Shown: positions 1-64,000 of the stretch, one piece after another
Layout: every line of letters begins with the position of its first letter
How positions within the stretch are numbered: the first letter of the stretch is position 1
Assembly (NCBI GenBank): GCA_963666835.2
Contig: CAXXGO010000001.1
Coordinates: 1,280,001 to 1,344,000, forward strand
Length of the DNA stretch: 64,000 nucleotides
DNA from: Phycisphaerae bacterium
GTDB taxonomy: Bacteria; Planctomycetota; Phycisphaerae; UBA1845
Reading direction: 5' to 3'
Notes under the pieces: generated by a model
Database searches by the model: none
What the model saw: the letters and a program-made list of their open reading frames with translations, nothing else
What the model was told of the DNA's origin: nothing
Program-made: the position numbers and the translations under genes

Positions 1-63
1 CGGATGGAAATGGGCGGTGCGCGTTGCGGCGGGACTACGAGGACACATTAGCGAGGCGAAGCA

Positions 64-249
64 ATGCTTGAACGGGAACGGATCGACTTACTGCGGAGGT
101 ACTCTGGAGAGATCATGGCGGCTATTGTCGGGACCAGCGTGGGCACCGAGGCTCTGCCGCGGCCGGACAAGGCGGCCAAGCAGGCGTGTGTCCTGGCCGG
201 GGCACTCCTGCAAGAGGTTGAAAAGGCGGAAGCAAAACTGGCGACCTAG
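64..249 (+). CDS. small hypothetical protein
   Basis: ORF with plausible composition; GAGG upstream; no family recognised. Confidence 0.4.
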   Translation: MLERERIDLLRRYSGEIMAAIVGTSVGTEALPRPDKAAKQACVLAGALLQEVEKAEAKLAT

Positions 250-500
250 TGCCACCTATCGGAAGGTCGTTCACGGTCCTTCACTACCTGGTAAGGGGCG
301 GAGGAAGATACACGACGACTTTGTTGAAGACAACCCGGCTCTGTTGCCTTGGGGATGCGCTGACGACAGCCCCGCCACTGAGATGTCATGCAGTGGCAGG
401 GCTGTCGTAATACAGTGGCCACGGTCAAGAAAGTGGGCCGGCTCCGACCCGATTCGCCCTTGGATGATACTAAGATGCGCCCGTACCCTCTCGCAACGGG

Positions 501-2201
501 CTAGGGCTTTCCGGGTCCTCCGCCCGCCGACCGCAGGATCTTCGCGGCCCCCGCTTCCTCGAACCGGGATAGATCGGTCCAGAAGGTCCCGTCCCCGGCG
601 AAGAAAAGCTGAATCGACTCGGGTTCGAAGTTCTCGGCGAAAGTGTAGAGATTGTACGCCGACCCACTACCCAGGGCGCCAACCAGCAGCCGATATCCGT
701 CGGCCTCGGCCTGTTGAGCCATTTTGTCCACGTCCGCGTTCGCCTGCCCGAGAATCTCGATACGTTGCGCGTCGAGCCGGGCGACTTCCTCTTGAATCGT
801 AGCCACTTCCAGCTTCGCCTGGGCATCGATTTCCGCCGCGCGCTTCTCGCCATCGGCCGTTACGTTGGCGACCATCACCCGGGTTTCGGCCTGGATCGTC
901 TCACGAGCGATATCGATCTTCTTACGTTCCTCTTCCAGTTGGGCGCGGACTGTGGCCGCCTCCCGCTGTTTGTCCTTGGTGATCTGTTTCTCAACCGCCG
1001 CATAGCTTTGCTGAATCGTACGCTTCAGATCTTCCGTAACTTCACCCTCGGCCATCCCGGACGACGGCGCATGCACCTCGATTTCGCGGACCAAGGCGAT
1101 AAGCACTTCGATGTTCTTGCGGCCGCAGATCCGTTGCAGCTCCGCGGTGAGGTCGCGTTGGAACAGCTCGCGTTTCTCGCCGTGGATGAAGTCCCTGGCG
1201 TCGTAGGTCGATCCGATATTACGGCAAATCGAGCGCAGTTGCGGGCCGATCACCTTGTCCAGTACGCGATCTACGTTTCCGAACTCGTTGATGATCTCCG
1301 CCGCGTGTTCCGGATGGACGCCCCACACCACGGTGACCCCGACGCGGATCAGGTATCCGGTGTCCGAAGGAAAGGAAATCCGAAGATTCTCGGCTTCCGA
1401 GACCTTTGTTTGAGAATACTCGTTGAAGCCGATCTCGATCAAGGTGACCTTCTGCAGTCTCGGGTTGATGAAGTAGACACCAGGCTGTAACACGTCGCGC
1501 AATGTGCCGCGCTGGCCCTTGTCAGCTAAAGGCCGCACGAAGCTGTGATAATCCTCGGTGTCTCCCGACTCCGCGCCGGATGCTACCGAGCTGTCGACCG
1601 GTGCAAGTTCCGGAGGATCGTCACCGAAGAGGTTCGTTACGACCCCGACGAATCCGGCCGGAATGACCACGGCCGGATGGAGTTCGACGTCATAGACGTA
1701 CGGGTTGATCCGGTATGTCCCCGGTGTCAGGACTTCTCGCAGAATACCGCGTACCCCGGACTCGCGGGTGACAACCACTTGGCCCGGAGCGGGATCGGCG
1801 CCAACCTTGCGCGTAACCACCCCGATTTTTGGGAAGTTCCCCTGGAATTTAAAGGTGCCGGAGCGCAGCTCGTCTCGCTGACTCTTGTTGAGGGAGTGGA
1901 TCCACTCCCAAGTGCTCGGGTCCCCGGATGGGATCTGCTGTAGGGGGTGCAGTTCGGCTTCCCAGATGATGGGCCAGCGAAAGTGCCGTCCAGGCCCGAG
2001 CACGTCCATCTGGATTCCCTTCTGCCCCGGCGCGGTGGCTACGGCTTGTCCTTGTGGAAGTTCCGTCCCGGTCTTCCGGGTGAGCACGGCACATTGGTCC
2101 TCCGGCACGTAGATCCGGCACGCAAACCAGGCAAACAGACCTGACGCGGCAAGCGCCGTACACAGTAGACCGAGCCCAAGGATGATTCTTCGATACATCA
2201 T
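501..2201 (-). CDS. SPFH/band 7 (flotillin-like) membrane protein
   Basis: N-terminal TM helix, repeated G-x-R/Q...VL-x-PG-x-Y units, SPFH core, Ala/Glu-rich coiled coil. Confidence 0.8.
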   Translation of the reverse strand: MMYRRIILGLGLLCTALAASGLFAWFACRIYVPEDQCAVLTRKTGTELPQGQAVATAPGQKGIQMDVLGPGRHFRWPIIWEAELHPLQQIPSGDPSTWEWIHSLNKSQRDELRSGTFKFQGNFPKIGVVTRKVGADPAPGQVVVTRESGVRGILREVLTPGTYRINPYVYDVELHPAVVIPAGFVGVVTNLFGDDPPELAPVDSSVASGAESGDTEDYHSFVRPLADKGQRGTLRDVLQPGVYFINPRLQKVTLIEIGFNEYSQTKVSEAENLRISFPSDTGYLIRVGVTVVWGVHPEHAAEIINEFGNVDRVLDKVIGPQLRSICRNIGSTYDARDFIHGEKRELFQRDLTAELQRICGRKNIEVLIALVREIEVHAPSSGMAEGEVTEDLKRTIQQSYAAVEKQITKDKQREAATVRAQLEEERKKIDIARETIQAETRVMVANVTADGEKRAAEIDAQAKLEVATIQEEVARLDAQRIEILGQANADVDKMAQQAEADGYRLLVGALGSGSAYNLYTFAENFEPESIQLFFAGDGTFWTDLSRFEEAGAAKILRSAGGGPGKP

Positions 2202-3787
2202 TTACCACCTCCCTGCGAGGCCTCGCTCTCAAAGGTCTGCAACTGTTTGAAGATCTCGGCGAAAGGACCTTCTGTGTTTGACAATATGGACTTGATCGAC
2301 GGTGCAATCTTCCGCAAGAACGACTGTTGAGCATACGTAGTTCCGTCGCCGAATGCCTCCACCGCCGCCGCCAGCGGCTCCGCCTGCGCCTCGTATTCGA
2401 AGAGTACAACGTTCGCTTCGGCCCGCCCCCGCGCTCGCGTAGCCGCCGCTTCCTTCTCGGCGGCCTGCAGCACGAGTTTCGCCACTTCCAACTCTCGCTG
2501 GGCCTGGGTGACCGCGATGATCTTGCGCTGCTCCGCCTTTTTGGTTACGGTGACGACGTCGCGCCGGGCGTTGCCGATAGCCTGGTTTCGAGCGCTTAGC
2601 TCTTGTTGCTCTACGAGCTTCACTTCGGACTTGGCCTCTTCCATTTCGTTCATGGAGCGCTCGATCTCCTGATCGGCCTGCTCCCGTTGGCTGATCAGCG
2701 CGGCGATCTCGGCCGGCGGGATGATGTCCCGCACCAGGGCGGCCTTGATGTCGATACCACCCTTGCTGCACTCGCGGCGCAACTCGTCCAGCAGGCGCAC
2801 CTGGAACGCCGTTCGGGTCTTGCCGCTAATAAAGTCGCGGGCCTTAAGCTTCGATCCCTGGATGCGAGAGATACTCCGGGCGTTCGGCAGGATGATCTTG
2901 TTGAGGATGTCGGTCTCGTCTCCGTACGCCACCGTCACCTCGGCCACTCGATTGGGCAGGATGGCCCACTCGATCGTCCCCTCAATCGTGATCGTGAAGC
3001 TATCGTACGAGGGGAAGTGAATCGCGTCGTCGCCCAGCATGTCATACTTGTGACTCCGCACGTCGACGATCTCGATCTTCTCTAGATACGGGTTGTAGTA
3101 CTCCAGACCCGGTGGACGAGTCCGGCGCTGAACGCCCTTCTCCCCGGGTTCGACCGTCCAAGTGTTTCGGGTTACCGGATCCTGCCCGCTGAGCAGGGTG
3201 ACCACGCCTACATGGCCTTCCGGAATCTGAATGGCGTCGAATTGTTGAACATCGTAGGCCAGCAAGTTGATGTTGTGACGCGCCGGCTTCAGGATTGCTT
3301 CGACCGGCCCGCGTTCGTCAGGCTCCGTGGCCACCGTCTTGGGAAACGGTAGCGGATTCCCGTAGCGGCGAACCAAGACCCCGATCCTATTCTGCTTGAT
3401 GAGCGTAGCCCGCTGTTTGATGGCCTTGTATTTGTACGGGTTGGGGAAGTAACGCCCTTCGGTCAAGACCTCGTAGCGGATTCCCTTGTAACCTTCGCGA
3501 ACCTCCTCTTCCGTTTCCCCGGTTACCTCGGCGATGCTCCGAACCAACTCAGGATAGAGCACAACCTGGTCGGAGAACTGGTCCGCCAGCTCCTTAGGAA
3601 TGGTCCGGCCGGTCTTGTTGACCAGCACCAGCAACTCGTTTGCCTCGACCTCCACACGAATCAGGAACCAGTAGATGGCTCCGGTCAACAGCAGCATGAA
3701 GAGCGGCACGGCCACGATCGCCGCCACCCCGGGCAACGGGGAGCGCGGAATCGATGGTCGGACAGGGGTAGTATCGTAGTCCGGCAT
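2198..3787 (-). CDS. SPFH/band 7 membrane protein, paralogue
   Basis: Same architecture; stop overlaps start of the next gene; start taken at MPDYD. Confidence 0.8.
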   Translation of the reverse strand: MPDYDTTPVRPSIPRSPLPGVAAIVAVPLFMLLLTGAIYWFLIRVEVEANELLVLVNKTGRTIPKELADQFSDQVVLYPELVRSIAEVTGETEEEVREGYKGIRYEVLTEGRYFPNPYKYKAIKQRATLIKQNRIGVLVRRYGNPLPFPKTVATEPDERGPVEAILKPARHNINLLAYDVQQFDAIQIPEGHVGVVTLLSGQDPVTRNTWTVEPGEKGVQRRTRPPGLEYYNPYLEKIEIVDVRSHKYDMLGDDAIHFPSYDSFTITIEGTIEWAILPNRVAEVTVAYGDETDILNKIILPNARSISRIQGSKLKARDFISGKTRTAFQVRLLDELRRECSKGGIDIKAALVRDIIPPAEIAALISQREQADQEIERSMNEMEEAKSEVKLVEQQELSARNQAIGNARRDVVTVTKKAEQRKIIAVTQAQRELEVAKLVLQAAEKEAAATRARGRAEANVVLFEYEAQAEPLAAAVEAFGDGTTYAQQSFLRKIAPSIKSILSNTEGPFAEIFKQLQTFESEASQGGGK

Positions 3788-3957
3788 AATGTGAAGTCCT
3801 TTCAGTTTACCGACAAGTACGCGAGTATTTGCACGTCCCGCACCAAGGACGCCTTGGAGAGGTCGCTCGCCGACAGACACGGCCCACCGCGACCGGAACT
3901 TGACCGAGAAGCCCGGAAGAGAATCCCGCGGCTTCACCGGGCTCAATCAACAGACCG

Positions 3958-4149
3958 TTAATCCAGCGGGTTGCCGCACTGGGCGCAGTATTTGGCTCGC
4001 ACCGGATTAACGGCGCGGCACCGGGAGCACACCTGGCGGCGCCCCGCCCGCGCGCGACTCCGCCACGCCCGCCACATCAGGCCAACTCCTACGGCGAAGC
4101 AGCCCACCAGCGCGAGCGCGACAATCTGCGTCATCGGGCCTGCGAACAT
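3958..4149 (-). CDS. small TM + zinc-ribbon protein
   Basis: TM helix followed by CSRC...AKYCAQCG. Confidence 0.6.
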   Translation of the reverse strand: MFAGPMTQIVALALVGCFAVGVGLMWRAWRSRARAGRRQVCSRCRAVNPVRAKYCAQCGNPLD

Positions 4150-4346
4150 GTAAGGGTCCTCGTTTCGTACCAACTGATCCGCCGGTAATATACCACACGC
4201 CCCCGACGGTGCCATTTACAATTATGCGCGTACTTTCGAACCACCACCCGAGCCGGCGAACGCCGACCTGAAACGTGCCGACATGGGTGGCGGCGGGTTT
4301 TCGCTCGCTGGCCTGCTCGGATACGATAGAAGTGCGATTGTGCCGG

Positions 4347-4625
4347 CTGGCCCCTCTTCAAAGGTGGGGGACTGGCGTCACTTTCTCCGTTGTGCGAAAC
4401 ACGGCCGGGTGGCCCACGTCCTTTTGATTTGTGCGGATACTCTGATTGGTTGAGGGTCGTTCAAGGCTATGTCGTCTGGACGTGGGGGAGCCGATGATAT
4501 ACCCTCCCGTGCACGCCGACGCATCTTCGCTCTTGCCCCGAAGGAGCCCAGGTGTGTAGCCAGGGGGCGCAAGCCCCTGGTGAGGGTGCCGCCAATGTCG
4601 ATTAGCCCCGAGAGGCGACAGAAGG
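4347..4625. repeat. mosaic of REP-like palindromic modules
   Basis: About 90-bp CCCACGTCC..GGACGTGGG module (4407-4497) plus GTAGCCAGGGGGCGCAAGCCCCTGG hairpin; both recur at 6110-6293. Confidence 0.75.
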
Positions 4626-4636
4626 AAGAGGCGACC

Positions 4637-4687
4637 ATGGGCCAAACGCTCACCTGTTTGCACTACCACGTTGTGTTCAGCGGGTAG
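4637..4687 (+). pseudogene. tnpA: N-terminal remnant of IS200/IS605 or RAYT-type Y1 transposase
   Basis: MGQTLTCLHYHVVFS resembles the TnpA N-terminus; preceded by a purine-rich RBS and a REP; stops at once. Confidence 0.6.
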
Positions 4688-4785
4688 GGCAGGTCGTCGA
4701 CCTGCCATCGGGATCGAGGTCGATTTGAACGTCGTGACTCAGTGCTGGGGAGAAGATGCAAAGGAACGCGCGATCGGAGAAGGCT

Positions 4786-5523
4786 ATGCGAGATTGGTGG
4801 ACCAACAGAACGAAGAGGCCCATCCTACTCGCAGCGGTCTCTCTTCTGGTGATTCTCGTTTATCTGTGGGCGTCGGCGATCAAGAGCGACGTTCCGGTGT
4901 TCGACGTGCCGCGTCTGTTTGGAGACTCGTTAATGCTGCGTTATGAGTCGGAGGATGGCGGCGATCTTCTGATCACCCGTACTCGGCTGCACTACCAACG
5001 CAAGGGCGGCGTTCATCCCAATCCGGTTTACCGGTATGATTCCGCGGACGGGACCCTGGAAGAAGGTGGTGGCAGAGATTGGGACATGGCAGCGGGTGAG
5101 ATAATCAAGACTTTCTCCACGGGATCGGCGACGGATGCGCGTCTCATCGTGAAAGACGGGCGGCTGCGTCATTGGGGTAAGGCCATCAAATCTCGCACAA
5201 TCCTGACAAAGGGGGAAACTGCGCTGGGAGTGTGCGTGGACTCTCCCGGACGACTAACCGCAGTCTTCTCGGCAGACGGACGGAAGCGGCCGGTGTTGAG
5301 GGGGTGGTTTGTCTCAGCCGGTGGCGGCTACAGGGGGCAGCACTATGTTGAGTTCTTCGAGTTGCCCTCTGCCGAGCGGATTGGAGATGCCGTTCGAATT
5401 CCCTTTACTACGGCGGAGGGAATGGAGTCCGGCTGTTGGTCGGAAGATGAAAAGTACTTCGTATTGGCGTCGCACCGGCAGATGCGCCTATGCGTGATTC
5501 ATGTCGGTCATAACGGGGAGTGA
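4786..5523 (+). CDS. hypothetical exported protein
   Basis: RBS, N-terminal TM segment, beta-rich body. Confidence 0.6.
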   Translation: MRDWWTNRTKRPILLAAVSLLVILVYLWASAIKSDVPVFDVPRLFGDSLMLRYESEDGGDLLITRTRLHYQRKGGVHPNPVYRYDSADGTLEEGGGRDWDMAAGEIIKTFSTGSATDARLIVKDGRLRHWGKAIKSRTILTKGETALGVCVDSPGRLTAVFSADGRKRPVLRGWFVSAGGGYRGQHYVEFFELPSAERIGDAVRIPFTTAEGMESGCWSEDEKYFVLASHRQMRLCVIHVGHNGE

Positions 5524-5647
5524 GAGGCATGCAGCCCGGTGGCAGACAGCGTTGGTGTCTTTCCATGGAGCCGCGGTTCGGTTAGTCTCCCGGCAGAGTG
5601 TTGAGTTCGATCTGAAGAACAAGGAACCACTTCACGGAGGCTCACGA

Positions 5648-6058
5648 ATGAAACTGGCGGTGTTTCTCATTGTCGTTGTTGGGGTTGTGGTTGCGGTCAT
5701 GTACATCGGAGGGTCATCGACGGAGGATTTCGATCCGACGGAGCAGGGTTTGCAGGCCCGCGCGGCTGTCAAGATGGGCGTACCCTGGACCGAGGTGCTC
5801 GAGGTCGCCGGAGAACCGCGTCACTGGCGCGACGAGCCCAGTGGGTTCGACTTCCATTATGTAGATCGGTTCGATTCCAACGCGCGCGAGGTGATCGCCA
5901 AGGGTATTGAGGAGGACGACTATCCGTATGGGTTCAGCTTCCTCTACCGGTTTTCTGATTCCGCCACGTTCGCAGTGAATTTCGACCGCAAGGGCATGAG
6001 CGTTAACATCCAGGACAAAGAGAGTAAGAAAGACCTGATGGAAGATCTCGGCGGGTAG
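5648..6058 (+). CDS. hypothetical exported protein
   Basis: GGAGG RBS, signal/anchor sequence. Confidence 0.7.
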   Translation: MKLAVFLIVVVGVVVAVMYIGGSSTEDFDPTEQGLQARAAVKMGVPWTEVLEVAGEPRHWRDEPSGFDFHYVDRFDSNAREVIAKGIEEDDYPYGFSFLYRFSDSATFAVNFDRKGMSVNIQDKESKKDLMEDLGG

Positions 6059-6109
6059 GGCGATCGGCGGCCGTCGGCTGCGGTCGAGGGTGGTGCGAAC
6101 CGTCGAAGC

Positions 6110-6293
6110 TCTTGCCCCGAGGGGGCTCGGGTGTGTAGCCAGGGGGGGCAAGCCCCTGGCCGCGTGGCCCGTGCCGTTCTGAATTGCGCGGATATTCCGA
6201 TCGAGTGGCCCACGTGCTTTTGACTTGCGCGGATACTCCGATTCGTCGAGAATCACGCGAGCCTATGTTGTCTGCACGTGGGGGAGCCGATGA
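6110..6293. repeat. REP-like mosaic, second copy of modules at 4407-4580
   Basis: Same two modules in swapped order. Confidence 0.75.
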
Positions 6294-6368
6294 CATACGG
6301 TCTCCCCCGGGCCACCCGGCCGTTACGTAAGGACCGTGGCAGGCATTGGCACTTACGGTGCAGATCGA

Positions 6369-6791
6369 TCACTCGGGTGTGTATTGGTCGAGAAAGCTCT
6401 GCAAGATGACCTGGGCGGCCACGCGGTCCAGGCGGGCCTTCTTCTTCTTGCGGGTTAGCTCGGCGGGTAGAAGCAGCTCCTCGGCTGCGAAGCTCGAGAG
6501 CCGTTCATCGAAGTAATGGACCGTAAGAGCGGTCAAACGCGTCAGTTCCGCACCGAATGATCGGGTGATCTTGGCCTGTTTGCCTTCCGTGTCATCCATG
6601 TTGAGCGGCAGGCCGAGGACGAAGGCGTCCACGTCGTATTCCTTCGCAAGGGCGACGACGGCTGCGGCGCTTTCAGCCGGGGTCCCGCGGGTCGGCAGGG
6701 TGGTCAGTGGGGTGACAATGCGCGCATCGGCGTCGCTAACCGCCAATCCGATCCGCTTAGTGCCGTAGTCGATGCCAAGAAAGCGCGCCAT
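6369..6791 (-). CDS. yqgF: YqgF/RuvX pre-16S rRNA nuclease
   Basis: LGIDYGTKRIGLAVSD, GLPLNMD, DERLSS motifs. Confidence 0.95.
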   Translation of the reverse strand: MARFLGIDYGTKRIGLAVSDADARIVTPLTTLPTRGTPAESAAAVVALAKEYDVDAFVLGLPLNMDDTEGKQAKITRSFGAELTRLTALTVHYFDERLSSFAAEELLLPAELTRKKKKARLDRVAAQVILQSFLDQYTPE

Positions 6792-6842
6792 GAATTCACC
6801 CGGGCGAACCGACTCGGACCACCCTCCATCGAACACTCCGCA

Positions 6843-7914
6843 TCAGGCATACTCCTGGTCAAAGGTCTCGTGGATACCTTCCACCATATCCTTGAGGCGA
6901 TGCGCCTGGTCCTTTCGACAGACCAAGGTGGCGTCCGGAGAATGCACCACAATAAGGTCTTCGACTCCGATCGTAGCCACCAGGTGCTTCTCCTCCGAAA
7001 CAACGATATTGCCCCGCGAATCCAGGTGCCGCACGAGCGCGCCGGCGGTGATATTGCCGTTGGTGTCCGCGTCGATCACGCCTTCTATCGCCGGCCAGGT
7101 GCCCACGTCCACCCAGTTGCAGTCCATTTCGACGACCAGCACGCGCGGGGCGTTCTCCATTACCGCATAGTCAATACTGATCTTCGTAAGTGACGGATAC
7201 AGATTCCGGAGCTTCTGTTGGCGGGTATCGGTAAGCCACGCGGACGCAATCTCGCCGATGGCCGCACGCGAGGGAGGCAACTGCCGTTCCAGCTCGCCTA
7301 GGATGGTCGACGCCTGCCACGCGAACATGCCGCTGTTCCAGTAATACTCCCCGCTGGAGAAGTACTCCGTGGCCGTGGGCAGGTCCGGCTTCTCCTCGAA
7401 CTTCGCGACCTCATACAGGCCCTCGGCCAGACGTTGCCCTCGGCGGACGTAGCCGTAGTTGGTATCCGGACGAGTCGGTTTGATACCCATGGTCACCAGC
7501 GTGTCACCGTGCTCCTCGGCCGTGGCGAAGGCGTGGTTGACCGCCTTCTGAAATCGGTCTGGGGGGGGTGATGATATGATCGGCGGTGAACATCCCGATC
7601 ACGGCTTCGGGATCGCGCTGAGCTACTACGGCGGCCGACAGCCCGACGGCATTAGCGGTATCGCGGCCTACCGGCTCACCGATGAGATTGTCCGTGGGAA
7701 GTTCCGGGAGTTCTTTCGCCACCATGGGCAAATGATCGTCCGCGGTGATGATGTGAATCTGTTCGGGAGGCAGCAATGCCGCTACCCGTTCGTACGACTG
7801 CCGCAGAAGGCTGGTTCCGTCGAAGAGCCTGAGCAGTTGCTTGGGGCGTTGTTTTCTGCTCAACGGCCAGAGTCTGACTCCGGCCCCGCCGGCCATGATT
7901 ACGGCGTGTCGCAT
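6843..7914 (-). pseudogene. manC: mannose-1-phosphate guanylyltransferase, split by a +1 frameshift in a C8 run
   Basis: MAGGAGVRLWPLSR, EPVGRDTA, FEEKPD, WNSGMF, SIDYAVME; removing one base from the 7561-7568 run joins the two ORFs. Confidence 0.85.
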
Positions 7915-7942
7915 GGTGAACAGTCCTTATGTCTTTGTGATG

Positions 7943-10111
7943 TCATTCTATCTCGTCGAAATCCACGCGCTTAAGCTGGGCGAATTCCAGCACCCACGAC
8001 TTCCGAGCACCGCTCTTGAACAACACATCCACATGCGAGCGTTTGAACCCGCGGTGCATGGCTAAGACCTGGCCGAGCCCGAATTCCGGATGCTCTACCA
8101 AGGTGCCGATGCCCCATTGCTCAATATCATCGGGCAGGCGGCCCCGTGCGGAGTCGGACCGGTGTCTGACCGACTTGGGTTCGGGGGCGTCCCAATGGAG
8201 CTGATCCCGCGGCAACTCGTCCAGGAACGGGCTGCGCACCGTTCGGCTGGTTTCGCCGCGGAGCATGCGATACCGAGCCCGCGAAAGGGTAAGGTGCCGC
8301 TTGGCTCGCGTCATCCCCACGAAGAGCAGCCGGCGTTCCTCCTCTTCGTCCGCCGGCTCTTCGTCGCGCCGCTTGAACGGGAGCATCCCGTCTTCGAGCC
8401 CCATAATGAACACGGTTTCGAACTCGAGGCCCTTGGCGGCGTGGAGGGTCATCAAGGTGACAGTTCCGCCGTTCTCCCGGACCCCGTCCACGTCGCTGAG
8501 CAACGCGGTATACTCGAGCCAATCGCGGACCGTTGCGTCGGCGTGTTCCTGTTGGAAAAGGGCGGCGGCGTTGAGCAGTTCATCGAGGTTTGCCGCCGGG
8601 GCGTCGTCCACCCCGGTGGGGTCGTGGTACAAGGCCCGCAGACCGGATCGGCTCATGACCATCTCCAGGGCCTGACGCGCCGGAAGGGTCGGCGCCGGGG
8701 CGAGTTCCCGCAGGAGTTCTCCAAACTGACGCACCTTCGCCGCAGAACGCCCGAGAGCAGCGAGGTCCTCGCCCTGCAGAGTTTCGTAGATCGACCGGCC
8801 GGACTCCTGAGCCCGCTCGGTCAGCCGGCGGACGGTTGTCGCTCCGATCCCGCGGGTGGGCGTGTTAATGATTCGCAGCAAAGAGACCTCGTCGGCCGGG
8901 TTAACCAGCACGCGCAGGTAAGCGAGGACGTCCTTGATCTCCTTGCGGTTGTAGAACTCGACCCCGCGGGCGACCTGGTACGCGATCCCCTGGTGCAAGA
9001 GCGCTTCCTCAATACCGCGACTCAGGGAGTTGATCCGATAGAAGACCGCAATCTCGGACGGAGCCACCCCGTGGCGAAGCTGCCTGCCGATCTCGCGGGC
9101 GATGGCGGAGGCTTCCTCGTTGCCGCTTTCACTTTCGACCACGTGGACGGGGCTGCCGTCGGCGCCTTCGGTCCAAAGGGTCTTCTCCTTGCGGAGAGTG
9201 TTGGCCGAGATGAGCCGGTCGGCGGCGTCCAGAATGAGCTTGGTAGAGCGGAAGTTTTGCTCCAGGCGGACTACCTTCGCGCCGGGGTAGTCGCGTTCGA
9301 AGGTCAGGATGTTCTCGATGTTCGCCCCACGCCAGCCGTAGATCGACTGATCGGGGTCGCCGGTGGCACAGAGGTTCTTGCGTTGTTCGGTGAGCAGCCG
9401 GGCGATGGCGTACTGCGCGGCGTTGGTGTCCTGATACTCGTCGATTAACACATATCGGTACCGATCCTCCAGGCGCCGGCGTAGCTCGGAGTCGTGTTTC
9501 AGAAGGATCGCAACCCGCATCAGCAGGTCATCGAAGTCCAATCCGCCCATCTCCGTCAGAGCGGTTTCATAGGCTGCGTAGATGCGCGCGATGGTCCCGT
9601 GTCGCCAGTCGTTTTCCGTCTCGGCGAAGTCGGCGGCGGTCAGCATGTCGTTCTTGGCGTTGCTGATGTCCTGCTCGACCCGGGCCGGGCTCCAGTTGTC
9701 CGTGGAGAGATTGCACTCCGCGATGGCCTTCTTCAGCACCTTCCGGCGGTCTTCGCGGTCAAAGATCGTGAAATCTCTGGGGACGTTTGCCCGATCGTGG
9801 TGGATCCGTAGGAGCCGGGCGCACAGGGCGTGAAAGGTGCAGACGGTCATGCCTTCACCGAAGCCGAGGGCCGCGACGCGCTCGTACATCTCGCGGGCGG
9901 CTTTGTTCGTGAAGGTGATTGCCAGGATGTCGCGCGGCTCTGCCACCGTGGAGGCCAGATAAGCCGCCCGGCGCGTAACGACCCGGGTCTTCCCGCTGCC
10001 CGGTCCGGCGAGGATCAGCAGAGGCCCATCGGTGTGGACGGTCGCCTCTCGCTGAGGGTCGGTGAGGTCCTTAAGGAGCCCGGTCACAGTAGCATCCGTG
10101 CTGGTTCGCAT
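7943..10111 (-). CDS. pcrA: ATP-dependent DNA helicase PcrA/UvrD
   Basis: AGPGSGKT, DEYQD, GDPDQSIY, TLHAAKGLEF, C-terminal Tudor-like domain. Confidence 0.95.
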   Translation of the reverse strand: MRTSTDATVTGLLKDLTDPQREATVHTDGPLLILAGPGSGKTRVVTRRAAYLASTVAEPRDILAITFTNKAAREMYERVAALGFGEGMTVCTFHALCARLLRIHHDRANVPRDFTIFDREDRRKVLKKAIAECNLSTDNWSPARVEQDISNAKNDMLTAADFAETENDWRHGTIARIYAAYETALTEMGGLDFDDLLMRVAILLKHDSELRRRLEDRYRYVLIDEYQDTNAAQYAIARLLTEQRKNLCATGDPDQSIYGWRGANIENILTFERDYPGAKVVRLEQNFRSTKLILDAADRLISANTLRKEKTLWTEGADGSPVHVVESESGNEEASAIAREIGRQLRHGVAPSEIAVFYRINSLSRGIEEALLHQGIAYQVARGVEFYNRKEIKDVLAYLRVLVNPADEVSLLRIINTPTRGIGATTVRRLTERAQESGRSIYETLQGEDLAALGRSAAKVRQFGELLRELAPAPTLPARQALEMVMSRSGLRALYHDPTGVDDAPAANLDELLNAAALFQQEHADATVRDWLEYTALLSDVDGVRENGGTVTLMTLHAAKGLEFETVFIMGLEDGMLPFKRRDEEPADEEEERRLLFVGMTRAKRHLTLSRARYRMLRGETSRTVRSPFLDELPRDQLHWDAPEPKSVRHRSDSARGRLPDDIEQWGIGTLVEHPEFGLGQVLAMHRGFKRSHVDVLFKSGARKSWVLEFAQLKRVDFDEIE

Positions 10112-10165
10112 CCTCCTCTGTATAGCCGCTGAATCCGCGAGCGTCCACCCACGGCGCCTGGGAGA

Positions 10166-10813
10166 TTAAGGGCGGCGGTCGCCTTGCATGATGCGCACGA
10201 CTCTGCTGACCGTTTGCTGATCGGCAGCGGTGGCCTTGACGGTGAGGTGTCGTTCCCCGCGGGATACCAGCACGGGGACGTCATCGGCGGCGAGTATGCG
10301 GTACAGAGCTCGCGCTTTGGACTTCGGCATCTTGTACGTGCGGGTCGTATTCCACTGACCATGCAGTTTCCCGACATGGTCCTTCACAGTCTCCGGGGCC
10401 ACGTCGGCATGTCGGCCGAGGAGTTCCGCAAAGGCTGTCAACGCATCGATCTCGTCCGATGTGCCGGTAAGGACCAGACCACTCTCTTGACGACGGCCGA
10501 CCACAACGCGGATGTCCTTCGGGGCCAGAAGATCGTATACGCTGTCAGTCTTGGAAGGAGACAGAAACGGAGTGGCGCTAAGGGTGGGTAGGTTGGAATA
10601 GTCTCGCTGGGACTGCCCGGCAGACCGGGCCGCTCCGAGGACGGCCAGGGTCGCTGCTATGGTCACAACGATCGCCAGCAGCACGGCCACACTGCGCAAC
10701 TCGGGAGCGGGGCGAGACGTCGACTTCGACGGCATCAGGGGACGGCCGCACGTAACGCAGAACCTCGCTTGAAGCGGATACGAGCGATGGCACGTTGTAC
10801 AGATCATGTTCAT
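10166..10813 (-). CDS. zinc-ribbon + TM hypothetical protein
   Basis: CTTC...FCVTCG, TM helix, internally duplicated C-terminal domain. Confidence 0.6.
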   Translation of the reverse strand: MNMICTTCHRSYPLQARFCVTCGRPLMPSKSTSRPAPELRSVAVLLAIVVTIAATLAVLGAARSAGQSQRDYSNLPTLSATPFLSPSKTDSVYDLLAPKDIRVVVGRRQESGLVLTGTSDEIDALTAFAELLGRHADVAPETVKDHVGKLHGQWNTTRTYKMPKSKARALYRILAADDVPVLVSRGERHLTVKATAADQQTVSRVVRIMQGDRRP

Positions 10814-11267
10814 CGAGAACCGCCGCTGTTGTCGAAAGACCTCTGACCTCCGCGGGGATTGTATCGCCGATCCCGGCCGAGTGGATATTACAATCTCCGG
10901 CGAAGCCTGTAACCGGCGTGGGGGGCCGGCGGAACCGGCAACCTCGACGGCAGAGGGTTGACGCGCAGAGGCACCGGTTCCGAGCCCGGCCCGATTCACC
11001 AGTGCCGGTCAGGGTACTGGCTTATTCGAGAGGCAAGTCCAGAATATTGCGATCGTAGCGTGCCCATTTAGACTCCCGCGTGGAAATGCGGCAACGGACT
11101 CCCAGTCGACCCGTCTGTTGTTGTCGTGGGGCGTCGAAATACGTACATCGATCGTTGATATTGGTGCTCAGGTATCGAATCAACCGTTATGATGAAAGCG
11201 GCTATCGGCACGCGGCCGGTCCGGGATCGGATAGGCTGCGGCCGAGAGGCTGATTCGTGTCACTCGA

Positions 11268-12080
11268 TTGCTGCAGGGGACCTTCGCGGTGTCGGAGCTG
11301 GTCAAGCCAAAACGGGCGGCTGTCCGATTATCGGACATTCCGCTGACGCTTTTTGCCCCGAGGCGGGTGTTCGCACGGGTTGAGGACGTTGCGGGCTATG
11401 GGTGGCCTCTGGCTCTTCTGCTGGTCACGGTGACTATGGTCGGATTCGCGACTGTCGAGACGGGTCTCATTGACCGGGAGGTCGACCGAGCAGTCCAGCG
11501 GAGTATTGCCGATATCGAGCGGGAACAGTTCGACATCGTCGAGCGGTCGGCGCTTAGCCAGATGATCGAAGAGAAGCGGAAGGAGGGCGAGTTCCTTCGC
11601 TTGATGGCGCGGGTGCGGGTAGTGGCTGCTCGACCGATAGCTACGCTGGCAACGGTGTTGCTGCTGGCGGCCTTCTTCTATGGTCTGGTGGCGCTCACTG
11701 GGCGGAAGCCGGAATGGCACACGCTGCTGACGGTCTTTGTTCTGGCGAGCTTCGTTAGCGCACTCGGGCTTGTGGTGAGGCTGGGGCTGATGCTCTGGTA
11801 CCGGACGCTGGAGGTCGATACGTCCCTGGCGTTGCTGAGTCGATCGTTCGTTCCGCAAGAGGCTGCCAATAGGATGTCGCTTGCGGTGTCCTCCGGGTTG
11901 TTGTCGGCGGTGGACCCGTTTCGGATGTGGTTCTGGTTTGTGATAGTGGTGGGGCTGACCGCGACCTCACAGCTTCGAGGGTGGAAGGTCTGGACCGTGT
12001 GTACTCTGTTGTGGCTGTCCGCGGCGGGCGTGCGGACAGCGCTGGCGTGCGGAATGGCGGCCGGGAGTGTTCCGGCATAG
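11268..12080 (+). CDS. YIP1-family membrane protein
   Basis: P-x-x-VF motif, about 5 TM helices, first gene of an ABC exporter operon. Confidence 0.75.
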   Translation: MLQGTFAVSELVKPKRAAVRLSDIPLTLFAPRRVFARVEDVAGYGWPLALLLVTVTMVGFATVETGLIDREVDRAVQRSIADIEREQFDIVERSALSQMIEEKRKEGEFLRLMARVRVVAARPIATLATVLLLAAFFYGLVALTGRKPEWHTLLTVFVLASFVSALGLVVRLGLMLWYRTLEVDTSLALLSRSFVPQEAANRMSLAVSSGLLSAVDPFRMWFWFVIVVGLTATSQLRGWKVWTVCTLLWLSAAGVRTALACGMAAGSVPA

Positions 12081-12132
12081 GCGGAGCGGAGTTTTCCAGG
12101 GAGACGCCGGCTGGTATCGGCGGGATGCGACC

Positions 12133-13503
12133 ATGAAGACGCTTCTGGGGATTATTCTGTTGGGCGGGATGATCGTAGCGCTGTTTGCGCTCAACGGTTA
12201 CACTCGTCGAGAAGACGGCAAAAGCGTGCTGAACGTGGCGGAGGAGGTTCCGGTTACGGTTGAACTGGCCGAGCCTCAACAGCGCAGCATCGTTCGTACG
12301 GTTCAGGCTCCCGGTGACGTGGAGGCTTACTCGGAAGTCGACATAAGCGCCGAGGTCGTAGCGAAGATCCTGGAAATGCCGATCGGGTCGGGTTCGGTGG
12401 TGAAGGCCGGCGACCTTTTGTGCCGCCTCGATGACGCTGACTACCGGGCCCGAATCGCTTCCTCTGAGGCTAACGTTGCGAAGTTGAAGGCCATTATTGT
12501 CCAGGCCGAGGCGGATTTGGAGAAGGCCGACCGCGACTTCAAGCGACAGGTCAGGCTCTCCGAGGCCTCGGCTACGTCTTCGATCGAGCTGGCCGACTAC
12601 CACACCATGCTGATCCGCGCCCGGGCGGCGGTCGAGGTCCGCCGGCAGGAGCTCATCGAGGCGGAGGCGTTTCTGCAGTCCGCCCGGGAGGATCTGAGCA
12701 AGACGGTAATCACGTCACCGATGGACGGAGTGGTCTCGCAGCTCTTCGCTAAACAGGGTGAAGTTGTAGTGACCGGGACGATGAACAACCCCGGAACGCG
12801 CATCATGGTGATCAGCGATCTATCGCGCATGCAGGTTCGCTGTCGCGTTGACGAAACGGACGCGGCGCTGGTGATGGACGACCAGCCCGCGCGGATTTAT
12901 CTGCAGTCGAGTATCGAGAAGGCGGTGCCGGGTCACGTGGCGGCGGTGGCGACGAAGGGCACCAAGCCTCAGGGGCGCGATGTCGTAACGTTTGAGACGT
13001 TGGTTCTTGTGGATTCCGACGATGTGCGCGTCAAACCGGGGATGACCGCGAATGTCGAGATCGAAGTCGCGCGGAGTGACGAGGCCTTGACGGTGCCTGT
13101 TCAAGCCGTTGTCCACCGCAAACGTCGAGATCTGCCGGAGGAGCTTGTGGCCCGGTACGACGAGGCAAAAGCGGAGCGCGCCGTCGCGAATGTGCCGCGG
13201 GTTGCCGAGTATCTGAAAGTGGTCTATTGCGTGGAAGATGAAGTGGCCCGTCCCCAACTCGTCGAGACCGGAATCAGTGATCCGACCAGCGTGGAGATTC
13301 TAAGCGGGCTTGCCCTCGACGACCGGGTCGTGATCGGTCCCTTCCGCAGTCTGGACCAACTCAAGAAGGAATCCCCCATCTCGCTGGAGGATGCGAAGAA
13401 GAAGGAAGGCGAGGATTCGGAGCAAGAGAGTGATGAGGCGGATACACCGCGGGAAGACGCTCCCGATGTCGAGGAGGCCACCGCGCGGGCGGAGGAGGGG
13501 TGA
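12133..13503 (+). CDS. MacA-like periplasmic adaptor subunit
   Basis: Lipoyl/hairpin motifs, ITSPMDGVV, KPGMTANVEI. Confidence 0.9.
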   Translation: MKTLLGIILLGGMIVALFALNGYTRREDGKSVLNVAEEVPVTVELAEPQQRSIVRTVQAPGDVEAYSEVDISAEVVAKILEMPIGSGSVVKAGDLLCRLDDADYRARIASSEANVAKLKAIIVQAEADLEKADRDFKRQVRLSEASATSSIELADYHTMLIRARAAVEVRRQELIEAEAFLQSAREDLSKTVITSPMDGVVSQLFAKQGEVVVTGTMNNPGTRIMVISDLSRMQVRCRVDETDAALVMDDQPARIYLQSSIEKAVPGHVAAVATKGTKPQGRDVVTFETLVLVDSDDVRVKPGMTANVEIEVARSDEALTVPVQAVVHRKRRDLPEELVARYDEAKAERAVANVPRVAEYLKVVYCVEDEVARPQLVETGISDPTSVEILSGLALDDRVVIGPFRSLDQLKKESPISLEDAKKKEGEDSEQESDEADTPREDAPDVEEATARAEEG

Positions 13504-14276
13504 TGGTCTCCAGCACGCAGTCAAGTAATCCGCCGCCGGTCATCGAGCTGATCGATGTCCACAAGATCTACCGGGTCGGTACGGAACTCGTGCATGCGCT
13601 GCGGGGGGTCTCGCTCACCATCAGAGAGAACGAGTACCTTGCCATCATGGGGGCCTCGGGGTCGGGTAAGAGCACGATGATGAACATCCTGGGGTGTCTC
13701 GACGTTCTGACCGAGGGTGAGTACCGCCTCCGGGAGCAGAATGTGGCGAGGCTCTCTCAGTCGAAGCTGGCTCGGATTCGCAGCCGGCAGATCGGGTTCG
13801 TCTTTCAGTCGTTCGAGCTGCTCCCACGGATGACGGCGTTGAAGAACGTCGAGCTACCCCTGGTATACAGCCGAACGCCGCGGCGCCGGCAGCGGGCGAT
13901 TGAAGCGCTCGAGCGCGTCAACCTGCTCGATCGGGCCCATCATCGCCCGAACCAGTTGTCCGGTGGGCAGAAGCAACGGGTGGCGGTGGCTCGGGCACTT
14001 GCCCAACAGCCCGACCTCATCCTGGCAGATGAACCGACCGGAAACCTGGACAGCGCTACCGGCCGGGAGATCATGGAGGTTTTCGACAGGCTTCACGCGG
14101 AGGGGCAGACGGTCATTATTGTCACTCACGAAGACCACATCGCCGAGCATTGCCGGCGCGTCGTTCGGTTGATGGACGGGCAGGTCGTGCTGGATACGAC
14201 CGACCATAGGACATCCACTCCGGCGGCCGTGCTCCCGGCGCAAGCGGTGACCGGCAAGGAGAGCATTGCCCCATGA
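13503..14276 (+). CDS. ABC transporter ATPase (MacB/LolD type)
   Basis: [24 protein letters not shown]. Confidence 0.95.
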
Positions 14277-15541
14277 AGGCTCTCCGGATCATCCGTAACG
14301 TCTTGTTCTTCGTTCCAAACCAGTTCTTTTCGCTGGCACAGAATGTGGCGACGGCTTTGATCCAGGTGTGGGCCAACAAGGTCCGTTCCCTGCTGACCGT
14401 GCTGGGGATTATCATCGCAGTTACTTCGATCATCAGCGTGGTGTCCTTCGTTCAGGGCTTCGGTGATTACTTCACGAACTTCCTCAGAGGTCTGGGCACG
14501 AACCTGGTGGTCGTCTACCCGGAGTGGGTTCGCGGTCCGCGGGGGGAGTATCTCAAACGTGCGGAGATGAGCATCGAGGACATCAGGGCGGTGGACAATT
14601 TCGCCGAGGGCATTCGGCGGACGACCCCTGCCATCTACACTCGAGCCTCGATCGAGTACGGGCGGCAGCGGATCGACGGGGTCAACGTTCGTTGCACAAG
14701 CGAGCTGTTCCAACCGATTCGGAACTTCTATGCGGATCGGGGACGGTTCTTCAGTGCGGTTGATGTCGAGAACGCGGCGCAAGTTTGCGTACTAGGGCGC
14801 GAGATCCTGCGGAAGCTCGAGTGCGACGAGACGGTGGTCGGCGACTATGTACACATCGATGGCCAGCGTTTCAAGGTTGTCGGATTGCTTGAGGCCAAGG
14901 GGAGTTTCATGGGGGACAACCAGGATGAGCTGGCGGTCATTCCATGGACGACCGGGCTGAAGATGTACCCGCGCTCGCGCGACTACCTGGCGTTCTACGT
15001 GGAAGCCGCCGGCGAAGAACAGATCCCGGAGGCCGAGGGGCAGCTCGTTCGCATTCTGCGGCAAAGGCATGGGCTCAAGCCGGGCCAGCCCAACGACTTC
15101 GGCATCTTTAAACAGGATCAGATCCTCCAGGAGTTCAACCGCGTCAAGGTCATTGCCACCAGTGTGCTGGCGGGGATCGTGAGTATCTCCCTGTTGGTCG
15201 GCGGTATCGGCATCATGAACGTCATGTTGGTGGCAGTTACCGAACGAACTCGGGAGATTGGTTTGCGCAAGAGTGTCGGGGCGCGACGACGGGACATCCT
15301 CATGCAGTTCCTGACCGAAGCCGTCGTCTTGAGCACCGTCGGAGGAGTGATTGGCATTGCTCTGGGCTACGGGGTCGGCGGGATCGCCTCCCTCCATCCA
15401 CGCATGGTCGAAGTACACGTGCCGATGTGGTCGGTCGCCCTCGCTTTGGGGTTCAGCGCCGGAGTCGGCATCTTCTTCGGCATCGTCCCGGCGTTCAAGG
15501 CGGCTATCGTGCACCCGATAGACGCTCTCCGGCACGAGTAA
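14273..15541 (+). CDS. MacB/FtsX-type ABC permease
   Basis: GGIGIMNVML..VTERTREIG, PIDALRHE. Confidence 0.95.
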   Translation: MKALRIIRNVLFFVPNQFFSLAQNVATALIQVWANKVRSLLTVLGIIIAVTSIISVVSFVQGFGDYFTNFLRGLGTNLVVVYPEWVRGPRGEYLKRAEMSIEDIRAVDNFAEGIRRTTPAIYTRASIEYGRQRIDGVNVRCTSELFQPIRNFYADRGRFFSAVDVENAAQVCVLGREILRKLECDETVVGDYVHIDGQRFKVVGLLEAKGSFMGDNQDELAVIPWTTGLKMYPRSRDYLAFYVEAAGEEQIPEAEGQLVRILRQRHGLKPGQPNDFGIFKQDQILQEFNRVKVIATSVLAGIVSISLLVGGIGIMNVMLVAVTERTREIGLRKSVGARRRDILMQFLTEAVVLSTVGGVIGIALGYGVGGIASLHPRMVEVHVPMWSVALALGFSAGVGIFFGIVPAFKAAIVHPIDALRHE

Positions 15542-15704
15542 GCACCGAAAGTCGTTTCATCCGTGCCATGCTTCCCTGCTTCTGCCAAGGTCTAGCGCCC
15601 CCTGCGCGGGCGGGCCAAGCCTGTCTTTGTTTCGGTAGTTTAATTGTGGTATCATCTCTGATGAAACTTATCTGCTGCGTGAATGTCAAGGAGAGGAAGG
15701 CTTC

Positions 15705-18700
15705 GTGCGCGTTCACTGGCTCATCGCGAGCACTTTGCTCTTTGTGTTGCTTCAGCCCTTCGGCGGAGGTGTTGCCCGAGGTGTGGAGTACCCAGTGAAC
15801 GGCTTCGATCGCCTGCACGGGGTTGTGGTGCGGGCGTTCCATCAGGATTCCCTCGGCTATCTCTGGCTGGCTACGGATAGTGGGGTGTGGCGGTGGTGCG
15901 GGGGACGCTTCCAGCGCCTCCAGGAGAGTATTCCGACTCCCGCTCCGGTCAACTGCCTTCTAGAGGATGCCCATCAGACTCTGTGGATCGGAACGGATGA
16001 CGGGCTGGTCGGCGTTGACGTGCTGACCTTGCAGGTGCGGCCATACTCTCCCCTGTTGCCGGGTGTGCGGATCTACAGCGCTTATCGGGATGCTGAAGGC
16101 CAGGCGTGGATCGGGGCCATGTCGGGCCTCCATCGGTTGATGCACCGCAGCGATACCGATGCGGCTTTGTTGGTTGAGGGCTCCCGGACCCACCAGATTC
16201 TCGCCATGGCTCCCGGTTTGGATGGTGAGCTATGGGCGGGAACCCATCGATCGCTTCTTAGGGTGACCGGTGAGCAGGTGGTTGCCGGTTTTGAGGACCT
16301 GCTTTGTGGGGGACACATTCGGGGGCTGCTGCGGTCGAGTGACGGGGCGTTATGGGTGGGCGTGCGAACGCCGGGCGGTCTCTATCGGTTGCACGACGGG
16401 GAGGTAACCGGATTCGGTGAGGAGGAAGGTCTTCTCAATAACGAAGTCAATTGCATTGTCGAGCATCCCGACGGGGATATCTGGGTCGCCACGGAGGACG
16501 GGGCGTTTCGCTGGCGCAACGGGCGCTTCACGGCGTTGGATCGAACGAACGGCTTGCCAACCGGGGACATCCACGCCCTATACGTCGATCGCGAGGAACA
16601 CTTGTGGATTGGTACGTACGGGTCCGGGGCGTTCCGGCTGAGGTCGCCGGATATTGTTGCATATTCAATGGCCGACGGCCTGGCCCATCCGATGGTGACG
16701 GCGTTGGCGCGAGCAGGCGACAATCGGTTGGTTGTCGGAACGGTGCACGGAGCCGCGCTGTTTGATCTTGGGCTGTCCGGCGAGACTCGGCTCTTGGCGC
16801 AGGGGAACATCCGCGCCGTGTATGTCGATCACGCCGGGGAAATGTGGATTGCCGCAGACTCCGGGGTGATGCGTGCCCGTGACGGCATGCAGGTTGCGCC
16901 GGCATATCCTACCTGCTTGGGTGAGGATGCTACGGGAGGCTTGCTGATCGGGTACGACCGTCGGTTGTTTCGCTACGTCAATGGCGAGATCGGGCCTGTC
17001 AGAATCCCCGAGGAGATCATCGGACAGGTTCAGGCTATAGAACTCGGTGCCGATGGGGCGGTGTATGTCGGGACGGATCGAGGGCTGGGTCGTTTAGTTG
17101 ACAACGCCTGGGTGGTTCTGTTGGCCGATCGCGATATCCGCGCGGTTTACGCCGAAGGACCGGATGCGCTGTGGTTAGGGACGTTGAACGGACTTGTCTA
17201 CTGGAGTAGTTCCGGAGTTCGAGATGTTGTTGGTGACGGTGAGCACGGTCACCAGGTGCGCGACATAATCCGGGACGGGCAGGGGGCGATCTGGGCGGCA
17301 ACGGACCGCGGGGTGCTCCGGGTCAACGGTGACCAGGTGGAGCGGTTCTCGTACGCCCACGGGCTGCCGAGCGGTGACGTTTCCGGTTTGGCCACGGCGG
17401 CGGACGGGTGTCTATTCGCCGGTACGACGCAGGGCTTGGCCCGGATTGATGTTCAGCGGTTGAGACCCTGTGCTACGCGCCCGCTCTGCGTGGTGGGGAG
17501 CTTCTCTGCGGGGGGGCGGCGGTACTATCCCGGGCGGATCGTCTCGGAATTGCCGTTTAATCAGCGCGACGTGTCCTTTGAGCTCGAGGATCTGGGGTGG
17601 CGGTACGCCAGCGGATCACAGTACCAGTACCAACTGATCGGGCATGACAAGGGCTGGTCGGAGTGGATGCCGCGCGACGTTCGCAGCTACGTCGGCCTTC
17701 AGCCCGGACAGTACACCTTCCTGGCAAAAGTGCGTAATGAACGTGGGATTGAGGGGCGAACCCGGCCGCTCTCATTCGTTATCTTGCCTCCGTTCTGGCG
17801 GACCGCGTGGTTCGTCGGCTTGGCGCTTCTGACGCTTTTGATCGTGGTTGCCGCGTCGATGCGGGCTTACGTCAGGCGCTGTCAGTTGCGCCGGGAGGCT
17901 GAAGCGGCGACCCGGGCCAAGAGCGAGTTCGTCTCGTGTATGAGCCACGAGATCCGTACGCCCCTGGCCGTGATCCTCGGTTGTGCAGAGACCCTGGCAG
18001 ACCCGCGCCTTTCGCGCCGCCATCGAGCGGAACGCGTCGACACCATTATCCGGAACGGGCGCCACTTGCTCGAGGTGGTTAATCGGGTCATGGACCTTTC
18101 CAAGCTGAGCCGTGGAGGCTCTCGGCCGGAGTCCCTGCCGTTTGCCCTACGGAGTCTGCTGGATGATGTCCGCACCATTGCAGTGCATAGGGTGGCAGAC
18201 AAGCCGGTTGCCGTGGAACTTGATGTCGACGACCGGGTGCCCGAGTTCATAGTCAGCGATCCTACGAGACTCCAGCAGATTCTGGTCAACTTGATGGATA
18301 ACGCCGTCAAGTTCACTTCCGATGGGTTTGTGCGTTTGGGGGTCTCGCAGACCGGGGGAATCCGCGACGAGTGCCTGACACTTCGATTCATGGTCATAGA
18401 CACCGGGCTCGGCATTGCGCCGGAGCAGCGTGAGGCGGTTTTCGATGCCTTTCGACAGGCCGATTCGTCGATAACGCGCCGATACGGGGGGACCGGGCTG
18501 GGGTTGACCATTGCGCGGTCGCTGGCAGTATCGATGGGTGGGGAATTGCACCTCGTTAGCGAAACCGGTTGGGGTACGACGCTCACTCTCGATCTCCCCA
18601 CGCGAATTGCCCGAGAGGACGACGTTCTCTGTCGACTGGGCGAACAGGGTGAAAAGGAAGAGGGGACGTTGGCAAAGGTTCGCATTCTCGTTGCCGACGA

Positions 18701-19445
18701 CAGCGTTGATCTTCATCGCGTCCTCGAGGTAATCCTCGAGAATGCGGGGGCGGAGGTGCATGGTGCATCGAATGGCCGGGAAGCAATAGGTCTGGCCGCT
18801 CAGGCAGACTTCGATGTCATCCTGGTCGACATTCACATGCCCGATATGGACGGGTTTGCCGTTGTCCGAGAGCTGCACGAGCGCGGGGTTGATGTGCCCC
18901 TTATTGCGGTAACGGCCGATGCCACGGACGAGACGCGCCTGCGATGTCTGGAGGTGGGTTTCGATGACTTGATCTGCAAGCCGTTCGAAGGCCGGGATCT
19001 GATCTCACGCATTCGAGATCTTTGTCCGACGCGGCCGACGTTCCAGCCGGCGGAACGGTTCGCATCGAAACGGCCGGCTCCGGAGCAGGACGCCCCGCCC
19101 GGGGGAGGCGAAGAGACCGATGATGGCCCGATCTTCTCGTCGCTGGCGGGGCAGGGGGCGAGAATGGCCGAGGTTACGGACGACTTCGTCAGGAAAGTGG
19201 CTGAAGATGTTGCGCTGATGGAGGAGGCGCTGGCCGGTCGAGCTTTTGAGTCGATCGGTGACGTGGCCCATCGCCTGAAGGGTTCCGGGGGAACCACCGG
19301 CTACATGTGCGTGACGGAAGTAGCGGCCCGGATCGAGAAAGCTGCTTTGGCGGAGAAGGCCGCGGTGCTCGAGCAGCATATTCTCGATCTCCGCGTGCTT
19401 CACCGGCGGATGCTGAAGGGCATCGGGCAGCAGGAGGAGGTTTGA
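15705..19445 (+). CDS. hybrid sensor kinase (beta-propeller, Y_Y_Y, HisKA, HATPase, REC, Hpt)
   Basis: LWIGT repeats, MSHEIRTPL, GGTGLGL, DIHMP, AHRLKGS. Confidence 0.92.
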   Translation: MRVHWLIASTLLFVLLQPFGGGVARGVEYPVNGFDRLHGVVVRAFHQDSLGYLWLATDSGVWRWCGGRFQRLQESIPTPAPVNCLLEDAHQTLWIGTDDGLVGVDVLTLQVRPYSPLLPGVRIYSAYRDAEGQAWIGAMSGLHRLMHRSDTDAALLVEGSRTHQILAMAPGLDGELWAGTHRSLLRVTGEQVVAGFEDLLCGGHIRGLLRSSDGALWVGVRTPGGLYRLHDGEVTGFGEEEGLLNNEVNCIVEHPDGDIWVATEDGAFRWRNGRFTALDRTNGLPTGDIHALYVDREEHLWIGTYGSGAFRLRSPDIVAYSMADGLAHPMVTALARAGDNRLVVGTVHGAALFDLGLSGETRLLAQGNIRAVYVDHAGEMWIAADSGVMRARDGMQVAPAYPTCLGEDATGGLLIGYDRRLFRYVNGEIGPVRIPEEIIGQVQAIELGADGAVYVGTDRGLGRLVDNAWVVLLADRDIRAVYAEGPDALWLGTLNGLVYWSSSGVRDVVGDGEHGHQVRDIIRDGQGAIWAATDRGVLRVNGDQVERFSYAHGLPSGDVSGLATAADGCLFAGTTQGLARIDVQRLRPCATRPLCVVGSFSAGGRRYYPGRIVSELPFNQRDVSFELEDLGWRYASGSQYQYQLIGHDKGWSEWMPRDVRSYVGLQPGQYTFLAKVRNERGIEGRTRPLSFVILPPFWRTAWFVGLALLTLLIVVAASMRAYVRRCQLRREAEAATRAKSEFVSCMSHEIRTPLAVILGCAETLADPRLSRRHRAERVDTIIRNGRHLLEVVNRVMDLSKLSRGGSRPESLPFALRSLLDDVRTIAVHRVADKPVAVELDVDDRVPEFIVSDPTRLQQILVNLMDNAVKFTSDGFVRLGVSQTGGIRDECLTLRFMVIDTGLGIAPEQREAVFDAFRQADSSITRRYGGTGLGLTIARSLAVSMGGELHLVSETGWGTTLTLDLPTRIAREDDVLCRLGEQGEKEEGTLAKVRILVADDSVDLHRVLEVILENAGAEVHGASNGREAIGLAAQADFDVILVDIHMPDMDGFAVVRELHERGVDVPLIAVTADATDETRLRCLEVGFDDLICKPFEGRDLISRIRDLCPTRPTFQPAERFASKRPAPEQDAPPGGGEETDDGPIFSSLAGQGARMAEVTDDFVRKVAEDVALMEEALAGRAFESIGDVAHRLKGSGGTTGYMCVTEVAARIEKAALAEKAAVLEQHILDLRVLHRRMLKGIGQQEEV

Positions 19446-19638
19446 CCGCGGCCATCCGGCTCGCTTTCGGGAGTGCCCTATCCTCGGCGGTGTTTCTTAC
19501 CGATACGGCGCTTGAAGGGCTCGCCGGGGCTTGGTAGGGTCACGCCGGTTCTCTGCCGCATGTATTCGGTGGGGGGCGGTGGGTGATCTGATTGTGGCGG
19601 AATGACGGATTCGGTGGCGAACTGGGCGGAGTACGTTA

Positions 19639-20367
19639 ATGGGTGAAAAGAACTCGCAATCCCCGTTGTCTATCAGCGTCTTCTTCCCCTGCTACAACGA
19701 GGAAGCAAACGTCGAGAATACGACCCAAGCCGCCCTGTCTACGTTCAGGCGGGTCAGCGACGACTTCGAGATCATCATCGTCAACGACGGCAGCAAGGAC
19801 CGGACCGGCGAGATTGCCGACCGGTTGGCGTCTGAGCATCCGGAGGTTAGAGCGGTCCACAACAACCCGAACCTCGGCTACGGCGGGGCTTTGCAGCGGG
19901 GGTTTCGGGAAGCGACCAAGACGTGGGTCTTCTACACCGACGGCGATGGGCAATTCGATTTCGAGGAGATCGACAAGCTGTTCCCGTTACTAGATCAGTA
20001 TGACGTAGTGAGTGCCTATCGTCTGAACCGCCAGGACCCCTTCATTCGTAAGGTGAACGCTTTCTGCTGGACCACTCTGGTCAACGCCGTCTTTGGACTG
20101 TGGCTCCGGGATATTGACTGCGCTTTCAAGCTCTTCCCGCGTAAGTTGTTCGACGAAATCGACATGAAGTCGACCGGAGCGCTGATCGACGCCGAGGTTC
20201 TCACCCGGGCCAAGCGGATCGGGTATCGCATAGGCCAGGTGGGTGTCCACCATTACCCGCGCTCGGCCGGGGAGCAAACCGGCGCCGATCTTCGGGTGAT
20301 CGCTCGGGCGTTCAAAGAGCTGTTCAAGCTCCGGCGGGAGATCGTCAGGACCACCCGTCGATCATGA
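19639..20367 (+). CDS. GT2 glycosyltransferase, polyprenol-phosphate hexose synthase-like
   Basis: PCYNEE, NDGSKD, TDGDGQ, DIDCAFKL. Confidence 0.9.
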   Translation: MGEKNSQSPLSISVFFPCYNEEANVENTTQAALSTFRRVSDDFEIIIVNDGSKDRTGEIADRLASEHPEVRAVHNNPNLGYGGALQRGFREATKTWVFYTDGDGQFDFEEIDKLFPLLDQYDVVSAYRLNRQDPFIRKVNAFCWTTLVNAVFGLWLRDIDCAFKLFPRKLFDEIDMKSTGALIDAEVLTRAKRIGYRIGQVGVHHYPRSAGEQTGADLRVIARAFKELFKLRREIVRTTRRS

Positions 20368-20463
20368 GCGTTTCCGCCCCGGTTACAGATCGGGCGGTTC
20401 GCGAAGAGGGAACAGCGGAGCGTCGCCCGGCACGCTCGGAGGGCTACGGGATTCAGTTCTCAA

Positions 20464-22344
20464 ATGGTGTCATCTAAGAAGCAGGACGTGACGCGCAGGA
20501 AGAGGCGGGATGAGCAGAAGGACGCCCCGGCCGCTTTGCGCCGCTGGCCGGCCCGGTGGGTTGCCGGCGTGCTTCCCGTGCTCGTACTGGGGCTGGGGTT
20601 CGCGGCGTTTCTTCCGGCGCTGGATGCGAAGTTCGTCAACTATGACGATGACCGTTTGTTCGTGGAAAACACGTCCTATCGCGGGTTGAGCCCGGAACAT
20701 CTTCGATGGATGTTCTCGACGACGTTCATGGGGCACTACCAGCCGCTGACCTGGCTATCGGCGGCGGTGGACTATGAGATTTCCGGTACGAATCCTTCGA
20801 GCTATCACCGCAACAACCTGATTCTGCACAGCCTTAACGGCGTGCTCGTGTACTTCGTTTGTTTGAGACTGCTGGGAGCGGGTTTGCGGATTGCGCGGAA
20901 CGAGTATCCGACCATGCTGCGTCTGGCCGCTGGCGTGGGGGCACTGCTGTTCGCCGTACATCCGCTCCGGGTCGAATCGGTGGCCTGGGCTGCGGAGCGG
21001 CGCGATGTTCTGAGCGGGTTCCTTTTGCTCTCGGCGTTGCTGGCGTATCTACGCGCAGTCGACGTGGCCGAGGGTCCGTTGCGATCTCGTGGCTGGTTCG
21101 TCGCCTCGTGCGGATTGCTGGCGTTGTCACTACTGTCCAAGGCCTGGGGTATGTCGTTCTTCCTGATCGCGGTGGTCCTGGATTGGTATCCGTTGCGTCG
21201 CTTGCCCGCACAGGTCTCTCTGTGGCGGGAGCCGGAGCTGCGCGCCCTGTGGATGCAGAAGATCCCGTTCTTAATCCTGGGGCTGGCGGCGGCGGTAGTG
21301 GCCGGTTATGCCCAGCGATCGGCGCTCGATACGATGCGGAGCCTGGCGGATTGGGGGATCGGCGATCGACTGGTCCAAGCCGTCTTCGGTTTGGCCTTCT
21401 ACGTAGAGAAGACGGTCTGGCCGACGGGGCTTGGTCCTTGTTATGAATTGCCGTATCAGCTTGACGCCTTCGAGCCCCGGTTTGTGAGGGCCTATGTCGT
21501 GGTGGCCGTGGCTGGAGCGCTTGTCGTGGTGCTCCGGCGGAAGCTCCCGGCGCTGGCGGCGGCGGCAATTGTCTATGTCGTGCTCCTGGCTCCCGTGCTG
21601 GGCATTGCCCAGAGCGGTCCCCAATTGGTGGCCGACCGCTATTCATACTTGGCCTGCACGGGTTGGGTGATCCTCGCCGCCGGTGGGCTGTTGACGGTCT
21701 GGAGTGGGTCGACACGAGTGCGACGAGGTGTCGCGGCAATGGCAGTGGTGGTGATCGGAGTCCTCTTCGCGGCTACTTGGCGGCAGACTCGAGTCTGGCA
21801 CGATTCAAGATCGCTGTGGGATCATGCGGTAACCGTGGCCCCACCAAGCTCGTTGGCTAACTTGAACCGCGGGATCCTGCTGCGCCGGGAGGGGCAGGTG
21901 GATGAGGCGATAGCCTGCTACCAGGCGGCGGTGGAAGTCCGTCCCGATACGGGAAACGCCTGGTTTGCGCTGGGCAATGTCCTCAAGCAGGAGAAGAGGG
22001 ACTACGCCGCGGCCGAGCCGGCCTACCGCCGCGCCGCGGAGTTCATGACTCAAAAGCACCGTGCTTATCTAAACCTGGGGAACATGTACTACAACGAGCT
22101 TGGCCGGGTGGAGGACGCTATCGAGGCGTATCGCGCCGCGATTGCGCACGTGGAGGCCCAGCGGTCGAAGATGTTCACCCCGACGCCGTATCTGGCCCTG
22201 GGCATCGCGCTGCGCCGAGCCGGACAGTCTGCCGAGGCCCGTGAGGCCTTGGAGGTGGCTCGGAAGCACTCGCGCACTCGTGAGCGGGCGGAAGATGAAC
22301 TGCGCCGTTTGGATGAAGAAGCTCGGCTTCCGGAGGGGCGCTGA
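20464..22344 (+). CDS. TMTC-like membrane glycosyltransferase with TPR repeats
   Basis: YDD, YQPLTWLS, LFAVHPLRVESVAW, ADRYSYL, C-terminal TPRs. Confidence 0.8.
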   Translation: MVSSKKQDVTRRKRRDEQKDAPAALRRWPARWVAGVLPVLVLGLGFAAFLPALDAKFVNYDDDRLFVENTSYRGLSPEHLRWMFSTTFMGHYQPLTWLSAAVDYEISGTNPSSYHRNNLILHSLNGVLVYFVCLRLLGAGLRIARNEYPTMLRLAAGVGALLFAVHPLRVESVAWAAERRDVLSGFLLLSALLAYLRAVDVAEGPLRSRGWFVASCGLLALSLLSKAWGMSFFLIAVVLDWYPLRRLPAQVSLWREPELRALWMQKIPFLILGLAAAVVAGYAQRSALDTMRSLADWGIGDRLVQAVFGLAFYVEKTVWPTGLGPCYELPYQLDAFEPRFVRAYVVVAVAGALVVVLRRKLPALAAAAIVYVVLLAPVLGIAQSGPQLVADRYSYLACTGWVILAAGGLLTVWSGSTRVRRGVAAMAVVVIGVLFAATWRQTRVWHDSRSLWDHAVTVAPPSSLANLNRGILLRREGQVDEAIACYQAAVEVRPDTGNAWFALGNVLKQEKRDYAAAEPAYRRAAEFMTQKHRAYLNLGNMYYNELGRVEDAIEAYRAAIAHVEAQRSKMFTPTPYLALGIALRRAGQSAEAREALEVARKHSRTRERAEDELRRLDEEARLPEGR

Positions 22345-22347
22345 GGC

Positions 22348-23685
22348 TCAGCCGTCGCTTTCCGGCAGCACATCTGCCTCGCCGCTCAGGATTGCCAGAG
22401 CGTGGAGCAGTTGGCGATCGCGATAGACTTCCGGATACTCGGTGCCGTGCGTCGGGTCGCCGGTGCTTTCCGAATCACCGGTTACCAGTGGGGCCGAGTC
22501 CACCTGCCGGCGCGACTCCTGGATCAGACGTTTCTCATCGCGGCTCAGACGCACCTTTACGTCCGGGTGTACTCCCCAGGCATCGGTTGACGCCGCTCCG
22601 GGAGGACGGTGGATGATCCGGCCGCTCGGCAGGCGGTAATAGGTCGTCGTGAGCATCACGCCGGCTTTCTGCGTAGTCAGATACATCAGGAGCTGCACGC
22701 ATCCCTTGCCGAAGCTGCGCTCCCCAACCACCACGGCTCTTTGCCGATCCTGCAAAGACCCGGCGACGATTTCCGCGGCACTGGCCGACCCGCCGTTGAC
22801 CAATACTACGAGGTCCATAGCGGGCAGAGTGTGCGGGGCGGTGGCGTAATACTCCCGTTCTACCTGTCGCCGAGTAACGGTGGAGACGATCAGTCCGTCA
22901 CTCACGAAGCGATCGACGAGGTCCACCGCTTGGTCCAGCAACCCGCCGGGGTTGAAACGCAGGTCGATAACGATTCCGCCGACCTTCTGCCGGAGCAGGC
23001 TATCGAGAGCGCTCTCGAAATCCGGCATCGTGTTAACGTGAAAGCGGTTTATGCGAATGTACCCGATCCGCCGGTCCGGGTCGATCAGGTAGTCCCACGT
23101 TGCCGGAGAAGTCCGGCGGAAGCCGCGCACCGTGTGGATCGTCACGGCTCCGCGCGTTACGGAGAGTTCCGTCGAGTCATCCTGCCCGGTATGCAATACC
23201 GTGAGGTTTACTTGCGTGTCGCGCGTTCCCCGAAGCAATCGGCCGATGTCGAACACCGACATGTTCTCGACCCGGCGTCCGTCTACTGCCAGGATCACGT
23301 CACCGGCGGCTACTCCGGCGGCTGCGCCCGGGCCGTCTTCAGATGCGGCGATGACCGTCGGCTGACCATTGAGCATGCCGACATCGATTCCGATCCCGAT
23401 GTACCCACCGGCGGATCTCTGTTCGAACGCGACGAGCTCATCGGGGGCTAAGTACCCGCTGTAAGGGTCAAGCTGCGAGAGCATCCCGCGGATGGCTCCG
23501 TCAACCAGATGACGGTCTTCGATCGGTTCGACAAAGCGCTGTTTGGCGAGGGCGTCGACCTCGACCAGGGTGCGATAGGTGTTCACGACGGAATCCTGCT
23601 TGGCGACCATTGCCGGCAGGCGCAGGAACATCACGATTACTACGGCAAAGACGACTAGCCAGGTCAGGCCGTGTCGGTGCATCAA
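22348..23685 (-). CDS. S41 carboxyl-terminal protease
   Basis: LDPYS, PDZ domain, DLRFNPGG, SASAAEI, SFGKG. Confidence 0.92.
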   Translation of the reverse strand: MMHRHGLTWLVVFAVVIVMFLRLPAMVAKQDSVVNTYRTLVEVDALAKQRFVEPIEDRHLVDGAIRGMLSQLDPYSGYLAPDELVAFEQRSAGGYIGIGIDVGMLNGQPTVIAASEDGPGAAAGVAAGDVILAVDGRRVENMSVFDIGRLLRGTRDTQVNLTVLHTGQDDSTELSVTRGAVTIHTVRGFRRTSPATWDYLIDPDRRIGYIRINRFHVNTMPDFESALDSLLRQKVGGIVIDLRFNPGGLLDQAVDLVDRFVSDGLIVSTVTRRQVEREYYATAPHTLPAMDLVVLVNGGSASAAEIVAGSLQDRQRAVVVGERSFGKGCVQLLMYLTTQKAGVMLTTTYYRLPSGRIIHRPPGAASTDAWGVHPDVKVRLSRDEKRLIQESRRQVDSAPLVTGDSESTGDPTHGTEYPEVYRDRQLLHALAILSGEADVLPESDG

Positions 23686-24725
23686 CGGCCTCCGCGCTTC
23701 CGGGCAGCGGCGCGTGCCTTGGCGTTCTTGAGATTCCGCCGGGCCTCGGCTACGCCCGCCCGGCTGGGACGAATGGGCAGCCCGACGATGGCGCCGAACG
23801 CCTGCGCGGCCAGGCGGGTGAATTCGTGATCGGTCCGCAACAGTCTGATTGTGATAGCCAACCCGGAATCATTGTGAAGACGTCCCAGGGCTTCGGCCGC
23901 GCGCAGTGCGACCTCCGTGTTGTTCTGACTGAGGAGTTCGCGGAGCGGTTCAATAGCCGTGAAGGCCTCGAGGCGGCCCAAGGTCTCGGCCGCCTCGGCC
24001 CGGATCTTGGCGTTGGGATCGCGAAGCAAACTGATCAGCGCGACCTGCGCTTCGTGGCCGCGGATTTCGAACAGGGCAGGGATCGTAGCGCGGCGAACGG
24101 CGTGATCCGCAGACATCGTCAGCCCGACGACTTGAGCGATAAGGTCTCTGGATGGGACCCCGTGCCGGGCGATTCCTCCCAGCATTCTGAGCGTACGGGC
24201 TCGCGCGTCATCCCGTGGTTGAGTGTCGTTGTCAGCGGAGGCCTCTTTAGGGGCTTCATCCGCGACCTGGTTTGCGGAGAGAGTAGAAGACCTCGGAGCT
24301 TCTGCTACGGTCTCACCGATTGCGTTTTCCAGCGTCTGCAGAGCTATCTCGACCAGATGCCAGCCCGGCTCCACCGCTTGAGAACCCATGACCTTACCGG
24401 TGAGTCTCACCTCGCGGTTCTCGGGCAGATGGAGCGTGATGTGCAAGCCGCCACCCGTGGGGAACTCGTACCTGGCCAGCAGCGTTACGTCCATCGTTGA
24501 GAGTTCGCGGGTGGTTGCCGGGACCTCGATTGTGGTTTGGTCTTTCCCGCAGTAGCGAAGGGTCGCCGCCACTCGGAACCGGCGCCGAGACGCAGCTCGG
24601 TCACCGGACGGTAGCCGTGACGGCATCGTGGACGACTGCGACCGGGCATCGAGCGCATCTAGGATGCCATTTGCGTGCCGGCGTTCAACGTCCGGGTCAA
24701 TTGAGCAAGTACGCGGATCTGGCAT
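23682..24725 (-). CDS. PilZ-like + HEAT-repeat protein
   Basis: R-x3-R motif and E/D-LS strand, then IRAEAAETLG and LRAAEALG repeats. Confidence 0.6.
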   Translation of the reverse strand: MPDPRTCSIDPDVERRHANGILDALDARSQSSTMPSRLPSGDRAASRRRFRVAATLRYCGKDQTTIEVPATTRELSTMDVTLLARYEFPTGGGLHITLHLPENREVRLTGKVMGSQAVEPGWHLVEIALQTLENAIGETVAEAPRSSTLSANQVADEAPKEASADNDTQPRDDARARTLRMLGGIARHGVPSRDLIAQVVGLTMSADHAVRRATIPALFEIRGHEAQVALISLLRDPNAKIRAEAAETLGRLEAFTAIEPLRELLSQNNTEVALRAAEALGRLHNDSGLAITIRLLRTDHEFTRLAAQAFGAIVGLPIRPSRAGVAEARRNLKNAKARAAARKRGGR

Positions 24726-25027
24726 GGTTAGTCCTTCGTCAGCCCGGCGAGGGGACTGGACTTTACGAACGGGTCGACCTGCGGCCAATAATGGTCCGAG
24801 AACATCACGCGTTCGGGGTCGAAATGCCTTTTGCATGGGTGGCGGGGCTGCTGCGGTTGCACGGGGTTATCCCTTATGGCGTGGTGTCAGGATGCGTCTT
24901 GGCCGGAAAGGCTCGACCTCAATGAGGGGCTCGCCTACATTATGGTGCATGGGACGATGGGGTGCGGCCGGTGTGGCGCGAACCTGTCGAAAACGCCGCA
25001 AGGGAATCCTGATCCGATTGGGCGGAT

Positions 25028-25474
25028 ATGTCGACGGACGATACGGGTGATGGCTCGGCGAGGGCATGGTATCGCGATGGGTTACGCTTTACCTGCACGC
25101 AGTGCGGCAATTGCTGCACCGGTGAGCCGGGTTACGTCTGGACGACCAAGAAGGAAATCCGCCTAATCTCCGAGTTCCTCGGTCGCGACGACGGGTGGCT
25201 GGACCGGGAGCATCTCCGGCGGGTCCGATTGCGCCACAGCCTCACGGAGCGGGCGAACGGGGACTGTATCTTCCTGACCCGCGAAAACGGGAAGATCGGC
25301 TGTGCGATATACCCGGTTAGACCTCTGCAATGCCGGACCTGGCCGTTTTGGAGCTACAATCTCAGCTCGATTGACGCCTGGAACGAGGCTCACACGAAAT
25401 GCCCCGGCATGAACAGGGGGGAGCGTCACGATTACGCTCAGATAGAGAAGATCCGCACGCAGAAGACCTGGTAG
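25028..25474 (+). CDS. YkgJ-family cysteine cluster protein
   Basis: CTQCGNCC, CIFL, CAIYPVRPLQCRTWPFW. Confidence 0.9.
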   Translation: MSTDDTGDGSARAWYRDGLRFTCTQCGNCCTGEPGYVWTTKKEIRLISEFLGRDDGWLDREHLRRVRLRHSLTERANGDCIFLTRENGKIGCAIYPVRPLQCRTWPFWSYNLSSIDAWNEAHTKCPGMNRGERHDYAQIEKIRTQKTW

Positions 25475-25630
25475 GCATCGACGTGCTGGCGCGCGATTAC
25501 GGTCACCAGGTCTGCGGTCCGGCGCGGGATTGACATGGCGGTTGAGTCGATTATGGTGCCCCGTTGAGAATGTGGGGGTTTTCCGGCATGCTTGGCTAAT
25601 GCCGGTGTTCTCGCTCGGAAAGGACGTTTG

Positions 25631-25900
25631 ATGGCTCGCTCTGCTCGATTGACCCTGGCCGCGGGGATATTGGTTCTTTGCACTGTGTCCGGTTGCGCAA
25701 CCTGGAGCCGTACTCCGGCGCCGTTGGTTATGGCGAATTACCCGCATGCGGCGGAGGCCAATATGACCCAGTCTCCGCATGAGCATTTCAATCAGGTAAG
25801 GAATATTGCCGCTCAGGATGGACTAATGCTGTCAGAAGACATCGACCTGCTGTTCATGACTGATCGGCCGTCGCGCCTCAATCGCTGGCACACGAGATAG
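25631..25900 (+). CDS. small lipoprotein
   Basis: Lipobox VSGC; C-terminal DRPSRL. Confidence 0.65.
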   Translation: MARSARLTLAAGILVLCTVSGCATWSRTPAPLVMANYPHAAEANMTQSPHEHFNQVRNIAAQDGLMLSEDIDLLFMTDRPSRLNRWHTR

Positions 25901-26156
25901 ACGATCTTACGACGTTTACAGCACCCTTCGGCGGGTCAACACTGTTCCGCCGAAGGGTTTTTACTGCGCGGGAGTCGTCGGGATCGGTTCGGGCTCCGGG
26001 ATTTCGATCTCTGAACGTGGGGTACGCGGTTGATTTTACTTGAGCGAGCTGTTCCGATAAGCAACGTCGGCTGACGCGACGGCGGGCGGATGAGCCCGCC
26101 TCGCAATCGGCCCTAGCAGAGGAGGTACTCGAATGCGGAAACGGTGGGGCGCTGCG

Positions 26157-27980
26157 ATGCGGCGGATTCCGGGCGTGGTTCTTGCCGTCGTTGTGGTCAT
26201 CTCGGCAGCGGGCTGCACGTCGACGTCGAGCTCGGCAGCGCGTTTTCAAACACACGTTGACATCCTGGCTCACGATGACATGGGCGGACGCGGGTTGGGG
26301 TCTCCGGGCATTGAACGGGCCGCAGCGTACATTGCCGCTGAGTTCGAGGCGGTTGGGGTGGAGCCTGCCGGGGACTCCGGTACGTACTTCCAGGCCTTTC
26401 CCGTTACGTTGCAGCGGGAGCTGACCGACCGTAGTCACCTCAAGGCCGGTACGAACGCGGCCGGTTGGGAGCAGGGGGTCGATTTCATGCCGCTCAGTTT
26501 TTCCTCCGGCGAGGAGTTTGACGGCGGCGTGGTGTTCTGCGGATACGGGATCGTGGCCCCCGAGAAGGAGCACGACGATTTCGCCGGGGTTGATGTGGAT
26601 GGTCGGGTTGCGCTGATTCTCCGCGGGGAGCCGGTATCGTGGGCGGATGAAGAGGGGGATATGACCCGGTTCGCCATGCTCCGGGACAAGGTCTACAACG
26701 CCAAGGACGGCGGGGCGGTGGCGGTTCTGATTGTCAACCAAAGACCCGAACCCGACGAGCCCGATGAGTTGATCGCTTTCAGGCCGGACAGTGCCGAGGA
26801 GTACGGTATACCGGCGTTTCACATCACCCGGAAGGCGGCCGATGCTCTGCTCGAGCGTGCGGGCCTCGATTCGCTTGACGACCTTCAGACGAAGCTTGAC
26901 CACGGTGACAACGTCTCGGCAGCATTAAGGATGGTCGCCGTCAGCGGGCAGGCCGTGTTCGAGAGAAAAAGCGCGCTTACGAAAAACGTGGTTGGAATCA
27001 TTCGCGGCGAGGGACCGCTGGCCGAGGAGTGTGTGGTGATCGGGGCACACTACGATCATCTTGGATTCCGCGTTCCGATGATGCGCAAGTTCAAGGGCGG
27101 TAAGCTCGTTAAGGAGGCCGCCGAGCCGCAGATCCACAACGGTGCCGATGACAATGCGTCCGGAGTCAGCGGGCTCATCGAGATCGCCCGCATGTTTTCT
27201 GAAGGTGAGACTCCGCAGCGCAGTATCGTGTTCGTCTCTTTCACCGGGGAAGAGGCCGGCATCTACGGCAGCAAACATTACGTCGATCACCCGGTGTTTC
27301 CACTCGAAAAGACGGTGGCCATGTTGAACATGGACATGATCGGTCGGATGAAGCGCGGGGCGCGGGAAGTGCAGGTGTTCGGAGTGGAATGCGGCGACAG
27401 CTTCGCGGAGATCCTCAAGTCCGCTGCCGCTCATAGTGGCATAAAAGTGTCACCTATTGCGGATCCCGGCGGGGCGAGTGATCATGCCCCGTTCGTGTAC
27501 CACGATATTCCGGCGTTGCACTTCTTCACCGGGCACCACAGCGACTACCACAAGCCCAGCGACGACAGCGATAAGATCAATGCCGCCGGCGGAATCAGGG
27601 TCGCCCGAGTTGTCTATCACACGGCCCGGGAGCTGGCGACGCGCGAGACCCGCCCCGAGTTTCACGTAGTTCGATCCAAGAAGAAACGCGACCCGGACGC
27701 CATGCCGAACTATCGCGTGGTCATGGGAATAGCGCCGAACTTCGTCGAGAACGAGCTGCCCGGAATGGGAGTGGACGGGGTGAACCCGGACGGTCCCGCA
27801 GATCTGGCTGGGCTCAAGCCCGGTGATCGCATCATCCGCATGAACGGCAAGGACGTGGCCAACATCTACGATTACATGGCCTCCACCCGCGGCAACAAGC
27901 CGGGGGACGCTATTGAGGTAGTTGTCATGCGCGACGGCAAGGAGCTTACTTTCCAGGTAGTGCTTGCTTCGGCGAAGTAG
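26157..27980 (+). CDS. M28 aminopeptidase with PA and PDZ domains, lipoprotein
   Basis: GAHYDH, GADDNASG, GEE, NMDMIG, SDH, DYH. Confidence 0.92.
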   Translation: MRRIPGVVLAVVVVISAAGCTSTSSSAARFQTHVDILAHDDMGGRGLGSPGIERAAAYIAAEFEAVGVEPAGDSGTYFQAFPVTLQRELTDRSHLKAGTNAAGWEQGVDFMPLSFSSGEEFDGGVVFCGYGIVAPEKEHDDFAGVDVDGRVALILRGEPVSWADEEGDMTRFAMLRDKVYNAKDGGAVAVLIVNQRPEPDEPDELIAFRPDSAEEYGIPAFHITRKAADALLERAGLDSLDDLQTKLDHGDNVSAALRMVAVSGQAVFERKSALTKNVVGIIRGEGPLAEECVVIGAHYDHLGFRVPMMRKFKGGKLVKEAAEPQIHNGADDNASGVSGLIEIARMFSEGETPQRSIVFVSFTGEEAGIYGSKHYVDHPVFPLEKTVAMLNMDMIGRMKRGAREVQVFGVECGDSFAEILKSAAAHSGIKVSPIADPGGASDHAPFVYHDIPALHFFTGHHSDYHKPSDDSDKINAAGGIRVARVVYHTARELATRETRPEFHVVRSKKKRDPDAMPNYRVVMGIAPNFVENELPGMGVDGVNPDGPADLAGLKPGDRIIRMNGKDVANIYDYMASTRGNKPGDAIEVVVMRDGKELTFQVVLASAK

Positions 27981-28029
27981 TGGGACGAGCGGCGCGGGGC
28001 GAGGTGTTCATTCTTCGGAAGGCATGCGT

Positions 28030-28731
28030 ATGAATGACGAAGCGGCGTTGCGGGACGAGATCTGCAATATCGGCAAACGTATGTACGCCCGCGGTTTCGT
28101 TGCCGGAAACGACGGGAACGTCTCATGCCGGTTGGCGGATGGTACGGTTCTCTGCAGTCCGACGCTGATCAGTAAGGGCGTTATGGAGCCGGCCGATCTG
28201 GCGGTGGTCGACCTCGACGGCAAACAGCTCTCCGGTTCACGCAAGATCACCAGCGAGATTCGTCTTCATTTAGCCGTGTACCGCGCCGACCCGGCCGTGG
28301 GGGCGGTGGTTCACTGTCATCCCCCGTATGCCACGGCCTTTGGAGTTGCGGGCGTTGATGTGCCAACCGGAATCCTGCCCGAGGCGGAGATCTTCCTCGG
28401 GGCAGTACCGCGCGTGGAGTACGAGACTCCCGGCAGCGAAGCCCTGGCCGCGGCGGTCGCCGGATTTGTTGGGAAAGCCAATGCGGTGATCTTGAGCAAC
28501 CACGGGACGGTGAGTTGGGGGCCGACGTTGGAGCGGGCGTATTGGGGCAGTGAGATTCTCGATTCCTATTGTCGAGTGCTACTGCTGGCCGACCGGCTCG
28601 GGCATGTCGGCCGTCTCCCGGCGGAAAAAGTGAAGGAGCTGCTAGCTCTGCGAGCGAGCTTCGATACCGGGGTGGACCCGCGCTCAACGGGTGAGGCCGA
28701 CCTGTTCGTCAACCCCGACTTCGGGCGGTGA
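28030..28731 (+). CDS. class II aldolase/adducin-family protein
   Basis: DGNVS, SEIRLH, VVHCHPPYAT, NHG. Confidence 0.9.
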   Translation: MNDEAALRDEICNIGKRMYARGFVAGNDGNVSCRLADGTVLCSPTLISKGVMEPADLAVVDLDGKQLSGSRKITSEIRLHLAVYRADPAVGAVVHCHPPYATAFGVAGVDVPTGILPEAEIFLGAVPRVEYETPGSEALAAAVAGFVGKANAVILSNHGTVSWGPTLERAYWGSEILDSYCRVLLLADRLGHVGRLPAEKVKELLALRASFDTGVDPRSTGEADLFVNPDFGR

Positions 28732-28764
28732 GGCGGAGTTGATTGTGAGGCCCGGCGGAGGTTT

Positions 28765-29692
28765 GTAGGGCACGGTCGAGGTACGAGACCTGCCGCCGCC
28801 GGTTCGTTTGCCACGGTCCCGGTTCGTTTGCGACGGAGGTTTCGGATTACGTGGCTGACTTGGGGGCGAGGATCGCGTGTTGAATCGCGGTGGACGCCGC
28901 GGGCTGGGAAGAGCTGTCGCCCCCTGGCGGGGGCTGGAGATGCGGGGTCGGGTGTTGTGAAATCGTTGAGTGGCGCGCGAGGTCGGATGTTGTGAGAACG
29001 TCGCGTGGCCCGGCGAGGTTGCGGCAGGTCTCGTGCCTCGACCTGCCCTACAGGAGTGCCGTATTAGCCCGTCAGGGCGGAAGGTCTTCGAAGCCCGTGG
29101 CGTAAGCCACGGGAACGCGGGCGTTTGGTGAACGAAGCCCCGTCAGGGGCGGCAGATGCGAGGTCGGGTGTTGTGAAACCGTCGCGTGGCCCGGCGAGGT
29201 TGCGGCAGGTCTCGTGCCTCGACCTGCCCTACAGGAGTGCCGTATTAGCCCGTCAGGGCGGAAGGTCTGCGAAGCCCGTGGCGTAAGCCACGGGAACGCG
29301 GGCGTTTGGTGAACGAAGCCCCGCCAGGGGCGGTACTCGGTAAGGACGGCATTCGATATGTCGCATACGTGGCAGCCACGAACGTTCGAGAAAGAGTACG
29401 CGGTGCTGCTCGCGTGGCGCGGCGAGGTTGCGGCAGGTCTCGTGCCTCGACCTGCCCTATAGGAGTGCCGTATTAGCCCGTCAGGGCGGAAGGTCTTCGA
29501 AGCCCGTGGCGTAAGCCACGGGAACGCGGGCGTTTGGTGAACGAAGCCCCGCCAGGGGCGGTACTCGGTAAGGACGGCATTCGATATGTCGCATACGTGG
29601 CAGCCACGAACGTTCGAGAAAGAGTACGCGGTGCTGCTCGCGTGGCGCGGCGAGGTTGCGGCAGGTCTCGTGCCTCGACCTGCCCTACAGGA
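28765..29692. repeat. tandem REP mosaic with 181/228/228-bp periodicity
   Basis: GGCGAGGTTGCGGCAGGTCTCGTGCCTCGACCTGCCCTA at 29012, 29193, 29421, 29649, alternating with CCCGTGGCGTAAGCCACGGG hairpins; inverted copy at 28765. Confidence 0.9.
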
Positions 29693-29734
29693 CTTGAGGC
29701 CGCGAGGGACCCGGTTTCGACTAAAGGTGTTGTG

Positions 29735-30148
29735 ATGGCTGATACGGGGATAGGTCATACCGGTGACGAGGTGGGCTGCGAATTTCGCGTGCGTTATGCG
29801 GAATGCGATGCGATGGGTTACCTGCATCACGCCAAGTACTGGGAGTACTTCGAGCACACGCGAACGGAACTGCTACGGAAGAATGGTTTTCGCTATCGTG
29901 ACCTCGAGGCCGCGGGCACGTGTTTCGTCGTGTACAAAGCCGCCTGTAAGTACATCGCCCCGATCCGCTACGACGAGGTGGTTACCGTAACCGCCCGGGT
30001 CGAACGCATCACCCGCACACGGGTGGACCACTCGTACCGGGTCCTCCGCGACGGCAAGCTGCTGACGGAGGCCTCGACCACGCTGGCCTGCGTAGGAACC
30101 GACGGCCGCCCGATCCTCATGCCCGATTCCCTATGGGGTGACGCCTAG
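29735..30148 (+). CDS. YbgC/FadM-family acyl-CoA thioesterase
   Basis: RVRYAECDAMGYLHHAKY..YFE. Confidence 0.9.
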   Translation: MADTGIGHTGDEVGCEFRVRYAECDAMGYLHHAKYWEYFEHTRTELLRKNGFRYRDLEAAGTCFVVYKAACKYIAPIRYDEVVTVTARVERITRTRVDHSYRVLRDGKLLTEASTTLACVGTDGRPILMPDSLWGDA

Positions 30149-30526
30149 GCGGCACTGCAAACGGGTGGCGTATCGCTTTAGCGGCGGGGGACTCCGCAAT
30201 ACGCCGAAGGCCGGGTGGCCCATGGCTTTGGCCGTGGCGGACTGGCTGGCCGGCCGGCACATCTTCTTGGCGGAGGGGAACTCCTCAATACGCCGAAGAT
30301 AGTGACATATGTCCACCGCGACCGTGTGGCGATCACCGGGGGCTTTGCCCCCAGACCCCCAAGGTTTGTCGCTTGGGAGCCAGAACAGGCCAGGGAGAGC
30401 GAGAGCCCGCCGTGCATGCAGACTCCCGCGCCTGTCCCGGCACTGGTACGAGCGCTCGGGGTGCTCCTCAGCAGAGCCCTGTCCTCTCGACCAGCACACA
30501 CAAGTCTGACGTGCTGTGCCATCGAG

Positions 30527-31300
30527 TCAAGCATGCTGGCCCTCCAACTCATGATCGATCTCCAGGTACTCCTGAACCAGGAAGATGCTGCAACCTAAAG
30601 CATGGGCTGTCTCCTTTGCCGTCAGCCCCTGAAGATGGCAGTGGCGGACGCGATCGTACTGGCCCAGGTAACGATCCACAGCCTCAAGGCTGTGGTACGT
30701 TTCCCGAGCCACTTCGTTAGCCGCTTTGCCTTCTGCGTAATGTTTGAAACAGATGATCCGTTTGTGCGTAAGCCCTGTGCCGACATCGTGGACAGTAGCG
30801 CGACGTGGGACGATCTGACCGGTCTCGCGTTCGTACGCCGCCAACAATCGCGAGACGTCCGACGCATTGACTGCTAACAACTCCGAGAGATCAGAGTTGG
30901 ACAGAACGCCCCCTTGTTCGTACGCCTGTCGGCATAACCTCAAGCTCTTTTGTAAGAGCAACTCTCCACGTCCCTTCTTCTGCAAACGCATCTCGATATC
31001 CTCGAAGGTACTCACGTCCAAGACCACCGGAAGCAGATCGGTATCCTCAATCCGTCGACGCTGACTCGGGGGATCTGCGCTGCTGATCGCCATCCAGAGT
31101 ATCTGACCATGTTGGATATGCTCCTTCGGGAGAACGTGGGCACCGATGACCTCAAGGATCATCTCTGCGCACAGGTTGCGAATCCGTGGGCCGCCTATGC
31201 GTGGAAACTCCGTTTCGATGCGGTGAGCCAACACGTTTCTCAGCGTTTTCGCCTGCAGGGGACTGTATCTTCTGCTGTTGGTGTCTCGCGGCTTACCCAT
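30527..31300 (-). CDS. DUF1670-like protein B
   Basis: QAYEQGGVLSNSDL, PRRATVHDVGTGLTHK, HSLEAVDRY; family recognised from memory of motifs. Confidence 0.8.
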   Translation of the reverse strand: MGKPRDTNSRRYSPLQAKTLRNVLAHRIETEFPRIGGPRIRNLCAEMILEVIGAHVLPKEHIQHGQILWMAISSADPPSQRRRIEDTDLLPVVLDVSTFEDIEMRLQKKGRGELLLQKSLRLCRQAYEQGGVLSNSDLSELLAVNASDVSRLLAAYERETGQIVPRRATVHDVGTGLTHKRIICFKHYAEGKAANEVARETYHSLEAVDRYLGQYDRVRHCHLQGLTAKETAHALGCSIFLVQEYLEIDHELEGQHA

Positions 31301-32144
31301 CGGATCTTCCCTCTTCACCGAGCTCCTTTTTCCCCCCGCCACAACAACCCAGGCGCATCAGTTCTTCCAGGTGATAGCCCATGTTCTTGTCGACCGCGCA
31401 TTCGTCGAGGAGATCAAGGTACTGTTGTACCAACCGCTTGCCTCTCCGCAGAAGGAAGGCGATTTGCCCGACCTGCATACCTTTCTTTGCCAACTGCGCA
31501 CAACGGGTGAATGTCGAGACGTAGTTCGCTACAGCCGCCGGTGAATGGCGAAGCATGGTGCAGATCTGTGAGGTCGTCTTTCCCTCCAGAGCCAAACGCA
31601 CGATTTGGCTGCGATGAGTCAACACGGGACCAAGATCGTGTACGATTCCTCGCAGAGGAATAAGCACCCCGGGATACGCACTCCGGAGAGCGTTCAAATC
31701 GCGCGTAATGGTTCGTGGCGTAACAAAGAACATCCGGTAGGCCAGATCTTCGCGCGTGAGCAGCCCACCTTGACTCAGGGCTTCTTGGCAAAGCGGTGGG
31801 ATGCGGGCTTGTCGAAAGCCGACCGGCCCCTCCTCCTCCAGAAGTCGATCATCCTCTGCACCTCGGTGGATTGTCAGGCACACGTTCTGCTTCTGGCATT
31901 CGCAGACGGGTTTCCCGGCAGGCTCGTCGGCGTCGACGACGACCAAGCCAATCTTGCCAGGTGGGGCCTTGCCGGCGTGTTCATCGAGGTACGGGAAGTA
32001 AACTTCCTTGACCACATCGAGAACCGCCTCGGCCTCGAATGGCGAACAATGGAGTCCGTGCTTGATTTCGTGCAAAAACTTGGCATCCAGTGTCTTCGAG
32101 TCAAGACGCTCAAGCCTCTCCTTCTTCTTGTTCCGCAGCCCCAT
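31293..32144 (-). CDS. DUF1670-like protein A
   Basis: EPAGKP, EALSQGGLLTREDL, RTITRDL, PLRGIVHDLG, HSPAAVANY. Confidence 0.8.
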   Translation of the reverse strand: MGLRNKKKERLERLDSKTLDAKFLHEIKHGLHCSPFEAEAVLDVVKEVYFPYLDEHAGKAPPGKIGLVVVDADEPAGKPVCECQKQNVCLTIHRGAEDDRLLEEEGPVGFRQARIPPLCQEALSQGGLLTREDLAYRMFFVTPRTITRDLNALRSAYPGVLIPLRGIVHDLGPVLTHRSQIVRLALEGKTTSQICTMLRHSPAAVANYVSTFTRCAQLAKKGMQVGQIAFLLRRGKRLVQQYLDLLDECAVDKNMGYHLEELMRLGCCGGGKKELGEEGRSDG

Positions 32145-32211
32145 GCGTAGTCCTCCCAAGTCCCGAAGTCCGTTACCAAGGTACCCGGGTGGACATATGT
32201 CAGGAAGGTAG

Positions 32212-32535
32212 GCGTTACGTCCCGCAGCCCAGGGTTGCCGCGGAGCGGCCACCCTGGAGTGACGGTCACATCAAAGACCAACCCTGACGGGGTTGCGACA
32301 CTGTTCAACCCACTTCGAGGTTGGTCTGGGAAGGGGCTTTGTGACTCAGGGTGGCACTGCGTGGCTGCGCCGCTTCGTTTACCCTGGGCCTTGTTGTGAA
32401 ACACCTTTGGCGTATGTTCGGAAAAGGTGAACCGTCCCGAAGGGACGTGGGCATGCAGCCACGGGTGGAACGCAGCGGAACCCGTGGGCGAGGTTTGTCT
32501 CCCAAGGCCGCCCGTCCCGGCGGGCCGGCGGACTG
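32212..32535. repeat. REP cluster including an unoccupied target-type REP
   Basis: 32283-32423 matches the joined flanks of element copy 2; 32440-32533 recurs at 37578-37669. Confidence 0.85.
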
Positions 32536-32725
32536 ATGATGCCCTTCGGCGTCGAATGTAGCCGAGAATTCTCGATGTTGCACCGGAGGCGGGATTCACC
32601 TAATCGGGTGACAACACGTTATTCCCCGGAGCTTCGTAGAGCTCGGGGAATGAGACGTTCCACAATGGCGCCCGCCGCGTGACGACCTGGATTCAACCTT
32701 CCAAGAATATTCTCGAAGAAAAGGC

Positions 32726-32760
32726 TTGACTGCAATGTTAGGGGGGGGGGGGGGTACCAT
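32726..32760 (+). promoter_or_regulatory. possible sigma70 promoter with a G14 tract in the spacer
   Basis: TTGACT-gcaatgtta-G14-TACCAT in an AT-richer patch. Confidence 0.35.
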
Positions 32761-32819
32761 ACAAGAGTTCAAAGGTCGTCGGTAAAAGACAAAACAGATT
32801 CTGTGGTTCGATAGAGCGC

Positions 32820-33245
32820 GGTCGAGCCGCGTGGTGCGTCGCTTCAGTGGTTGGGTGCCGCATCGCTTTGGCGGTGGGAGACCCGACAGCACCTTGAGCG
32901 CCCGGCCGCGATCAGTACGGCGAGCGTGAGCGACCCGCCCGATGTGATGGTAGCGCAGGGCCGGCTCCCTGACGGTTGCGGTACTGACATGCGGGGCCAC
33001 GTCTTGCCGGGTCGCCCGGCGCTTCAGCGGCCGGAGACACGAACTGACACGGAGGCGGCACTGGCAAGCAACTCGACAGTGGATTGAGTGGCCTGCCGCG
33101 GTCAGTACGGTGAGCATAAGCGATCCGCTCTGGGCGCGTGGTGCGTCGGGCCGGCTCCCTGACGGTCGCGGTACTGAATGGTGCCTGCGGGCGCTGTGAC
33201 GGTTGTAGTCTCGTAGGGCACGGTCGAGGCACGAGACCTGCCGGA
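32820..33245. repeat. REP-like mosaic
   Basis: GGGCCGGCTCCCTGACGGTYGCGGTACTGA twice (about 32958 and 33148); GCCGCGRTCAGTACGG twice; REP at 33213. Confidence 0.75.
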
Positions 33246-33380
33246 AGAGCGGTTTGCGCAGGCCTGAGCCCCGAAAGCACCGGTCAAGCGCTCGGCGTGC
33301 GCGCAAAATCGGCAAGGATGTAACACCTGTCCACGTGGACAAGGTAGATCGTTTTTCATATCTTGGATAGGAGAAGTCAC

Positions 33381-34439
33381 ATGGTAGCGACTGAGACGAA
33401 GATCGTGGCCGCATGTTGCAGTGTTTTGATGATGCTCCCGTCATGGGCATGGGCGCAGCTCTACGCCCCACCGGACGCGACGGTTGACCTTCCGGTGCAG
33501 GTCGTACAGAGCGCCCAGAATCGCACGCCCGAGGAGATACGAGCGTGGGCGTTTACGGACGAGTATGTTCTGCAGTACCTAGTCAGCAACGCGTATTCGA
33601 TCGGCACGTTCGAGGCGATGTGGCCCGCAGGTGATCCGGACATTCACGCGATGATCGTTGAGCCGCCGGACTACCCGGGACAGATTGTGTTGATCGACTC
33701 GACGGTGGACCCCGAGGAGGCGGAGGAACTACCGGTGGTAGATACTGGCACGTTCACCGAGTTTGCCCGCTACGCAGCTGACAATGTCGCCGTGGGTGTC
33801 AGCTTCGTAGCAGGGACTTTTAGCCGGTCGGGCAGTGAACTGGTTGTTGTGGGACTCGAATTGGCGGTGGTCGTCGAGGACGCGGACCTACCGGAGCCCA
33901 TTGTAGTGAGGACGTTTCGGTCATTGGATGTCATTCCTGATGAAGACTTGGCGCACGCGACGGCTTATCGCTACGCTGTACTGAGCGCGAACCACTCGTC
34001 GGGGAGCGGTGGAAAGGACGCACTCGTTCAACGCACGCACCCCGCTATGATGGCTGAGCCGGAAGGCAACAACACGCCGGCACGCGACAACTGCGGGTGT
34101 TTCATGACGCTTCGGCACAGTCTCCAGGAAGCGCAGGATGAACGAAACAGGGATATCGCCAGTCTTCTGGGCACATATACGGGCTTAATCATAGGGGCCG
34201 TTGCTGCTTGCTTGGCGTTCCATTTCTTCGCAGCCACATGCGTTGGGCTCACTGTCGGCTCGCTTTTGACTGTGGCCTCGATCGAGTTTGAGATGATAGA
34301 CACTGCGTATGTGCACACATGCGATAGGCATCGGGATCTTTACGACGCGTGTTGCGACAGGACGGGTTGTGTTTGCCCAGGGTTGCCATGTTTTGGACAG
34401 GGCGATAGAATCCCGGAGGGCGCACTGATTGCAGACTGA
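33381..34439 (+). CDS. secreted protein with Cys-rich hydrophobic C-terminus
   Basis: AGGAGA RBS, signal peptide AWA-Q, C-terminal hydrophobic hairpin bracketed by Cys. Confidence 0.75.
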   Translation: MVATETKIVAACCSVLMMLPSWAWAQLYAPPDATVDLPVQVVQSAQNRTPEEIRAWAFTDEYVLQYLVSNAYSIGTFEAMWPAGDPDIHAMIVEPPDYPGQIVLIDSTVDPEEAEELPVVDTGTFTEFARYAADNVAVGVSFVAGTFSRSGSELVVVGLELAVVVEDADLPEPIVVRTFRSLDVIPDEDLAHATAYRYAVLSANHSSGSGGKDALVQRTHPAMMAEPEGNNTPARDNCGCFMTLRHSLQEAQDERNRDIASLLGTYTGLIIGAVAACLAFHFFAATCVGLTVGSLLTVASIEFEMIDTAYVHTCDRHRDLYDACCDRTGCVCPGLPCFGQGDRIPEGALIAD

Positions 34440-34440
34440 T

Positions 34441-35385
34441 ATGTCAACATCGAAGGGTCCGAGTACTCGCCGCAGGCGGTCGCGGATCGCGACGTTTTTC
34501 GTTAACGTGGTCACTCAGGGCGCCGGGCTGCCTTGGGCGGTCCTCAGAATGCACGTGCTTCGCGATTACTTGGGGATAGTGTGTTTGTTTGTTCTTGGAT
34601 TCGGAAGCTTGGTCTTTGCGGCAAGCTCGGCATGGCCGAGAGGGTCTGCGGCTCTCTATCTGGGAACGGTCGTTTATGGGGGATTCGCTGCGTTGGGATT
34701 GCGCCGCTCCTGCATTGAGGTTCAGCTGAAGCGAGAGGTCGCAAGCATGGGAAACGCTGCTTGCCTTGAGTGCGGGCGTCGGCTTATTGAGAGAAACGGC
34801 CAATGTCCGGCGTGCGGATGGGAATACGAAGATGTCGGCGAAGTAACCAAGTTCTGGGCTGAATGGGAGCCGTGTGCTGGTCTGTTGTACAGGATATCCG
34901 GGGGGCGCAGAGCGGATTGCATGCAGCCCGGCCGAGTGAAACCGGCTCTTTTGACCAGGCTCCGCATGCGTTTCGAGGTGCTCTTCATTGTTTGCGGTGT
35001 GATGATTGGGGGCGTTGTTTTGGTGTACGGTCGCTGTCTGCAAGGCGCAGCGTCGTTATCGGCGTTGTTGTGGCCTTACCTTGTCGCCGTGTTCGCCTTG
35101 GTTGTCGTGCTTAGTCTCGGTTGCCGGTTCGCAGAACGGCGCCTCAAACGTGACGTGGTCGGTAAGGACAACGCAGCCTGCTTCGAGTGCGGGTACTGGC
35201 TCACCGAGCCGACCGGCCGTTGCCCGGAGTGTGGTTGGGCGTACGAGAGTCTTGAAGATGTTGTGCGGTTTTGGAGCGAATGGCAGCCGTTCCGGCGCTT
35301 TCCGCGGCTACGGAAGCAGAAGGCGGTGGAGGCCGAAGGTTCGGGTGATCCTGGCTCTTCGAAGGAGGTGTCAGCGCCCGAGTGA
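34441..35385 (+). CDS. membrane protein with two (2TM + zinc ribbon) modules
   Basis: CLECG..CPACGW and CFECGY..CPECGW. Confidence 0.75.
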   Translation: MSTSKGPSTRRRRSRIATFFVNVVTQGAGLPWAVLRMHVLRDYLGIVCLFVLGFGSLVFAASSAWPRGSAALYLGTVVYGGFAALGLRRSCIEVQLKREVASMGNAACLECGRRLIERNGQCPACGWEYEDVGEVTKFWAEWEPCAGLLYRISGGRRADCMQPGRVKPALLTRLRMRFEVLFIVCGVMIGGVVLVYGRCLQGAASLSALLWPYLVAVFALVVVLSLGCRFAERRLKRDVVGKDNAACFECGYWLTEPTGRCPECGWAYESLEDVVRFWSEWQPFRRFPRLRKQKAVEAEGSGDPGSSKEVSAPE

Positions 35386-35626
35386 CACGAGCCGGACATA
35401 TTGGGTGCCCGCGGGGCGCCCCGTTTCTCACATGGCATGGGGCGGGGCGCCCGCGCGGTTGCACCGGGTTTCGTTCTCTGAACCAGCGGTACGACGCGTA
35501 AGGGGTGGACCGGCCCTTCCTCACAGGCTGCCTCAGGTTATCGGATCTGGAATTGCAGCGCAGCTCGCAGAAAATCGTAGCCGGATATTGGGCATGCTGC
35601 AATATCTACAAATGTTGTGATGAGCC

Positions 35627-36619
35627 ATGTTGGTGATGAGCCACTGTGAGATGCTTCCTGGCATTGTCGTCAGAATAGGTCGCCGTTTCGGGCTCTTGGG
35701 GTTGGCCTCGATGGCCGCGCCGTTCCTCGTTGTCTTCTGGGCGGGCTGGTACGTTGATTTTTCTGTGGGAGGGGCAACGCGTCCATTTGGGCTCTTTGTG
35801 GGCTGTGCCATTGTTTGTGTCATCGCATTCGCCGCTATGGTGTCAGTGTGGCAAATGCGGGTCGAGACGCGGCTACATTGCGACGTGGCGAGCAAGGGCT
35901 TTGCCGTGTGCTTTGAGTGCGGGCATCGGCTCGCCGGGAGCGGCGGGCATTGTCCCAAATGTGACTGGGAGTATGACGATATCGAGCAGGTTGTCAGTTG
36001 CTGGGCAAACTGGAAGCCGTCCGAGTATCTGTTTCGCAGGACGAGCGTAGAGGGTACGGACGCGCCGGTTGCCGTTGCGGGGGCGCGAAGCGCCGATGGG
36101 TCGATTATCGACTGCAACGGACCCGGTGTAGTAACGAGCGGTCGCGTGCTGCAGAAACTCGGTAGCCCGCTGATTCTGAACAGGATTCTGAACCGCCACG
36201 ACGCGCTCGGCCTGATAGCGTTTCTCTCAGTCGTCGGCGTCTATATGGTGCATGTCTGGAACGTGCCGGGCTCAGGTACGCCTTCATTAAGCAGGATGTT
36301 CGGTTATATTGCGGCCGGATTGGGCACCACCGTTCTATGCAAGGTGTTTCGCTTGTTCGCGGAGCAGCGGCTGAAACGCGATGTGGCCGGTAAGAACAAC
36401 GCTGCGTGCTTCGGATGCGGCTACTGGCTCACGGAGCCGAGTGGGCGGTGTCCGGAGTGTGGTTGGGCGTACGAGAGTCTTGAAGAGGTCAGAGGGTCCT
36501 GGACGGAGTGGCAACCGTGTTGGTACTTTCTCAGCCGAAGGAACAGGAGGCGGCAAGGCGCCGGCGATACGCTGGACCAAGACGGCGCGGATTCGGCGGC
36601 AACGGCCGATCAGCGCTGA
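35627..36619 (+). CDS. paralogous membrane protein with two (2TM + zinc ribbon) modules
   Basis: CFECGH..CPKCDW and CFGCGY..CPECGW; start uncertain. Confidence 0.72.
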   Translation: MLVMSHCEMLPGIVVRIGRRFGLLGLASMAAPFLVVFWAGWYVDFSVGGATRPFGLFVGCAIVCVIAFAAMVSVWQMRVETRLHCDVASKGFAVCFECGHRLAGSGGHCPKCDWEYDDIEQVVSCWANWKPSEYLFRRTSVEGTDAPVAVAGARSADGSIIDCNGPGVVTSGRVLQKLGSPLILNRILNRHDALGLIAFLSVVGVYMVHVWNVPGSGTPSLSRMFGYIAAGLGTTVLCKVFRLFAEQRLKRDVAGKNNAACFGCGYWLTEPSGRCPECGWAYESLEEVRGSWTEWQPCWYFLSRRNRRRQGAGDTLDQDGADSAATADQR

Positions 36620-36622
36620 CCG

Positions 36623-37315
36623 GTGCAGGCTACCGGCCGACAGCTTGTAACGGGACTATGCGTCGTGGACTCTACTGGTCATGCCGAATCACAGCTTCTT
36701 GCGGATGAATTGGTGTGCGCGGAGTGCGGATACGACCTGCGCGGGCTTCCCGGCGATCCGGTGCAGTGTTCGGAATGTGGCAGGACATGCCCGATCCGGG
36801 AACTGCGCGTGAACGCCGCCGAGATTCAGAAGGAGCTACGCAGGCTGGAGACCTTGCCGACAGCCTGCGTGGCCTCCTTTCTGGTGATGATCTTGGCGCT
36901 CGGTTGGGCTTGGTGGACGGGACGATCGGCATTCGGCGTACCGGTGGTTGTCGCTCTTGCGGGGTATTGGCTGCTGTTGGTACACAGATTCGCGGCGGTT
37001 ATTGAATGGGAGGTCGGATGGATACGGGTGTTGCTCTTGTTCCATATTACCGGGTTGGTTGGCGCGGTCTTGCTTGGGACGATCTGGTTCGCCGGTGTTA
37101 TACTGTTGATCCACTGCACCGGCGGGCCGTCATTCTGTGACGCGGCGATTCACCTGATTGTCATGGCCATGGCTGTTTCGGTCGCGGGACTGTTCACGGT
37201 GGTTCGACTGCTGAACCGAAGAGCTCGGATCGCGCAAAGGAAGCTGCAACACCGTCTGGCCATCCGACTCGCCCAGCTCAACCGAGGGGCCAATCGTCCT
37301 TTGATTAACATTTGA
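36623..37315 (+). CDS. zinc-ribbon multi-TM protein
   Basis: CAECGYDLRGL..CSECG, then about 4 TM helices. Confidence 0.7.
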   Translation: MQATGRQLVTGLCVVDSTGHAESQLLADELVCAECGYDLRGLPGDPVQCSECGRTCPIRELRVNAAEIQKELRRLETLPTACVASFLVMILALGWAWWTGRSAFGVPVVVALAGYWLLLVHRFAAVIEWEVGWIRVLLLFHITGLVGAVLLGTIWFAGVILLIHCTGGPSFCDAAIHLIVMAMAVSVAGLFTVVRLLNRRARIAQRKLQHRLAIRLAQLNRGANRPLINI

Positions 37316-37379
37316 TGCGGCTAAAGTCAGTCCTGCAGCGTTTGGTCTCCTGCCTCGGCTGTGCCGCACAAAGCTGTCA

Positions 37380-37920
37380 ACAGGGTGGCATGGGCCAACT
37401 TGTTGGCTTGTGGGATCGCGCCACGCGTTCCCGGGGGTGAACCGCGGTCGCAACTTGGCGACAGGTCTTGTGCCTCGATCGTGCCCGACACCCGTGGACG
37501 CTGCGCTACAAAGGGGCCGTCGTAATCAGTACGGCAAGCGCGAGCGACTCGCCCTTGGTCGATATGCAGTCCCTTTAGGGACGTGGGCATGTAGCCACGG
37601 GTGGAGCGTAGCGGAACCCGTGGGCGAGGTTTGCCTCCCAAGCCCGCCCGTCCCGAAGGGCTGGCGGACGGTTACCGCGAATCACGCGAAGATCTGGCGG
37701 AATAGCGAAGTGTCGGCAATACGGCACTATCGACCCAGGGGCAAGCTGAAAGCGTCCATGCCGAAGCGCGTAATCTGGCGGTGTGCGGCGGAATGGCTTG
37801 CGCGCGAGCTACGCTATGCCCATGCCACGCGCCATGGCAGGTCTCGTTCCTCGACCGTGCCCTACGAGGGACCGACGCAAGCTCCGAACGGGTGGCCCGT
37901 GGCTTTAGCCGTGGGGGACG
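37380..37920. repeat. REP-like mosaic
   Basis: Modules shared with about 32440, 29021, 39124 and 45170. Confidence 0.7.
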
Positions 37921-37948
37921 CCCTCCGAGGGACTGAGGGGAGCCCGGG

Positions 37949-38896
37949 TCATCCGAAGCTGGCTGCTATTATGACGATGTAGATGCCGATGAATGGCGGG
38001 ACGACGAAGATCAGAGCTGCGAGCGTGAGCCAGAGCAGGGGCACGGACACGGCAATCAACGTCGCCCGCCTCCTGACGCGCGGCATAGCTCTTTGGGCAG
38101 TTCGCACGAGGTTCACCCACCAGGTGAACGCCACCATCCCGGCTGACAGGATGATCATCAGCCACCGGAGTTCCCAGATCTCCGCGCATGTCCAACGCCA
38201 GGATGTTCCATAGTATGGTTTGTACAACAGAACGGTGGTCGACAGCATCATGAGGACCAGGATTGCGAATGCCGCCAGCGGGCCGCAAGCGTAGTAGCTC
38301 AGCGTGCTTGCGGCGTTCTGCCGGGCAAGTGGCACGTTCCGGGGCCGGAAAAAGTCGCTGGGCACCCCGGTGGCGGCGATCAGAAAGAACAGCATGAGAG
38401 CCAGCCCAATCGCCAGCGGCCAGCCGGCTGTACAGGCATAGTCCCACAACAACGGCGGTATGGGGCCGCGATGGATCAGCTCGCGAAGCGGATCTCCCAC
38501 GACCTTCGGAGCCCGGGCGATGGCGGAGGTAACCACGACCGCCGTCACCGGCACGAAGACGTGCGCAATCGTGACCCATCGGAAGCTCTGAGCGTCTGCG
38601 CGGCTGACCGGGCGAATGCACTCCTCGCTGAAGCGCTGGTTCCGGAATGTCACCATCCAGACCGTGCGCCAGTAGCTCTTGAGGAGCCCGCGCTCTCGGC
38701 GGTGGACCCAAGGTATCCCCGACTCTGTCGACCGTAGGTTTTCCAGGGAGTGGCCGCACTCGGGGCAGCGGTTGCTGACGACCCCGCGCAGGTCATAGGT
38801 GCATTCCGAGCAGTAGACTCCAGGCTCAATTGCCGGCAGAGCGTTGGGTTGCTCATTGTCCGGTGCGTCGTTAGCGATAACAGATTCGTCTGCCAT
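37949..38896 (-). CDS. zinc-ribbon multi-TM protein
   Basis: CSECTYDLRG..CPECG, IPW, about 5 TM helices. Confidence 0.75.
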   Translation of the reverse strand: MADESVIANDAPDNEQPNALPAIEPGVYCSECTYDLRGVVSNRCPECGHSLENLRSTESGIPWVHRRERGLLKSYWRTVWMVTFRNQRFSEECIRPVSRADAQSFRWVTIAHVFVPVTAVVVTSAIARAPKVVGDPLRELIHRGPIPPLLWDYACTAGWPLAIGLALMLFFLIAATGVPSDFFRPRNVPLARQNAASTLSYYACGPLAAFAILVLMMLSTTVLLYKPYYGTSWRWTCAEIWELRWLMIILSAGMVAFTWWVNLVRTAQRAMPRVRRRATLIAVSVPLLWLTLAALIFVVPPFIGIYIVIIAASFG

Positions 38897-39034
38897 GCCG
38901 GGGGTGTCCTGTCATGCACGGATTCTGCGGTTCGTGGAGCGAACCGCACCCCATCCGAAGAACCGACCACCCTCATCATGGCAGGCTCCGGGGGTAAGGT
39001 CAAGATACGCCGTGCTGGTCGGCATGGCCGATGC

Positions 39035-39274
39035 GAGGTTGCGGCAGGTCTCGTGCCTCGACCATGCCCTACGTAGCTGCACTGCTCAAGAGTAGTGGCA
39101 CACCCGAGAACCCAGGTGTGGACGGGTGGCCCATGGCTTTAGCCGTGGGGGACCTGACGGGGTTGCGACGCTGTTCGACCCACTTCGGGGTTGGTCTGGG
39201 AAGGGGCTTTGTGACCCAGGGTGGCACTGCGCGGCTGCGCCGCTTCGTTTACCCTGGGCTTTGTTGTGAAACGC
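39035..39274. repeat. REP mosaic ending in the occupied target REP
   Basis: 39153-39274 near-identical to 32283-32404. Confidence 0.85.
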
Positions 39275-39341
39275 CTACCTTCCTGACATATGTCCACCCG
39301 GGTACCTTGGTAACGGACTTCGGGACTTGGGAGGACTACGC

Positions 39342-40193
39342 ATGGGGCTGCGGAACAAGAAGAAGGAGAGGCTTGAGCGTCTTGACTCGAAGACACTGGA
39401 TGCCAAGTTTTTGCACGAAATCAAGCACGGACTCCATTGTTCGCCATTCGAGGCCGAGGCGGTTCTCGATGTGGTCAAGGAAGTTTACTTCCCGTACCTC
39501 GATGAACACGCCGGCAAGGCCCCACCTGGCAAGATTGGCTTGGTCGTCGTCGACGCCGACGAGCCTGCCGGGAAACCCGTCTGCGAATGCCAGAAGCAGA
39601 ACGTGTGCCTGACAATCCACCGAGGTGCAGAGGATGATCGACTTCTGGAGGAGGAGGGGCCGGTCGGCTTTCGACAAGCCCGCATCCCACCGCTTTGCCA
39701 AGAAGCCCTGAGTCAAGGTGGGCTGCTCACGCGCGAAGATCTGGCCTACCGGATGTTCTTTGTTACGCCACGAACCATTACGCGCGATTTGAACGCTCTC
39801 CGGAGTGCGTATCCCGGGGTGCTTATTCCTCTGCGAGGAATCGTACACGATCTTGGTCCCGTGTTGACTCATCGCAGCCAAATCGTGCGTTTGGCTCTGG
39901 AGGGAAAGACGACCTCACAGATCTGCACCATGCTTCGCCATTCACCGGCGGCTGTAGCGAACTACGTCTCGACATTCACCCGTTGTGCGCAGTTGGCAAA
40001 GAAAGGTATGCAGGTCGGGCAAATCGCCTTCCTTCTGCGGAGAGGCAAGCGGTTGGTACAACAGTACCTTGATCTCCTCGACGAATGCGCGGTCGACAAG
40101 AACATGGGCTATCACCTGGAAGAACTGATGCGCCTGGGTTGTTGTGGCGGGGGGAAAAAGGAGCTCGGTGAAGAGGGAAGATCCGATGGGTAA
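39342..40193 (+). CDS. DUF1670-like protein A
   Basis: GGAGGA RBS; identical translation to 31293-32144. Confidence 0.8.
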   Translation: MGLRNKKKERLERLDSKTLDAKFLHEIKHGLHCSPFEAEAVLDVVKEVYFPYLDEHAGKAPPGKIGLVVVDADEPAGKPVCECQKQNVCLTIHRGAEDDRLLEEEGPVGFRQARIPPLCQEALSQGGLLTREDLAYRMFFVTPRTITRDLNALRSAYPGVLIPLRGIVHDLGPVLTHRSQIVRLALEGKTTSQICTMLRHSPAAVANYVSTFTRCAQLAKKGMQVGQIAFLLRRGKRLVQQYLDLLDECAVDKNMGYHLEELMRLGCCGGGKKELGEEGRSDG

Positions 40194-40959
40194 GCCGCGA
40201 GACACCAACAGCAGAAGATACAGTCCCCTGCAGGCGAAAACGCTGAGAAACGTGTTGGCTCACCGCATCGAAACGGAGTTTCCACGCATAGGCGGCCCAC
40301 GGATTCGCAACCTGTGCGCAGAGATGATCCTTGAGGTCATCGGTGCCCACGTTCTCCCGAAGGAGCATATCCAACATGGTCAGATACTCTGGATGGCGAT
40401 CAGCAGCGCAGATCCCCCGAGTCAGCGTCGACGGATTGAGGATACCGATCTGCTTCCGGTGGTCTTGGACGTGAGTACCTTCGAGGATATCGAGATGCGT
40501 TTGCAGAAGAAGGGACGTGGAGAGTTGCTCTTACAAAAGAGCTTGAGGTTATGCCGACAGGCGTACGAACAAGGGGGCGTTCTGTCCAACTCTGATCTCT
40601 CGGAGTTGTTAGCAGTCAATGCGTCGGACGTCTCGCGATTGTTGGCGGCGTACGAACGCGAGACCGGTCAGATCGTCCCACGTCGCGCTACTGTCCACGA
40701 TGTCGGCACAGGGCTTACGCACAAACGGATCATCTGTTTCAAACATTACGCAGAAGGCAAAGCGGCTAACGAAGTGGCTCGGGAAACGTACCACAGCCTT
40801 GAGGCTGTGGATCGTTACCTGGGCCAGTACGATCGCGTCCGCCACTGCCATCTTCAGGGGCTGACGGCAAAGGAGACAGCCCATGCTTTAGGTTGCAGCA
40901 TCTTCCTGGTTCAGGAGTACCTGGAGATCGATCATGAGTTGGAGGGCCAGCATGCTTGA
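40186..40959 (+). CDS. DUF1670-like protein B
   Basis: GAGGGA RBS, overlaps gene A by 8 nt; identical translation to 30527-31300. Confidence 0.8.
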   Translation: MGKPRDTNSRRYSPLQAKTLRNVLAHRIETEFPRIGGPRIRNLCAEMILEVIGAHVLPKEHIQHGQILWMAISSADPPSQRRRIEDTDLLPVVLDVSTFEDIEMRLQKKGRGELLLQKSLRLCRQAYEQGGVLSNSDLSELLAVNASDVSRLLAAYERETGQIVPRRATVHDVGTGLTHKRIICFKHYAEGKAANEVARETYHSLEAVDRYLGQYDRVRHCHLQGLTAKETAHALGCSIFLVQEYLEIDHELEGQHA

Positions 40960-41168
40960 CTCGATGGCACAGCACGTCAGACTTGTGTGTGCTGGTCGAG
41001 AGGACAGGGCTCTGCTGAGGAGCACCCCGAGCGCTCGTACCAGTGCCGGGACAGGCGCGGGAGTCTGCATGCACGGCGGGCTCTCGCTCTCCCTGGCCTG
41101 TTCTGGCTCCCAAGCGACAAACCTTGGGGGTCTGGGGGCAAAGCCCCCGGTGATCGCCACACGGTCGC
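40960..41168 (+). ncRNA. candidate structured RNA in the element's 3' non-coding region (mirror copy 30318-30526)
   Basis: Series of hairpins that need G-U pairs on the sense strand; expression unknown. Confidence 0.4.
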
Positions 41169-41290
41169 GGTGGACATATGTCACTATCTTCGGCGTATGT
41201 TCGGAAGATGTACGTCGCACGAAGACCAGCGGCAGGTCTCGTTCCTCGACCATGCCCTACGAGGGGAAGCAGAAGCGCGCTTGCGAGCGG

Positions 41291-43114
41291 TTAGCTCTTC
41301 TTGCGGGTCGCGCGGCGGCGGTCGAGTTCTTTGAGCACGCGCTTGCGCAGGCGGATGGCGTCGGGGGTGACTTCCACGGCCTCGTCGTCGGCGATGAACT
41401 CCAAGGCCATCTCCAGCGGCATCTCGCGGGGGGGGCGGAGGACGACCGTTTTGTCGGCCGCGGCCGCCCGGATGTTGGTCATCTTCTTCGCCCGGCAGAT
41501 GTTCACTTCGAGATCGTTGTCGCGGCAATGCTCTCCGACTATCTGGCCTTCATAGACCTGGGTCCCCGGGCCGACGAAGAACTCGCCGCGGTCGGCCAGG
41601 TTGTTTATGGCGTATCCCGTTACCTGTCCCGGTTCGTTGGCCACGAGGACTCCGTTCTGCCGACCGGGAATGTCGCCGCGGAAGAACTCGTACTCATAGA
41701 AGTTGTGGTGCATGATGGCCGTGCCGTTGGTGGCGTTGAGCATGCGGTTGCGCAACCCAATCAACCCACGTGCCGGGATGGTGAACTCGATCAAGGTCGA
41801 GTCGCCGCGCGATTCCATGGTCTTGCAGATGCCGCGCCGCCCGCCCATTAACTCCATAACAGTTCCGACATGTTGTGACGGCACATCGATTACGCAGAGC
41901 TCGATCGGTTCGGTTTTCTTGCCCGCCAGTTCGCGATAGATGACCTTCGGTTTGCCCACGGCCAGCTCATATCCCTCGCGCCGCATGTTCTCAATCAACA
42001 CGGACAAGTGCAGCATCCCCCGACCGGATACGTGCATCTCCTCGGGAGTGTGTCCCGGCTCGACCCGCAGAGCGACGTTGCTCTGCATTTCCTTTTCCAG
42101 GCGATCGCGCAGGTGGCGCGACGTGAGGAACTTGCCGGACCGCCCCGTAAACGGAGAGTCGTTTACGCGGAAGGTCATGTGGAGCGTCGGTTCGTCGATA
42201 CGGATGATCGGGAGTGGTTCGGGGTTATCAGCGCAGGCGATGGTGTTGCCGATGTCGACCGTCTGCAGCCCGACGACCGCGCAGATGTCACCGGCCGGGA
42301 CCTCTTCGACCCTTGCTCGTCCCAACCCATCGAAGGTGAACAGCTCTCCGATACGTTCCTTGTGTTGCGTGCCGTCCCGGTGGATCAAGGTCACGTCACT
42401 ACCGGCCCGGATTGAACCGGCGAAGACGCGACCGATACCGATTCGACCGACGTAGTCGTTGTAGTCGAGCGTCGTGACGAGCATTTGCAGCGGGGCGTCG
42501 GGTTTGACGTCGGGGGGCGGGACATGTTCGAGAATCACGTCGAACAGAGCGAAGATGTTGTCCGGGCGTTCGTTTGCGTTCATTGCCGCGAAACCGAGTG
42601 TGGCCGACGTGTAAACGGTGACGAATTCAAGGGCGTCATCATCGGCGCTCAGCTCGATGAACAGATCGAGCACCTCGTCGAGCACGCTGTCAGGTCGGGC
42701 GTCGGGGCGATCGATTTTGTTGATTACTACGATCGGTCGGAGATGGTTCTCGAAGGCCTTGCGCAGGACGAATCTCGTTTGCGGCATCGGTCCTTCGAAC
42801 GCATCCACCAGCAGCAGGCAGCCGTCGGCCATTTTCAGGACCCGCTCAACCTCACCGCCGAAATCAGCGTGGCCTGGGGTGTCGACGAGGTTGATCTTCG
42901 TGCCGCGGTAATTGATTGCGATGTTCTTGGACAGGATTGTGATGCCGCGTTCGCGCTCGATATCGTTGGAGTCGAGGATCCGCTCGCCCGAGACCTGGGC
43001 CGCTCGAAACTGGCCGCACTGGCGGAGCATCTGATCGACCAGGGTGGTCTTTCCGTGGTCGACGTGGGCGATGATGGCGATGTTACGAATAGCGGTGTTC
43101 TTCAAGAGCGGCAC
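41291..43114 (-). CDS. typA: translational GTPase TypA/BipA
   Basis: [41 protein letters not shown]. Confidence 0.97.
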
Positions 43115-43339
43115 CTTTGTCTAGTTGACTGTCCAAGGGTGTTGTTGTTCGAGAGATTAATCGCGCGACAAGCCAATTGACACCCAACGCTTGCACGCGA
43201 AGCACGCGGTACTTGTAGCGTTGGCTTCGGTCCGGGGCAATGCTCCAGGCGGCGAATGTTGTGGCTGTCCGGTGTTTCTTCGTATCGGACGTTGTTTTCG
43301 TCTGCTACAGCGTTGGAATCGCGAGCAAACCGCGATCCG

Positions 43340-43858
43340 TCACAGATTCCGGAGCATCATAACACGATTGTCCATAGGAAGGCCCAGGCGAGCGTCAAAC
43401 TCCAACAGGTCCCGTTGCGGTTGGGTCAACTCGGCTTCGGCGAGGATTCGGAACCCGAGCCGGGCGTAGAACGGTGCATTCCACGGTATGTTGGCGAGAG
43501 TTGAGAGGGTGATCGCGGGGTAGCTTGCCTGTTTCGCCCAGGCGCAGACCGTTTCCACGAGGGTCCTGCCGATACCGCGCCGGCCGTGGTCCGGATGAAC
43601 GTCCAGCTCGTCGAGGTGGGCGTTATCGCCCACGGTTGTGCCGACCGCGAAGCCGACCGGCAGATCTCTGTCATTCGCAGCGACCCACACGCGCCCGGCC
43701 TGCGCGTGTTCGGTGAGCAAATCGAGCGGCATGACGATCCGGGAAAACGTCTCTGCCAATCCGAAGCTCGCGAAACGGACCGCGGCCAGCCGCTCTATTT
43801 CCGATAGCGCCGCGACTTCGTCTTGCCGGGCAAGTCTGATCTGGTAGTCCGGAGCCAT
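43340..43858 (-). CDS. GNAT N-acetyltransferase
   Basis: VHPDHGRRGIG, WNAPFYARLGF. Confidence 0.9.
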   Translation of the reverse strand: MAPDYQIRLARQDEVAALSEIERLAAVRFASFGLAETFSRIVMPLDLLTEHAQAGRVWVAANDRDLPVGFAVGTTVGDNAHLDELDVHPDHGRRGIGRTLVETVCAWAKQASYPAITLSTLANIPWNAPFYARLGFRILAEAELTQPQRDLLEFDARLGLPMDNRVMMLRNL

Positions 43859-43910
43859 GCCGGCTATGATCGCGGGTGAGCCGGAATGCTGCAAGCATTT
43901 GGAGCAAGAT

Positions 43911-44080
43911 CGCCGGCTGGCCCGCCTCTTTGGAGGTGGGGAGCCCCATTCTGTGTGTTGCGGGAGATACTGCAGATGCCTGCGCTACGCGAAGGGGTCC
44001 CCCACGTCCAGACGGCATTACCTCGGGCGATTCTCGACGGATTGGACTGTGCGCGAAAGTCAAAAGGACGTGGGCCACCC
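43911..44080. repeat. REP-like mosaic with the 80-90 bp CACGTCC module
   Basis: 44003-44080 nearly identical to 45079-45155. Confidence 0.85.
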
Positions 44081-44138
44081 GGCCACCCGGCCGGAGGTGG
44101 AATGCGCTGCTTGTGGCGACTAGAATCGGGCGTGGAGG

Positions 44139-44969
44139 TTGCCGGTGTATTGTCGGGAATGTCACTACGATCTGCGCGGGCAGGACGTGCCCCGTTGTCC
44201 GGAATGTGGGACGGCGTTCGCGTTCGATGATCCGAGCAGTTACCTTCGTAGGGTGCCGGGTTTCCTCGGTCGCAGAGTGCAGGGGATACGGCGCCGGCGG
44301 TGGTTTCTGCTGGTTGTTTTGACCGCGGCGCTGTTGTGCGGCTATGCCGAAGCGTATTCCCACATGCCGTCTTTGCGTAACGCAAGACACGAGCGGCTTC
44401 TTTCCGCTCAGACCCTCAAGTGGATCATGGCAGTCTGGATGAACTACCAGCGTGAGCATCCAAGGCAGCATGAGTTCGATGCGGATGTGATCGGAAGAGC
44501 CGTCGGTACTCGCCCGAGTCCATGGTCAGAGCCGACTGAGGCTAGACGCCGAGCGACTTTGGCCTACGTGTTGGAGTTCGGGGGGGTGTTTGTGATTCCA
44601 ATCCTCGCATATTTGATAGCGGTCGGAGTCTTATTCCGCTGGAGAATGCGCCGAATAGGGTTTGCCGCACTGTTGGTTGCAGCGTTGGTAATACTGGGCT
44701 GCCGATATGCAAACGAAACGGCCGTGTGGCTCTATCCGGGAACGCATGCGTACCTTAAAGACTACGTTTTCATCTCGGGAGTGAACCTGGCGAGATCGAA
44801 TCCGCAAAGGGGGATGACGATTGCCGCGTACGACATCCACATTCCCCGCAAGCATGCGCGTTTGACGATCGCGTATGGCGATGGACATGTGAATCACCTC
44901 TGGTGGGACGATCGAGCGAAACCGTTGTTCGAAGCTCAAGGTATACCGTTTCCTGAGGGGCTTGAGTGA
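44139..44969 (+). CDS. zinc-ribbon membrane protein with C-terminal DGHV motif
   Basis: CRECHYDLRG..CPECG, TM helices, H...YGDGHV. Confidence 0.7.
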   Translation: MPVYCRECHYDLRGQDVPRCPECGTAFAFDDPSSYLRRVPGFLGRRVQGIRRRRWFLLVVLTAALLCGYAEAYSHMPSLRNARHERLLSAQTLKWIMAVWMNYQREHPRQHEFDADVIGRAVGTRPSPWSEPTEARRRATLAYVLEFGGVFVIPILAYLIAVGVLFRWRMRRIGFAALLVAALVILGCRYANETAVWLYPGTHAYLKDYVFISGVNLARSNPQRGMTIAAYDIHIPRKHARLTIAYGDGHVNHLWWDDRAKPLFEAQGIPFPEGLE

Positions 44970-45009
44970 GCCCGGCCGTGCATGGATCGGCTATGCCTCC
45001 TCTTGGGCG

Positions 45010-45270
45010 CCGGGTGGCTTATCGCTTTAGCGGTGGGGAACTCGTTCGAGTGTGAGCAGACATTGTCATCGGGTCCATCACGTCCAGACGGCATTACCTC
45101 GGGCGATTCTCCACGGATTGGACTGTGCGCGAAAGTCAAAAGGACGTGGGCCACCCAGTGCGGTATGCCCCACGGGTCAACAAGTTGACCCATGCCACCC
45201 ATGCGGCACGCTTGTGGGATTCCATCTTGTGCGTTGTGCGAGATAATGCAGGCAGGATGCCTGCGCTAGG
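45010..45270. repeat. REP-like mosaic
   Basis: Modules shared with 43950-44080, 30163 and 37383. Confidence 0.8.
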
Positions 45271-45290
45271 CGAGTGGGAACTCCCGTTGC

Positions 45291-47057
45291 CTATTGCGTG
45301 GTCACGTGGGCGTATCCGGTGCGCAGGGGGCCGCCGCGGGCGGTGGACCAGAGGATGCAGTTGGCAGAAGAGCCCGGGACTGTAAACACGTCCATGCCGT
45401 GGTCGAAAGTCTGGACGAATACTTCGAGCTGCCCGTCCCCGGTCAGGTCGCCCACGGTCGGGGCGGCCGGAGCGCCGTTTCCATTCCCGTTGTGACCCGG
45501 CGATGGCAGTGCGATATCGTGCAGTACGCCGCCGCCGGCGTCCAGGACCATCAGGTATCCGGAATCATCCGTGTCCGGATCGCCATAGGTGCATAGAAGC
45601 AACTCGGGGATGCCGTCGGCATTAAGATCAGCCACGGTGACTTCCGAAGCGTACATGATCGAATGACCATGAGTGAAGTCCGTACGCCAGAGGCGGGTGC
45701 CGTCGGCGTCGAACAGATAGACGTAGCCATCGTTCAGCGATACAGCGATCTCCGGGCGGTCGTCGCCCTGGACGTTGGCAATCGCCGGCGCGGGCACGCC
45801 GGACGGTGGATACCAGCCGTCAACGTCAATTGGAGGCTCGCCGCGCGGCAGGGTCTCCCAGCCGGCCTTTCTCATGGCCGAGCGACTACCGTCGCCGTGG
45901 GCGCCTTCCAGCACCATGACCCCGTACGCCTGCGTCTCGTACGGGACGTGCATTTCGATGTTCGGCACGCCAATGACTTCGTTTTCGCCGTCTAAGTCCA
46001 AATCAACAACACTGGGTGGGGAGGCCGTCCATTGCAGCCACTCGGTCCATTCCGGGTGAGGCCAGTCCCCGGTGTGTTCGTGATAGTGATCCTCCTCGAC
46101 TTCGGGATCCGCCCAGCGAATGAACTGCCCCCAGGTCATACGTTCGCCGGAATAATCCGAGCTGCGGTTGGTGAACCAGGGGGCGGCGTCGAGCGCTGCG
46201 CCGTCATGGTCAAACGCCTGGATGTGGTGGTTATCATAGGTGGCGATCACCTCCAGTTCGTCGTCGTCGTCGATATTGCCGATCCCGACGTTGAGCCCGT
46301 AGCAACCGTACCCGTTGTGGCCTTGCCCGTTCCGATCGGCGTCGTTGCCTGAGCCGCTCAGAGCGTTGTATCGAGGCCATGCCGGGTCGTGGCCGCCGGC
46401 CGGCTGATACGCCGATCCGTCCGGGCTGAAGACGAAGACCTGGGCACCGCCGTCCTCGCTGCGTTGAGTCTGGGTCGTGGTGGCCACGATCTCGATTTGC
46501 CCGTCGAGGTTCAGATCGGCGGCGGCCAAGCCGCGTACCTCGGGAGACTCACCGGCCGTGGTGGTATCGACCGGCCAGCCGCTCTTGACCTGGAGGCTGT
46601 CGGATCGCCACTCCCACACCCAGACGTCCTTTCGGTTGCCGGCGACAATATCGGTGATGCCGTCTCCGTCGAGGTCGGTGACAACGTGGGGAGCGTAGAC
46701 GCGCCCATCTCCATCGTCGGCCTCATCGAGAAGGTTGCCTTTGTGGTCGAACACGTAGACCGAGTAGTAGGCCGCGATGAGTTCGTTATCACCGTCGCCG
46801 TCGAGGTCGTGGATAAGCGGAGAGGCGAACCAGCTAGTCTGCCCGTCGAGGGCCATGAGATGGATAGGGGCCTGAACGTCGCCGGCGCTCTCACCGGCTT
46901 GGCAGACCGGTTCCAGCACTACCGTTGAGTTTGTGCCGTCATCCGGCTCGCCGTTACCCGAATTGTCGTCACCACTCGGCGTGGGGGTGTCGGGATTGCA
47001 TCCGGACGGTGCGGCGATTATCAGCAGTGCGAGTGCGCACTTGACACATCTGGTCAT
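45291..47057 (-). CDS. FG-GAP/VCBS-repeat lipoprotein
   Basis: Lipobox PSGC; many DLDGDG-x-x-EI repeats. Confidence 0.85.
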   Translation of the reverse strand: MTRCVKCALALLIIAAPSGCNPDTPTPSGDDNSGNGEPDDGTNSTVVLEPVCQAGESAGDVQAPIHLMALDGQTSWFASPLIHDLDGDGDNELIAAYYSVYVFDHKGNLLDEADDGDGRVYAPHVVTDLDGDGITDIVAGNRKDVWVWEWRSDSLQVKSGWPVDTTTAGESPEVRGLAAADLNLDGQIEIVATTTQTQRSEDGGAQVFVFSPDGSAYQPAGGHDPAWPRYNALSGSGNDADRNGQGHNGYGCYGLNVGIGNIDDDDELEVIATYDNHHIQAFDHDGAALDAAPWFTNRSSDYSGERMTWGQFIRWADPEVEEDHYHEHTGDWPHPEWTEWLQWTASPPSVVDLDLDGENEVIGVPNIEMHVPYETQAYGVMVLEGAHGDGSRSAMRKAGWETLPRGEPPIDVDGWYPPSGVPAPAIANVQGDDRPEIAVSLNDGYVYLFDADGTRLWRTDFTHGHSIMYASEVTVADLNADGIPELLLCTYGDPDTDDSGYLMVLDAGGGVLHDIALPSPGHNGNGNGAPAAPTVGDLTGDGQLEVFVQTFDHGMDVFTVPGSSANCILWSTARGGPLRTGYAHVTTQ

Positions 47058-47345
47058 GAGATGATCTCCACGGGGCTTTCCCGGCCGCTCCGTTTCCAGG
47101 CCCGATCTCATCGGGAGGGTGCTCTCGGCCTGGAGGAGCATCGGAGATTCGGTGCGGGGTTCTTGAGGGTGGCGCTGACGTCGCGAGAGGGGACGGATCC
47201 CTCGGTGACTGCGGTCATTTCGCCAATAAACGTGGTGTGTATTCCGCTGTTCGGAAGGTTGGGTTTGCTATACTGAGAGCGGTGTTTCGGAGTCGCTCAG
47301 ACGCAGCGGGGGCGTCAGGTGTCGGATCTGGAGGGCGTACGGATC

Positions 47346-48050
47346 ATGAAACGAAAGCTGGTCAAGGAGAGCGAATCGATCGACCGCGAGCTTCTCGAGG
47401 CAAACGAGCAGGTCGAGCGCATAAATGCGGAGTTGGCGGAGGCTCTGCGCCGGCGGAACGAGGCGTCCGAGGGCGATCGGGAGCGGGCTGCCGCTCGCGT
47501 GGACACGCTCAACACCGAACACGCGGAGGCCGTGAGGCGGGTCCAGGAGATTAAACGGCAGAATACACTCGAACACGAACGACGGGCCAAAGAGAAGCGT
47601 CAAACCAAGAAGAGGCGGCGATCTGCGGCGACGGATACGAGCGCCGGGGACCTCGAATGGGAAGCGGCAGAGGCGTTCGAGCTGCATCAGCAAGAAGCGG
47701 AACGGGAGGAGGCCGACCGTCGGGGGCACAATGCTCGGTTGTTTGCCCGGCTGGCCGCGGAAGAGCGTCGGGAGGCGGAGAAGGCCGCTCAGCTCGAACA
47801 GCGGCGCCGGGAGGCCGAGGCTCGCGCCCGCCAAGAGGAAGAGGATCGCCGGCGCGAGGTGGAGCGGCAGGCCCGGGCGGCCGCCCGGCAGGCAATGTCG
47901 CTCAGGCGTAAAGAAGAGGCCCGCGCCGCGCGGCGCGTGCGTGTGGAAGCCGGAAATCGAGATCGCCTGGCGGAGCAGGCCGGGAAGGGGGCCTTGGCAG
48001 TCTTCTGGGATAGGGTGTTGGCATGGTTCGGCCGGGGGGGGCGACGATAG
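47346..48050 (+). CDS. charged coiled-coil hypothetical protein
   Basis: E/R/A-rich; GGAGGG RBS; amphipathic C-terminus. Confidence 0.55.
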   Translation: MKRKLVKESESIDRELLEANEQVERINAELAEALRRRNEASEGDRERAAARVDTLNTEHAEAVRRVQEIKRQNTLEHERRAKEKRQTKKRRRSAATDTSAGDLEWEAAEAFELHQQEAEREEADRRGHNARLFARLAAEERREAEKAAQLEQRRREAEARARQEEEDRRREVERQARAAARQAMSLRRKEEARAARRVRVEAGNRDRLAEQAGKGALAVFWDRVLAWFGRGGRR

Positions 48051-48059
48051 CCTAGAGTA

Positions 48060-48125
48060 AGCCCGGCCCACACTGCTCAAGAGCAGTGGCACACGGCCCA
48101 CACTGCACAAGAGCAGTGGCACACG
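48060..48125. repeat. short REP-like tandem repeat
   Basis: CACTGCWCAAGAGCAGTGGCACAC twice; also about 39080 and inverted at about 62245. Confidence 0.8.
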
Positions 48126-48193
48126 GGAATCCGTGTCTACCTTTCCGAAAGCGGCACCAGAAACGGCACGGGATTCGCCCGCTCGGCAGACTA

Positions 48194-50401
48194 CTACCGA
48201 ACGGTGATTCGGCCCGTGCCTATGCCGGTGACGCGGCCGATGACGGCGGCTGCGAGGACGTCGGCGGATTTCAGTGCCGATATTATGTCATCCACGGCGT
48301 CTTCGGCGACCGCGGCAACAAGACCGCCGGAGGTCTGGGCGTCGCACGCGAGAATGCGATAGCTTTCAGGAACCTCGCGATTCCAGGCAACCCATGGCTC
48401 GACGTGGGTTCTGTTGTTGAGGGTGCCGCCGGGTATCGTGCCGCCGACGACCAAGTCCATTGCTCCGTCGATTAACGGAAGGGACTGATGGTCGATCTCT
48501 AAGTCGACCCCGCTTCCCGCCGCCATTTCGCGGAGGTGCCCGAGCAGGCCGAACCCGGTGATGTCTGTGCAGGCATGGGCTTGTCGATTGCGCAATGCCT
48601 GGGCCGCGGCTCGGTTGAGAGTCATCATGACGTTTTGGATGCGCTGCTCACCGGCCGTGTCCAATAAGCCGGCTTTTAGAGCGGTAGACATCACGCCCAG
48701 CCCCAGCGGCTTGGTGAGAATCAGCACATCGCCGGGGACCGCCCCGGAGTTTGTCCACATGTCCTTAGGTGAGACCATGCCGGTTACGACGAGTCCGAAC
48801 TTCGGCTCGGGGTCGTCGACCGTGTGCCCGCCGAGAATGGGGATGCCTGCTTTGTCGGCCACGTGCCGCGCTCCGCGGAGAATGTCCTCCAGCACGCTAA
48901 GCGGCAGGCGATTGGAAGGAAACCCGACCACGCTCAAGGCGAACAGCGGCTCGGCTCCCATGGCATAGATGTCACTGAGCGAGTTAGCCGCAGCGATCGC
49001 CCCGAAGCTGAACGGGTCGTCCACCACCGGCGTGAAGAAGTCTACGGTTTGGACCACGGCCTGATCGTCGTTAATCCGATAGACGGCCGCGTCGTCTGCG
49101 GTTTCGGTTCCGACCAGCACGTTCGGGTTCTCGCCGATTGGCGGCAGGGAGGCGAGGACTTTCTCAAGGGCTTGCGGGCGTAGTTTGCACGCACAACCCA
49201 GCCCGCTGGTGAAGCGGGTCAGCTTGATCTCCTCGTTGGCGGCTACTTCGCACTCAATCGGACCACCCTGCGGCTGTAACCGTTTCACGGTCGAGATGAT
49301 GTCTTCGATCGCGCGGTCTGCGTCCGCGATCGTCAGGAACGCCCCGGTAGATAGCCGCACCGTGCCCATGGCGTAGTCAACCGGCACCTTCATGCCTTTG
49401 AGCGTGTCAGACATGATAACTTCGTCGTTGTGACACGCAGCTCCCGCGGAAGCGGCGATTCCGACCAACTCCGAGAGGATCGCGGCCGCCTCTATTCCTC
49501 GAAAACTCAGGCTGAGCGTATTGGGCAGGCGCTCATCCGGGTGCCCGTTTACCCGTACGGCGTCTACGCCGGCCGTGATCCCCTCTTGCAGGCGATCGCG
49601 CAACTGTCGCATGTGTTCCGCGCGCTGCGGCAGGCGCTTCTTGGCGAGCTCACAGGCCTTACCCAGTCCGACGATCTCCAGAACGTTCTCGGTACCCGCT
49701 CGGCGGCCGCGTTCGTGGTCGGCGCCGAAGACCAGCTTTTCAATCTCGACTCCCGTACGGATGTACAGAGCCCCGACCCCCTTGGGGGCGTAAAGCTTGT
49801 GACCCGCTATTGACAGTAGATCCACTCCGAGGTCGTCCACCTCGACGGGAATCTTCCCCACGGATTGGGCGGCGTCGGTGTGCATGAGCACTTCATGCCG
49901 GTGGGCAATGTCACTGATCTGCCGGATAGGTTGGATTGTCCCTACCTCGTTATTGGCGTGCATGATCGTGATGAGGATTGTGGCCGAGGTTATGGCCTTC
50001 TCGACGTCGGTAGGGTCTACCTTTCCGTATTCGTCCACCGGTACTACGGTGACGCGGAAGCCCTGCGTCTCTAGATGTCGGCAGACCTCGGATACGGCCG
50101 GGTGCTCGACGGCGGAGGTGATGATGTGGTTCCCGCGCTCGCGCAACAGTCGGGCCGCGCCGCGAATCGCCTGGTTGTTCGCTTCAGAACCGCCGCTGGT
50201 GAACACGATCTCCTCAGGCCGGGCGTTGAGCATATCGGCGACCTGTCGGCGGGCGAGTTCGACGGCCTTCTTGGTCCGTACCCCGTATACGTGTCCGCTT
50301 GACGGGTTTCCGAAGTGGGTTTCCAGGTACGGGCGCATCGCCTCGACGACGGCCGGGTCCAAGGGAGTGGTGGCGTTATAATCCAGATACAGCGGTTCCA
50401 T
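48194..50401 (-). CDS. selD: NifS-like cysteine desulfurase/selenocysteine lyase fused to selenide,water dikinase SelD
   Basis: YLDYNATTP, HKLYAPKG, SAGAACH, then GCACKL, DDAAV, TVDFFTP, DITGFGL, QTSGGL. Confidence 0.93.
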   Translation of the reverse strand: MEPLYLDYNATTPLDPAVVEAMRPYLETHFGNPSSGHVYGVRTKKAVELARRQVADMLNARPEEIVFTSGGSEANNQAIRGAARLLRERGNHIITSAVEHPAVSEVCRHLETQGFRVTVVPVDEYGKVDPTDVEKAITSATILITIMHANNEVGTIQPIRQISDIAHRHEVLMHTDAAQSVGKIPVEVDDLGVDLLSIAGHKLYAPKGVGALYIRTGVEIEKLVFGADHERGRRAGTENVLEIVGLGKACELAKKRLPQRAEHMRQLRDRLQEGITAGVDAVRVNGHPDERLPNTLSLSFRGIEAAAILSELVGIAASAGAACHNDEVIMSDTLKGMKVPVDYAMGTVRLSTGAFLTIADADRAIEDIISTVKRLQPQGGPIECEVAANEEIKLTRFTSGLGCACKLRPQALEKVLASLPPIGENPNVLVGTETADDAAVYRINDDQAVVQTVDFFTPVVDDPFSFGAIAAANSLSDIYAMGAEPLFALSVVGFPSNRLPLSVLEDILRGARHVADKAGIPILGGHTVDDPEPKFGLVVTGMVSPKDMWTNSGAVPGDVLILTKPLGLGVMSTALKAGLLDTAGEQRIQNVMMTLNRAAAQALRNRQAHACTDITGFGLLGHLREMAAGSGVDLEIDHQSLPLIDGAMDLVVGGTIPGGTLNNRTHVEPWVAWNREVPESYRILACDAQTSGGLVAAVAEDAVDDIISALKSADVLAAAVIGRVTGIGTGRITVR

Positions 50402-50559
50402 GCGTAAAGACCTTTCTCAGGGCGATAGACGCAGGTATCAAGCTCTCTTCAGATAGCGTACGTGGTGTCGGGTGATTCGCCAACACTTGTCCGCGGAAGA
50501 AGATCGAGCCGCGTGGCGTCGTCTGCGTTCCGAGCGACCTCACAGGGCAGACCAGCGTG

Positions 50560-51609
50560 TTATGTGCGTCCGAGCCGGCGTAGGGCGGAGTCCAGCAGCG
50601 CGGCCGACAGAATCACCAGCCCGAGCACGACCTTCTGCCAGAAGTGCTCGACGTGCAGCAGGTTGAGGCTGTTGTTGAGCACCCCGATAATCAGTGCTCC
50701 GACCAGCGTTCCCGGAATGCTCCCGCGTCCGCCGAACAGGCTTGTCCCCCCGACCACGACCGCCGCGATCACGTTCAGCTCCCACATTTCCCCGATCTTC
50801 GGATCTGCGGCCATTAGTTTGGCATCATGAAGAACTCCGACGATTCCGCATAGCGCTCCGGTAAGGACGTACACCGCCAGCTTGGTACGTCGAACCGCTA
50901 TTCCCGCTAGGCGCGCGGCCTCCTCGTTGCTGCCCACCGCAATGACCCCACGCCCGAATACCGTGCGCGCCAGCAGAATATGAAAGAACCCGAACCCGAC
51001 CAGCATAACCAACACCGGCACCGGCAGGACCCGGCCGAGCGTGCCTTCCAGCACGAACCCCCGCCCCAGAACCAGCAGTTCTTCCGGAAGCTCGTAGACC
51101 GGTTGTCCGCCGCAGGCGATGAACGCGAAACCTCGCGCGATGAGCATGGCTGCAAGGGTCACGATGAACGGCGGGACCGAGAAGCGCGTGACCACGGTAC
51201 CCGATACGGTCCCGACCACGGCTCCCACCCCGAATCCGGTCGCCAACCCCGCTCCGATACACAGCGGAGCCGACAGCTCCAGCGTCGCCCGCATCACCAC
51301 CGCGGCTACCACGCCCGTCAGGGCTACGAGCGATCCCACCGACAGGTCGATCCCCCCGGTGACAATCACCAGCGTCATTCCGAACGCAATCAGCGCTTCG
51401 AAGGAAATCTGACGGGCGACATTGATCAGATTAGCCGGCTGGGCGAAGACCCCGTCGGTCAGGATAGTCACCGCAATAATCAACAGCGCCAACACGATCG
51501 GCATACGCAGAACAACGACCCCGTGCACAATTGCCGAGCCTTGACCGGGGCGGCTGGATTCCACCGACAGTGCCGTCTCCGCGACAGACTTGGCGTTGTT
51601 CTTATTCAC
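50560..51609 (-). CDS. rbsC: ribose-type sugar ABC permease
   Basis: GGIDLSVG, IAAVVVGGTSLFGGRG. Confidence 0.85.
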   Translation of the reverse strand: MNKNNAKSVAETALSVESSRPGQGSAIVHGVVVLRMPIVLALLIIAVTILTDGVFAQPANLINVARQISFEALIAFGMTLVIVTGGIDLSVGSLVALTGVVAAVVMRATLELSAPLCIGAGLATGFGVGAVVGTVSGTVVTRFSVPPFIVTLAAMLIARGFAFIACGGQPVYELPEELLVLGRGFVLEGTLGRVLPVPVLVMLVGFGFFHILLARTVFGRGVIAVGSNEEAARLAGIAVRRTKLAVYVLTGALCGIVGVLHDAKLMAADPKIGEMWELNVIAAVVVGGTSLFGGRGSIPGTLVGALIIGVLNNSLNLLHVEHFWQKVVLGLVILSAALLDSALRRLGRT

Positions 51610-53162
51610 CTGTCGTCATCCTCTCCTGCGGCCAGACGCATGATTTGCTCCTGCGTTACGTTTCGGCGTCGGTTGTCCAAGATGCCGGCCAATCGGCGGC
51701 GCGGAGGCCGTCCACTCTCTTCGTGCATCACGCCAATCCGGTCGGCCATGCCGATTACCTCCGGCAGCTCCGACGAGACCATTACAACTGCTGCTCCCTC
51801 GTTGACCAGGCGGTTGATCAGCATGTAGATCTCGTACTTCGCTCCCACGTCCACCCCGCGGGTGGGCTCATCAAAAAGGACCACGCGGTGTGCCCGCGAC
51901 ATCCAACGGGCCAGCAACACTTTCTGCTGATTTCCCCCGCTGAGCGTCTCTACCAGCACTTCTGTATCCACCGCTTTTATTCGCAGGTCATCGATCAGAC
52001 CGCGCGCCAGCTCCCGCTCGCGCCCGGTCAGCAGGAACCCGCCCACGGCCGCCGCGTGGCGATCGGCCAGGGTGAGATTCTCCCGCAGACTCCTTCCTAG
52101 TAACAAACCCTCGAGCTTGCGATCCTCGGGCAGCATTACTACTCCGGCGGCGATGGCTTCTCGCGGGCTCTTGAAAGGACCGCATGAAGGCGGGGTCGTA
52201 CCGGTGTCGTTTAAGACGCTCACCGACCCGGATGTGGCGCGGACCGCGCCGAAGAGCGTCTTGACCACGGAGGTCCGTCCGGAACCTACCAGGCCGGTCA
52301 GCGCCAGCACCTCCCCGGCCCGCACGTCGAAACTCACGTCAGTGAAACGAGGGTATGCTGACAGGTTTCTGACATCCAACACGACGTCGCCGAGGTCGTT
52401 CGATCGGGCAGGAAACTCGTCCTTAAGCTCTCGTCCGACCATTTCTGCAATCAGGCTCTCCCGCCTCACTTCCGCGATCGGCCGGGTGGAGATTCGCCGA
52501 CCGTCCCGCAATACGGTGACGGTATCCGCAATGTCGAACACTTCGTCCAGCCGGTGGCTGATGTAGATGACACTTACCCCGCGCCGCTTCAGATCTCGCA
52601 CCAGCGTAAACAACGTATCCAGCTCGTGCGCGGTCAGCACCGCGGAGGGCTCATCGAGGATCAGCAAATGTGCGTTCAGCGACAAGGCCTTGGCAATCTC
52701 CACCATCTGCTGCTGGGCCACCGTCAGAGTCCCAACCGACCGGCGAACGGGCAGGTCAATCCGCAGCAGAGCCAACAACTTCTCCGCCTGTTTGTGCAAC
52801 GCTCGAAAGTCAACGCAGCCGGTGAGCGGTGTGCGAGGCCAACGTCCCAGAAAGATGTTCTCGCTTACGCCCAGGTCAGGGACCAGGTTGAACTCCTGAT
52901 ACACGATTGCGATGCCGTTCCGCCGGGCCGCGCGGGCGTCGGGTATCGTCACCGGCAGTCCATCAATTGCTATCGTGCCGCTATCCGCCCGCACCGCTCC
53001 GGACAGGACCTTCATCAGCGTGCTCTTGCCGGCCCCGTTCTCGCCGACGACTGCGTGGATACTCCCGGCGGCAACGGTAACGCTCACGTCATCGAGGGCC
53101 AGCACGCCGGGGAAGACTTTGCGGATTCCCGCGCAGTGCAAACGCGGTGCGGTGGTCCCCAT
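51606..53162 (-). CDS. rbsA: sugar ABC ATPase with two domains
   Basis: GENGAGKST, LSGGNQQK, DEPTRGVDVGAK. Confidence 0.9.
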   Translation of the reverse strand: MGTTAPRLHCAGIRKVFPGVLALDDVSVTVAAGSIHAVVGENGAGKSTLMKVLSGAVRADSGTIAIDGLPVTIPDARAARRNGIAIVYQEFNLVPDLGVSENIFLGRWPRTPLTGCVDFRALHKQAEKLLALLRIDLPVRRSVGTLTVAQQQMVEIAKALSLNAHLLILDEPSAVLTAHELDTLFTLVRDLKRRGVSVIYISHRLDEVFDIADTVTVLRDGRRISTRPIAEVRRESLIAEMVGRELKDEFPARSNDLGDVVLDVRNLSAYPRFTDVSFDVRAGEVLALTGLVGSGRTSVVKTLFGAVRATSGSVSVLNDTGTTPPSCGPFKSPREAIAAGVVMLPEDRKLEGLLLGRSLRENLTLADRHAAAVGGFLLTGRERELARGLIDDLRIKAVDTEVLVETLSGGNQQKVLLARWMSRAHRVVLFDEPTRGVDVGAKYEIYMLINRLVNEGAAVVMVSSELPEVIGMADRIGVMHEESGRPPRRRLAGILDNRRRNVTQEQIMRLAAGEDDDR

Positions 53163-53165
53163 GGG

Positions 53166-54170
53166 TTACTTCGACTCCCGCGTGAACGTGCCGACCTCAA
53201 CCGGAATCACCGCCGGAACGGTCTTCCCGTTGAAGACGTCGTGAATCGTCTGAACGGTGAGCACTCCGATGCGCTTGGGGTTCTGGATCACATCGCCGAA
53301 GATAGCCCCGGTTTTGATCTTCTCGCGTGCCTCCTCAGTGGCATCATACCCCACGATTCGAACCTGCCCGAGTTTGCCGGCCGCTTCCACCGCGGCCAGA
53401 GCCCCCAGGGCCGAGTCGTCGTTGATGGCGAAGATACCGGTCAGCTCCGGATGCGATTGCAGAAGGTCCTCGGTGACCTTGACCGCCCGGTCCCGCTTGC
53501 CTTCGGTAGATAGCTCGGCCACGATGCGAATGTCGGGACGCTGCGCCAGCCCCTCCTTGAACCCGGCCACCCGATCCATCACGCTCGTTACCTCCGGATG
53601 GGAGAGGATCGCCACCTGGCCGACACCTTCCAAGGCGGTAGTCAGCAGTTCGGCCGCCTCACGTCCGCCCTGGCGATTGTCCGAAGCGATATGCGCCACC
53701 ACCTCGCCCAACGGAGACGTGCTTGCGATGTCGGCCGTGAAGACCGGAATCCCCGCTTCGTTTGCCTGCACGATACTCGCGCCGACGCTCCGCGAATCGC
53801 ACGGACAGAGCACTATGGCATCCACCTTCTGGACGATGAACTCGTCGACCTGGTCGGCCTGTCTGGCAGAGTCGAATTCGGCCGTCGTGGTCAAAAGCTC
53901 ATACCCGAATTGCTCCGCCTCCTCCCGCAGACCGGCTCGCAGATCCTGGTAGAACTGATGCTGGACGGTGAGCAGGGTAACGCCGATACGTTTGGATTGC
54001 CGCGCCGCTTTAGCCGACTCCCTTTCCGCATCCGGCGTCGCCTCCCGCCGGCAGCCGGAAGTTACGCAGAGGGCCAGCAGCAGAATCGACAGCCACCTCC
54101 TCGCACTCACGCCGCCTGTGGTTGACGTCTTTGGGCTGCAGGCTAGATTGGTTTGCTGTGTCGAATGCAT
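53166..54170 (-). CDS. rbsB: sugar-binding lipoprotein, RbsB type
   Basis: Lipobox TSGC; SDN..GG, FAINDDSALG, VGYD. Confidence 0.85.
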   Translation of the reverse strand: MHSTQQTNLACSPKTSTTGGVSARRWLSILLLALCVTSGCRREATPDAERESAKAARQSKRIGVTLLTVQHQFYQDLRAGLREEAEQFGYELLTTTAEFDSARQADQVDEFIVQKVDAIVLCPCDSRSVGASIVQANEAGIPVFTADIASTSPLGEVVAHIASDNRQGGREAAELLTTALEGVGQVAILSHPEVTSVMDRVAGFKEGLAQRPDIRIVAELSTEGKRDRAVKVTEDLLQSHPELTGIFAINDDSALGALAAVEAAGKLGQVRIVGYDATEEAREKIKTGAIFGDVIQNPKRIGVLTVQTIHDVFNGKTVPAVIPVEVGTFTRESK

Positions 54171-54315
54171 GAGATCTTCCCTTGTCCTGAGCGCGCGTCG
54201 CGGGTCAACCCCGGCGCTTACGGCTAATCGGATACACTTCCGCACGCCAAGCCTCAAAGGATACCGGAAAACCGCGCACGGGCACAGTTAACCGAACCCT
54301 CAACGAGGAATCACC

Positions 54316-57300
54316 ATGCGTATTGCGAGATTGATCACCGCGATGTCGGCCCTGGGCGTCCTGTCGCTGTCGGGCTCGGCGGCACACGGTGAGAGGACGC
54401 CTCAAACGGGCACGAAACCCGTTCTCTACGTCACCGCCACCGCTCATCTGGACACCCAATGGCTCTGGACGATCCAGACCACGATCGACGAGTACCTCCC
54501 CGCCACGCTGCGCGATAATTTCGCCCTGTTCGAGAAGTACCCGGACTACACGTTCAGCTTCGAGGGAGCGTTTCGCTACATGCTGGCCAAGGAGTACTAT
54601 CCAGAGGACTACGCCAGACTATCGGACTACATCGCCCAAGGCCGCTGGTGCGTTTGCGGCAGTTCGATCGTCGCCGGAGACGTCAACGTTCCCGCCCCGG
54701 AGTCGCTGATCCGCCAAGTGCTCTACGGCAACGACTTCTTCGAGCGCGAGTTTGGGCGAAGAAGCTGCGACATCTACCTGCCCGACTGTTTCGGATTCGG
54801 ATACGCTCTGCCATCGGTGGCCGCCCACTGCGGGCTCAAGGGCTTCTCCACGCAGAAGCTCACGTGGGGCTCATCCGTCGGCATTCCGTTCAACGTGGGT
54901 GTTTGGGAAGGCATCGACGGCTCCTCCATTCTGGCCGCGATCAACCCCGGCGAGTACGTGGCGAAAGTCCGCAGCGATCTGAGCGTGGATGAAGAGTGGC
55001 TGGCGCGAATCAACAAGAACGGGGAGCAGTCCGGGGCTTTCGTGGATTACAAGTACTTCGGGGTCGGTGACCGAGGCGGAGCCCCTGACGAGGAGTCCGT
55101 GCAGTGGATCGAGAAGGCTATTGCCGGTGACGGACCTATCCGGGTTGTAAACTTGCCCGCCGATCGGATCTTCCACGATCTGACCGCGGACCAGATCGAC
55201 CGACTGCCCCGATACGACGGCGAGCTGCTCATGACTCGCCACGGCATCGGCTGCTACACCTCACAATGCGCGATGAAACGGTGGAACCGTAAGAACGAGC
55301 TGCTGGCGGACGCCGCGGAACGGGCGGCGGTGGCAGCCGATTGGCTGGGCGGATTGGCTTATCCGCGTCAGCGACTTACCGAAGCCTGGATTCGTTTCCT
55401 GTGGCACCAGTTCCACGACGACCTGACCGGCACGAGCATCCCGCATGCCTACCAGTTTTCGTGGAACGACGAGATCATTGCCCTCAACCAGTTCGCAGCC
55501 GTGTTGACCGATTCGGTCGGGACGATCGCCCGGGCGCTGGACACGCGAGTTAAGGGCATTCCGGTGATCGTATTCAATCCGCTGGCGTTCGAGCGCGAGG
55601 ATGTGGTCCGCGCCACGGTCCGCTTTCCGAACGGCGCCCCGGCATTCGTGGACGTTTACGATACCAACGGGCGGCGCATTCCGTCGCAGGTCCTGTTGGT
55701 CGAAGACCGGAACGTGGAGATGCTCTTTCGAGCTCGCGTGCCTTCGGTCGGGTTTGCGGTTTTCGATGTCCGTCCCGCCCAACCATCGCTCCCTGCGCCA
55801 GCCACTGAGCCGGTTACGGCCACGAAGTTCGGTCTGGAGAACGGGCGGTACCGTGTCAGCCTGAACCCCGACGGAGACGTAGCCGGCATCTACGACAAGA
55901 AGCTCGGGCGAGAGTTGCTCTTGGGGCCCGCTCGATTGCAGTTTCTTCAGGATACGCCTGCCCAGTGGTCTGAATGGGAGATCGATCTTGATGACATCAG
56001 CGCCGAGCCGTACGCCCATGCCGCCGGTCCTGCACAGATCAGCGTGATTGAAGAGGGTCCCATACGCGCGGCCGTCAAGGTTGCTCGCCGGATCGCCGGT
56101 TCGACAGTCATACAACGGATCAGTCTCGCCTCGGGCAGGGCCGGTGATCATATCGAGTTCGACACGGTTATCGATTGGCAGACTCCCAAGACCCTGCTGA
56201 AAGCGTCCTTCCCGCTGGGGGCCTCGAACCTCAATGCCACTTATGACCTGGGCTTTGGAGCGATCGAACGCCCGAATAACAGCGAGAAGAAGTACGAAGT
56301 TCCCGCTCAACAGTGGGCGGACATTACCGCTTCCGACGGGTCTTTCGGCGTGACGATTGCCAACGACTGCAAGTACGGCTGGGACAAGCCGGCGGACAAC
56401 CTGCTACGCCTGACGTTGATCCACAGCCCCAACGACGTCGAAAAGGACATGGGTAGGCACCGCGTACTCTACTCGATAGCCGGGCACGCCGCCGACTGGC
56501 GCGCCGGTAACGCCATCCGACAGGCGGCTCGGATCAATCAACCCCTGATGGCCTTCCAGACGAGTCCCCACCGCGGATCTCTCGAGTCGTCCTTCTCGCT
56601 CCTGAGCGTCGATAGCCCTCAAGTAGTCGTCCGCGCGATCAAGAAAGCCGAGCATGGTGAAGAAGTGATAATCCGCGTGCAGGAAGCTCATGGGAAGAGC
56701 GCGCGAAATGTCGCGGTGAGCATGGCGACTCCGATCTTGGCGGCTCGAGAGGTAAACGGCGCGGAGCAGCTCCGGGGCGATTTTGCGGTGCAACAGGGCA
56801 GGCTTCGACTCGACTTCGAGCCGTTCCAGCCACGTACGCTGGCGGTGACTCTGACGCCTCCCGATGCGGTTGTGCCTCCTCCGGCAGCGCAGCCGGTTAT
56901 TCTGCCGTATGATCGCGATGTCGTTAGCAGCGACCGGGACCGCGCTGATGGTGACTTCGACGGTGCAGGGCACTCGCTACCGGCGGAGCTGCTCCCGGCC
57001 ACGATCCATCACGGCGGCATTCAGTTTGCCATGGGCCCGACCGCAACCGGTAAGAAGAACGCCGTGACCTGCCGCGGACAGAGCATCGCTCTTCCGGATG
57101 GAGACTATGACCGCTTATACGTCCTGGCTTCCGCTCAGAACGGTCCCGCCGCCGGCGAGTTCGCCGTTGGTAGCGAGGTTGAGGAGATTGTCGTTGCCGA
57201 TTTCACGTCATGGGTAGGGCAATCCGACAGCCTGATCGTGGACGGGAAGGAGGTCGAGGCCGCCCGGATGGCTCCGGCTTTCATCCACCGAGATGAAATC

Positions 57301-58215
57301 GCGTGGGTCGGCACTCATCGGCACGACGGCCCGACCGATCGCAACGAGCCGTACGTGTTCTGTTATCTGTTCCAATACGGGATCGACCTTCCTGCAGGTG
57401 CCAAGTCCGTAACACTTCCGGACAACGATCGTATCCGGATTATGGCAATGACCGTTGCGGACAACCCCAATGACGACACGGAGCCTGCCCAATACCTGTA
57501 CGATCATGTGGACGCCGTATTCATCGACCCGCCGGGCGGGCTGCACATTGACCCCGTGTCGGTAGACCTTTCCACGGATGCCCGCGGCGCCGACGTCGTG
57601 TTCACTTTGGACGGGAGCGAACCGACGGCGAAATCCGTCCGGTTCACGACTCCGATCCGTTTGACAAAGACCACGACGATAGCGGCTCGAACGCTGAGGA
57701 ACGGTCGACTTGGGGACTTCGTCCGCCACGCTACGTTTGTGTTCGCCGAGCCGCGCCCACCGGAACCTGTGCAGGATCTGCGACCCGGACTGTGCTACCG
57801 TTATTACGAAGGCGAGTGGAAACAGGTTTCCGGTTTCGAGACTGCCACGCCGGTTAAGTTCGGCACGGTCGACACGTTCGATGTTTCGCCGCGGCAGACC
57901 GACGAGCGGTACGGTTTCACCATCGAGGGGCTCGTCCGGGTGCCGAGCGAAGCGGTGTATACCTTCTGCACCGCCAGCGACGACGGCAGCACGTTATCCA
58001 TCGGTGGTGAGCTCGTGGTAGACAACGACGGCCTGCACGGTGAACGCGAGCGCTGCGGGGTAATCGCCTTACAGCCCGGCCTCCATCCCATCCGCGTCGA
58101 TTACTTTGAACTCACCGGTGACGACGTCCTTCACGTGCGTTACTTCGCACCGGGCATCGCCAAACAACCGATTCCCGCGGAGGTTCTGTTCCACGCGGCG
58201 CCTATCGGAGAATGA
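54316..58215 (+). CDS. secreted GH38 alpha-mannosidase with Fn3-associated and PA14 domains
   Basis: AHLDTQW, LPDCFG, QFHDDLTG, FTLDGSEP, SDDGS..DNDGLH. Confidence 0.92.
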   Translation: MRIARLITAMSALGVLSLSGSAAHGERTPQTGTKPVLYVTATAHLDTQWLWTIQTTIDEYLPATLRDNFALFEKYPDYTFSFEGAFRYMLAKEYYPEDYARLSDYIAQGRWCVCGSSIVAGDVNVPAPESLIRQVLYGNDFFEREFGRRSCDIYLPDCFGFGYALPSVAAHCGLKGFSTQKLTWGSSVGIPFNVGVWEGIDGSSILAAINPGEYVAKVRSDLSVDEEWLARINKNGEQSGAFVDYKYFGVGDRGGAPDEESVQWIEKAIAGDGPIRVVNLPADRIFHDLTADQIDRLPRYDGELLMTRHGIGCYTSQCAMKRWNRKNELLADAAERAAVAADWLGGLAYPRQRLTEAWIRFLWHQFHDDLTGTSIPHAYQFSWNDEIIALNQFAAVLTDSVGTIARALDTRVKGIPVIVFNPLAFEREDVVRATVRFPNGAPAFVDVYDTNGRRIPSQVLLVEDRNVEMLFRARVPSVGFAVFDVRPAQPSLPAPATEPVTATKFGLENGRYRVSLNPDGDVAGIYDKKLGRELLLGPARLQFLQDTPAQWSEWEIDLDDISAEPYAHAAGPAQISVIEEGPIRAAVKVARRIAGSTVIQRISLASGRAGDHIEFDTVIDWQTPKTLLKASFPLGASNLNATYDLGFGAIERPNNSEKKYEVPAQQWADITASDGSFGVTIANDCKYGWDKPADNLLRLTLIHSPNDVEKDMGRHRVLYSIAGHAADWRAGNAIRQAARINQPLMAFQTSPHRGSLESSFSLLSVDSPQVVVRAIKKAEHGEEVIIRVQEAHGKSARNVAVSMATPILAAREVNGAEQLRGDFAVQQGRLRLDFEPFQPRTLAVTLTPPDAVVPPPAAQPVILPYDRDVVSSDRDRADGDFDGAGHSLPAELLPATIHHGGIQFAMGPTATGKKNAVTCRGQSIALPDGDYDRLYVLASAQNGPAAGEFAVGSEVEEIVVADFTSWVGQSDSLIVDGKEVEAARMAPAFIHRDEIAWVGTHRHDGPTDRNEPYVFCYLFQYGIDLPAGAKSVTLPDNDRIRIMAMTVADNPNDDTEPAQYLYDHVDAVFIDPPGGLHIDPVSVDLSTDARGADVVFTLDGSEPTAKSVRFTTPIRLTKTTTIAARTLRNGRLGDFVRHATFVFAEPRPPEPVQDLRPGLCYRYYEGEWKQVSGFETATPVKFGTVDTFDVSPRQTDERYGFTIEGLVRVPSEAVYTFCTASDDGSTLSIGGELVVDNDGLHGERERCGVIALQPGLHPIRVDYFELTGDDVLHVRYFAPGIAKQPIPAEVLFHAAPIGE

Positions 58216-58377
58216 CGGCCGGGTGGCCCGGGTCCTCTTGAATCTGGCGCGTGTTTCGATCTATGGAGGAGCATCGGAGTAGAACACATCGGCCCCGGGG
58301 GAGCCGATGATCCGCGCTTCCGCGACCGCCGCGGTAATGTCATCGCCGACATCTGCTATCACGCGATACGCGTTATT

Positions 58378-58408
58378 GCGGCAGGTCTCGTGCCTCGACC
58401 TGCCCTAC
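58378..58408. repeat. isolated REP copy
   Basis: GCGGCAGGTCTCGTGCCTCGACCTGCCCTAC, between convergent genes. Confidence 0.85.
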
Positions 58409-58450
58409 AGCGGATGACGCATTTGTGGCATACCCCCACATGATTTCGTA

Positions 58451-59701
58451 TTACGGTTCCTCACCGATTCCCACGCGGCGCATGAGTGGTTTCATTGTTA
58501 CTCCCTGCACCACGAGGGAGAAGAACACGCAGCCGAAGCCCGCCAAAAGCAGCGCGGGACGGTATTCGATCAGCGGGCAATCCGGCGGGAGGTCGGCGGC
58601 CACCGGAATGTGCAACAACAATGCAATCGGGATCGATCCACGAAGACCGCCCCAAAAAAGTATGTGCTTCCACGGCTTGGGCCGCCGGCGTCCCACTTGG
58701 TTGAGTCCCCAGTAGAACGTGTATGTAACAAACGCCCGGCCGACCAACATCGCGGCGATTGCTACGACCACCAGCCGCCAGGGATGGACGGGAATCGATT
58801 CGGGAATCTCGCGCAGCTCCAAACCGATCAGGATGAACAGCAGCGAGTTGATAAGAAAGTCGATCGACTCGAAAAAGGTCTCAACCGTTTCGATCGTCTT
58901 CGGGCTCATCGATAACCGCCGCCCGTAGTTCCCGATCAACAGACCGGCCATCACGGCTGCGATGACGCCGGAGAAGTGCAGCACCTCGGCAAGCCAGAAC
59001 GCCCCATAGGCAAGCGCCAGGCAAATCGCGTTTTCCAGCAGATGGTCATCCAATCGCCGCAGGATCGTGAACGCCGCCATCCCCAAGGCGCTGCCCAACA
59101 GTAACCCTCCGGCCGACACCCACACGAACTCGAAAGCCGCGGTTCCCAAGCTGAGCCCCTGGCCGTGTACGACCGCCTCCAGAAGAATTGTGAACAGCAC
59201 CACACCGGTGGCATCGTTGAATAGCGATTCCCCCTCGACCAGAGTCCGCAAGTCGTCCGGAGCTTTCGCTACCTTAAACAGCGCCAGAACGCTCACCGGA
59301 TCGGTAGGAGAGATCAGTGCCCCGAAGAGCATCGCGGTCAACATCGACCCGATCCCCCCGAGCCAACCGACTACGCCCCCGACCAATAGCGTCGAGACGA
59401 TTACGCCGGGTACCGCAAAGCACACGATCGGCCACAAGTGCTTCATGAGGCGATCCAGGTCCATGTGCATGGCGCCGTGGAAGAGCAGCGGCGGAAGGAA
59501 GACGAAGAAGATCAGCTCAGTACTGAACCCGGTCTCTGTCAGATTCGGTCCGAGATGTAGGACTCCGATGGCCAGCCCGACCACCGTAAGGAATATCGAA
59601 TACGGCAGGTGCGTGATCAGTTTCGAGGCGATACAGACCACACAGGCCAGAAGCAGCAGGCCGATGTAAATGCCCACCGCGTGCTCGATGGCGTGTTCCA
59701 T
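58451..59701 (-). CDS. CPA1/NhaP Na+/H+ antiporter
   Basis: FLPPLLF, PTDPVSV, EGESLFND, GGLRG. Confidence 0.92.
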   Translation of the reverse strand: MEHAIEHAVGIYIGLLLLACVVCIASKLITHLPYSIFLTVVGLAIGVLHLGPNLTETGFSTELIFFVFLPPLLFHGAMHMDLDRLMKHLWPIVCFAVPGVIVSTLLVGGVVGWLGGIGSMLTAMLFGALISPTDPVSVLALFKVAKAPDDLRTLVEGESLFNDATGVVLFTILLEAVVHGQGLSLGTAAFEFVWVSAGGLLLGSALGMAAFTILRRLDDHLLENAICLALAYGAFWLAEVLHFSGVIAAVMAGLLIGNYGRRLSMSPKTIETVETFFESIDFLINSLLFILIGLELREIPESIPVHPWRLVVVAIAAMLVGRAFVTYTFYWGLNQVGRRRPKPWKHILFWGGLRGSIPIALLLHIPVAADLPPDCPLIEYRPALLLAGFGCVFFSLVVQGVTMKPLMRRVGIGEEP

Positions 59702-60273
59702 GACGACGGTCACCTCCCTGTTTCCCAGACACAGGTCCCTACTGCTCGGAGCCGGCGGTGACGGTAACGGACATCGGCCACGAAACCAAGCACCGGGTGG
59801 GCGCGTACCGTATCAACTTTCGGTCCTATAAGTACGGTGACACTGTTGGGATCGGTGGTCCCCGGCGAATTCACAGAAAAACACAAAACATTTTGATTTG
59901 GGCGCGCGAATCCCCCCTTAGATTTCGGATTAACCCGGGGTGAGTAGATGTCATGGTGTCCCCCGCGGTCTCCGCTGACTCGCAGTTGGGGTGTTTGCTC
60001 AGTACAACCGCGTTGCGTTGGAATCGCCTCCGCCGGGCGCGCCTGACCCGGAGGTGGCAAAGACGGTTCCGATCGCTCCCGCGTGGTTGTCTTCAGACAT
60101 CCGTTATTCGTAGCGAGAAAGCTCCGCCCAGCTATCGGTGGAGACCCGGGGGTTGCTTTTGCGCGCTGCCGAGCGGGCTCCGCTCGGGCGGCCGCCTCGC
60201 CTCCATTTCGACGCCGTACTCGGCGTAGCACTGTTTCCGGGCTTGGTCTTTGACTAACCGAGGATTAGACGCG

Positions 60274-62199
60274 ATGCGCAAGCCAACCTCGCGGCTCCTT
60301 ACTGTGGCATCAGCAGTATCGACCTGTTGTCTACTTGTATTCGCCGCGTTGCCGGCCCGAGCCGAGTGCGTCGAGTTTTCGTCCGACGCGTGGAACCTGC
60401 GGGACGCGGTTGTCTCCGAGCACTTAGGACGTATGTGCCTGTCCGGTCGAGCCGTTCTCAAGAACGTAGAATTCGAGAACGGCGTGATCGAAGTCGACCT
60501 GGCCGTGGACGGCAGTCGGTCGTATCCCGGACTCCTGTTCCGGGGGCAGTCCGACCGCGACCATGAGCGGTTCTACGTTCGTCCGCATGTAACGGCTCAA
60601 CAGCCTGATGCCCTGCAATACGCGCCGGTCTTCAATGGCGCGACGTGTTGGCAGCTCTACAGCGGCGCTGGGTTCACCGCCCGAGCGACGTTGCCGCCTG
60701 ATGAGTGGATACACCTCAAGATGGAGGTCCAGGGCACGCAGGCTCGGGTTTTTTTGGCAAACGATCCCCAACCGGCTTTGGTGATCCATGACCTGAAGCA
60801 CGGACTGAGCAAGGGGTTCGTCGGCGTCGACGGACCGTTGGGTGGGAAAGCACATTTCTCGAATTTCTGCGTCTCGTCCGGCGAGGCGTTGGAATTCGAC
60901 CCGCCGCCGCCCGTCTCGTCGTCCCGGAACACCCTGACTGAATGGCAGGTTTCTCAGGTCCTCCCGGTGGACCGGATCGACCTCGAACAGTACCCCGGCT
61001 TCTATACGATCTTCCGCGCCGGTTGGCAGAACGTGACCAGCGAGCCGTCCGGTCTGGTCAACATCTCACGTTACGCCGGGACTGTCGGGCAGGGGCCTCA
61101 ATGTGTTCTGGCTCGGACGATTGTCGCGTCCTCCAAAACGCGGGATGTCAAGCTGTCTTTCGGTTATAGCGACAACGTCACGCTCTTCCTCAACGGCAAG
61201 CCGGTATTCTCCGGGCGGAGCGCCTACCACAGCAGAGACCCATCGTTCTCGGGGATCATCGGCCTTCATGATGATGTCTTCATTACTCTGCATAAAGGCC
61301 ACAATGAGCTGCTTTTCATGGTGACCGACAACTTCGGGGGCGCGGGCGTAATGTCCGCCACGAGCCTCCGCGTCGAACACCCGACAATCCGGCAGGGGCT
61401 GGCCGTGCAGGTCTGGGAGACCCCGGCCGAGTTCAACATCCCCGAGTCCGTTCTCTACGACCCCGCCAGAGACATCCTCTACGTGAGCAACTTCGCGGCT
61501 GTCGGACGCAGCGCTCCCGGAGCGGGCTTTCTGTCGCGAGTGCGCCTGGATGGTCAGATCGACAATCTCCGGTGGGTGACGGACTTGGATGGCCCGTGCG
61601 GCATGGCCATCAACGGGGACCGCCTGTTCGTCGCTGAGGGCACCCGCGGAAACCTCGCCGAAATCGACCTGAATACCGGCGCGATTGTCAGACGCACGAA
61701 CATTGCCGGAGCGACATTCCTGAACGATGTTGCTGTCGATGGTGAGGGTTACGTGTACGTCTCTGATACCACCCGGGCCGCCAAGAGCAAAGACATCTAC
61801 CGGTGCAAGGACGGCACCTGCGAGCTCTGGCAGCATGGCCGCGAGATCCACCGAGCCAACGGTCTGTTCGTCCATAACCAGAGCCTGCTGGTCGGCAATT
61901 CCGGCGACGGGTTCCTTAAGGCCGTCAACCTGCAGAGCGGTGCCGTCGATTCGGTCGCCTGCCTCGGCGCGGGCATCATCGATGGTATTCGGGTCGACAA
62001 CAACGGCGGCTACCTCGTCTCCCATTGGGAGGGGCAGGTCTACCGAGTCAGTCCCGCAGGTGAAGTGGTGCAGTTTCTGGATACGCAGAACGAGGGGATC
62101 AATGTCGCGGATTTCGAATTCGTCAAGCACGAAAACCTGCTCGTCGTGCCGACCTTTCTCGGCAACAAGGTCGTGGCCTATCGTTTGAACGACGGCTAG
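60274..62199 (+). CDS. exported protein with N-terminal beta-sandwich and SMP-30/gluconolactonase-like propeller
   Basis: Signal peptide; PESVLYD, FLNDVAVD, NGL, DGI. Confidence 0.75.
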   Translation: MRKPTSRLLTVASAVSTCCLLVFAALPARAECVEFSSDAWNLRDAVVSEHLGRMCLSGRAVLKNVEFENGVIEVDLAVDGSRSYPGLLFRGQSDRDHERFYVRPHVTAQQPDALQYAPVFNGATCWQLYSGAGFTARATLPPDEWIHLKMEVQGTQARVFLANDPQPALVIHDLKHGLSKGFVGVDGPLGGKAHFSNFCVSSGEALEFDPPPPVSSSRNTLTEWQVSQVLPVDRIDLEQYPGFYTIFRAGWQNVTSEPSGLVNISRYAGTVGQGPQCVLARTIVASSKTRDVKLSFGYSDNVTLFLNGKPVFSGRSAYHSRDPSFSGIIGLHDDVFITLHKGHNELLFMVTDNFGGAGVMSATSLRVEHPTIRQGLAVQVWETPAEFNIPESVLYDPARDILYVSNFAAVGRSAPGAGFLSRVRLDGQIDNLRWVTDLDGPCGMAINGDRLFVAEGTRGNLAEIDLNTGAIVRRTNIAGATFLNDVAVDGEGYVYVSDTTRAAKSKDIYRCKDGTCELWQHGREIHRANGLFVHNQSLLVGNSGDGFLKAVNLQSGAVDSVACLGAGIIDGIRVDNNGGYLVSHWEGQVYRVSPAGEVVQFLDTQNEGINVADFEFVKHENLLVVPTFLGNKVVAYRLNDG

Positions 62200-62320
62200 A
62201 CTTGCCGCCACCTCGGTGCGCATGCGGAATCCCTCCCCGGGTGGGTGTGCCACTGCTCTTGAGCAGTGCAGGAACGGGTACCGTGTGGATCGAACCCGAA
62301 CCTACACGTGTGACAAAGCG

Positions 62321-64000
62321 CTAGTCGATTCGCGGTGTCCGGTTGAATCCGATTTTGCCCGCCGTCATCAATAGCAGTGCCAGCACCAGCATTCCCCATT
62401 CGGAGACCGTCGGAATCTGTCCGATGCACTCGGGGGCGTACACGTTGTCGTCGATTCCCGGGCACCGGTCGTGACAATTGGCGACCCCGTCGCCGTCGTC
62501 GTCGGTGTCCGGGACGCCGCACCCGCATTGGCCCGGAACGAGCTTGTAGGGGTCGGCCGGACATTCTTCGTCGGACGTGCAGACCCCGTCACCGTCCCAG
62601 TCGTTCCACTTGTCGTTGGGGCACGGGTCGCAGAGGTCTCCGATTCCGTCTTCGTCGTCATCTACCTGCGCGGCATTGGCGAGTGATGGGCAATTGTCAC
62701 AATCATCAATGATACCGTCCTCGTCGCCGTCGGACTCGCATTCGTCGGGGATGACGTTGGCATTGCAGTCGGCGCTGTACTCGGCGAGAGTATCGCATTC
62801 GTCCGGGATACCGTTGCCGTTGCAGTCCGCGCTGGTTCCGTCGGTGATGTCCGTTTCATCAAACACGCCGTTTTCGTTGCAGTCGATCGGGATTCGCAGA
62901 TAGTAGACGTCCTGCTCTCCGTTGAACGTGGCCGCGAACGCCACATGCGCCCCACCGTGGTCGGAGATCATGTCATAGTAGTCGCCGAGCTTCTCCTGGC
63001 GGGGCCAGCCCAGGTGGCTGTCGAACATCGGGGTTACCGGCGTGTTGGGTGACCAGGTGAGTCCGCCGTCCAGTGAATAAGAGTGATACATTTCGGTGAG
63101 CCGGGTAACGCAGTGGATTCGATTGTCGTTCCAGATTGCGTCGATCCGCCCGTTCGGGGAGACCGACATGGTGCCGAACCACTGGTACACCCGATTACCC
63201 GGCGGGTCGTCGTTGATCCTGATCGGTTGGCTCCACGTAAACCCGCCGTCGGTGCTGCGGGCGAACATGATGTCGGCCGGGTCGTTATTCGCCCCGCGGA
63301 CGGAGGCGAGCAAGTACACATTGCCGCGATTCGGACCGTTGGAATGGTCGGTTGCGATCCAAGCCTGCCCGAGCAGGCCTTCGGGGTTTGGTCCTTCTCC
63401 CACGACGAGGAAACCGCCGAGATCAGCATAGGCGATATCGTCGAATTCGGGAGTAGCCGCGGGGTCTTGCGCGTTGGTCGACTTGATGATAACGAAGCCG
63501 TTGCCGACAATATACAAATCCCCGTCGGGTCCGACCGACAAGGTCCCCCAGAAGGGGGCTCCCGGCAGGTACAGTAGGTCTCCGTAAGTCTGCCCCCGAT
63601 CGACCGAGCGGACGAAGTCGCCGCTGCAGCAACTGTATGAACGGTTCCAATTCGAGTAGACGTTATTGCGTCCCGGTCCGTCGGTAGTGTCGATAGTCAT
63701 CCAGGCCTTGTCCCCGCCGTAGGCGTACACCGGGTCGCTCCAGGTTGCCCCGCCGTCCGTGGAGATGAAATCGTCGCAGATATACACTCCGTTGCGTGGT
63801 CCGAGGCTGTTGTAGTGGAACAGCCCGTCGGCATCGGATGCCAGGACCGGGTCACTTCGGAACTGGCCGGGATCCAATACTCCCGCGAAGGTCCAGGTCT
63901 GCCCGCGATCTTGACTAAAGCCGACCCCCGCCTGCCGGAAGTTCGAGTTGATTGTGTCGAACTGCCGCCATCCGATAGCCATCCGATTGGGGTCGGTCGG
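62321..64000 (-). CDS. BNR/sialidase-like propeller + TSP3-like Ca-binding repeats + IPTL-CTERM (5' end outside window)
   Basis: S-x-DGG-x-TW Asp boxes, DCNxNG and CDNCP repeats, IPTVSEWG + TM. Confidence 0.85.
   Translation of the reverse strand, partial: PTDPNRMAIGWRQFDTINSNFRQAGVGFSQDRGQTWTFAGVLDPGQFRSDPVLASDADGLFHYNSLGPRNGVYICDDFISTDGGATWSDPVYAYGGDKAWMTIDTTDGPGRNNVYSNWNRSYSCCSGDFVRSVDRGQTYGDLLYLPGAPFWGTLSVGPDGDLYIVGNGFVIIKSTNAQDPAATPEFDDIAYADLGGFLVVGEGPNPEGLLGQAWIATDHSNGPNRGNVYLLASVRGANNDPADIMFARSTDGGFTWSQPIRINDDPPGNRVYQWFGTMSVSPNGRIDAIWNDNRIHCVTRLTEMYHSYSLDGGLTWSPNTPVTPMFDSHLGWPRQEKLGDYYDMISDHGGAHVAFAATFNGEQDVYYLRIPIDCNENGVFDETDITDGTSADCNGNGIPDECDTLAEYSADCNANVIPDECESDGDEDGIIDDCDNCPSLANAAQVDDDEDGIGDLCDPCPNDKWNDWDGDGVCTSDEECPADPYKLVPGQCGCGVPDTDDDGDGVANCHDRCPGIDDNVYAPECIGQIPTVSEWGMLVLALLLMTAGKIGFNRTPRID

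Follow-up and report, generated by a model that had tools for sequence, protein, structure and literature searches.

A multicopy element whose only genes are two DUF1670 paralogs, inserted at a CT dinucleotide in the hairpin of REP-like repeats of a Phycisphaerae bacterium

Organization of the element and its junctions

The window, that is, the whole stretch of 64,000 nucleotides that was analysed, contains two identical copies of a 1,913-bp element (a length counted with one CT, the right-hand one) in inverted orientation to each other. The intergenic DNA around both is rich in repeats. Copy 2 follows typA/bipA at a distance of about 100 nt, on its downstream side, and copy 1 is located past a tandem repeat and a gene for a class II aldolase. 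Each copy carries two overlapping genes for DUF1670 proteins, ORF1 and ORF2, and a noncoding module on their right, between subterminal inverted repeats. The features are as follows.

39277..41189, plus strand: copy 2 of the element, identical to copy 1
30297..32209, minus strand: copy 1 of the element, in the opposite orientation to copy 2
39275..39276, plus strand: left CT of copy 2 (common core or duplicated dinucleotide)
39277..39283, plus strand: left terminal extension of 7 nt (ACCTTCC), lying beyond the inverted repeat; 13 of the 17 related loci examined retain ACCTTC
39284..39298, plus strand: left subterminal inverted repeat TGACATATGTCCACC with core palindrome GACATATGTC; CATATG is conserved in relatives
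39342..40193, plus strand: ORF1, 283 aa, DUF1670 (E 1.9e-37) and HTH_23
40186..40959, plus strand: ORF2, 257 aa, DUF1670 (E 1.9e-49)
40994..41148: noncoding module of the right end, about 155 nt, also present in the IS110-family element of the genome
41169..41183, plus strand: right subterminal inverted repeat GGTGGACATATGTCA
41184..41187, plus strand: 4-nt right terminal extension CTAT; the ...AT end is conserved in relatives
41188..41189, plus strand: right CT of copy 2

On the left, the end sequence is CT-ACCTTCC-TGACATATGTCCACC; on the right, it is GGTGGACATATGTCA-CTAT-CT. The 15-bp inverted repeats are flanked on the outside by 7 nt (left) and 4 nt (right) and are therefore subterminal. 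A promoter scan found no promoter in the left end. The two copies also appear as an inverted pair with arms at 30288-32235 and 39251-41198; the "100%" identity of these arms is a matter of rounding only, because the arms take in nine flanking bases that differ.

Copy 2 joins its surroundings as CCCTGGGCT-ttgttgtga-AACGC[CT]/ACCTTCCTGACATATGTCCACC on the left and as GGTGGACATATGTCACTAT[CT]/TCGGCGTATgt on the right, the slash marking the border of the element. On the minus strand, copy 1 has CCCTGGGCT-gcgggacgt-AACGC[CT] before the same element and [CT]TCGGCGTATtg after it. Both copies thus share a left flank of CCCTGGGCT, nine variable bases and AACGC-CT, and a right flank of CT-TCGGCGTAT. Once the element and one CT are taken away, AACGCCTTCGGCGTAT is restored, with the palindrome ACGCC-TTC-GGCGT inside it. 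CT is the sole sequence common to the left and right junctions. Re-reading both ends of both copies reproduced exactly the junctions written in the first-pass annotation, as well as its statement that only CT is repeated at the ends.

The assembly (7 contigs, 6.02 Mb) contains six full copies, which differ pairwise at 0-4 of 1,913 positions, and an additional 41-nt right-end stub at C6:1881239 whose right junction is that of the full copies. The motif AAYGC[CT]WCGGCGTA is found at 7/7 right and 6/6 left junctions, in a single orientation relative to the repeat. That annotation had placed both window copies at the same CT of the same hairpin in the same orientation; the genome-wide collection of insertion sites confirms this and extends it to 6/6 copies, all at one motif, and neither unrelated sites nor variable duplications were found among them. 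In public sequencing runs, the depth of the element contig is about 5-7 times that of its flanks (36.4 versus 6.7-8.5 in X1; 91.8 versus 11.6-14.5 in X2). At the level of contigs, these runs showed neither a circle junction nor an excision product, nor an empty allele of either window locus. Recent mobility of the element is demonstrated, as are its copy number, its target, its orientation and the common CT. The anatomy of the ends and the protein family are likewise established, and relatives retain all of these features. The closest genomes are about 78% identical in the neighbouring typA/bipA and are too distant for a comparison of intergenic DNA.

The target hairpin and its repeat families

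The target is the AACGCCTTCGGCGTA hairpin, with the palindrome ACGCC-TTC-GGCGT, and insertion occurs at the CT of its tip. This hairpin belongs to two families of REP-like repeats, A and B, which are arranged in the window as follows.

39153..39276, plus strand: REP-like repeat of family A, interrupted by copy 2, 94% to 32283-32406
41190..41203, plus strand: right half of the split target hairpin at copy 2, TCGGCGTATGTTCG
32210..32280, minus strand: REP-like repeat of family B, interrupted by copy 1; in the orientation of the element this is the left flank, and it starts with the left CT
30283..30296, minus strand: right half of the split target hairpin at copy 1
32381..32425, plus strand: empty, slightly degenerate target paralog AACACCTTTGGCGTAT, back to back with the family B repeat

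At copy 2, the family A repeat consists of hairpin 1 (CCCAGGGT...ACCCTGGG), a 9-nt linker and the left half of ACGCC-TTC-GGCGT. Contigs of paralogous repeats in the public runs continue without interruption at window position 39276, as ...AACGCCT/TCGGCGTA.

The degenerate target 13-mer A[CT][GA]CCT[TA][CT]GGCGT occurs at 54 further, unoccupied sites, against 3.5 expected from base composition. Family A holds 39 of them, family B holds 9, and 6 lie elsewhere; the 48 sites within the families terminate the two repeats. Copies of A and B often form back-to-back pairs, with about 187 nt between the two (5 pairs). Occupancy is 2/41 in family A versus 4/13 in family B (Fisher p = 0.025; a small sample). 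Perfect C(TTC)G hairpins with a 5-bp stem number 241 in the genome and fall into 81 sequence classes. The ACGCC class alone is occupied, with 44 further copies empty, and classes such as GTCCC (30 copies), AGCCC (27) and GCCCC (7) are on offer and unused. Site choice therefore reads the arms and not the shape alone. Taken together, the motif counts and the use of a single hairpin class exclude chance for the insertion pattern.

The target repeats are multicopy and palindromic, and Y1 genes are present in the same genome. There are nine matches to Y1_Tnp (RAYT-type, IS200-like), and the distance between one of them, C1:801499-801843, and a copy of the repeat at C1:801004 is about 500 nt. The repeats also recall the Acido-Lenti-1 motif, which was reportedly described by Weinberg in 2010. 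The Rfam consensus of this motif consists of hairpin 1, GGCU, about 10 nt and then ...GCC-UUC-GGC..., the same two-hairpin layout as in families A and B. Nine stretches with intact repeats of these two families gave no RF01687 match even at E<=10 (gathering score 37 bits). Other repeats of the genome match Acido-Lenti-1 in at least 85 cases at E<=1, one of them above the cut-off, with 150 of 1,395 candidates scored.

Strict lagging-strand (single-strand) targeting was also considered. It is unlikely in view of two pairs of neighbouring copies whose members lie 9-92 kb from each other on the same contig and point in opposite directions.

The DUF1670 proteins

ORF1 and ORF2 match DUF1670 (PF07900) with 129.2 and 168.5 bits against a gathering cut-off of 25, and the start of ORF2 overlaps the stop of ORF1 by 8 nt. 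The genome has 12 DUF1670 matches, precisely the two genes of each of the six copies, and these genes fill the coding space of the element. At E<=0.1, Pfam finds DUF1670 and HTH families alone in the two ORFs, with neither DEDD_Tnp_IS110 (PF01548) nor Transposase_20 (PF02371); the resident IS110-family ORF, which served as a positive control, matches both. Nor does Pfam detect a DDE, serine-recombinase or tyrosine-recombinase family in either ORF. No NCBIfam transposase model was matched, and the N-terminal HTH of ORF1 is weakly like IS630 transposases (NCBIfam E 0.065; 12.7 bits versus a cut-off of 100).

The AlphaFold model of ORF2 (pLDDT 83.5) has a small N-terminal domain, composed of three helices, a beta hairpin and further helices, followed by three HTH-like modules. 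Foldseek gives no PDB match to this model at E<=0.001. In VIA, the best Z is 6.5, to HTH domains of the sigma region 4/DeoR/Mga type, and covers residues 113-257 only. When the N-terminal domain is modelled alone (pLDDT 82.7), the best Z is 5.0, with faint IHF/HU-like rows at E>1 that are a lead only. No serine-recombinase chain appears among the fold-search rows for ORF2 or for its N-terminal domain, and no DDE/RNase H fold is present in the ORF2 model or in the Pfam scan. Alignment of ORF2 by hhalign with nine Phage_integrase catalytic domains of the same genome gives a probability of 0.4%. A PDB sequence search returned nothing meaningful, and the ESM Atlas gave no informative match, the best score being 0.81 to small archaeal HTH clusters. 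Complex prediction for ORF1 and ORF2 scores 0.31 and 0.21, where the mark is 0.32.

Both paralog types, at about 25% identity, share the polar residues K18, D101, R121, D137, R167, D172, H179, H203, Y211 and Y245 (ORF2 numbering; each kept in at least 85% of 95 sequences). These residues may be catalytic. Several of them lie in HTH helices, as do the conserved H, S and Y, and may simply read the CATATG palindrome that is found throughout the family. A local H-x-R...H-S...Y spacing in ORF2 recalls box II of tyrosine recombinases, by eye only.

In the models, DUF1670 proteins are multi-helix-turn-helix proteins and look like pure DNA binders. If that is what they are, they may merely recognise and pair the ends and the hairpin, with cutting and joining left to a host enzyme such as Xer or another tyrosine recombinase, a junction resolvase or a topoisomerase. 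Some mobile elements exploit Xer. Besides the modelled folds and the faint IHF/HU-like rows for the N-terminal domain, the 14 Phage_integrase matches in the host fit such a division of labour, as does the palindromic nature of both partners, which could extrude as four-way structures. However, the same architecture occurs in hosts of several phyla, which would need one common enzyme without known site likeness, and none of the loci examined has a candidate host factor linked to the element. The element ends and the target are also not known to resemble a dif-type site. We regard this explanation as very unlikely.

Related elements in other genomes

ORF2 has 1,438 relatives in metagenomes, and 1,213 relatives of ORF1 were found (both at E<=0.001). 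Among the matches listed, the longest contig is shorter than 5 kb for 115 of the 119 ORF2 relatives with a figure; short contigs are typical of repeats that break assemblies. DUF1670 is found at E<=1e-10 in 4 of 401 genomes sampled across the phylum, and no ORF2 relative was found in plasmid records. Proteins of this kind are annotated as "hypothetical" or "CsgD-family regulator".

A genome scan yielded 63 related loci. Their hosts include Planctomycetota, Acidobacteriota and Bryobacterales, among other groups, and several loci recur as multiple copies in a single genome. Seventeen loci from at least 12 other genomes have both CATATG palindromes at element spacing and were analysed; the remaining loci have an end missing from the fetched DNA or have different end sequences. 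With the two window copies, these make 19 elements, and several of the 17 loci come from the same genome and hence are not independent.

A hairpin with a stem of at least 4 bp and the dinucleotide at the edge between 5' arm and loop can be rebuilt for 18/19 elements. The same dinucleotide stands at both junctions in 17/19 and is CT at both in 15/19; the other cases are GT/GT (L035), TT/TT (L051), CT/CC (L014) and CT/CG (L022). Relatives use the CT of GC-rich hairpins with different stems. For example, the target is GCCCC-TNC-GGGGC in L018-L024 and L060, CGTCC[CT]ACGGGACG in L015 and CGGCCGCC-TGT-GGCGGCCG in L014. Some of these hairpins lie in or beside Rfam Acido-Lenti-1 motifs: 12 of the 13 Rfam matches at E<=0.1 in the loci of relatives are Acido-Lenti-1. 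Seven Acido-Lenti-1 matches above the gathering score adjoin elements in an Acidobacteriota relative, and in L033 the match stops a few bases short of the left junction. The Acidobacteriota genome has 65 corresponding empty targets versus 4 for a reversed control.

The Acidobacteriota elements are 1.74 kb long and multicopy. Their noncoding DNA amounts to about 50-60 nt per end, which leaves no room for a further gene or a guide RNA. Longer relatives are tandem DUF1670 fusions; among the 15 scanned, 4 have three matched stretches, 6 have two, and none has a recombinase or nuclease domain.

Relationship to IS110-family elements and the right-end module

The target of IS621 lies within a repeated extragenic palindrome, and so does the target here. 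CT is common to the donor ends and the target of IS621, where it forms a conserved core, according to PMC11208160, and the present element likewise has CT at its ends and in its target. These likenesses led to the initial reading as an IS110/IS621-type insertion sequence, with a DEDD recombinase and a bridge RNA. The genes contradict it. The element encodes neither a DEDD_Tnp_IS110 nor a Transposase_20 domain, which refutes the reading on the protein criterion; the sole IS110-family transposase of the genome sits in a different, 1,827-bp element, of one type and in five copies, which holds all the IS110-family genes. No bridge-RNA-like match was found in the element, nor any RNA with target- and donor-binding loops. 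A further difference from IS621 is that donor and target are both palindromes here, with CT offset from the dyad. We consider membership of the IS110/IS621 type almost certainly wrong. What stands of the first-pass annotation is the insertion mode, which is specific for site and orientation, uses a multicopy intergenic hairpin repeat and leaves CT alone shared.

The resident IS110-family element could nevertheless have a part in transposition. Under this explanation the element is non-autonomous: the resident IS110/IS1111-family DEDD recombinase acts on it in trans with an RNA guide, and the DUF1670 pair is cargo or accessory, in the manner of ssr9 on ISPpu9. Its ends are IS1111-like, with subterminal repeats, a 7-nt left extension and a CT core, and hairpin or REP targets are typical of IS110 and IS1111 according to PMC11187229 and PMC11208160. 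IS110-family genes are present in 5/5 other DUF1670-bearing genomes tested versus 6/14 control genomes, or 6/6 with the present genome. The right-end module also occurs in the 3' noncoding region of the resident, sole IS110-family element, at about 80% over 54 nt, and in a relic at C6:796207. A precedent is ssr9, a noncoding module which, according to PMC12288879, travels both with and apart from the IS110-family ISPpu9. By analogy, ssr9 may serve as a model for the shared module.

However, the module does not keep to IS110. In metagenomes its neighbours are transposases of the IS3, IS256, IS21, ISL3, IS110 and IS4/5 types as well as integrases, and multicopy relatives with 60-nt ends do without it. 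Since it lies beside many transposase families and is absent in short-ended relatives, the module is not specific to the mechanism of the element. It also differs in this respect from ssr9, which according to PMC12288879 depends on the ISPpu9 transposase, whereas the module here stands beside unrelated transposase families. In an alignment of 53 sequences, the metagenome instances of the module show an additional hairpin whose closing pairs covary. The metagenome scan used a pattern of only 16 fixed bases, so that chance accounts for many of the 80 loci retrieved; DUF1670 genes are present in 2 of the 80, and tblastn matched 1 to the resident IS110 protein.

A guide RNA was not found either. 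Rfam gives no match in the DUF1670 element or in the resident IS110-family element. The target or donor has no word of 8 nt or more in common with the noncoding ends of the element, a test that guides of 4-7 nt would escape. The noncoding region of the resident IS110 element contains one such 8-mer, at chance level, and the same test missed that element's own target too. A genome-wide 7-mer co-occurrence scan gave 832 windows and was too noisy. The resident element moreover has different inverted repeats (CATGAAAGGC) and other targets. Finally, both ORFs are under strong purifying conservation across phyla, which is unexpected for mere cargo. Action in trans is, in our estimate, rather unlikely.

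Proposed mechanism

The explanation that we favour, with a confidence that is about evenly balanced, is that the element represents an autonomous, undescribed insertion-sequence family in which DNA is exchanged at a 2-nt core. Undescribed means here that it has no match in the libraries or literature searched; its only genes are the two overlapping DUF1670 paralogs. The literature search, with ISfinder outside its scope, found no paper on DUF1670 (PF07900, IPR012871) or on transposase-less insertion sequences. We give the same even chance to the DUF1670 pair being the recombinase, one that would bind the palindromic repeats, pair the joined ends with the target palindrome and exchange strands across CT. 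DUF1670 catalysis, conservative exchange and a circular intermediate are parts of this proposal that we infer.

As read from the sequence, joined ends would place both repeats around CTAT-CT-ACCTTCC. In relatives whose repeats reach the right tip (e.g., L035: AAGAT-GT-ACC-ATCTT), the donor is an inverted repeat around a 5-nt spacer that opens with the core, and the target has the matching form, ACGC-CTTCG-GCGT. The following course of events is conceivable. Two translationally coupled DUF1670 paralogs, acting as a hetero-oligomer, would bind the GACATATGTC palindromes close to the left and right ends and bring these ends into contact, probably in the form of a circle junction IR-CTAT-CT-ACCTTCC-IR. 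In the next step, this junction would be paired with a GC-rich hairpin or palindrome whose geometry matches. The two partners would each be an inverted repeat around a 5-nt spacer opening with CT (element, CTACC; target, CTTCG), and strand exchange would take place across the 2-nt CT. The outcome would be an element that sits, in one orientation, at the tip of hairpin 2 in a multicopy repeat of the REP-like (Acido-Lenti-1-like) kind, with no gene broken.

Conservative recombination is plausible, and a 2-bp target duplication also gives identical junctions. In the latter case transposition, autonomous or helped, would be non-conservative: a nuclease, either DUF1670 or a host protein, would cut with a 2-nt stagger and CT would be a 2-bp target-site duplication. 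TA is the target-site duplication of IS630/Tc1-mariner elements, which the present element resembles in having the same 2 bp at both junctions and in the weak similarity of the N-terminal HTH of ORF1. It differs from them in that the dinucleotide is CT and not TA, the repeats are subterminal and no DDE/D catalytic domain was found in the proteins. For 17/19 elements, the identical dinucleotides at the two junctions are explained just as well by simple duplication of 2 bp of the target, and the GT/GT and TT/TT variants agree with it. Against it, the ORF2 model and the Pfam scan contain no DDE/RNase H fold, and subterminal repeats with asymmetric extensions are unlike those of cut-and-paste DDE elements. 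The unequal pairs CT/CC and CT/CG (n=2) both keep the left CT; a left CT with a right CC or CG is predicted for one daughter of a staggered exchange with a mismatched core, and not by target duplication. These unequal pairs, the retention of CT across different targets and the IS1111-like geometry favour 2-nt conservative exchange, not strongly. We hold target duplication to be unlikely.

A 5-nt staggered, tyrosine-type exchange between CTACC and CTTCG was considered separately. It predicts swapped 3 nt in about half of the insertions, and is unlikely because 0/6 copies carry swapped bases.

Comparison with known systems and implications

Among known insertion sequences, the IS1111 group (e.g., ISEc11 and IS4321/IS5075) is similar in the DNA of its ends. 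According to PMC11187229, IS1111 elements carry inverted repeats of 11-13 bp in a subterminal position, and a further 7 bp (left) and 3 bp (right) lie outside them; the corresponding figures for the present element are 15 bp, 7 nt and 4 nt. They also share site- and orientation-specific insertion in repeated palindromic targets without a long duplication, and a longer noncoding region downstream of the genes. In contrast to IS1111, the present element lacks a DEDD/RuvC-like plus Tnp_20 transposase and has two multi-HTH DUF1670 paralogs instead. Also unlike IS1111, no seekRNA-like guide was found in it, and some relatives have no room for one.

Known insertion sequences that target REPs use IS110- or IS3-family transposases and the like. 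Such insertion sequences are said to have been described by Tobes and Pareja in 2006. The element resembles them in its landing site, a multicopy extragenic hairpin repeat, and differs in that such transposases are absent.

Somewhat more tentatively than its role as recombinase, the DUF1670 pair may represent a new, protein-only class of site-specific transposase or recombinase. Such a class would combine the DNA geometry of IS1111/IS110 with the absence of a DEDD enzyme and a guide RNA, and its specificity for the hairpin arms would have switched repeatedly from one lineage to another (ACGCC arms in this element, GCCCC and GTCCC arms in its relatives). If the DUF1670 pair suffices for movement, it is a type of DNA-rearranging enzyme that no family library recognises. 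If this is true, insertion of this kind is widespread (more than 1,400 metagenome relatives and loci in several phyla), precise to the base pair and orientation-specific. Related elements on hairpins with different arms would then be natural retargeting experiments. For annotation, such elements break assemblies and go unrecognised as insertion sequences. Repeats of the Acido-Lenti-1 type, which are abundant and of unknown function, would gain a first biological handle, as landing pads for these elements.

Noncoding module of the right end

The right end of the 1,913-bp mobile element with two DUF1670 genes carries a conserved noncoding module that is also present in the IS110-family element of this genome. 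The module takes the form TGG-N5-AAGCGAYAAAC-N3-GGGG, followed by a GGGGC-NNN-GCCCC hairpin whose closing pairs covary, and there is a second block at a distance of about 100 nt. No Rfam entry matches the module. Its neighbours in metagenomes are transposases of the IS3, IS256, IS21, ISL3, IS110, and IS4/5 types, as well as integrases.

Occurrences of the module:
Window 40994-41148, in copy 2 of the element
Locus L012:1493-1564
Loci L104, L111, L130, L149, L153, L157, L164, L167 and others

The genome holds a single type of IS110-family element, IS1111-like and 1,827 bp in length, with five copies outside the window (C1:1129136, C6:1567074, C6:1729147, C6:2674243, and C7:71352; C denotes contigs of the assembly). 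It encodes a 395-aa DEDD transposase and has subterminal repeats CATGAAAGGC and a 3' noncoding region of 560 nt. Comparison of four copies defined no target for it.

Relics of DUF1670 elements

Two remnants occur on contig C6:
C6:796207-796400 (L007), from a second lineage of DUF1670 elements
C6:1881239-1881279 (L008), 41 nt of the element's right end, standing alone

The L007 relic retains the final codons of an ORF2-like gene together with the right-end module, and its terminus, GGGACAATTGTC-AAGAAGGT-AG, resembles an inverted left end. At L008 the junction to CT|TCGGCGTA is intact; the remainder of the element is deleted or rearranged.

Repeats around the copies and at the target

The window holds several further repeats:
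29001-29637, three tandem copies of a 228-nt unit (75-99% identity), immediately left of copy 1
32433-32487, minus strand, Acido-Lenti-1-like two-hairpin repeat
39031-39075 and 41228-41262, ~35-nt repeat GGCAGGTCTCGTnCCTCGACCATGCCCTACG, bordering copy 2 on both sides
4403-4502, 6202-6298, 43995-44084, and 45066-45156, ~90-nt repeat
35127-35315 and 36355-36543; 32441-32533 and 37577-37669, internal repeats of the stretch 32596-38896

That stretch, between the copies, contains seven ORFs of 190-358 aa, none of which matches a Pfam family at E ≤ 1e-5. The four ~90-nt repeats are 76-97% identical, two being inverted relative to the other two, ~40 kb apart. The GGCAGGTCTCGTnCCTCGACCATGCCCTACG repeat is very abundant (~100 places in the genome) and comes after many family A repeats. 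Acido-Lenti-1-like repeats are likewise abundant genome-wide, with at least 85 matches at E ≤ 1, one of them above the Rfam cut-off, among the 150 of 1,395 candidates that were scored. The genome also has nine matches to Y1 (RAYT-type) transposases.

Family A and family B, the REP-like repeats ending in the target hairpin, also form back-to-back pairs in which the two members lie 185-188 nt from each other and their target hairpins point outward. Such pairs lie at window 32210-32420 and in five other places (for example, C1:75349/75536 and C6:127719/127904). Six family A repeats, all unoccupied, form a tandem array with a 312-nt period at C6:1905568-1907140. A family B/A pair resembles a small composite unit that ends in a hairpin on either side.

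Follow-up and report, generated by a model that had tools for sequence, protein, structure and literature searches.

A mobile DUF1670 gene-pair element that inserts in REP-type hairpin loops and carries no recognisable transposase

To our knowledge, all prokaryotic insertion sequence (IS) families are moved by DDE, DEDD or HUH enzymes or by serine or tyrosine recombinases. IS1397 and ISKpn1 of the IS3 family use the loops of enterobacterial REP/BIME palindromes as insertion sites, as the element described here does with REP-type loops, but they use a DDE transposase and make target duplications, and differ from it in both respects. IS1111 elements are reported to have subterminal inverted repeats 7 and 3 bp from their ends, and cargo flanked by IS ends was mobilised by enzyme and RNA supplied in trans (PMC11187229). 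ISPpu9, an IS110-family member of Pseudomonas putida, resides in REP sequences and has a small-RNA gene, Ssr9, downstream of its transposase gene; Ssr9 is reported to behave as a separable module that is not needed for ISPpu9 transposition (PMC12288879). With regard to the protein family of the present element, DUF1670 (PF07900), our literature search found no paper that names it.

The window, a 64,000-nt stretch of a Phycisphaerae genome assembled in seven contigs, contains two inverted copies of the element. Pairwise alignment of positions 39175-41289 (+) with the reverse complement of 30197-32311 showed that 39270-41198 equals the reverse complement of 30288-32216 over 1,929 bp, with 0 mismatches and 0 gaps. 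The 1,915-bp unit that an earlier note on this DNA had described as present twice, inverted and identical (39275-41189) lies within this run. In the smallest reading, copy 1 occupies 39276-41188 (+; 1,913 bp, TACCTTCC...CACTATC, or TACC...TATC), and the identical copy 2 occupies 30298-32210 (-), with A at 31293-32144 (-), B at 30527-31300 (-) and the RNA at 30362-30499 (-). The bases shared beyond the element are target sequence (hairpin arms ACGCC and TTCGGCGTA), and past the identical run the flanks of the two copies are alike in part only. The sharp ends claimed in the earlier note stand, with an ambiguity of only 1-2 bp per end (C at locus L028, CT at other loci); in copy 1, positions 39275 (C) and 41189 (T) can be assigned to either element or target. 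Its claim of different flanks holds less well, as each copy has the identical position and orientation within a repeated REP-like unit and the flanks are not wholly different.

A search for further copies and empty alleles found six full-length copies on three contigs, with flanks individual to each, as well as three end remnants. The full copies differ by 0-4 positions (three identical, one with 3 differences and two with 4), unoccupied sites of the same repeat (AACGCCTTCGGCGTA) are present in the same genome, and the element was detected in 0 of 20 genomes of relatives. These near-identical copies at separate sites, together with the empty sites and the absence from relatives, identify the DUF1670 two-gene unit as a real and recently active mobile element, and the recent independent insertions that had been proposed are supported. 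In contigs from public runs of two independent studies, the element stood at about 4-8x the word depth of its unique flanks (a rough figure), and no circle junction or excision joint was found in these assembled contigs. No RNA run was listed among the public runs that hold the element. A joint skipping from 39274 to 41188 in one contig was considered as an empty allele and rejected, being another unoccupied REP copy with 3 other letters in its left part. Four copies plus a remnant are oriented one way and two copies the other against a uniformly positive GC skew, and no replication-strand rule for insertion is visible among the few copies of this genome. Plasmid and phage collections gave no match to the element.

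The element enters GC-rich hairpins of the REP type, where it joins the 5' edge of the 3-nt loop (20 of 25 sites) and makes no fixed target duplication. At copy 1, the left part of the target (39215-39275, +) consists of a REP-like palindrome (39215-39258) and the 5' hairpin arm ACGCC (39271-39275), and the right part (41189-41197, +) consists of the loop TTC and the 3' arm GGCGT(A). The target loops are TTC, TCC, TAC, GAA or GTG and the stems vary; because both differ among sites, the target is, judging from the sites compared, a DNA structure and not a sequence. The REP copies flanking the element have diverged far more than the element copies, so REP and element have not moved as a single unit.

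The left subterminal inverted repeat of copy 1, TGACATATGTCCACC (39284-39298, +), contains a palindromic core, GACATATGTC (39285-39294), that lies 9 nt inside the left terminus, and the right repeat, GGTGGACATATGTCA (41169-41183, +), has its core (41173-41182) 6 nt inside the right terminus. A left end of the form (C)TACCTTCYN-GACATATGTC and a right end of the form GACATATGTC-NNNATC are conserved in Planctomycetota, Acidobacteriota and others, and distant subfamilies possess terminal repeats of their own, built around GCCATATGGC-type cores. All 15 of the GACATATGTC cores in the genome belong to the element or its remnants (base composition predicts ~3 by chance). An unlinked element with the same ends, which could have supplied a transposase, was also sought, and no other element of the genome shares these ends or this core. 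Ahead of ORF A, a -10-like TACCTT (39303-39308) and a ribosome-binding site, GGGAGGA (39329-39335), form a putative promoter region (39303-39335, +) read from sequence; a consensus promoter scan made no call here, and 11 of 12 related elements have TAnnnT 7-11 nt past their core. The left core would then lie within the A-B promoter spacer, which suggests autoregulation.

Miniature derivatives of about 120 bp (119 bp end to end) that consist of the ends only are present in other genomes, and solo remnants of 25 bp are located in hairpin loops. At all of the odd sites, three in this genome and two in an Acidobacteriota genome, the core is accompanied by sequence of an element end. In four of these five, the junction falls precisely on the palindrome, and the remaining site holds a 41-bp fragment of the right end; this pattern points to the core as a place where DNA was broken and rejoined. 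The hairpin-loop target, the subterminal palindromic core and the miniature and solo derivatives, like the structured RNA treated below, go beyond what the earlier note had described.

ORF A (39342-40193, +; 283 aa) and ORF B (40186-40959, +; 257 aa) overlap by 8 nt, with the start of B overlapping the stop of A (ATGGGTAA). Both matched PF07900 in Pfam well above its gathering cut-off of 25 bits (A, 129.2 bits, E 1.9e-37; B, 168.5 bits, E 1.9e-49), and they share 26% identity across 250 aa (E 3e-16), which agrees with their initial description as two overlapping DUF1670 paralogues. They are full-length DUF1670 proteins built of helix-turn-helix (HTH) units, with Pfam matches to HTH_23, HTH_28 and HTH_29. 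A comprises a helical N-terminal part with a beta-hairpin, a winged HTH and an HTH_23-like HTH. The predicted model of B contains helices and a single two-strand hairpin, and a wide fold search resolved its residues 108-257 into three HTH-type units (best Z 6.4, HTH-type rows only). The N-terminal ~105 residues are predicted to form helices plus a beta-hairpin (the N-terminus of A modelled alone gave a pLDDT of 59 and a pTM of 0.33). Prediction of an A+B complex (score 0.22, mark 0.32) was evidence neither way.

Searches of A and B against Pfam, NCBIfam and PDB sequences, and by fold, gave no transposase, recombinase or nuclease signal, nor any signal of the DDE, DEDD, HUH, serine- or tyrosine-recombinase types; this agrees with the earlier note, which had seen no DDE, DEDD (IS110), HUH or serine-recombinase signature. 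Specifically, Pfam scans at E<=1 returned only DUF1670 and HTH families, with no match to PF01548/PF02371, PF00239, PF01797, Phage_integrase or DDE. None of the NCBIfam IS models, IS110 included, was matched by A or B, and membership of a described family found no support there; the IS630 model aligned weakly through its N-terminus only (12.7 bits vs. a cut-off of 100). Foldseek comparison of B with the PDB gave 0 matches at E<=0.001, with Pax paired-domain folds among the weak rows. The 50 best fold rows for B, which span residues 108-257 only, included no DDE fold or integrase, and Tn3 resolvase appeared among the fold rows through its HTH only (Z 5.2, residues 174-253). A PDB profile search yielded four weak rows (best E 0.022) with no nuclease and no recombinase, the Protein Atlas returned DUF1670 clusters only, and PADLOC returned only a WYL-type HTH (E 0.0058). 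The residues conserved between A and B (P-x-R...D-x-G...T-H-R/K and H-S...Y) occupy HTH or linker positions typical of DNA binding. In B, residues invariant in both paralogues are R167, D172, H179, H203 and Y211, with H64 and D101 in the N-terminal part.

Unsaturated pairs gave dN/dS values of 0.11-0.15 for A and 0.13-0.20 for B; both are under strong purifying selection. Values this low would not be expected of genes with no bearing on the spread of the element. Some relatives have A and B joined as one fusion protein. A look for fusions to catalytic domains showed the longer homologues to be A-B fusions or triple-DUF1670 proteins; the existence of A-B fusions suggests that the two proteins act together. 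The tails seen on some of the longer homologues (Zn_ribbon_DnaG in one, partial GGDEF in two) probably reflect read-through into flanking genes.

The distribution of PF07900 is patchy, with 3 of 201 genomes positive in the phylum sample. The family nonetheless reaches many bacterial phyla and archaea (Methanosarcina acetivorans as control) and forms 2,574 clusters at 50% identity. The gene pair and the ends recur across phyla, and other genomes contain multiple copies (e.g., four at 97-99.9% identity in an Acidobacteriota genome). A survey of DUF1670 pairs elsewhere found element boundaries at these loci as well, distant ones included. The core-to-core span is about 1.70-1.94 kb in 12 full elements, and B is immediately preceded by an A-type frame in nearly all of 35 loci, including subfamilies of 32-44% identity. 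Most homologues are on contigs of 1-4 kb.

The 3' region that follows the ORFs had been described as non-coding; it is present, but it encodes a conserved structured RNA (model R1; 40987-41124, +; 130.9 bits). A promoter-like site (40956-40981, +) precedes it, with a TTGAC that overlaps the stop of B, N17 and a -10 position that is poor in this copy (AGACTT); TTGAC-N17-nAnnAT is conserved upstream of R1 in relatives. R1 consists of a P1 stem around an invariant AGGAYAGGGC...CCCGAGCGC internal loop plus a hairpin, and its 3' part is a 12-bp stem with G.U pairs, which fix the strand, followed by single-stranded AAGCGAYAAACCT. A GC hairpin, GGGGGC-AAA-GCCCCC (41134-41148, +), stands after the RNA and is terminator-like but without a T run. 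Covariation is strong: 95.5% of cells are paired vs. 38-42% in slid controls, and 20 of 27 pairs are altered on both sides (reached by 0 of 500 shuffles). R1 matches no Rfam family, and Rfam found nothing relevant on the element.

R1 was found in the tail of 24 of 55 related loci, and also in the non-coding region of IS110-family elements (two genomes) and beside rve and ISL3 transposase genes. In the IS110-family element of the present genome, it lies on the strand opposite to the transposase gene. It is absent from distant subfamilies and from a short-tail subfamily (four copies plus two solos), with 0 matches in the genome of the latter. One apparent solo copy (G000:C6:796200) was rejected as an independent RNA gene; a second DUF1670 element, now decayed, has it as its tail. 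The longest match of the RNA to its own target or end junction averaged 6.1 nt vs. 6.4 nt in mismatched element-target pairs, a crude comparison that split guides of 4-5 nt would escape. No own matches of at least 6 nt to the target or end junction occur in this genome, and the sole long match within the IS110 element lies in its coding region. A guide-RNA role for R1 was thus left unsupported, and we propose that R1 is an accessory module and not a guide.

We consider the chances about even that the element belongs to an undescribed family of insertion sequences and moves autonomously, with the paralogous multi-HTH proteins A and B as its transposition proteins; it is probably moved by machinery so far undescribed. 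A and B, probably as a heterodimer, would bind the CATATG-centred palindrome of each subterminal inverted repeat, pair both ends, and either break and join the DNA themselves or directly organise these steps, at 9 nt (left) and 6 nt (right) outward of the cores. The element would be joined to the 5' edge of the 3-nt hairpin loop in a single orientation and without a fixed target duplication, and binding of A/B at the left core, in the A-B promoter spacer, may also serve autoregulation. That the DUF1670 pair represents a new transposase or site-specific recombinase class, in which HTH units and a small N-terminal domain join the element at the hairpin loop edge, we put forward tentatively and at somewhat less than an even chance; its lack of resemblance to any known enzyme would then explain why the family has been overlooked. 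The lack of a recognisable catalytic fold or motif and the location of the shared residues at DNA-binding positions count against catalysis by A/B. Counting against autonomy are the IS1111-type architecture and the IS110-family transposase genes found in 43 of 46 DUF1670-bearing genomes (71 of 201 in the phylum sample). The same two observations speak for the main rival, in which the element is non-autonomous, an IS110/IS1111-type DEDD recombinase elsewhere in the genome cuts and inserts it, and A/B are accessory (end-binding, regulatory or recruiting). We regard this as unlikely but well worth weighing, given that unequal subterminal repeats, a downstream RNA and oriented, duplication-free insertion are all IS1111-like, that CT is a possible junction dinucleotide, and that two genomes have R1 in the non-coding part of IS110-family elements. 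The reported mobilisation of cargo between IS ends by enzyme and RNA in trans (PMC11187229) points the same way. However, part of the IS110 enrichment reflects general IS richness, since the control family ISL3 is likewise enriched (23 of 40 DUF1670-bearing genomes vs. 39 of 201 in the phylum sample), and three DUF1670-bearing genomes, all metagenome bins, have no IS110 match. Also against this rival, the only IS110-family element of this genome has unrelated ends and targets and R1 on the opposite strand, the RNA of the DUF1670 element shows no excess of target or junction matches, the short-tail subfamily has no R1, and purifying selection on A and B is strong.

It is improbable, in our estimate, that A/B merely mark and pair the ends and a near-universal host enzyme does the chemistry (e.g., a Xer-type recombinase, a topoisomerase or a hairpin/cruciform structure-specific nuclease). 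Such a division of labour would suit proteins that look like pure DNA binders and a target that appears to be a structure, and the spread over many phyla and archaea would require a universal partner; yet no dif-like site was seen by eye at the element ends, and we know of no precedent for host-enzyme insertion into many dispersed hairpins. We give very little credence to R1 as the active or guiding part (a ribozyme or guide) with A/B as its protein partners: its covariation, strand-fixing G.U pairs, conserved promoter-like site and presence in many tails are set against its absence from the multi-copy short-tail and distant subfamilies, the lack of complementarity to target or donor, and its occurrence next to other transposase genes with no Rfam family. 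The probability that the unit is immobile, having arisen by misassembly or as a duplicated regulatory operon, is close to nil. Only the absence of a transposase speaks for it, and it is contradicted by six copies with distinct flanks on three contigs, the empty sites, multiple copies in unrelated genomes and the raised depth in the contigs of two studies. The new recombinase class and the movement in trans that the earlier note had offered as alternatives are supported as the two readings that the evidence leaves.

The element is active and widespread with no recognisable enzyme of the DDE, DEDD, HUH, serine- or tyrosine-recombinase types. If A/B catalyse its movement, they would be a new DNA-rearranging enzyme whose target is defined by structure (the edge of a hairpin loop), of interest for the biology of mobile DNA and as a tool. 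Otherwise, the element would exploit IS110-type or host enzymes as a new kind of parasite, and DUF1670 would gain its first functional context. In either reading, the thousands of DUF1670 members can be annotated as IS-borne, and genome annotators could mask these elements, which break metagenome assemblies.

When compared with known systems, the DUF1670 element is like IS1111 (e.g., ISEc11, ISPa11) in having subterminal repeats at unequal distances from the ends (here 9 and 6 nt separate the cores from the termini), a structured RNA within a sizeable non-coding stretch that follows the genes, and precise, single-orientation insertion without target duplication, with REP-type palindromes favoured. 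IS110-family elements also carry an R1-related RNA in genomes that hold the DUF1670 element. Unlike IS110/IS1111, it has no DEDD/RuvC-like transposase and no Transposase_20 C-terminal domain; its RNA has no detectable target or end match and is dispensable in one active subfamily, and its repeats hold a palindromic site of protein type that is conserved across phyla. In layout, R1 finds its best analogy in ISPpu9/Ssr9, although ISPpu9 encodes a DEDD transposase. The HTH units of A/B resemble those of IS630/Tc1-mariner and of IS3 OrfA-type DNA-binding domains, but no DDE domain was detected, and the TA target and TA duplication of IS630/Tc1-mariner are absent. Hairpin DNA is handled by IS200/IS605 and RAYT systems as well, and the genome has nine matches to Y1_Tnp; A/B, however, lack HUH/Y1, and the ends are formed by inverted repeats of a double-strand type that enclose a 10-bp palindrome, and not by the subterminal hairpins of IS200/IS605. 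In its general features, the DUF1670 element is an insertion sequence: a short multi-copy unit with defined ends and only its own genes, with empty sites and end-only derivatives.

The two copies that the earlier note had called apparently identical and inverted (window 39276-41188, plus strand; 30298-32210, minus strand) were aligned exactly, and identity with the reverse complement was unbroken over window 39270-41198 (39175-41289 against the reverse complement of 30197-32311). The further copies and empty sites that it had proposed to look for were both found. Our search of the genome (6.02 Mb in 7 contigs, 92% complete) brought the total to six complete copies, spread over contigs C1, C6 and C7, three of them identical, one with 3 differences and two with 4 (positions 888, 889, 891 and 1283), and unoccupied repeats of the same palindrome family are also present. 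All 12 DUF1670 matches in the genome lie inside these six copies. The element was absent from 20/20 relatives, and PF07900 (DUF1670) occurred in 3 of the 201 genomes of a phylum sample. The element is thus a mobile, self-contained unit, in which no known enzyme was recognised.

With regard to the neighbourhood, a typA/bipA GTPase gene (window 41294-43114, minus strand) adjoins the right side of copy 1 and is the only part conserved in relatives (66-76% DNA identity in 15/20). The two inverted copies and the REP-rich 7 kb between them (window 32212-39274) look like a possible composite transposon. In this interval, ORFs of 358, 318, 330, 230 and 190 aa follow one another on one strand (33363-37979); like an overlapping 204-aa frame (35006-35617), they had no Pfam match at E<=1e-5. 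An ISL3-family transposase gene occurs in four copies in the same genome (G000:C3:198439, C6:1317858, C5:137786 and C1:367422).

Insertion junctions were set by comparing the six flanks with the unoccupied repeats (68 strand-wise matches to the palindrome pattern). The empty site reads AACGCCTTCGGCGTA and the occupied site AACGC[C]TACCTTCCT-GACATATGTC-CACC...GGTG-GACATATGTC-ACTAT[C]TTCGGCGTA. Each copy separates the 5' arm (ACGCC) of a small hairpin from its 3-nt loop (TTC). The hairpin follows a REP-like palindrome at a distance of ~12 bp (12-15 bp, depending on the copy), the element is always in the same orientation, and the ambiguity between element and target is 1-2 bp only (C or CT), so there is no real target duplication. 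The composite repeat, found at window 39155-39275 and at ~34 loci genome-wide, consists of the palindrome CCAGGGTAGCCGCTGCGCGGCAACCCTGG, the hairpin ACGCC-TTC-GGCGT and often another CCCCGAAG-type hairpin. When distinct insertions of elements and derivatives in other genomes were included, 20 of 25 sites had flanks that pair over 5 bp or more and leave a 3-nt loop (4 nt at one site), with the element at the 5' loop edge; of the other five, one is a contig end, two have imperfect stems and two are of other kinds. The hairpin loop edge is therefore the target, and it looks structural, since stems and loops differ in sequence between sites (ACGCC/TTC, GCCCC/TTC, TCC, TAC, GAA; ACGTCCC/TAC; GGCCGCC/GT).

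The element is not confined to this genome. A first protein search gave 1,453 homologues of B, the downstream ORF, at E<=1e-3; among the best 120, the only names were 'DUF1670', 'hypothetical' and 'CsgD family regulator', and nearly all lay on 1-4 kb contigs, as expected because repeats break assemblies. A profile search with A, the upstream ORF, returned 2,574 clusters at 50% identity. In species-representative genomes, we collected 55 related loci from Planctomycetota, Acidobacteriota, Nitrospiraceae, Verrucomicrobiota, Chloroflexota-type bins, Lentisphaerota and others, and of 35 loci examined, nearly all had an A-type frame directly before B. An Acidobacteriota genome carries four copies (97-99.9% identity), and a Planctomycetota genome carries two intact copies and one broken by other insertions. 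The survey of other DUF1670 pairs for element ends, as the earlier note had suggested, revealed termini conserved across phyla, (C)TACCTTCYN-GACATATGTC-YSACCGG on the left and CCGGTSR-GACATATGTC-NNNATC on the right; distant subfamilies (32-44% identity) have their own 18-22-bp terminal inverted repeats with GCCATATGGC-like cores. Some database proteins join three DUF1670 units in one chain of ~930-950 aa (P0124, P0147, P0148, P0152, P0161), and others bear a tail, a partial GGDEF in P0219 and P0264 and a DnaG-type zinc ribbon in P0122.

At both element ends, the palindrome GACATATGTC lies within a 15-bp inverted repeat; its distance to the terminus is 9 nt on the left and 6 nt on the right. 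This core occurs 15 times in the genome against ~3 expected from base composition, 12 times in the six copies and three times in remnants: a 25-bp solo that reads 'left end-core-right end' and occupies a hairpin loop (C6:739722), a perfectly palindromic 40-bp stretch in which two right junctions share one core (C5:242190-242229, at C5:242205), and a 41-bp right-end fragment that retains the core (C6:1881239). The reciprocal of the double right junction, two head-to-head elements, was not found in the assembly. Five genomes with related elements held 7-14 core sites each (0-1 for the reversed control), including two further 25-bp solos in hairpin loops in the Acidobacteriota genome and the miniatures described below. 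Because four of the five odd sites in this genome and the Acidobacteriota genome (three solos and the double right junction) are joined exactly at the palindrome and the fifth is the right-end fragment with its core, our results suggest cutting and rejoining of DNA at the core as well, in the manner of a symmetric recombination site. The solos, though not the double right junction, could be explained by slippage between 10-15-bp direct repeats. End-only derivatives also spread or persist: repeated miniatures of ~120 bp (119 bp end to end) in three Planctomycetota genomes (L129, L133, L134; also L119, L121, L123, L132, L135, L125) retain both ends and hold degenerate inverted copies of the end motifs.

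ORFs A (window 39342-40193, 283 aa) and B (40186-40959, 257 aa) are the overlapping DUF1670 paralogues that had been described, with the overlap ATGGGTAA; both match PF07900, and the similarity between the two spans their whole length (26% identity over 250 aa, E 3e-16). The searches agreed with the claim that neither shows a known transposase signature. Pfam gave DUF1670 and HTH families only, NCBIfam nothing except a 12.7-bit touch on the HTH of an IS630 model (cut-off 100), and known nuclease or recombinase domains are missing from all longer DUF1670 relatives. AlphaFold (pLDDT 82, pTM 0.69) models B as a helical protein that has a single beta-hairpin (residues 66-73 and 89-95); Foldseek found no match to this model at E<=0.001, and a wide structural search gave only winged-helix, sigma-region-4 and DeoR-type folds (Z<=6.4), all within B residues 108-257; a separate model of the N-terminus of A was poor (pLDDT 59). 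Residues common to both paralogues map to the linkers and recognition helices of HTH units of the transposase type. Both genes are conserved and under purifying selection (dN/dS 0.11-0.20, from pairs with unsaturated dS). A and B would together bind the CATATG-centred palindromes and pair the element ends, joint action being suggested by A-B fusions (locus L029 and several database proteins), and the breaks and joins would fall a set distance beyond each core. A weak -35 and a conserved TAnnnT -10-like box (11/12 elements) flank the left core, which may therefore also serve autoregulation.

The 3' non-coding region that the earlier note described holds a gene for a structured RNA, which we call R1 (40987-41124 in copy 1). 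Tails of 23 related elements align as a nearly invariant block with variable stems, for which RNAalifold predicted 27 pairs, 20 with compensatory changes. Paired cells reached 95.5% (38-42% with partners slid by 1-3 columns), 20 pairs changed on both sides (3-8 in slid controls), and 0/500 shuffles reached the observed values; recurrent G.U pairs at two positions (17/23 and 10/23 sequences) show that the RNA is read from the same strand as the genes. Most relatives have a TTGAC-N17-nAnnAT promoter-like site ahead of R1; its -10 is poor in this copy. The covariance model matched all six copies (130.9 bits) and 24 of 55 related loci, but nothing in the short-tail subfamily (0 in the Acidobacteriota genome) or in distant subfamilies. 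An Rfam search gave no match. A solitary match at C6:796200, considered as an independent gene, proved to be the tail of a decayed second DUF1670 element (G000:C6:796140-796410; L137 1440-1710; 131.7 bits), with a good TTGACA-N17-ATCATC promoter, the variant core GACAATTGTC and, as its right outer end, an exact inversion of the left-end motif (AAGAAGGTAG).

The genome has a single IS110-family element (~1.83 kb; ends GTAATCGCATGAAAGGC... / ...GCCTTTCATGGATAGGGTCCG), and R1 also matched at full length (69.6 bits) in each of its five copies, in the 3' non-coding region, on the strand opposite the transposase gene and ~120 bp from the right end (L083-L087; G000:C1:1128995-1129162, C6:1566933-1567100, C6:1729121-1729288, C6:2674270-2674437, C7:71326-71493), and a 2.2-kb IS110-type repeat of another genome (L147-L149) contains it in the same layout. 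Similar RNAs (79-93 bits) directly adjoin rve-type (L150, L151) and ISL3-type (L152) transposase genes at single loci. No guide-like match of at least 6 nt to a target or end junction was found in this genome. Across elements, the longest match averaged 6.1 nt for own targets against 6.4 nt for mismatched element-target pairs, with no excess; the IS110 element's only long match falls in its coding region.

We put the chance that the element is autonomous at about even. The main rival, mobilisation in trans by a DEDD enzyme of IS110/IS1111 type, is less likely, though it deserves consideration: the anatomy matches IS1111-type elements as described in PMC11187229, and IS110-family genes occur in 43 of 46 DUF1670-bearing genomes (37/40, 5/5 and this genome), whereas 71 of the 201 genomes of the phylum sample have them. 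An ISL3 control is enriched too (23/40 vs 39/201, at a stricter E-value and with sets drawn from different phyla), so part of this signal is due to IS richness in general. It also speaks against movement in trans that no other element of this genome has the same ends, that R1 lacks guide-like matches, that one active subfamily has no RNA and that both proteins are strongly constrained. That a host enzyme does the chemistry seems to us quite improbable, a mechanism centred on the RNA is more doubtful still, and an artefact has practically no weight; the readings outside these share a small chance.

'DUF1670' was not found in the literature searched, and searches there on insertion sequences gave known families only. 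Since guide-like matches were not in excess, R1 is in our view an accessory RNA module carried by insertion sequences, for which the nearest analogy is Ssr9 of ISPpu9 (PMC12288879).

Follow-up and report, generated by a model that had tools for sequence, protein, structure and literature searches.

Does the long non-coding tail of a transposon that has no recognisable transposase encode an RNA and, if so, does that RNA guide the element to its target? The question is raised by a 64,000-nucleotide stretch of a Phycisphaerae bacterium genome (the window, in which positions are given below unless a locus is named). The original prediction, made from the sequence alone, had placed a candidate element-encoded RNA at 40960-41168 and had pointed to seekRNAs and bridge RNAs as its possible kin. 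Several kinds of transposon-borne small RNA (bridge RNAs, seekRNAs and OMEGA RNAs) have turned out in recent years to be functional components of the transposition machinery. Here we conclude that positions 40989-41150 probably specify a separately transcribed small RNA of about 160 nt, a portable cassette that unrelated transposons of many kinds carry in their ends, and that this RNA would act in folded form with a conserved partner and not as a guide.

The host element and its landing site

The region 40960-41168 is the non-coding tail of a two-gene element, the parts of which are as follows.

39277-41187 (+): host DUF1670 element, 1,911 bp; boundary from empty sites
39342-40193 (+): orfA; Pfam DUF1670 (E 2e-37) plus an HTH_23 match
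40186-40959 (+): orfB, which overlaps orfA; Pfam DUF1670 (E 2e-49)
41151-41165 (+): variable spacer, outside the conserved RNA core
41166-41182 (+): right inverted repeat with palindromic core GACATATGTC, pairing with 39286-39300; core kept across the family
41183-41187 (+): terminal extension ACTAT, the right end of the element, outside the conserved RNA core
about 30288-32235 (-): second copy of the element in the window

The element contains orfA and orfB alone. Pfam searches of its open reading frames returned just DUF1670 and helix-turn-helix domains and no recognisable transposase; they found no DEDD recombinase (PF01548, PF02371), no TnpB or IscB gene and no replication-initiator domain or Rep gene. 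In an AlphaFold2 model of the orfB product (pLDDT 79.9), the best-ranked structural neighbours are winged-helix proteins, and a search of the PDB with this model gave nothing better than E 0.2 and no catalytic fold. The predicted protein, which appears winged-helix-like throughout, gives no pointer to a catalytic or RNA-binding role, and a literature search on DUF1670 (PF07900) found no publication.

A 15-bp inverted repeat, TGACATATGTCCACC, lies near both ends of the element (left copy, 39286-39300), and six copies of the element with 99-100% identity are present in this genome. The copy studied here interrupts a repeat of about 190 nt (39153-39276 and 41188-41260), of which the genome holds more than 40 copies. 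Because this repeat is unbroken at many sites, which serve as empty sites, the insertion can be placed at a CT in the loop of the hairpin ACGCC-TTC-GGCGT. A 33-nt unit, GCGGCAGGTCTCGTGCCTCGACCATGCCCTACG (39041-39073 and 41229-41261), recurs in loose arrays with a spacing of about 110 nt; together with the repeat of about 190 nt, these units look like REP/BIME-type repeats that are used as landing sites. A BipA/TypA gene lies downstream of the element on the opposite strand. Most elements have, at a constant distance past the left-end palindrome, a TAnAnT hexamer (39301-39312; TACCTT here, TACACT or TATAAT elsewhere) that may be the -10 box of an orfA promoter.

Homologues of orfB number more than 1,453 in a large protein collection, mostly on contigs of about 2 kb. 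We compared 62 genome and 80 metagenome loci around such homologues, which according to their record titles come from Planctomycetota, Acidobacteriota, Anaerolineales, Lentisphaerae and others. A conserved palindromic core, GGACATATGTC or GCCATWTGGCA, closes the tails found 3' of orfB; most of these tails are 205-260 nt in length, with a subset of just 38-73 nt. Targets across the family are hairpin loops with differing stems (GCCCC/GGGGC, CGTCCC/GGGACG, GGCCGCC/GGCGGCC and ACGCC/GGCGT), the insertion point falls after (C/T/G)T, and in 19/19 elements the base immediately past the right-end extension is identical to the penultimate base of the left flank.

A pseudoknotted fold maintained by compensating changes

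The match to the RNA spans 40989-41150 on the plus strand. Its parts, with the promoter-like boxes upstream, are listed in order of position.

40956-40961 (+): -35-like box TTGACT, overlapping the orfB stop codon TGA (40957-40959)
40978-40983 (+): -10-like box CAGACT; family consensus nAnAAT, for example GACAAT or CATAAT
40991-41044 (+): 5' domain, made up of P1, the junction, P2a, P2b and GAGCGC
40991-41002 with 41032-41044 (+): P1; compensating changes in 7/10 pairs
41000-41010 (+): invariant junction GAGGACAGGGC inside P1 (invariant alignment columns)
41007-41009 with 41026-41028 (+): P2a
41013-41016 with 41021-41024 (+): P2b; compensating changes in 4/4 pairs
41017-41020 (+): P2 tetraloop GAGG, the 5' strand of the pseudoknot, pairing with 41122-41125
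41029-41034 (+): invariant GAGCGC (invariant alignment columns)
41045-41107 (+): P3, a long covarying hairpin
41045-41056 with 41096-41107 (+): P3a; both sides changed in 12/12 pairs
41057-41068 with 41076-41087 (+): P3b; both sides changed in 8/9 pairs
41069-41075 (+): P3 terminal loop
41088-41095 (+): 3' side of the P3 internal loop, C/U-rich
41108-41125 (+): linker, conserved single strand and 3' strand of the pseudoknot
41114-41121 (+): conserved single strand GCGACAAA (family consensus AAAGCGAUAAA), with GCG and AA invariant
41122-41125 (+): 3' strand of the pseudoknot, CCUU, directly after the conserved single strand
41132-41150 (+): P4, a G+C hairpin CTGGGGGC-AAA-GCCCCCGG without a U-run; probable 3' end of the RNA

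The plus strand of 40960-41190 folds at -116.8 kcal/mol (z -4.05), a value that 0/200 shuffles equal; the z-score of the minus strand is -1.09, and 31/200 shuffles equal its energy. For comparative evidence, we aligned 46 non-redundant long tails from elements with orfB 50-70% identical to that of the window. RNAalifold, run on this MAFFT alignment, which was not fitted to any structure, predicted 38 pairs, 31 of them with compensating double changes. A hand-written structure on the trimmed core alignment (A3) has 41 pairs with 91.6% of cells paired, versus 39-45% for slid partners, and 35 of the pairs are double-changed (0/500 shuffles). With the pseudoknot included, the figures are 45 pairs, 91.7% of cells paired versus 38-47% for slid partners, and double changes in 38/45 pairs (again 0/500 shuffles).

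The pseudoknot, which the original prediction had not included, joins the P2 tetraloop to the strand that follows the conserved single strand. Its pairs change in kind from relative to relative: at alignment columns 30/172 there are 33 AU and 11 GC pairs, at 31/171 there are 39 GC, 4 AU and 3 CG, and at 32/170 there are 42 GC and 4 AU. Over these three core pairs a single cell is unpaired (at 30/172), with none at 31/171 or 32/170. Copies of the RNA on other elements carry further combinations, GGAA/UUCC, GAAG/CUUC and GGGG/CCCC. The invariant nucleotides form the junctions (GAGG.A.GGC, C.GAGCGC and GCG..AA); P4, the distal part of P3 and the P3 loops are variable in the relatives, the latter two in both sequence and length.

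Non-Watson-Crick cells in the alignment are 164 G-U and 27 A-C, a bias from which it follows that the fold is selected on the sense strand. The comparative data on the fold fit an RNA and a single-stranded DNA form of the same fold alike. Searches against Rfam 15 gave no relevant covariance-model match in 38800-41400 of the window at E up to 10; at E up to 0.5, no match fell on the RNA in any of 10 loci with relatives. The region is a conserved structured motif that is maintained by compensating mutations, and it represents an RNA family outside Rfam 15.

Much of the structure that had been proposed from the single sequence is borne out by its relatives, in which structural conservation across homologous elements appears as covariation of P1, P2b, P3 and the pseudoknot. 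The stem 40992-41000/41034-41043 with its inner hairpin is real, corresponding to P1 and P2, which covary in the 46 relatives; the 10-bp stem 41059-41068/41076-41085 is the distal part of P3; and the hairpin at 41132-41150 (GGGGGC-AAA-GCCCCC) is P4, with a comparable hairpin in 35/46 relatives. The suggestion that G-U pairing marks the sense strand agrees with both the wobble bias and the difference in z-score between strands. Two of the proposed pairings are replaced or fall away: CCAAG/CTTGG is not conserved, its 3' half (41122-41125) pairing instead with the P2 loop at 41017-41020, and the GTGATCG/CGGTCGC hairpin lies in the variable spacer and is unsupported by the comparison.

By eye, a G-run straight after the pseudoknot strand in some relatives (41126-41130) corresponds to a P3 internal loop rich in C-runs (CUCCC or CCCCC; 41089-41093), and relatives without that G-run have CUUCCU in the loop. 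This correspondence may reflect a second long-range pairing.

A nAnAnT hexamer stands at a fixed distance from P1 in 46/46 DUF1670-linked relatives, and TTGAC, TTGAT or TTGCx occupies the -35 place, 16 nt before the -10 box, in about 40 of the 46. Most copies outside DUF1670 elements have, by eye, a TATAAT-like hexamer at the same distance from P1; the window's own -10 box, CAGACT, is weak. The RNA would have a sigma-70-like promoter at a fixed distance upstream. RNAalifold predicted no conserved pairing in the promoter-like region of the 46 relatives, and the boxes therefore look like those of an ordinary promoter read in double-stranded DNA, hence of an RNA gene. If this promoter is used, as the sequence pattern suggests, transcription would start at about 40989-40991 and end after P4. 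In 35/46 relatives the pseudoknot strand is succeeded by a hairpin with a folding energy of -10 kcal/mol or lower, and some distant relatives have the 5' domain alone, with a plain terminator (hairpin plus T-run) behind it.

Occurrence within and beyond DUF1670 elements

A covariance model, R1, built from alignment A3, has 12 matches in this genome: 6 in DUF1670 elements (131 bits), 1 solo copy (124 bits) and 5 in an IS1111-type element (74.6 bits). The copies that lie outside the element described above include the following.

30360-30497 (-), G000:C1:1310360-1310497: RNA core in the second element copy of the window; R1 131 bits
G000:C6:796202-796337: solo RNA copy; R1 124 bits
L206 875-2704 (G000:C1:1128874-1130703), and four more copies: IS1111-type element of 1,830 bp, encoding an IS110-family DEDD transposase

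The solo copy lies in a unit (L207 1166-1392, G000:C6:796165-796391) bounded by a left-end-like sequence, TTGACAAGTG, and a right end, GGGACAATTGTCAAGA. This arrangement, a left-end remnant followed by the RNA and a right end, resembles a miniature element in which the left-end palindrome would supply the -35 box. About 1 kb from this copy are two matches to the Rfam Acido-Lenti-1 RNA that fall below the gathering score of 37 (L207 35-81, minus strand, 29.9 bits; 251-297, plus strand, 29.8 bits). The IS1111-type element has the subterminal repeats CATGAAAGGCnGTC, and its five units carry identical RNA copies between a subterminal repeat and the transposase gene, on the strand opposite to that gene. 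After the RNA comes a remnant (CCGGTTCGGAC...TAGATCT) similar to the right end of DUF1670 elements. A deletion derivative of this element, about 50 nt long with both ends present, occurs in L211.

Among close DUF1670 loci, defined by orfB at least 50% identical and enough downstream sequence (10 loci were left out as too short), 89/110 have the RNA (24/37 genome and 65/73 metagenome loci) and 21/110 are without it; among more distant DUF1670 loci it occurs in 2/18. Down to 50% protein identity its location is fixed and its promoter-like boxes overlap the orfB stop codon, an arrangement that would go beyond that of a casual passenger and that leaves room for a role in the element. At L058-L062, L060, L138, L142, L160, L181 and other loci, just 38-73 nt separate orfB from the right end and the RNA is missing, although these elements are multicopy. 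In two genomes with short-tailed elements, R1 had no match among the limited candidates scored, and the core pattern occurred at control frequency; one of these two genomes has at least four element copies.

Other copies, in either orientation, lie inside or beside the transposase genes of IS110/IS1111, IS3, IS481-like, IS21, ISL3, IS5 and IS1595 elements, and solo miniature copies occur as well. Overall, the RNA is found within or next to no fewer than eight kinds of transposase gene. In most of these other elements, it is convergent with the transposase gene. It is convergent with IS110-family genes in L222-type copies, L238 and L240, the transposases of which are 25-40% identical to that of this genome, and lies downstream on the same strand in L261; relative to IS3 orfB it is convergent in L221, L234 and L235 and on the same strand in L269. 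Further neighbours are other rve genes, IstB, ISL3, IS5/DUF772, IS1595 and host genes. The RNA lies within repeated units proper in the IS1111-type element of this genome and in the G403 and G404 copies; some of the other transposase neighbourhoods may be mere adjacency. One distant relative adjoins a tRNA gene and a phage-type integrase (L265 1501-1600, 1717-1803 and 1858-3045), which is the edge of an integrative element.

In a phylum sample, 9/150 other genomes have the RNA and 3/400 have orfB, none of the latter being among the nine, and no orfA or orfB was found within 1.5 kb of the 12 RNA loci in this sample. A scan of viral contigs gave 28 pattern matches, of which 7 were true model matches, and BLAST of the tail of one relative against 72,556 plasmids and 50,697 phages gave no match. 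Because the whole-genome scans scored a limited number of first-look candidates per genome (21 to 150), absences in these scans are provisional and not proven.

Possible roles and known systems

We compared the RNA with the sequences that a guide would be expected to recognise. The comparisons used the longest exact match in 19 to 39 elements, a crude measure that short split guides of the bridge-RNA kind could escape. For the RNA versus the target and the circle junction, in both senses, over 19 elements, values within an element (6.32, 5.79, 5.58 and 5.16) resemble those between elements (6.46, 6.20, 5.49 and 5.10). Nor did the 3' part of the RNA follow the target sites: the spacer together with P4 gave permutation P values from 0.14 to 0.78 against the flanks, and by eye we saw no co-variation of P4 with the target stems. 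No conserved docking site for the RNA was found inside the element. Two further candidates were rejected. The RNA linker at 41107-41114 (CUCCCAAG) has 8 nt of complementarity to the ribosome-binding region of orfA at 39326-39333 (CTTGGGAG), which would suit antisense control of orfA; over 24 elements this is not conserved (self 6.50 versus non-self 6.52, P = 0.58). The P3 internal loop and the left-end extension have alike consensus sequences (CCUUCCU), and by eye the loop does not track the end of its own element.

A programmable guide would use RNA loops to pair with the target hairpin and the element ends, and so direct a recombinase to the CT. This reading draws on the position of the RNA in the 3' non-coding end, as described for IS1111 elements (PMC11187229), and on the subterminal inverted repeats at the element ends, the insertion at a CT in a repeated hairpin with CT on both sides, a host element without a recognisable transposase and the presence of the RNA in IS110-family elements. 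The seekRNAs described there read in sense with the transposase gene (PMC11187229). The RNA reads in sense downstream of orfB here and in sense in L261; it is antisense to the transposase gene in the IS1111-type element of this genome and in L238, L240 and L222. It also adjoins transposase genes of DDE-type Pfam families, for which no use of guides is known. Because the guide tests were null, the host element has no DEDD gene, the RNA is antisense in most of the IS110-family elements and its neighbours include DDE-type transposases, the seekRNA or bridge-RNA reading is unsupported. The 21 close elements without the RNA weigh further against it, as does the fact that the most conserved parts are junction nucleotides and not the loops that would need to vary with the target. 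We therefore retain from the original prediction a structured, strand-specific and element-encoded RNA, with covariation, a promoter-like signal and terminator-like ends, and regard its guide role as very unlikely.

The tail could instead be nothing more than the structured 3' untranslated end and terminator of an orfA-orfB transcript. It does follow orfB directly on the same strand, and P4 is terminator-like; however, the conserved promoter-like boxes, the invariant junction nucleotides, the pseudoknot and the finding of the cassette where orfA and orfB are absent, both next to other genes in either orientation and by itself, make this extremely improbable. More is to be said for the view that the RNA serves the two DUF1670 proteins as a fixed, non-programmable cofactor or scaffold, within a ribonucleoprotein that carries out or regulates transposition, with the other copies being decayed miniatures. 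The fixed place of the RNA in 89 of the 110 close elements, the overlap of its promoter-like boxes with the orfB stop codon, the miniature-like solo copy, the DUF1670-right-end-like remnant in the IS1111-type element and an orfB product that is predicted to be all winged-helix-like, with no catalytic fold found, are all in keeping with it. Multicopy DUF1670 elements nevertheless exist without the RNA, in a genome in which no copy was found, and the RNA occurs in nine phylum-sample genomes in which orfB was not found. It is also retained in IS110-family relatives with transposases that are 25-40% identical, and therefore something other than the DUF1670 proteins selects for it; a dedicated cofactor seems unlikely. 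A role in DNA copying, in which the fold, or the RNA annealed to element DNA, primes synthesis on a single-stranded or circular intermediate in the manner of a single-strand origin or ColE1 RNA II, would account for a strand-specific fold (G-T wobble being tolerated in DNA), for a place in the ends of several kinds of element, for G-runs beside a C-run after the pseudoknot strand and for the occurrence in both orientations with respect to the transposase gene, as would suit a role in DNA better than one in gene expression. Against this stand the promoter-like boxes in a region without conserved pairing, which point to a promoter in double-stranded DNA and an RNA gene, the intrinsic terminator straight after the 5' domain in some relatives, the failure to find a conserved complementary site in the element and the negative BLAST search of plasmids and phages; we consider such a role quite unlikely. 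A broader idea, to which we give an outside chance, is a universal helper RNA of transposons that acts on mobile DNA by priming or organising the copying of excised circular or single-stranded intermediates, or as a small ribozyme.

Its presence within or next to no fewer than eight kinds of mobile element makes the RNA likely to be portable cargo or a regulator and not a targeting guide. As a portable small-RNA cassette, it would be transcribed from its own promoter as a discrete RNA of about 160 nt, from about 40990 to just after P4. The conserved knotted core suggests a partner common to many bacteria, and the invariant junction nucleotides would form the binding site for that protein or ligand. 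The RNA might tune the expression of its host element, or it might be a simple hitchhiker, like ssr9 on ISPpu9. Pairing of the C/U-rich P3 loop with Shine-Dalgarno sequences at ribosome-binding sites is conceivable; this possibility and the convergent position on most other elements could fit a damping role. Retention in diverged elements of several families suggests that the RNA either pays its way or spreads selfishly.

The null guide result removes the simplest explanation of how a DUF1670 element without a known transposase finds its hairpin target. What is left is an RNA core as conserved and knotted as that of a riboswitch or ribozyme, yet common to unrelated transposon families with different enzymes and able to survive alone. 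Binding to a common host factor would point to a general means by which mobile DNA manipulates its host or comes to be tolerated; as a pure hitchhiker, the RNA would range more widely than any other RNA gene so far seen to parasitise transposons; and if the universal-helper idea were true, it would be a shared, so far undescribed RNA component of bacterial transposition.

Several known systems invite comparison. The OMEGA RNAs (reRNAs) of TnpB and IscB transposons are structured, pseudoknot-bearing RNAs at the transposon 3' end that read towards the right end, and the RNA described here is likewise structured, pseudoknotted and placed at the 3' end of its transposon, reading towards the right end; it differs in having no TnpB or IscB gene beside it in the host element and no Rfam match, and there is no sign that it runs into the flank as a guide. 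A single-strand origin is the folded single-stranded DNA of a rolling-circle replicon, recognised by RNA polymerase. Like such origins and ColE1 RNA II, our locus combines a strand-specific fold with promoter-like boxes on a mobile element; unlike them, it has its boxes outside the fold in a region where no conserved pairing was predicted, terminators after the 5' domain in some relatives and no Rep gene.

The likeness to seekRNAs (ISEc11 and ISEc21; PMC11187229) and bridge RNA (IS621; PMC13626964) lies in a long non-coding end on a site-specific element with subterminal repeats, in insertion at a CT dinucleotide in a hairpin repeat and in the occurrence of our RNA inside IS110-family elements as well. 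In contrast to those systems, the host element lacks a DEDD recombinase, the searches gave no guide-like match to target or donor, and most of the IS110-family elements examined carry the RNA antisense to their transposase gene. It has promoter-like boxes of its own in place of a circle-junction promoter, and a pseudoknot with conserved junctions in place of two programmable internal loops.

The closest analogue is ssr9 of ISPpu9, an IS110-family element of Pseudomonas putida. According to the paper that describes it, ssr9 occurs in no more than a few P. putida strains and works by base-pairing with another small RNA, Asr9 (PMC12288879). The RNA described here, likened to ssr9 by description and not by sequence, differs in its conserved pseudoknotted core and invariant junctions, in spanning several phyla (according to record titles) and at least eight kinds of transposase gene, and in that no antisense partner was found for it. 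The two otherwise run in parallel: both are small-RNA genes with their own promoter (promoter-like boxes here) downstream of transposition genes, both belong to elements that insert into repeated hairpins, both have solo copies flanked by end-like sequences, and both are read as a hitchhiking or regulatory module; ssr9 is dispensable for some copies of its element, as the RNA described here would be too. The hallmarks of an ssr9-type module that we find at this locus are the promoter-like boxes, the place downstream of the transposition genes and a solo copy with end-like bounds.
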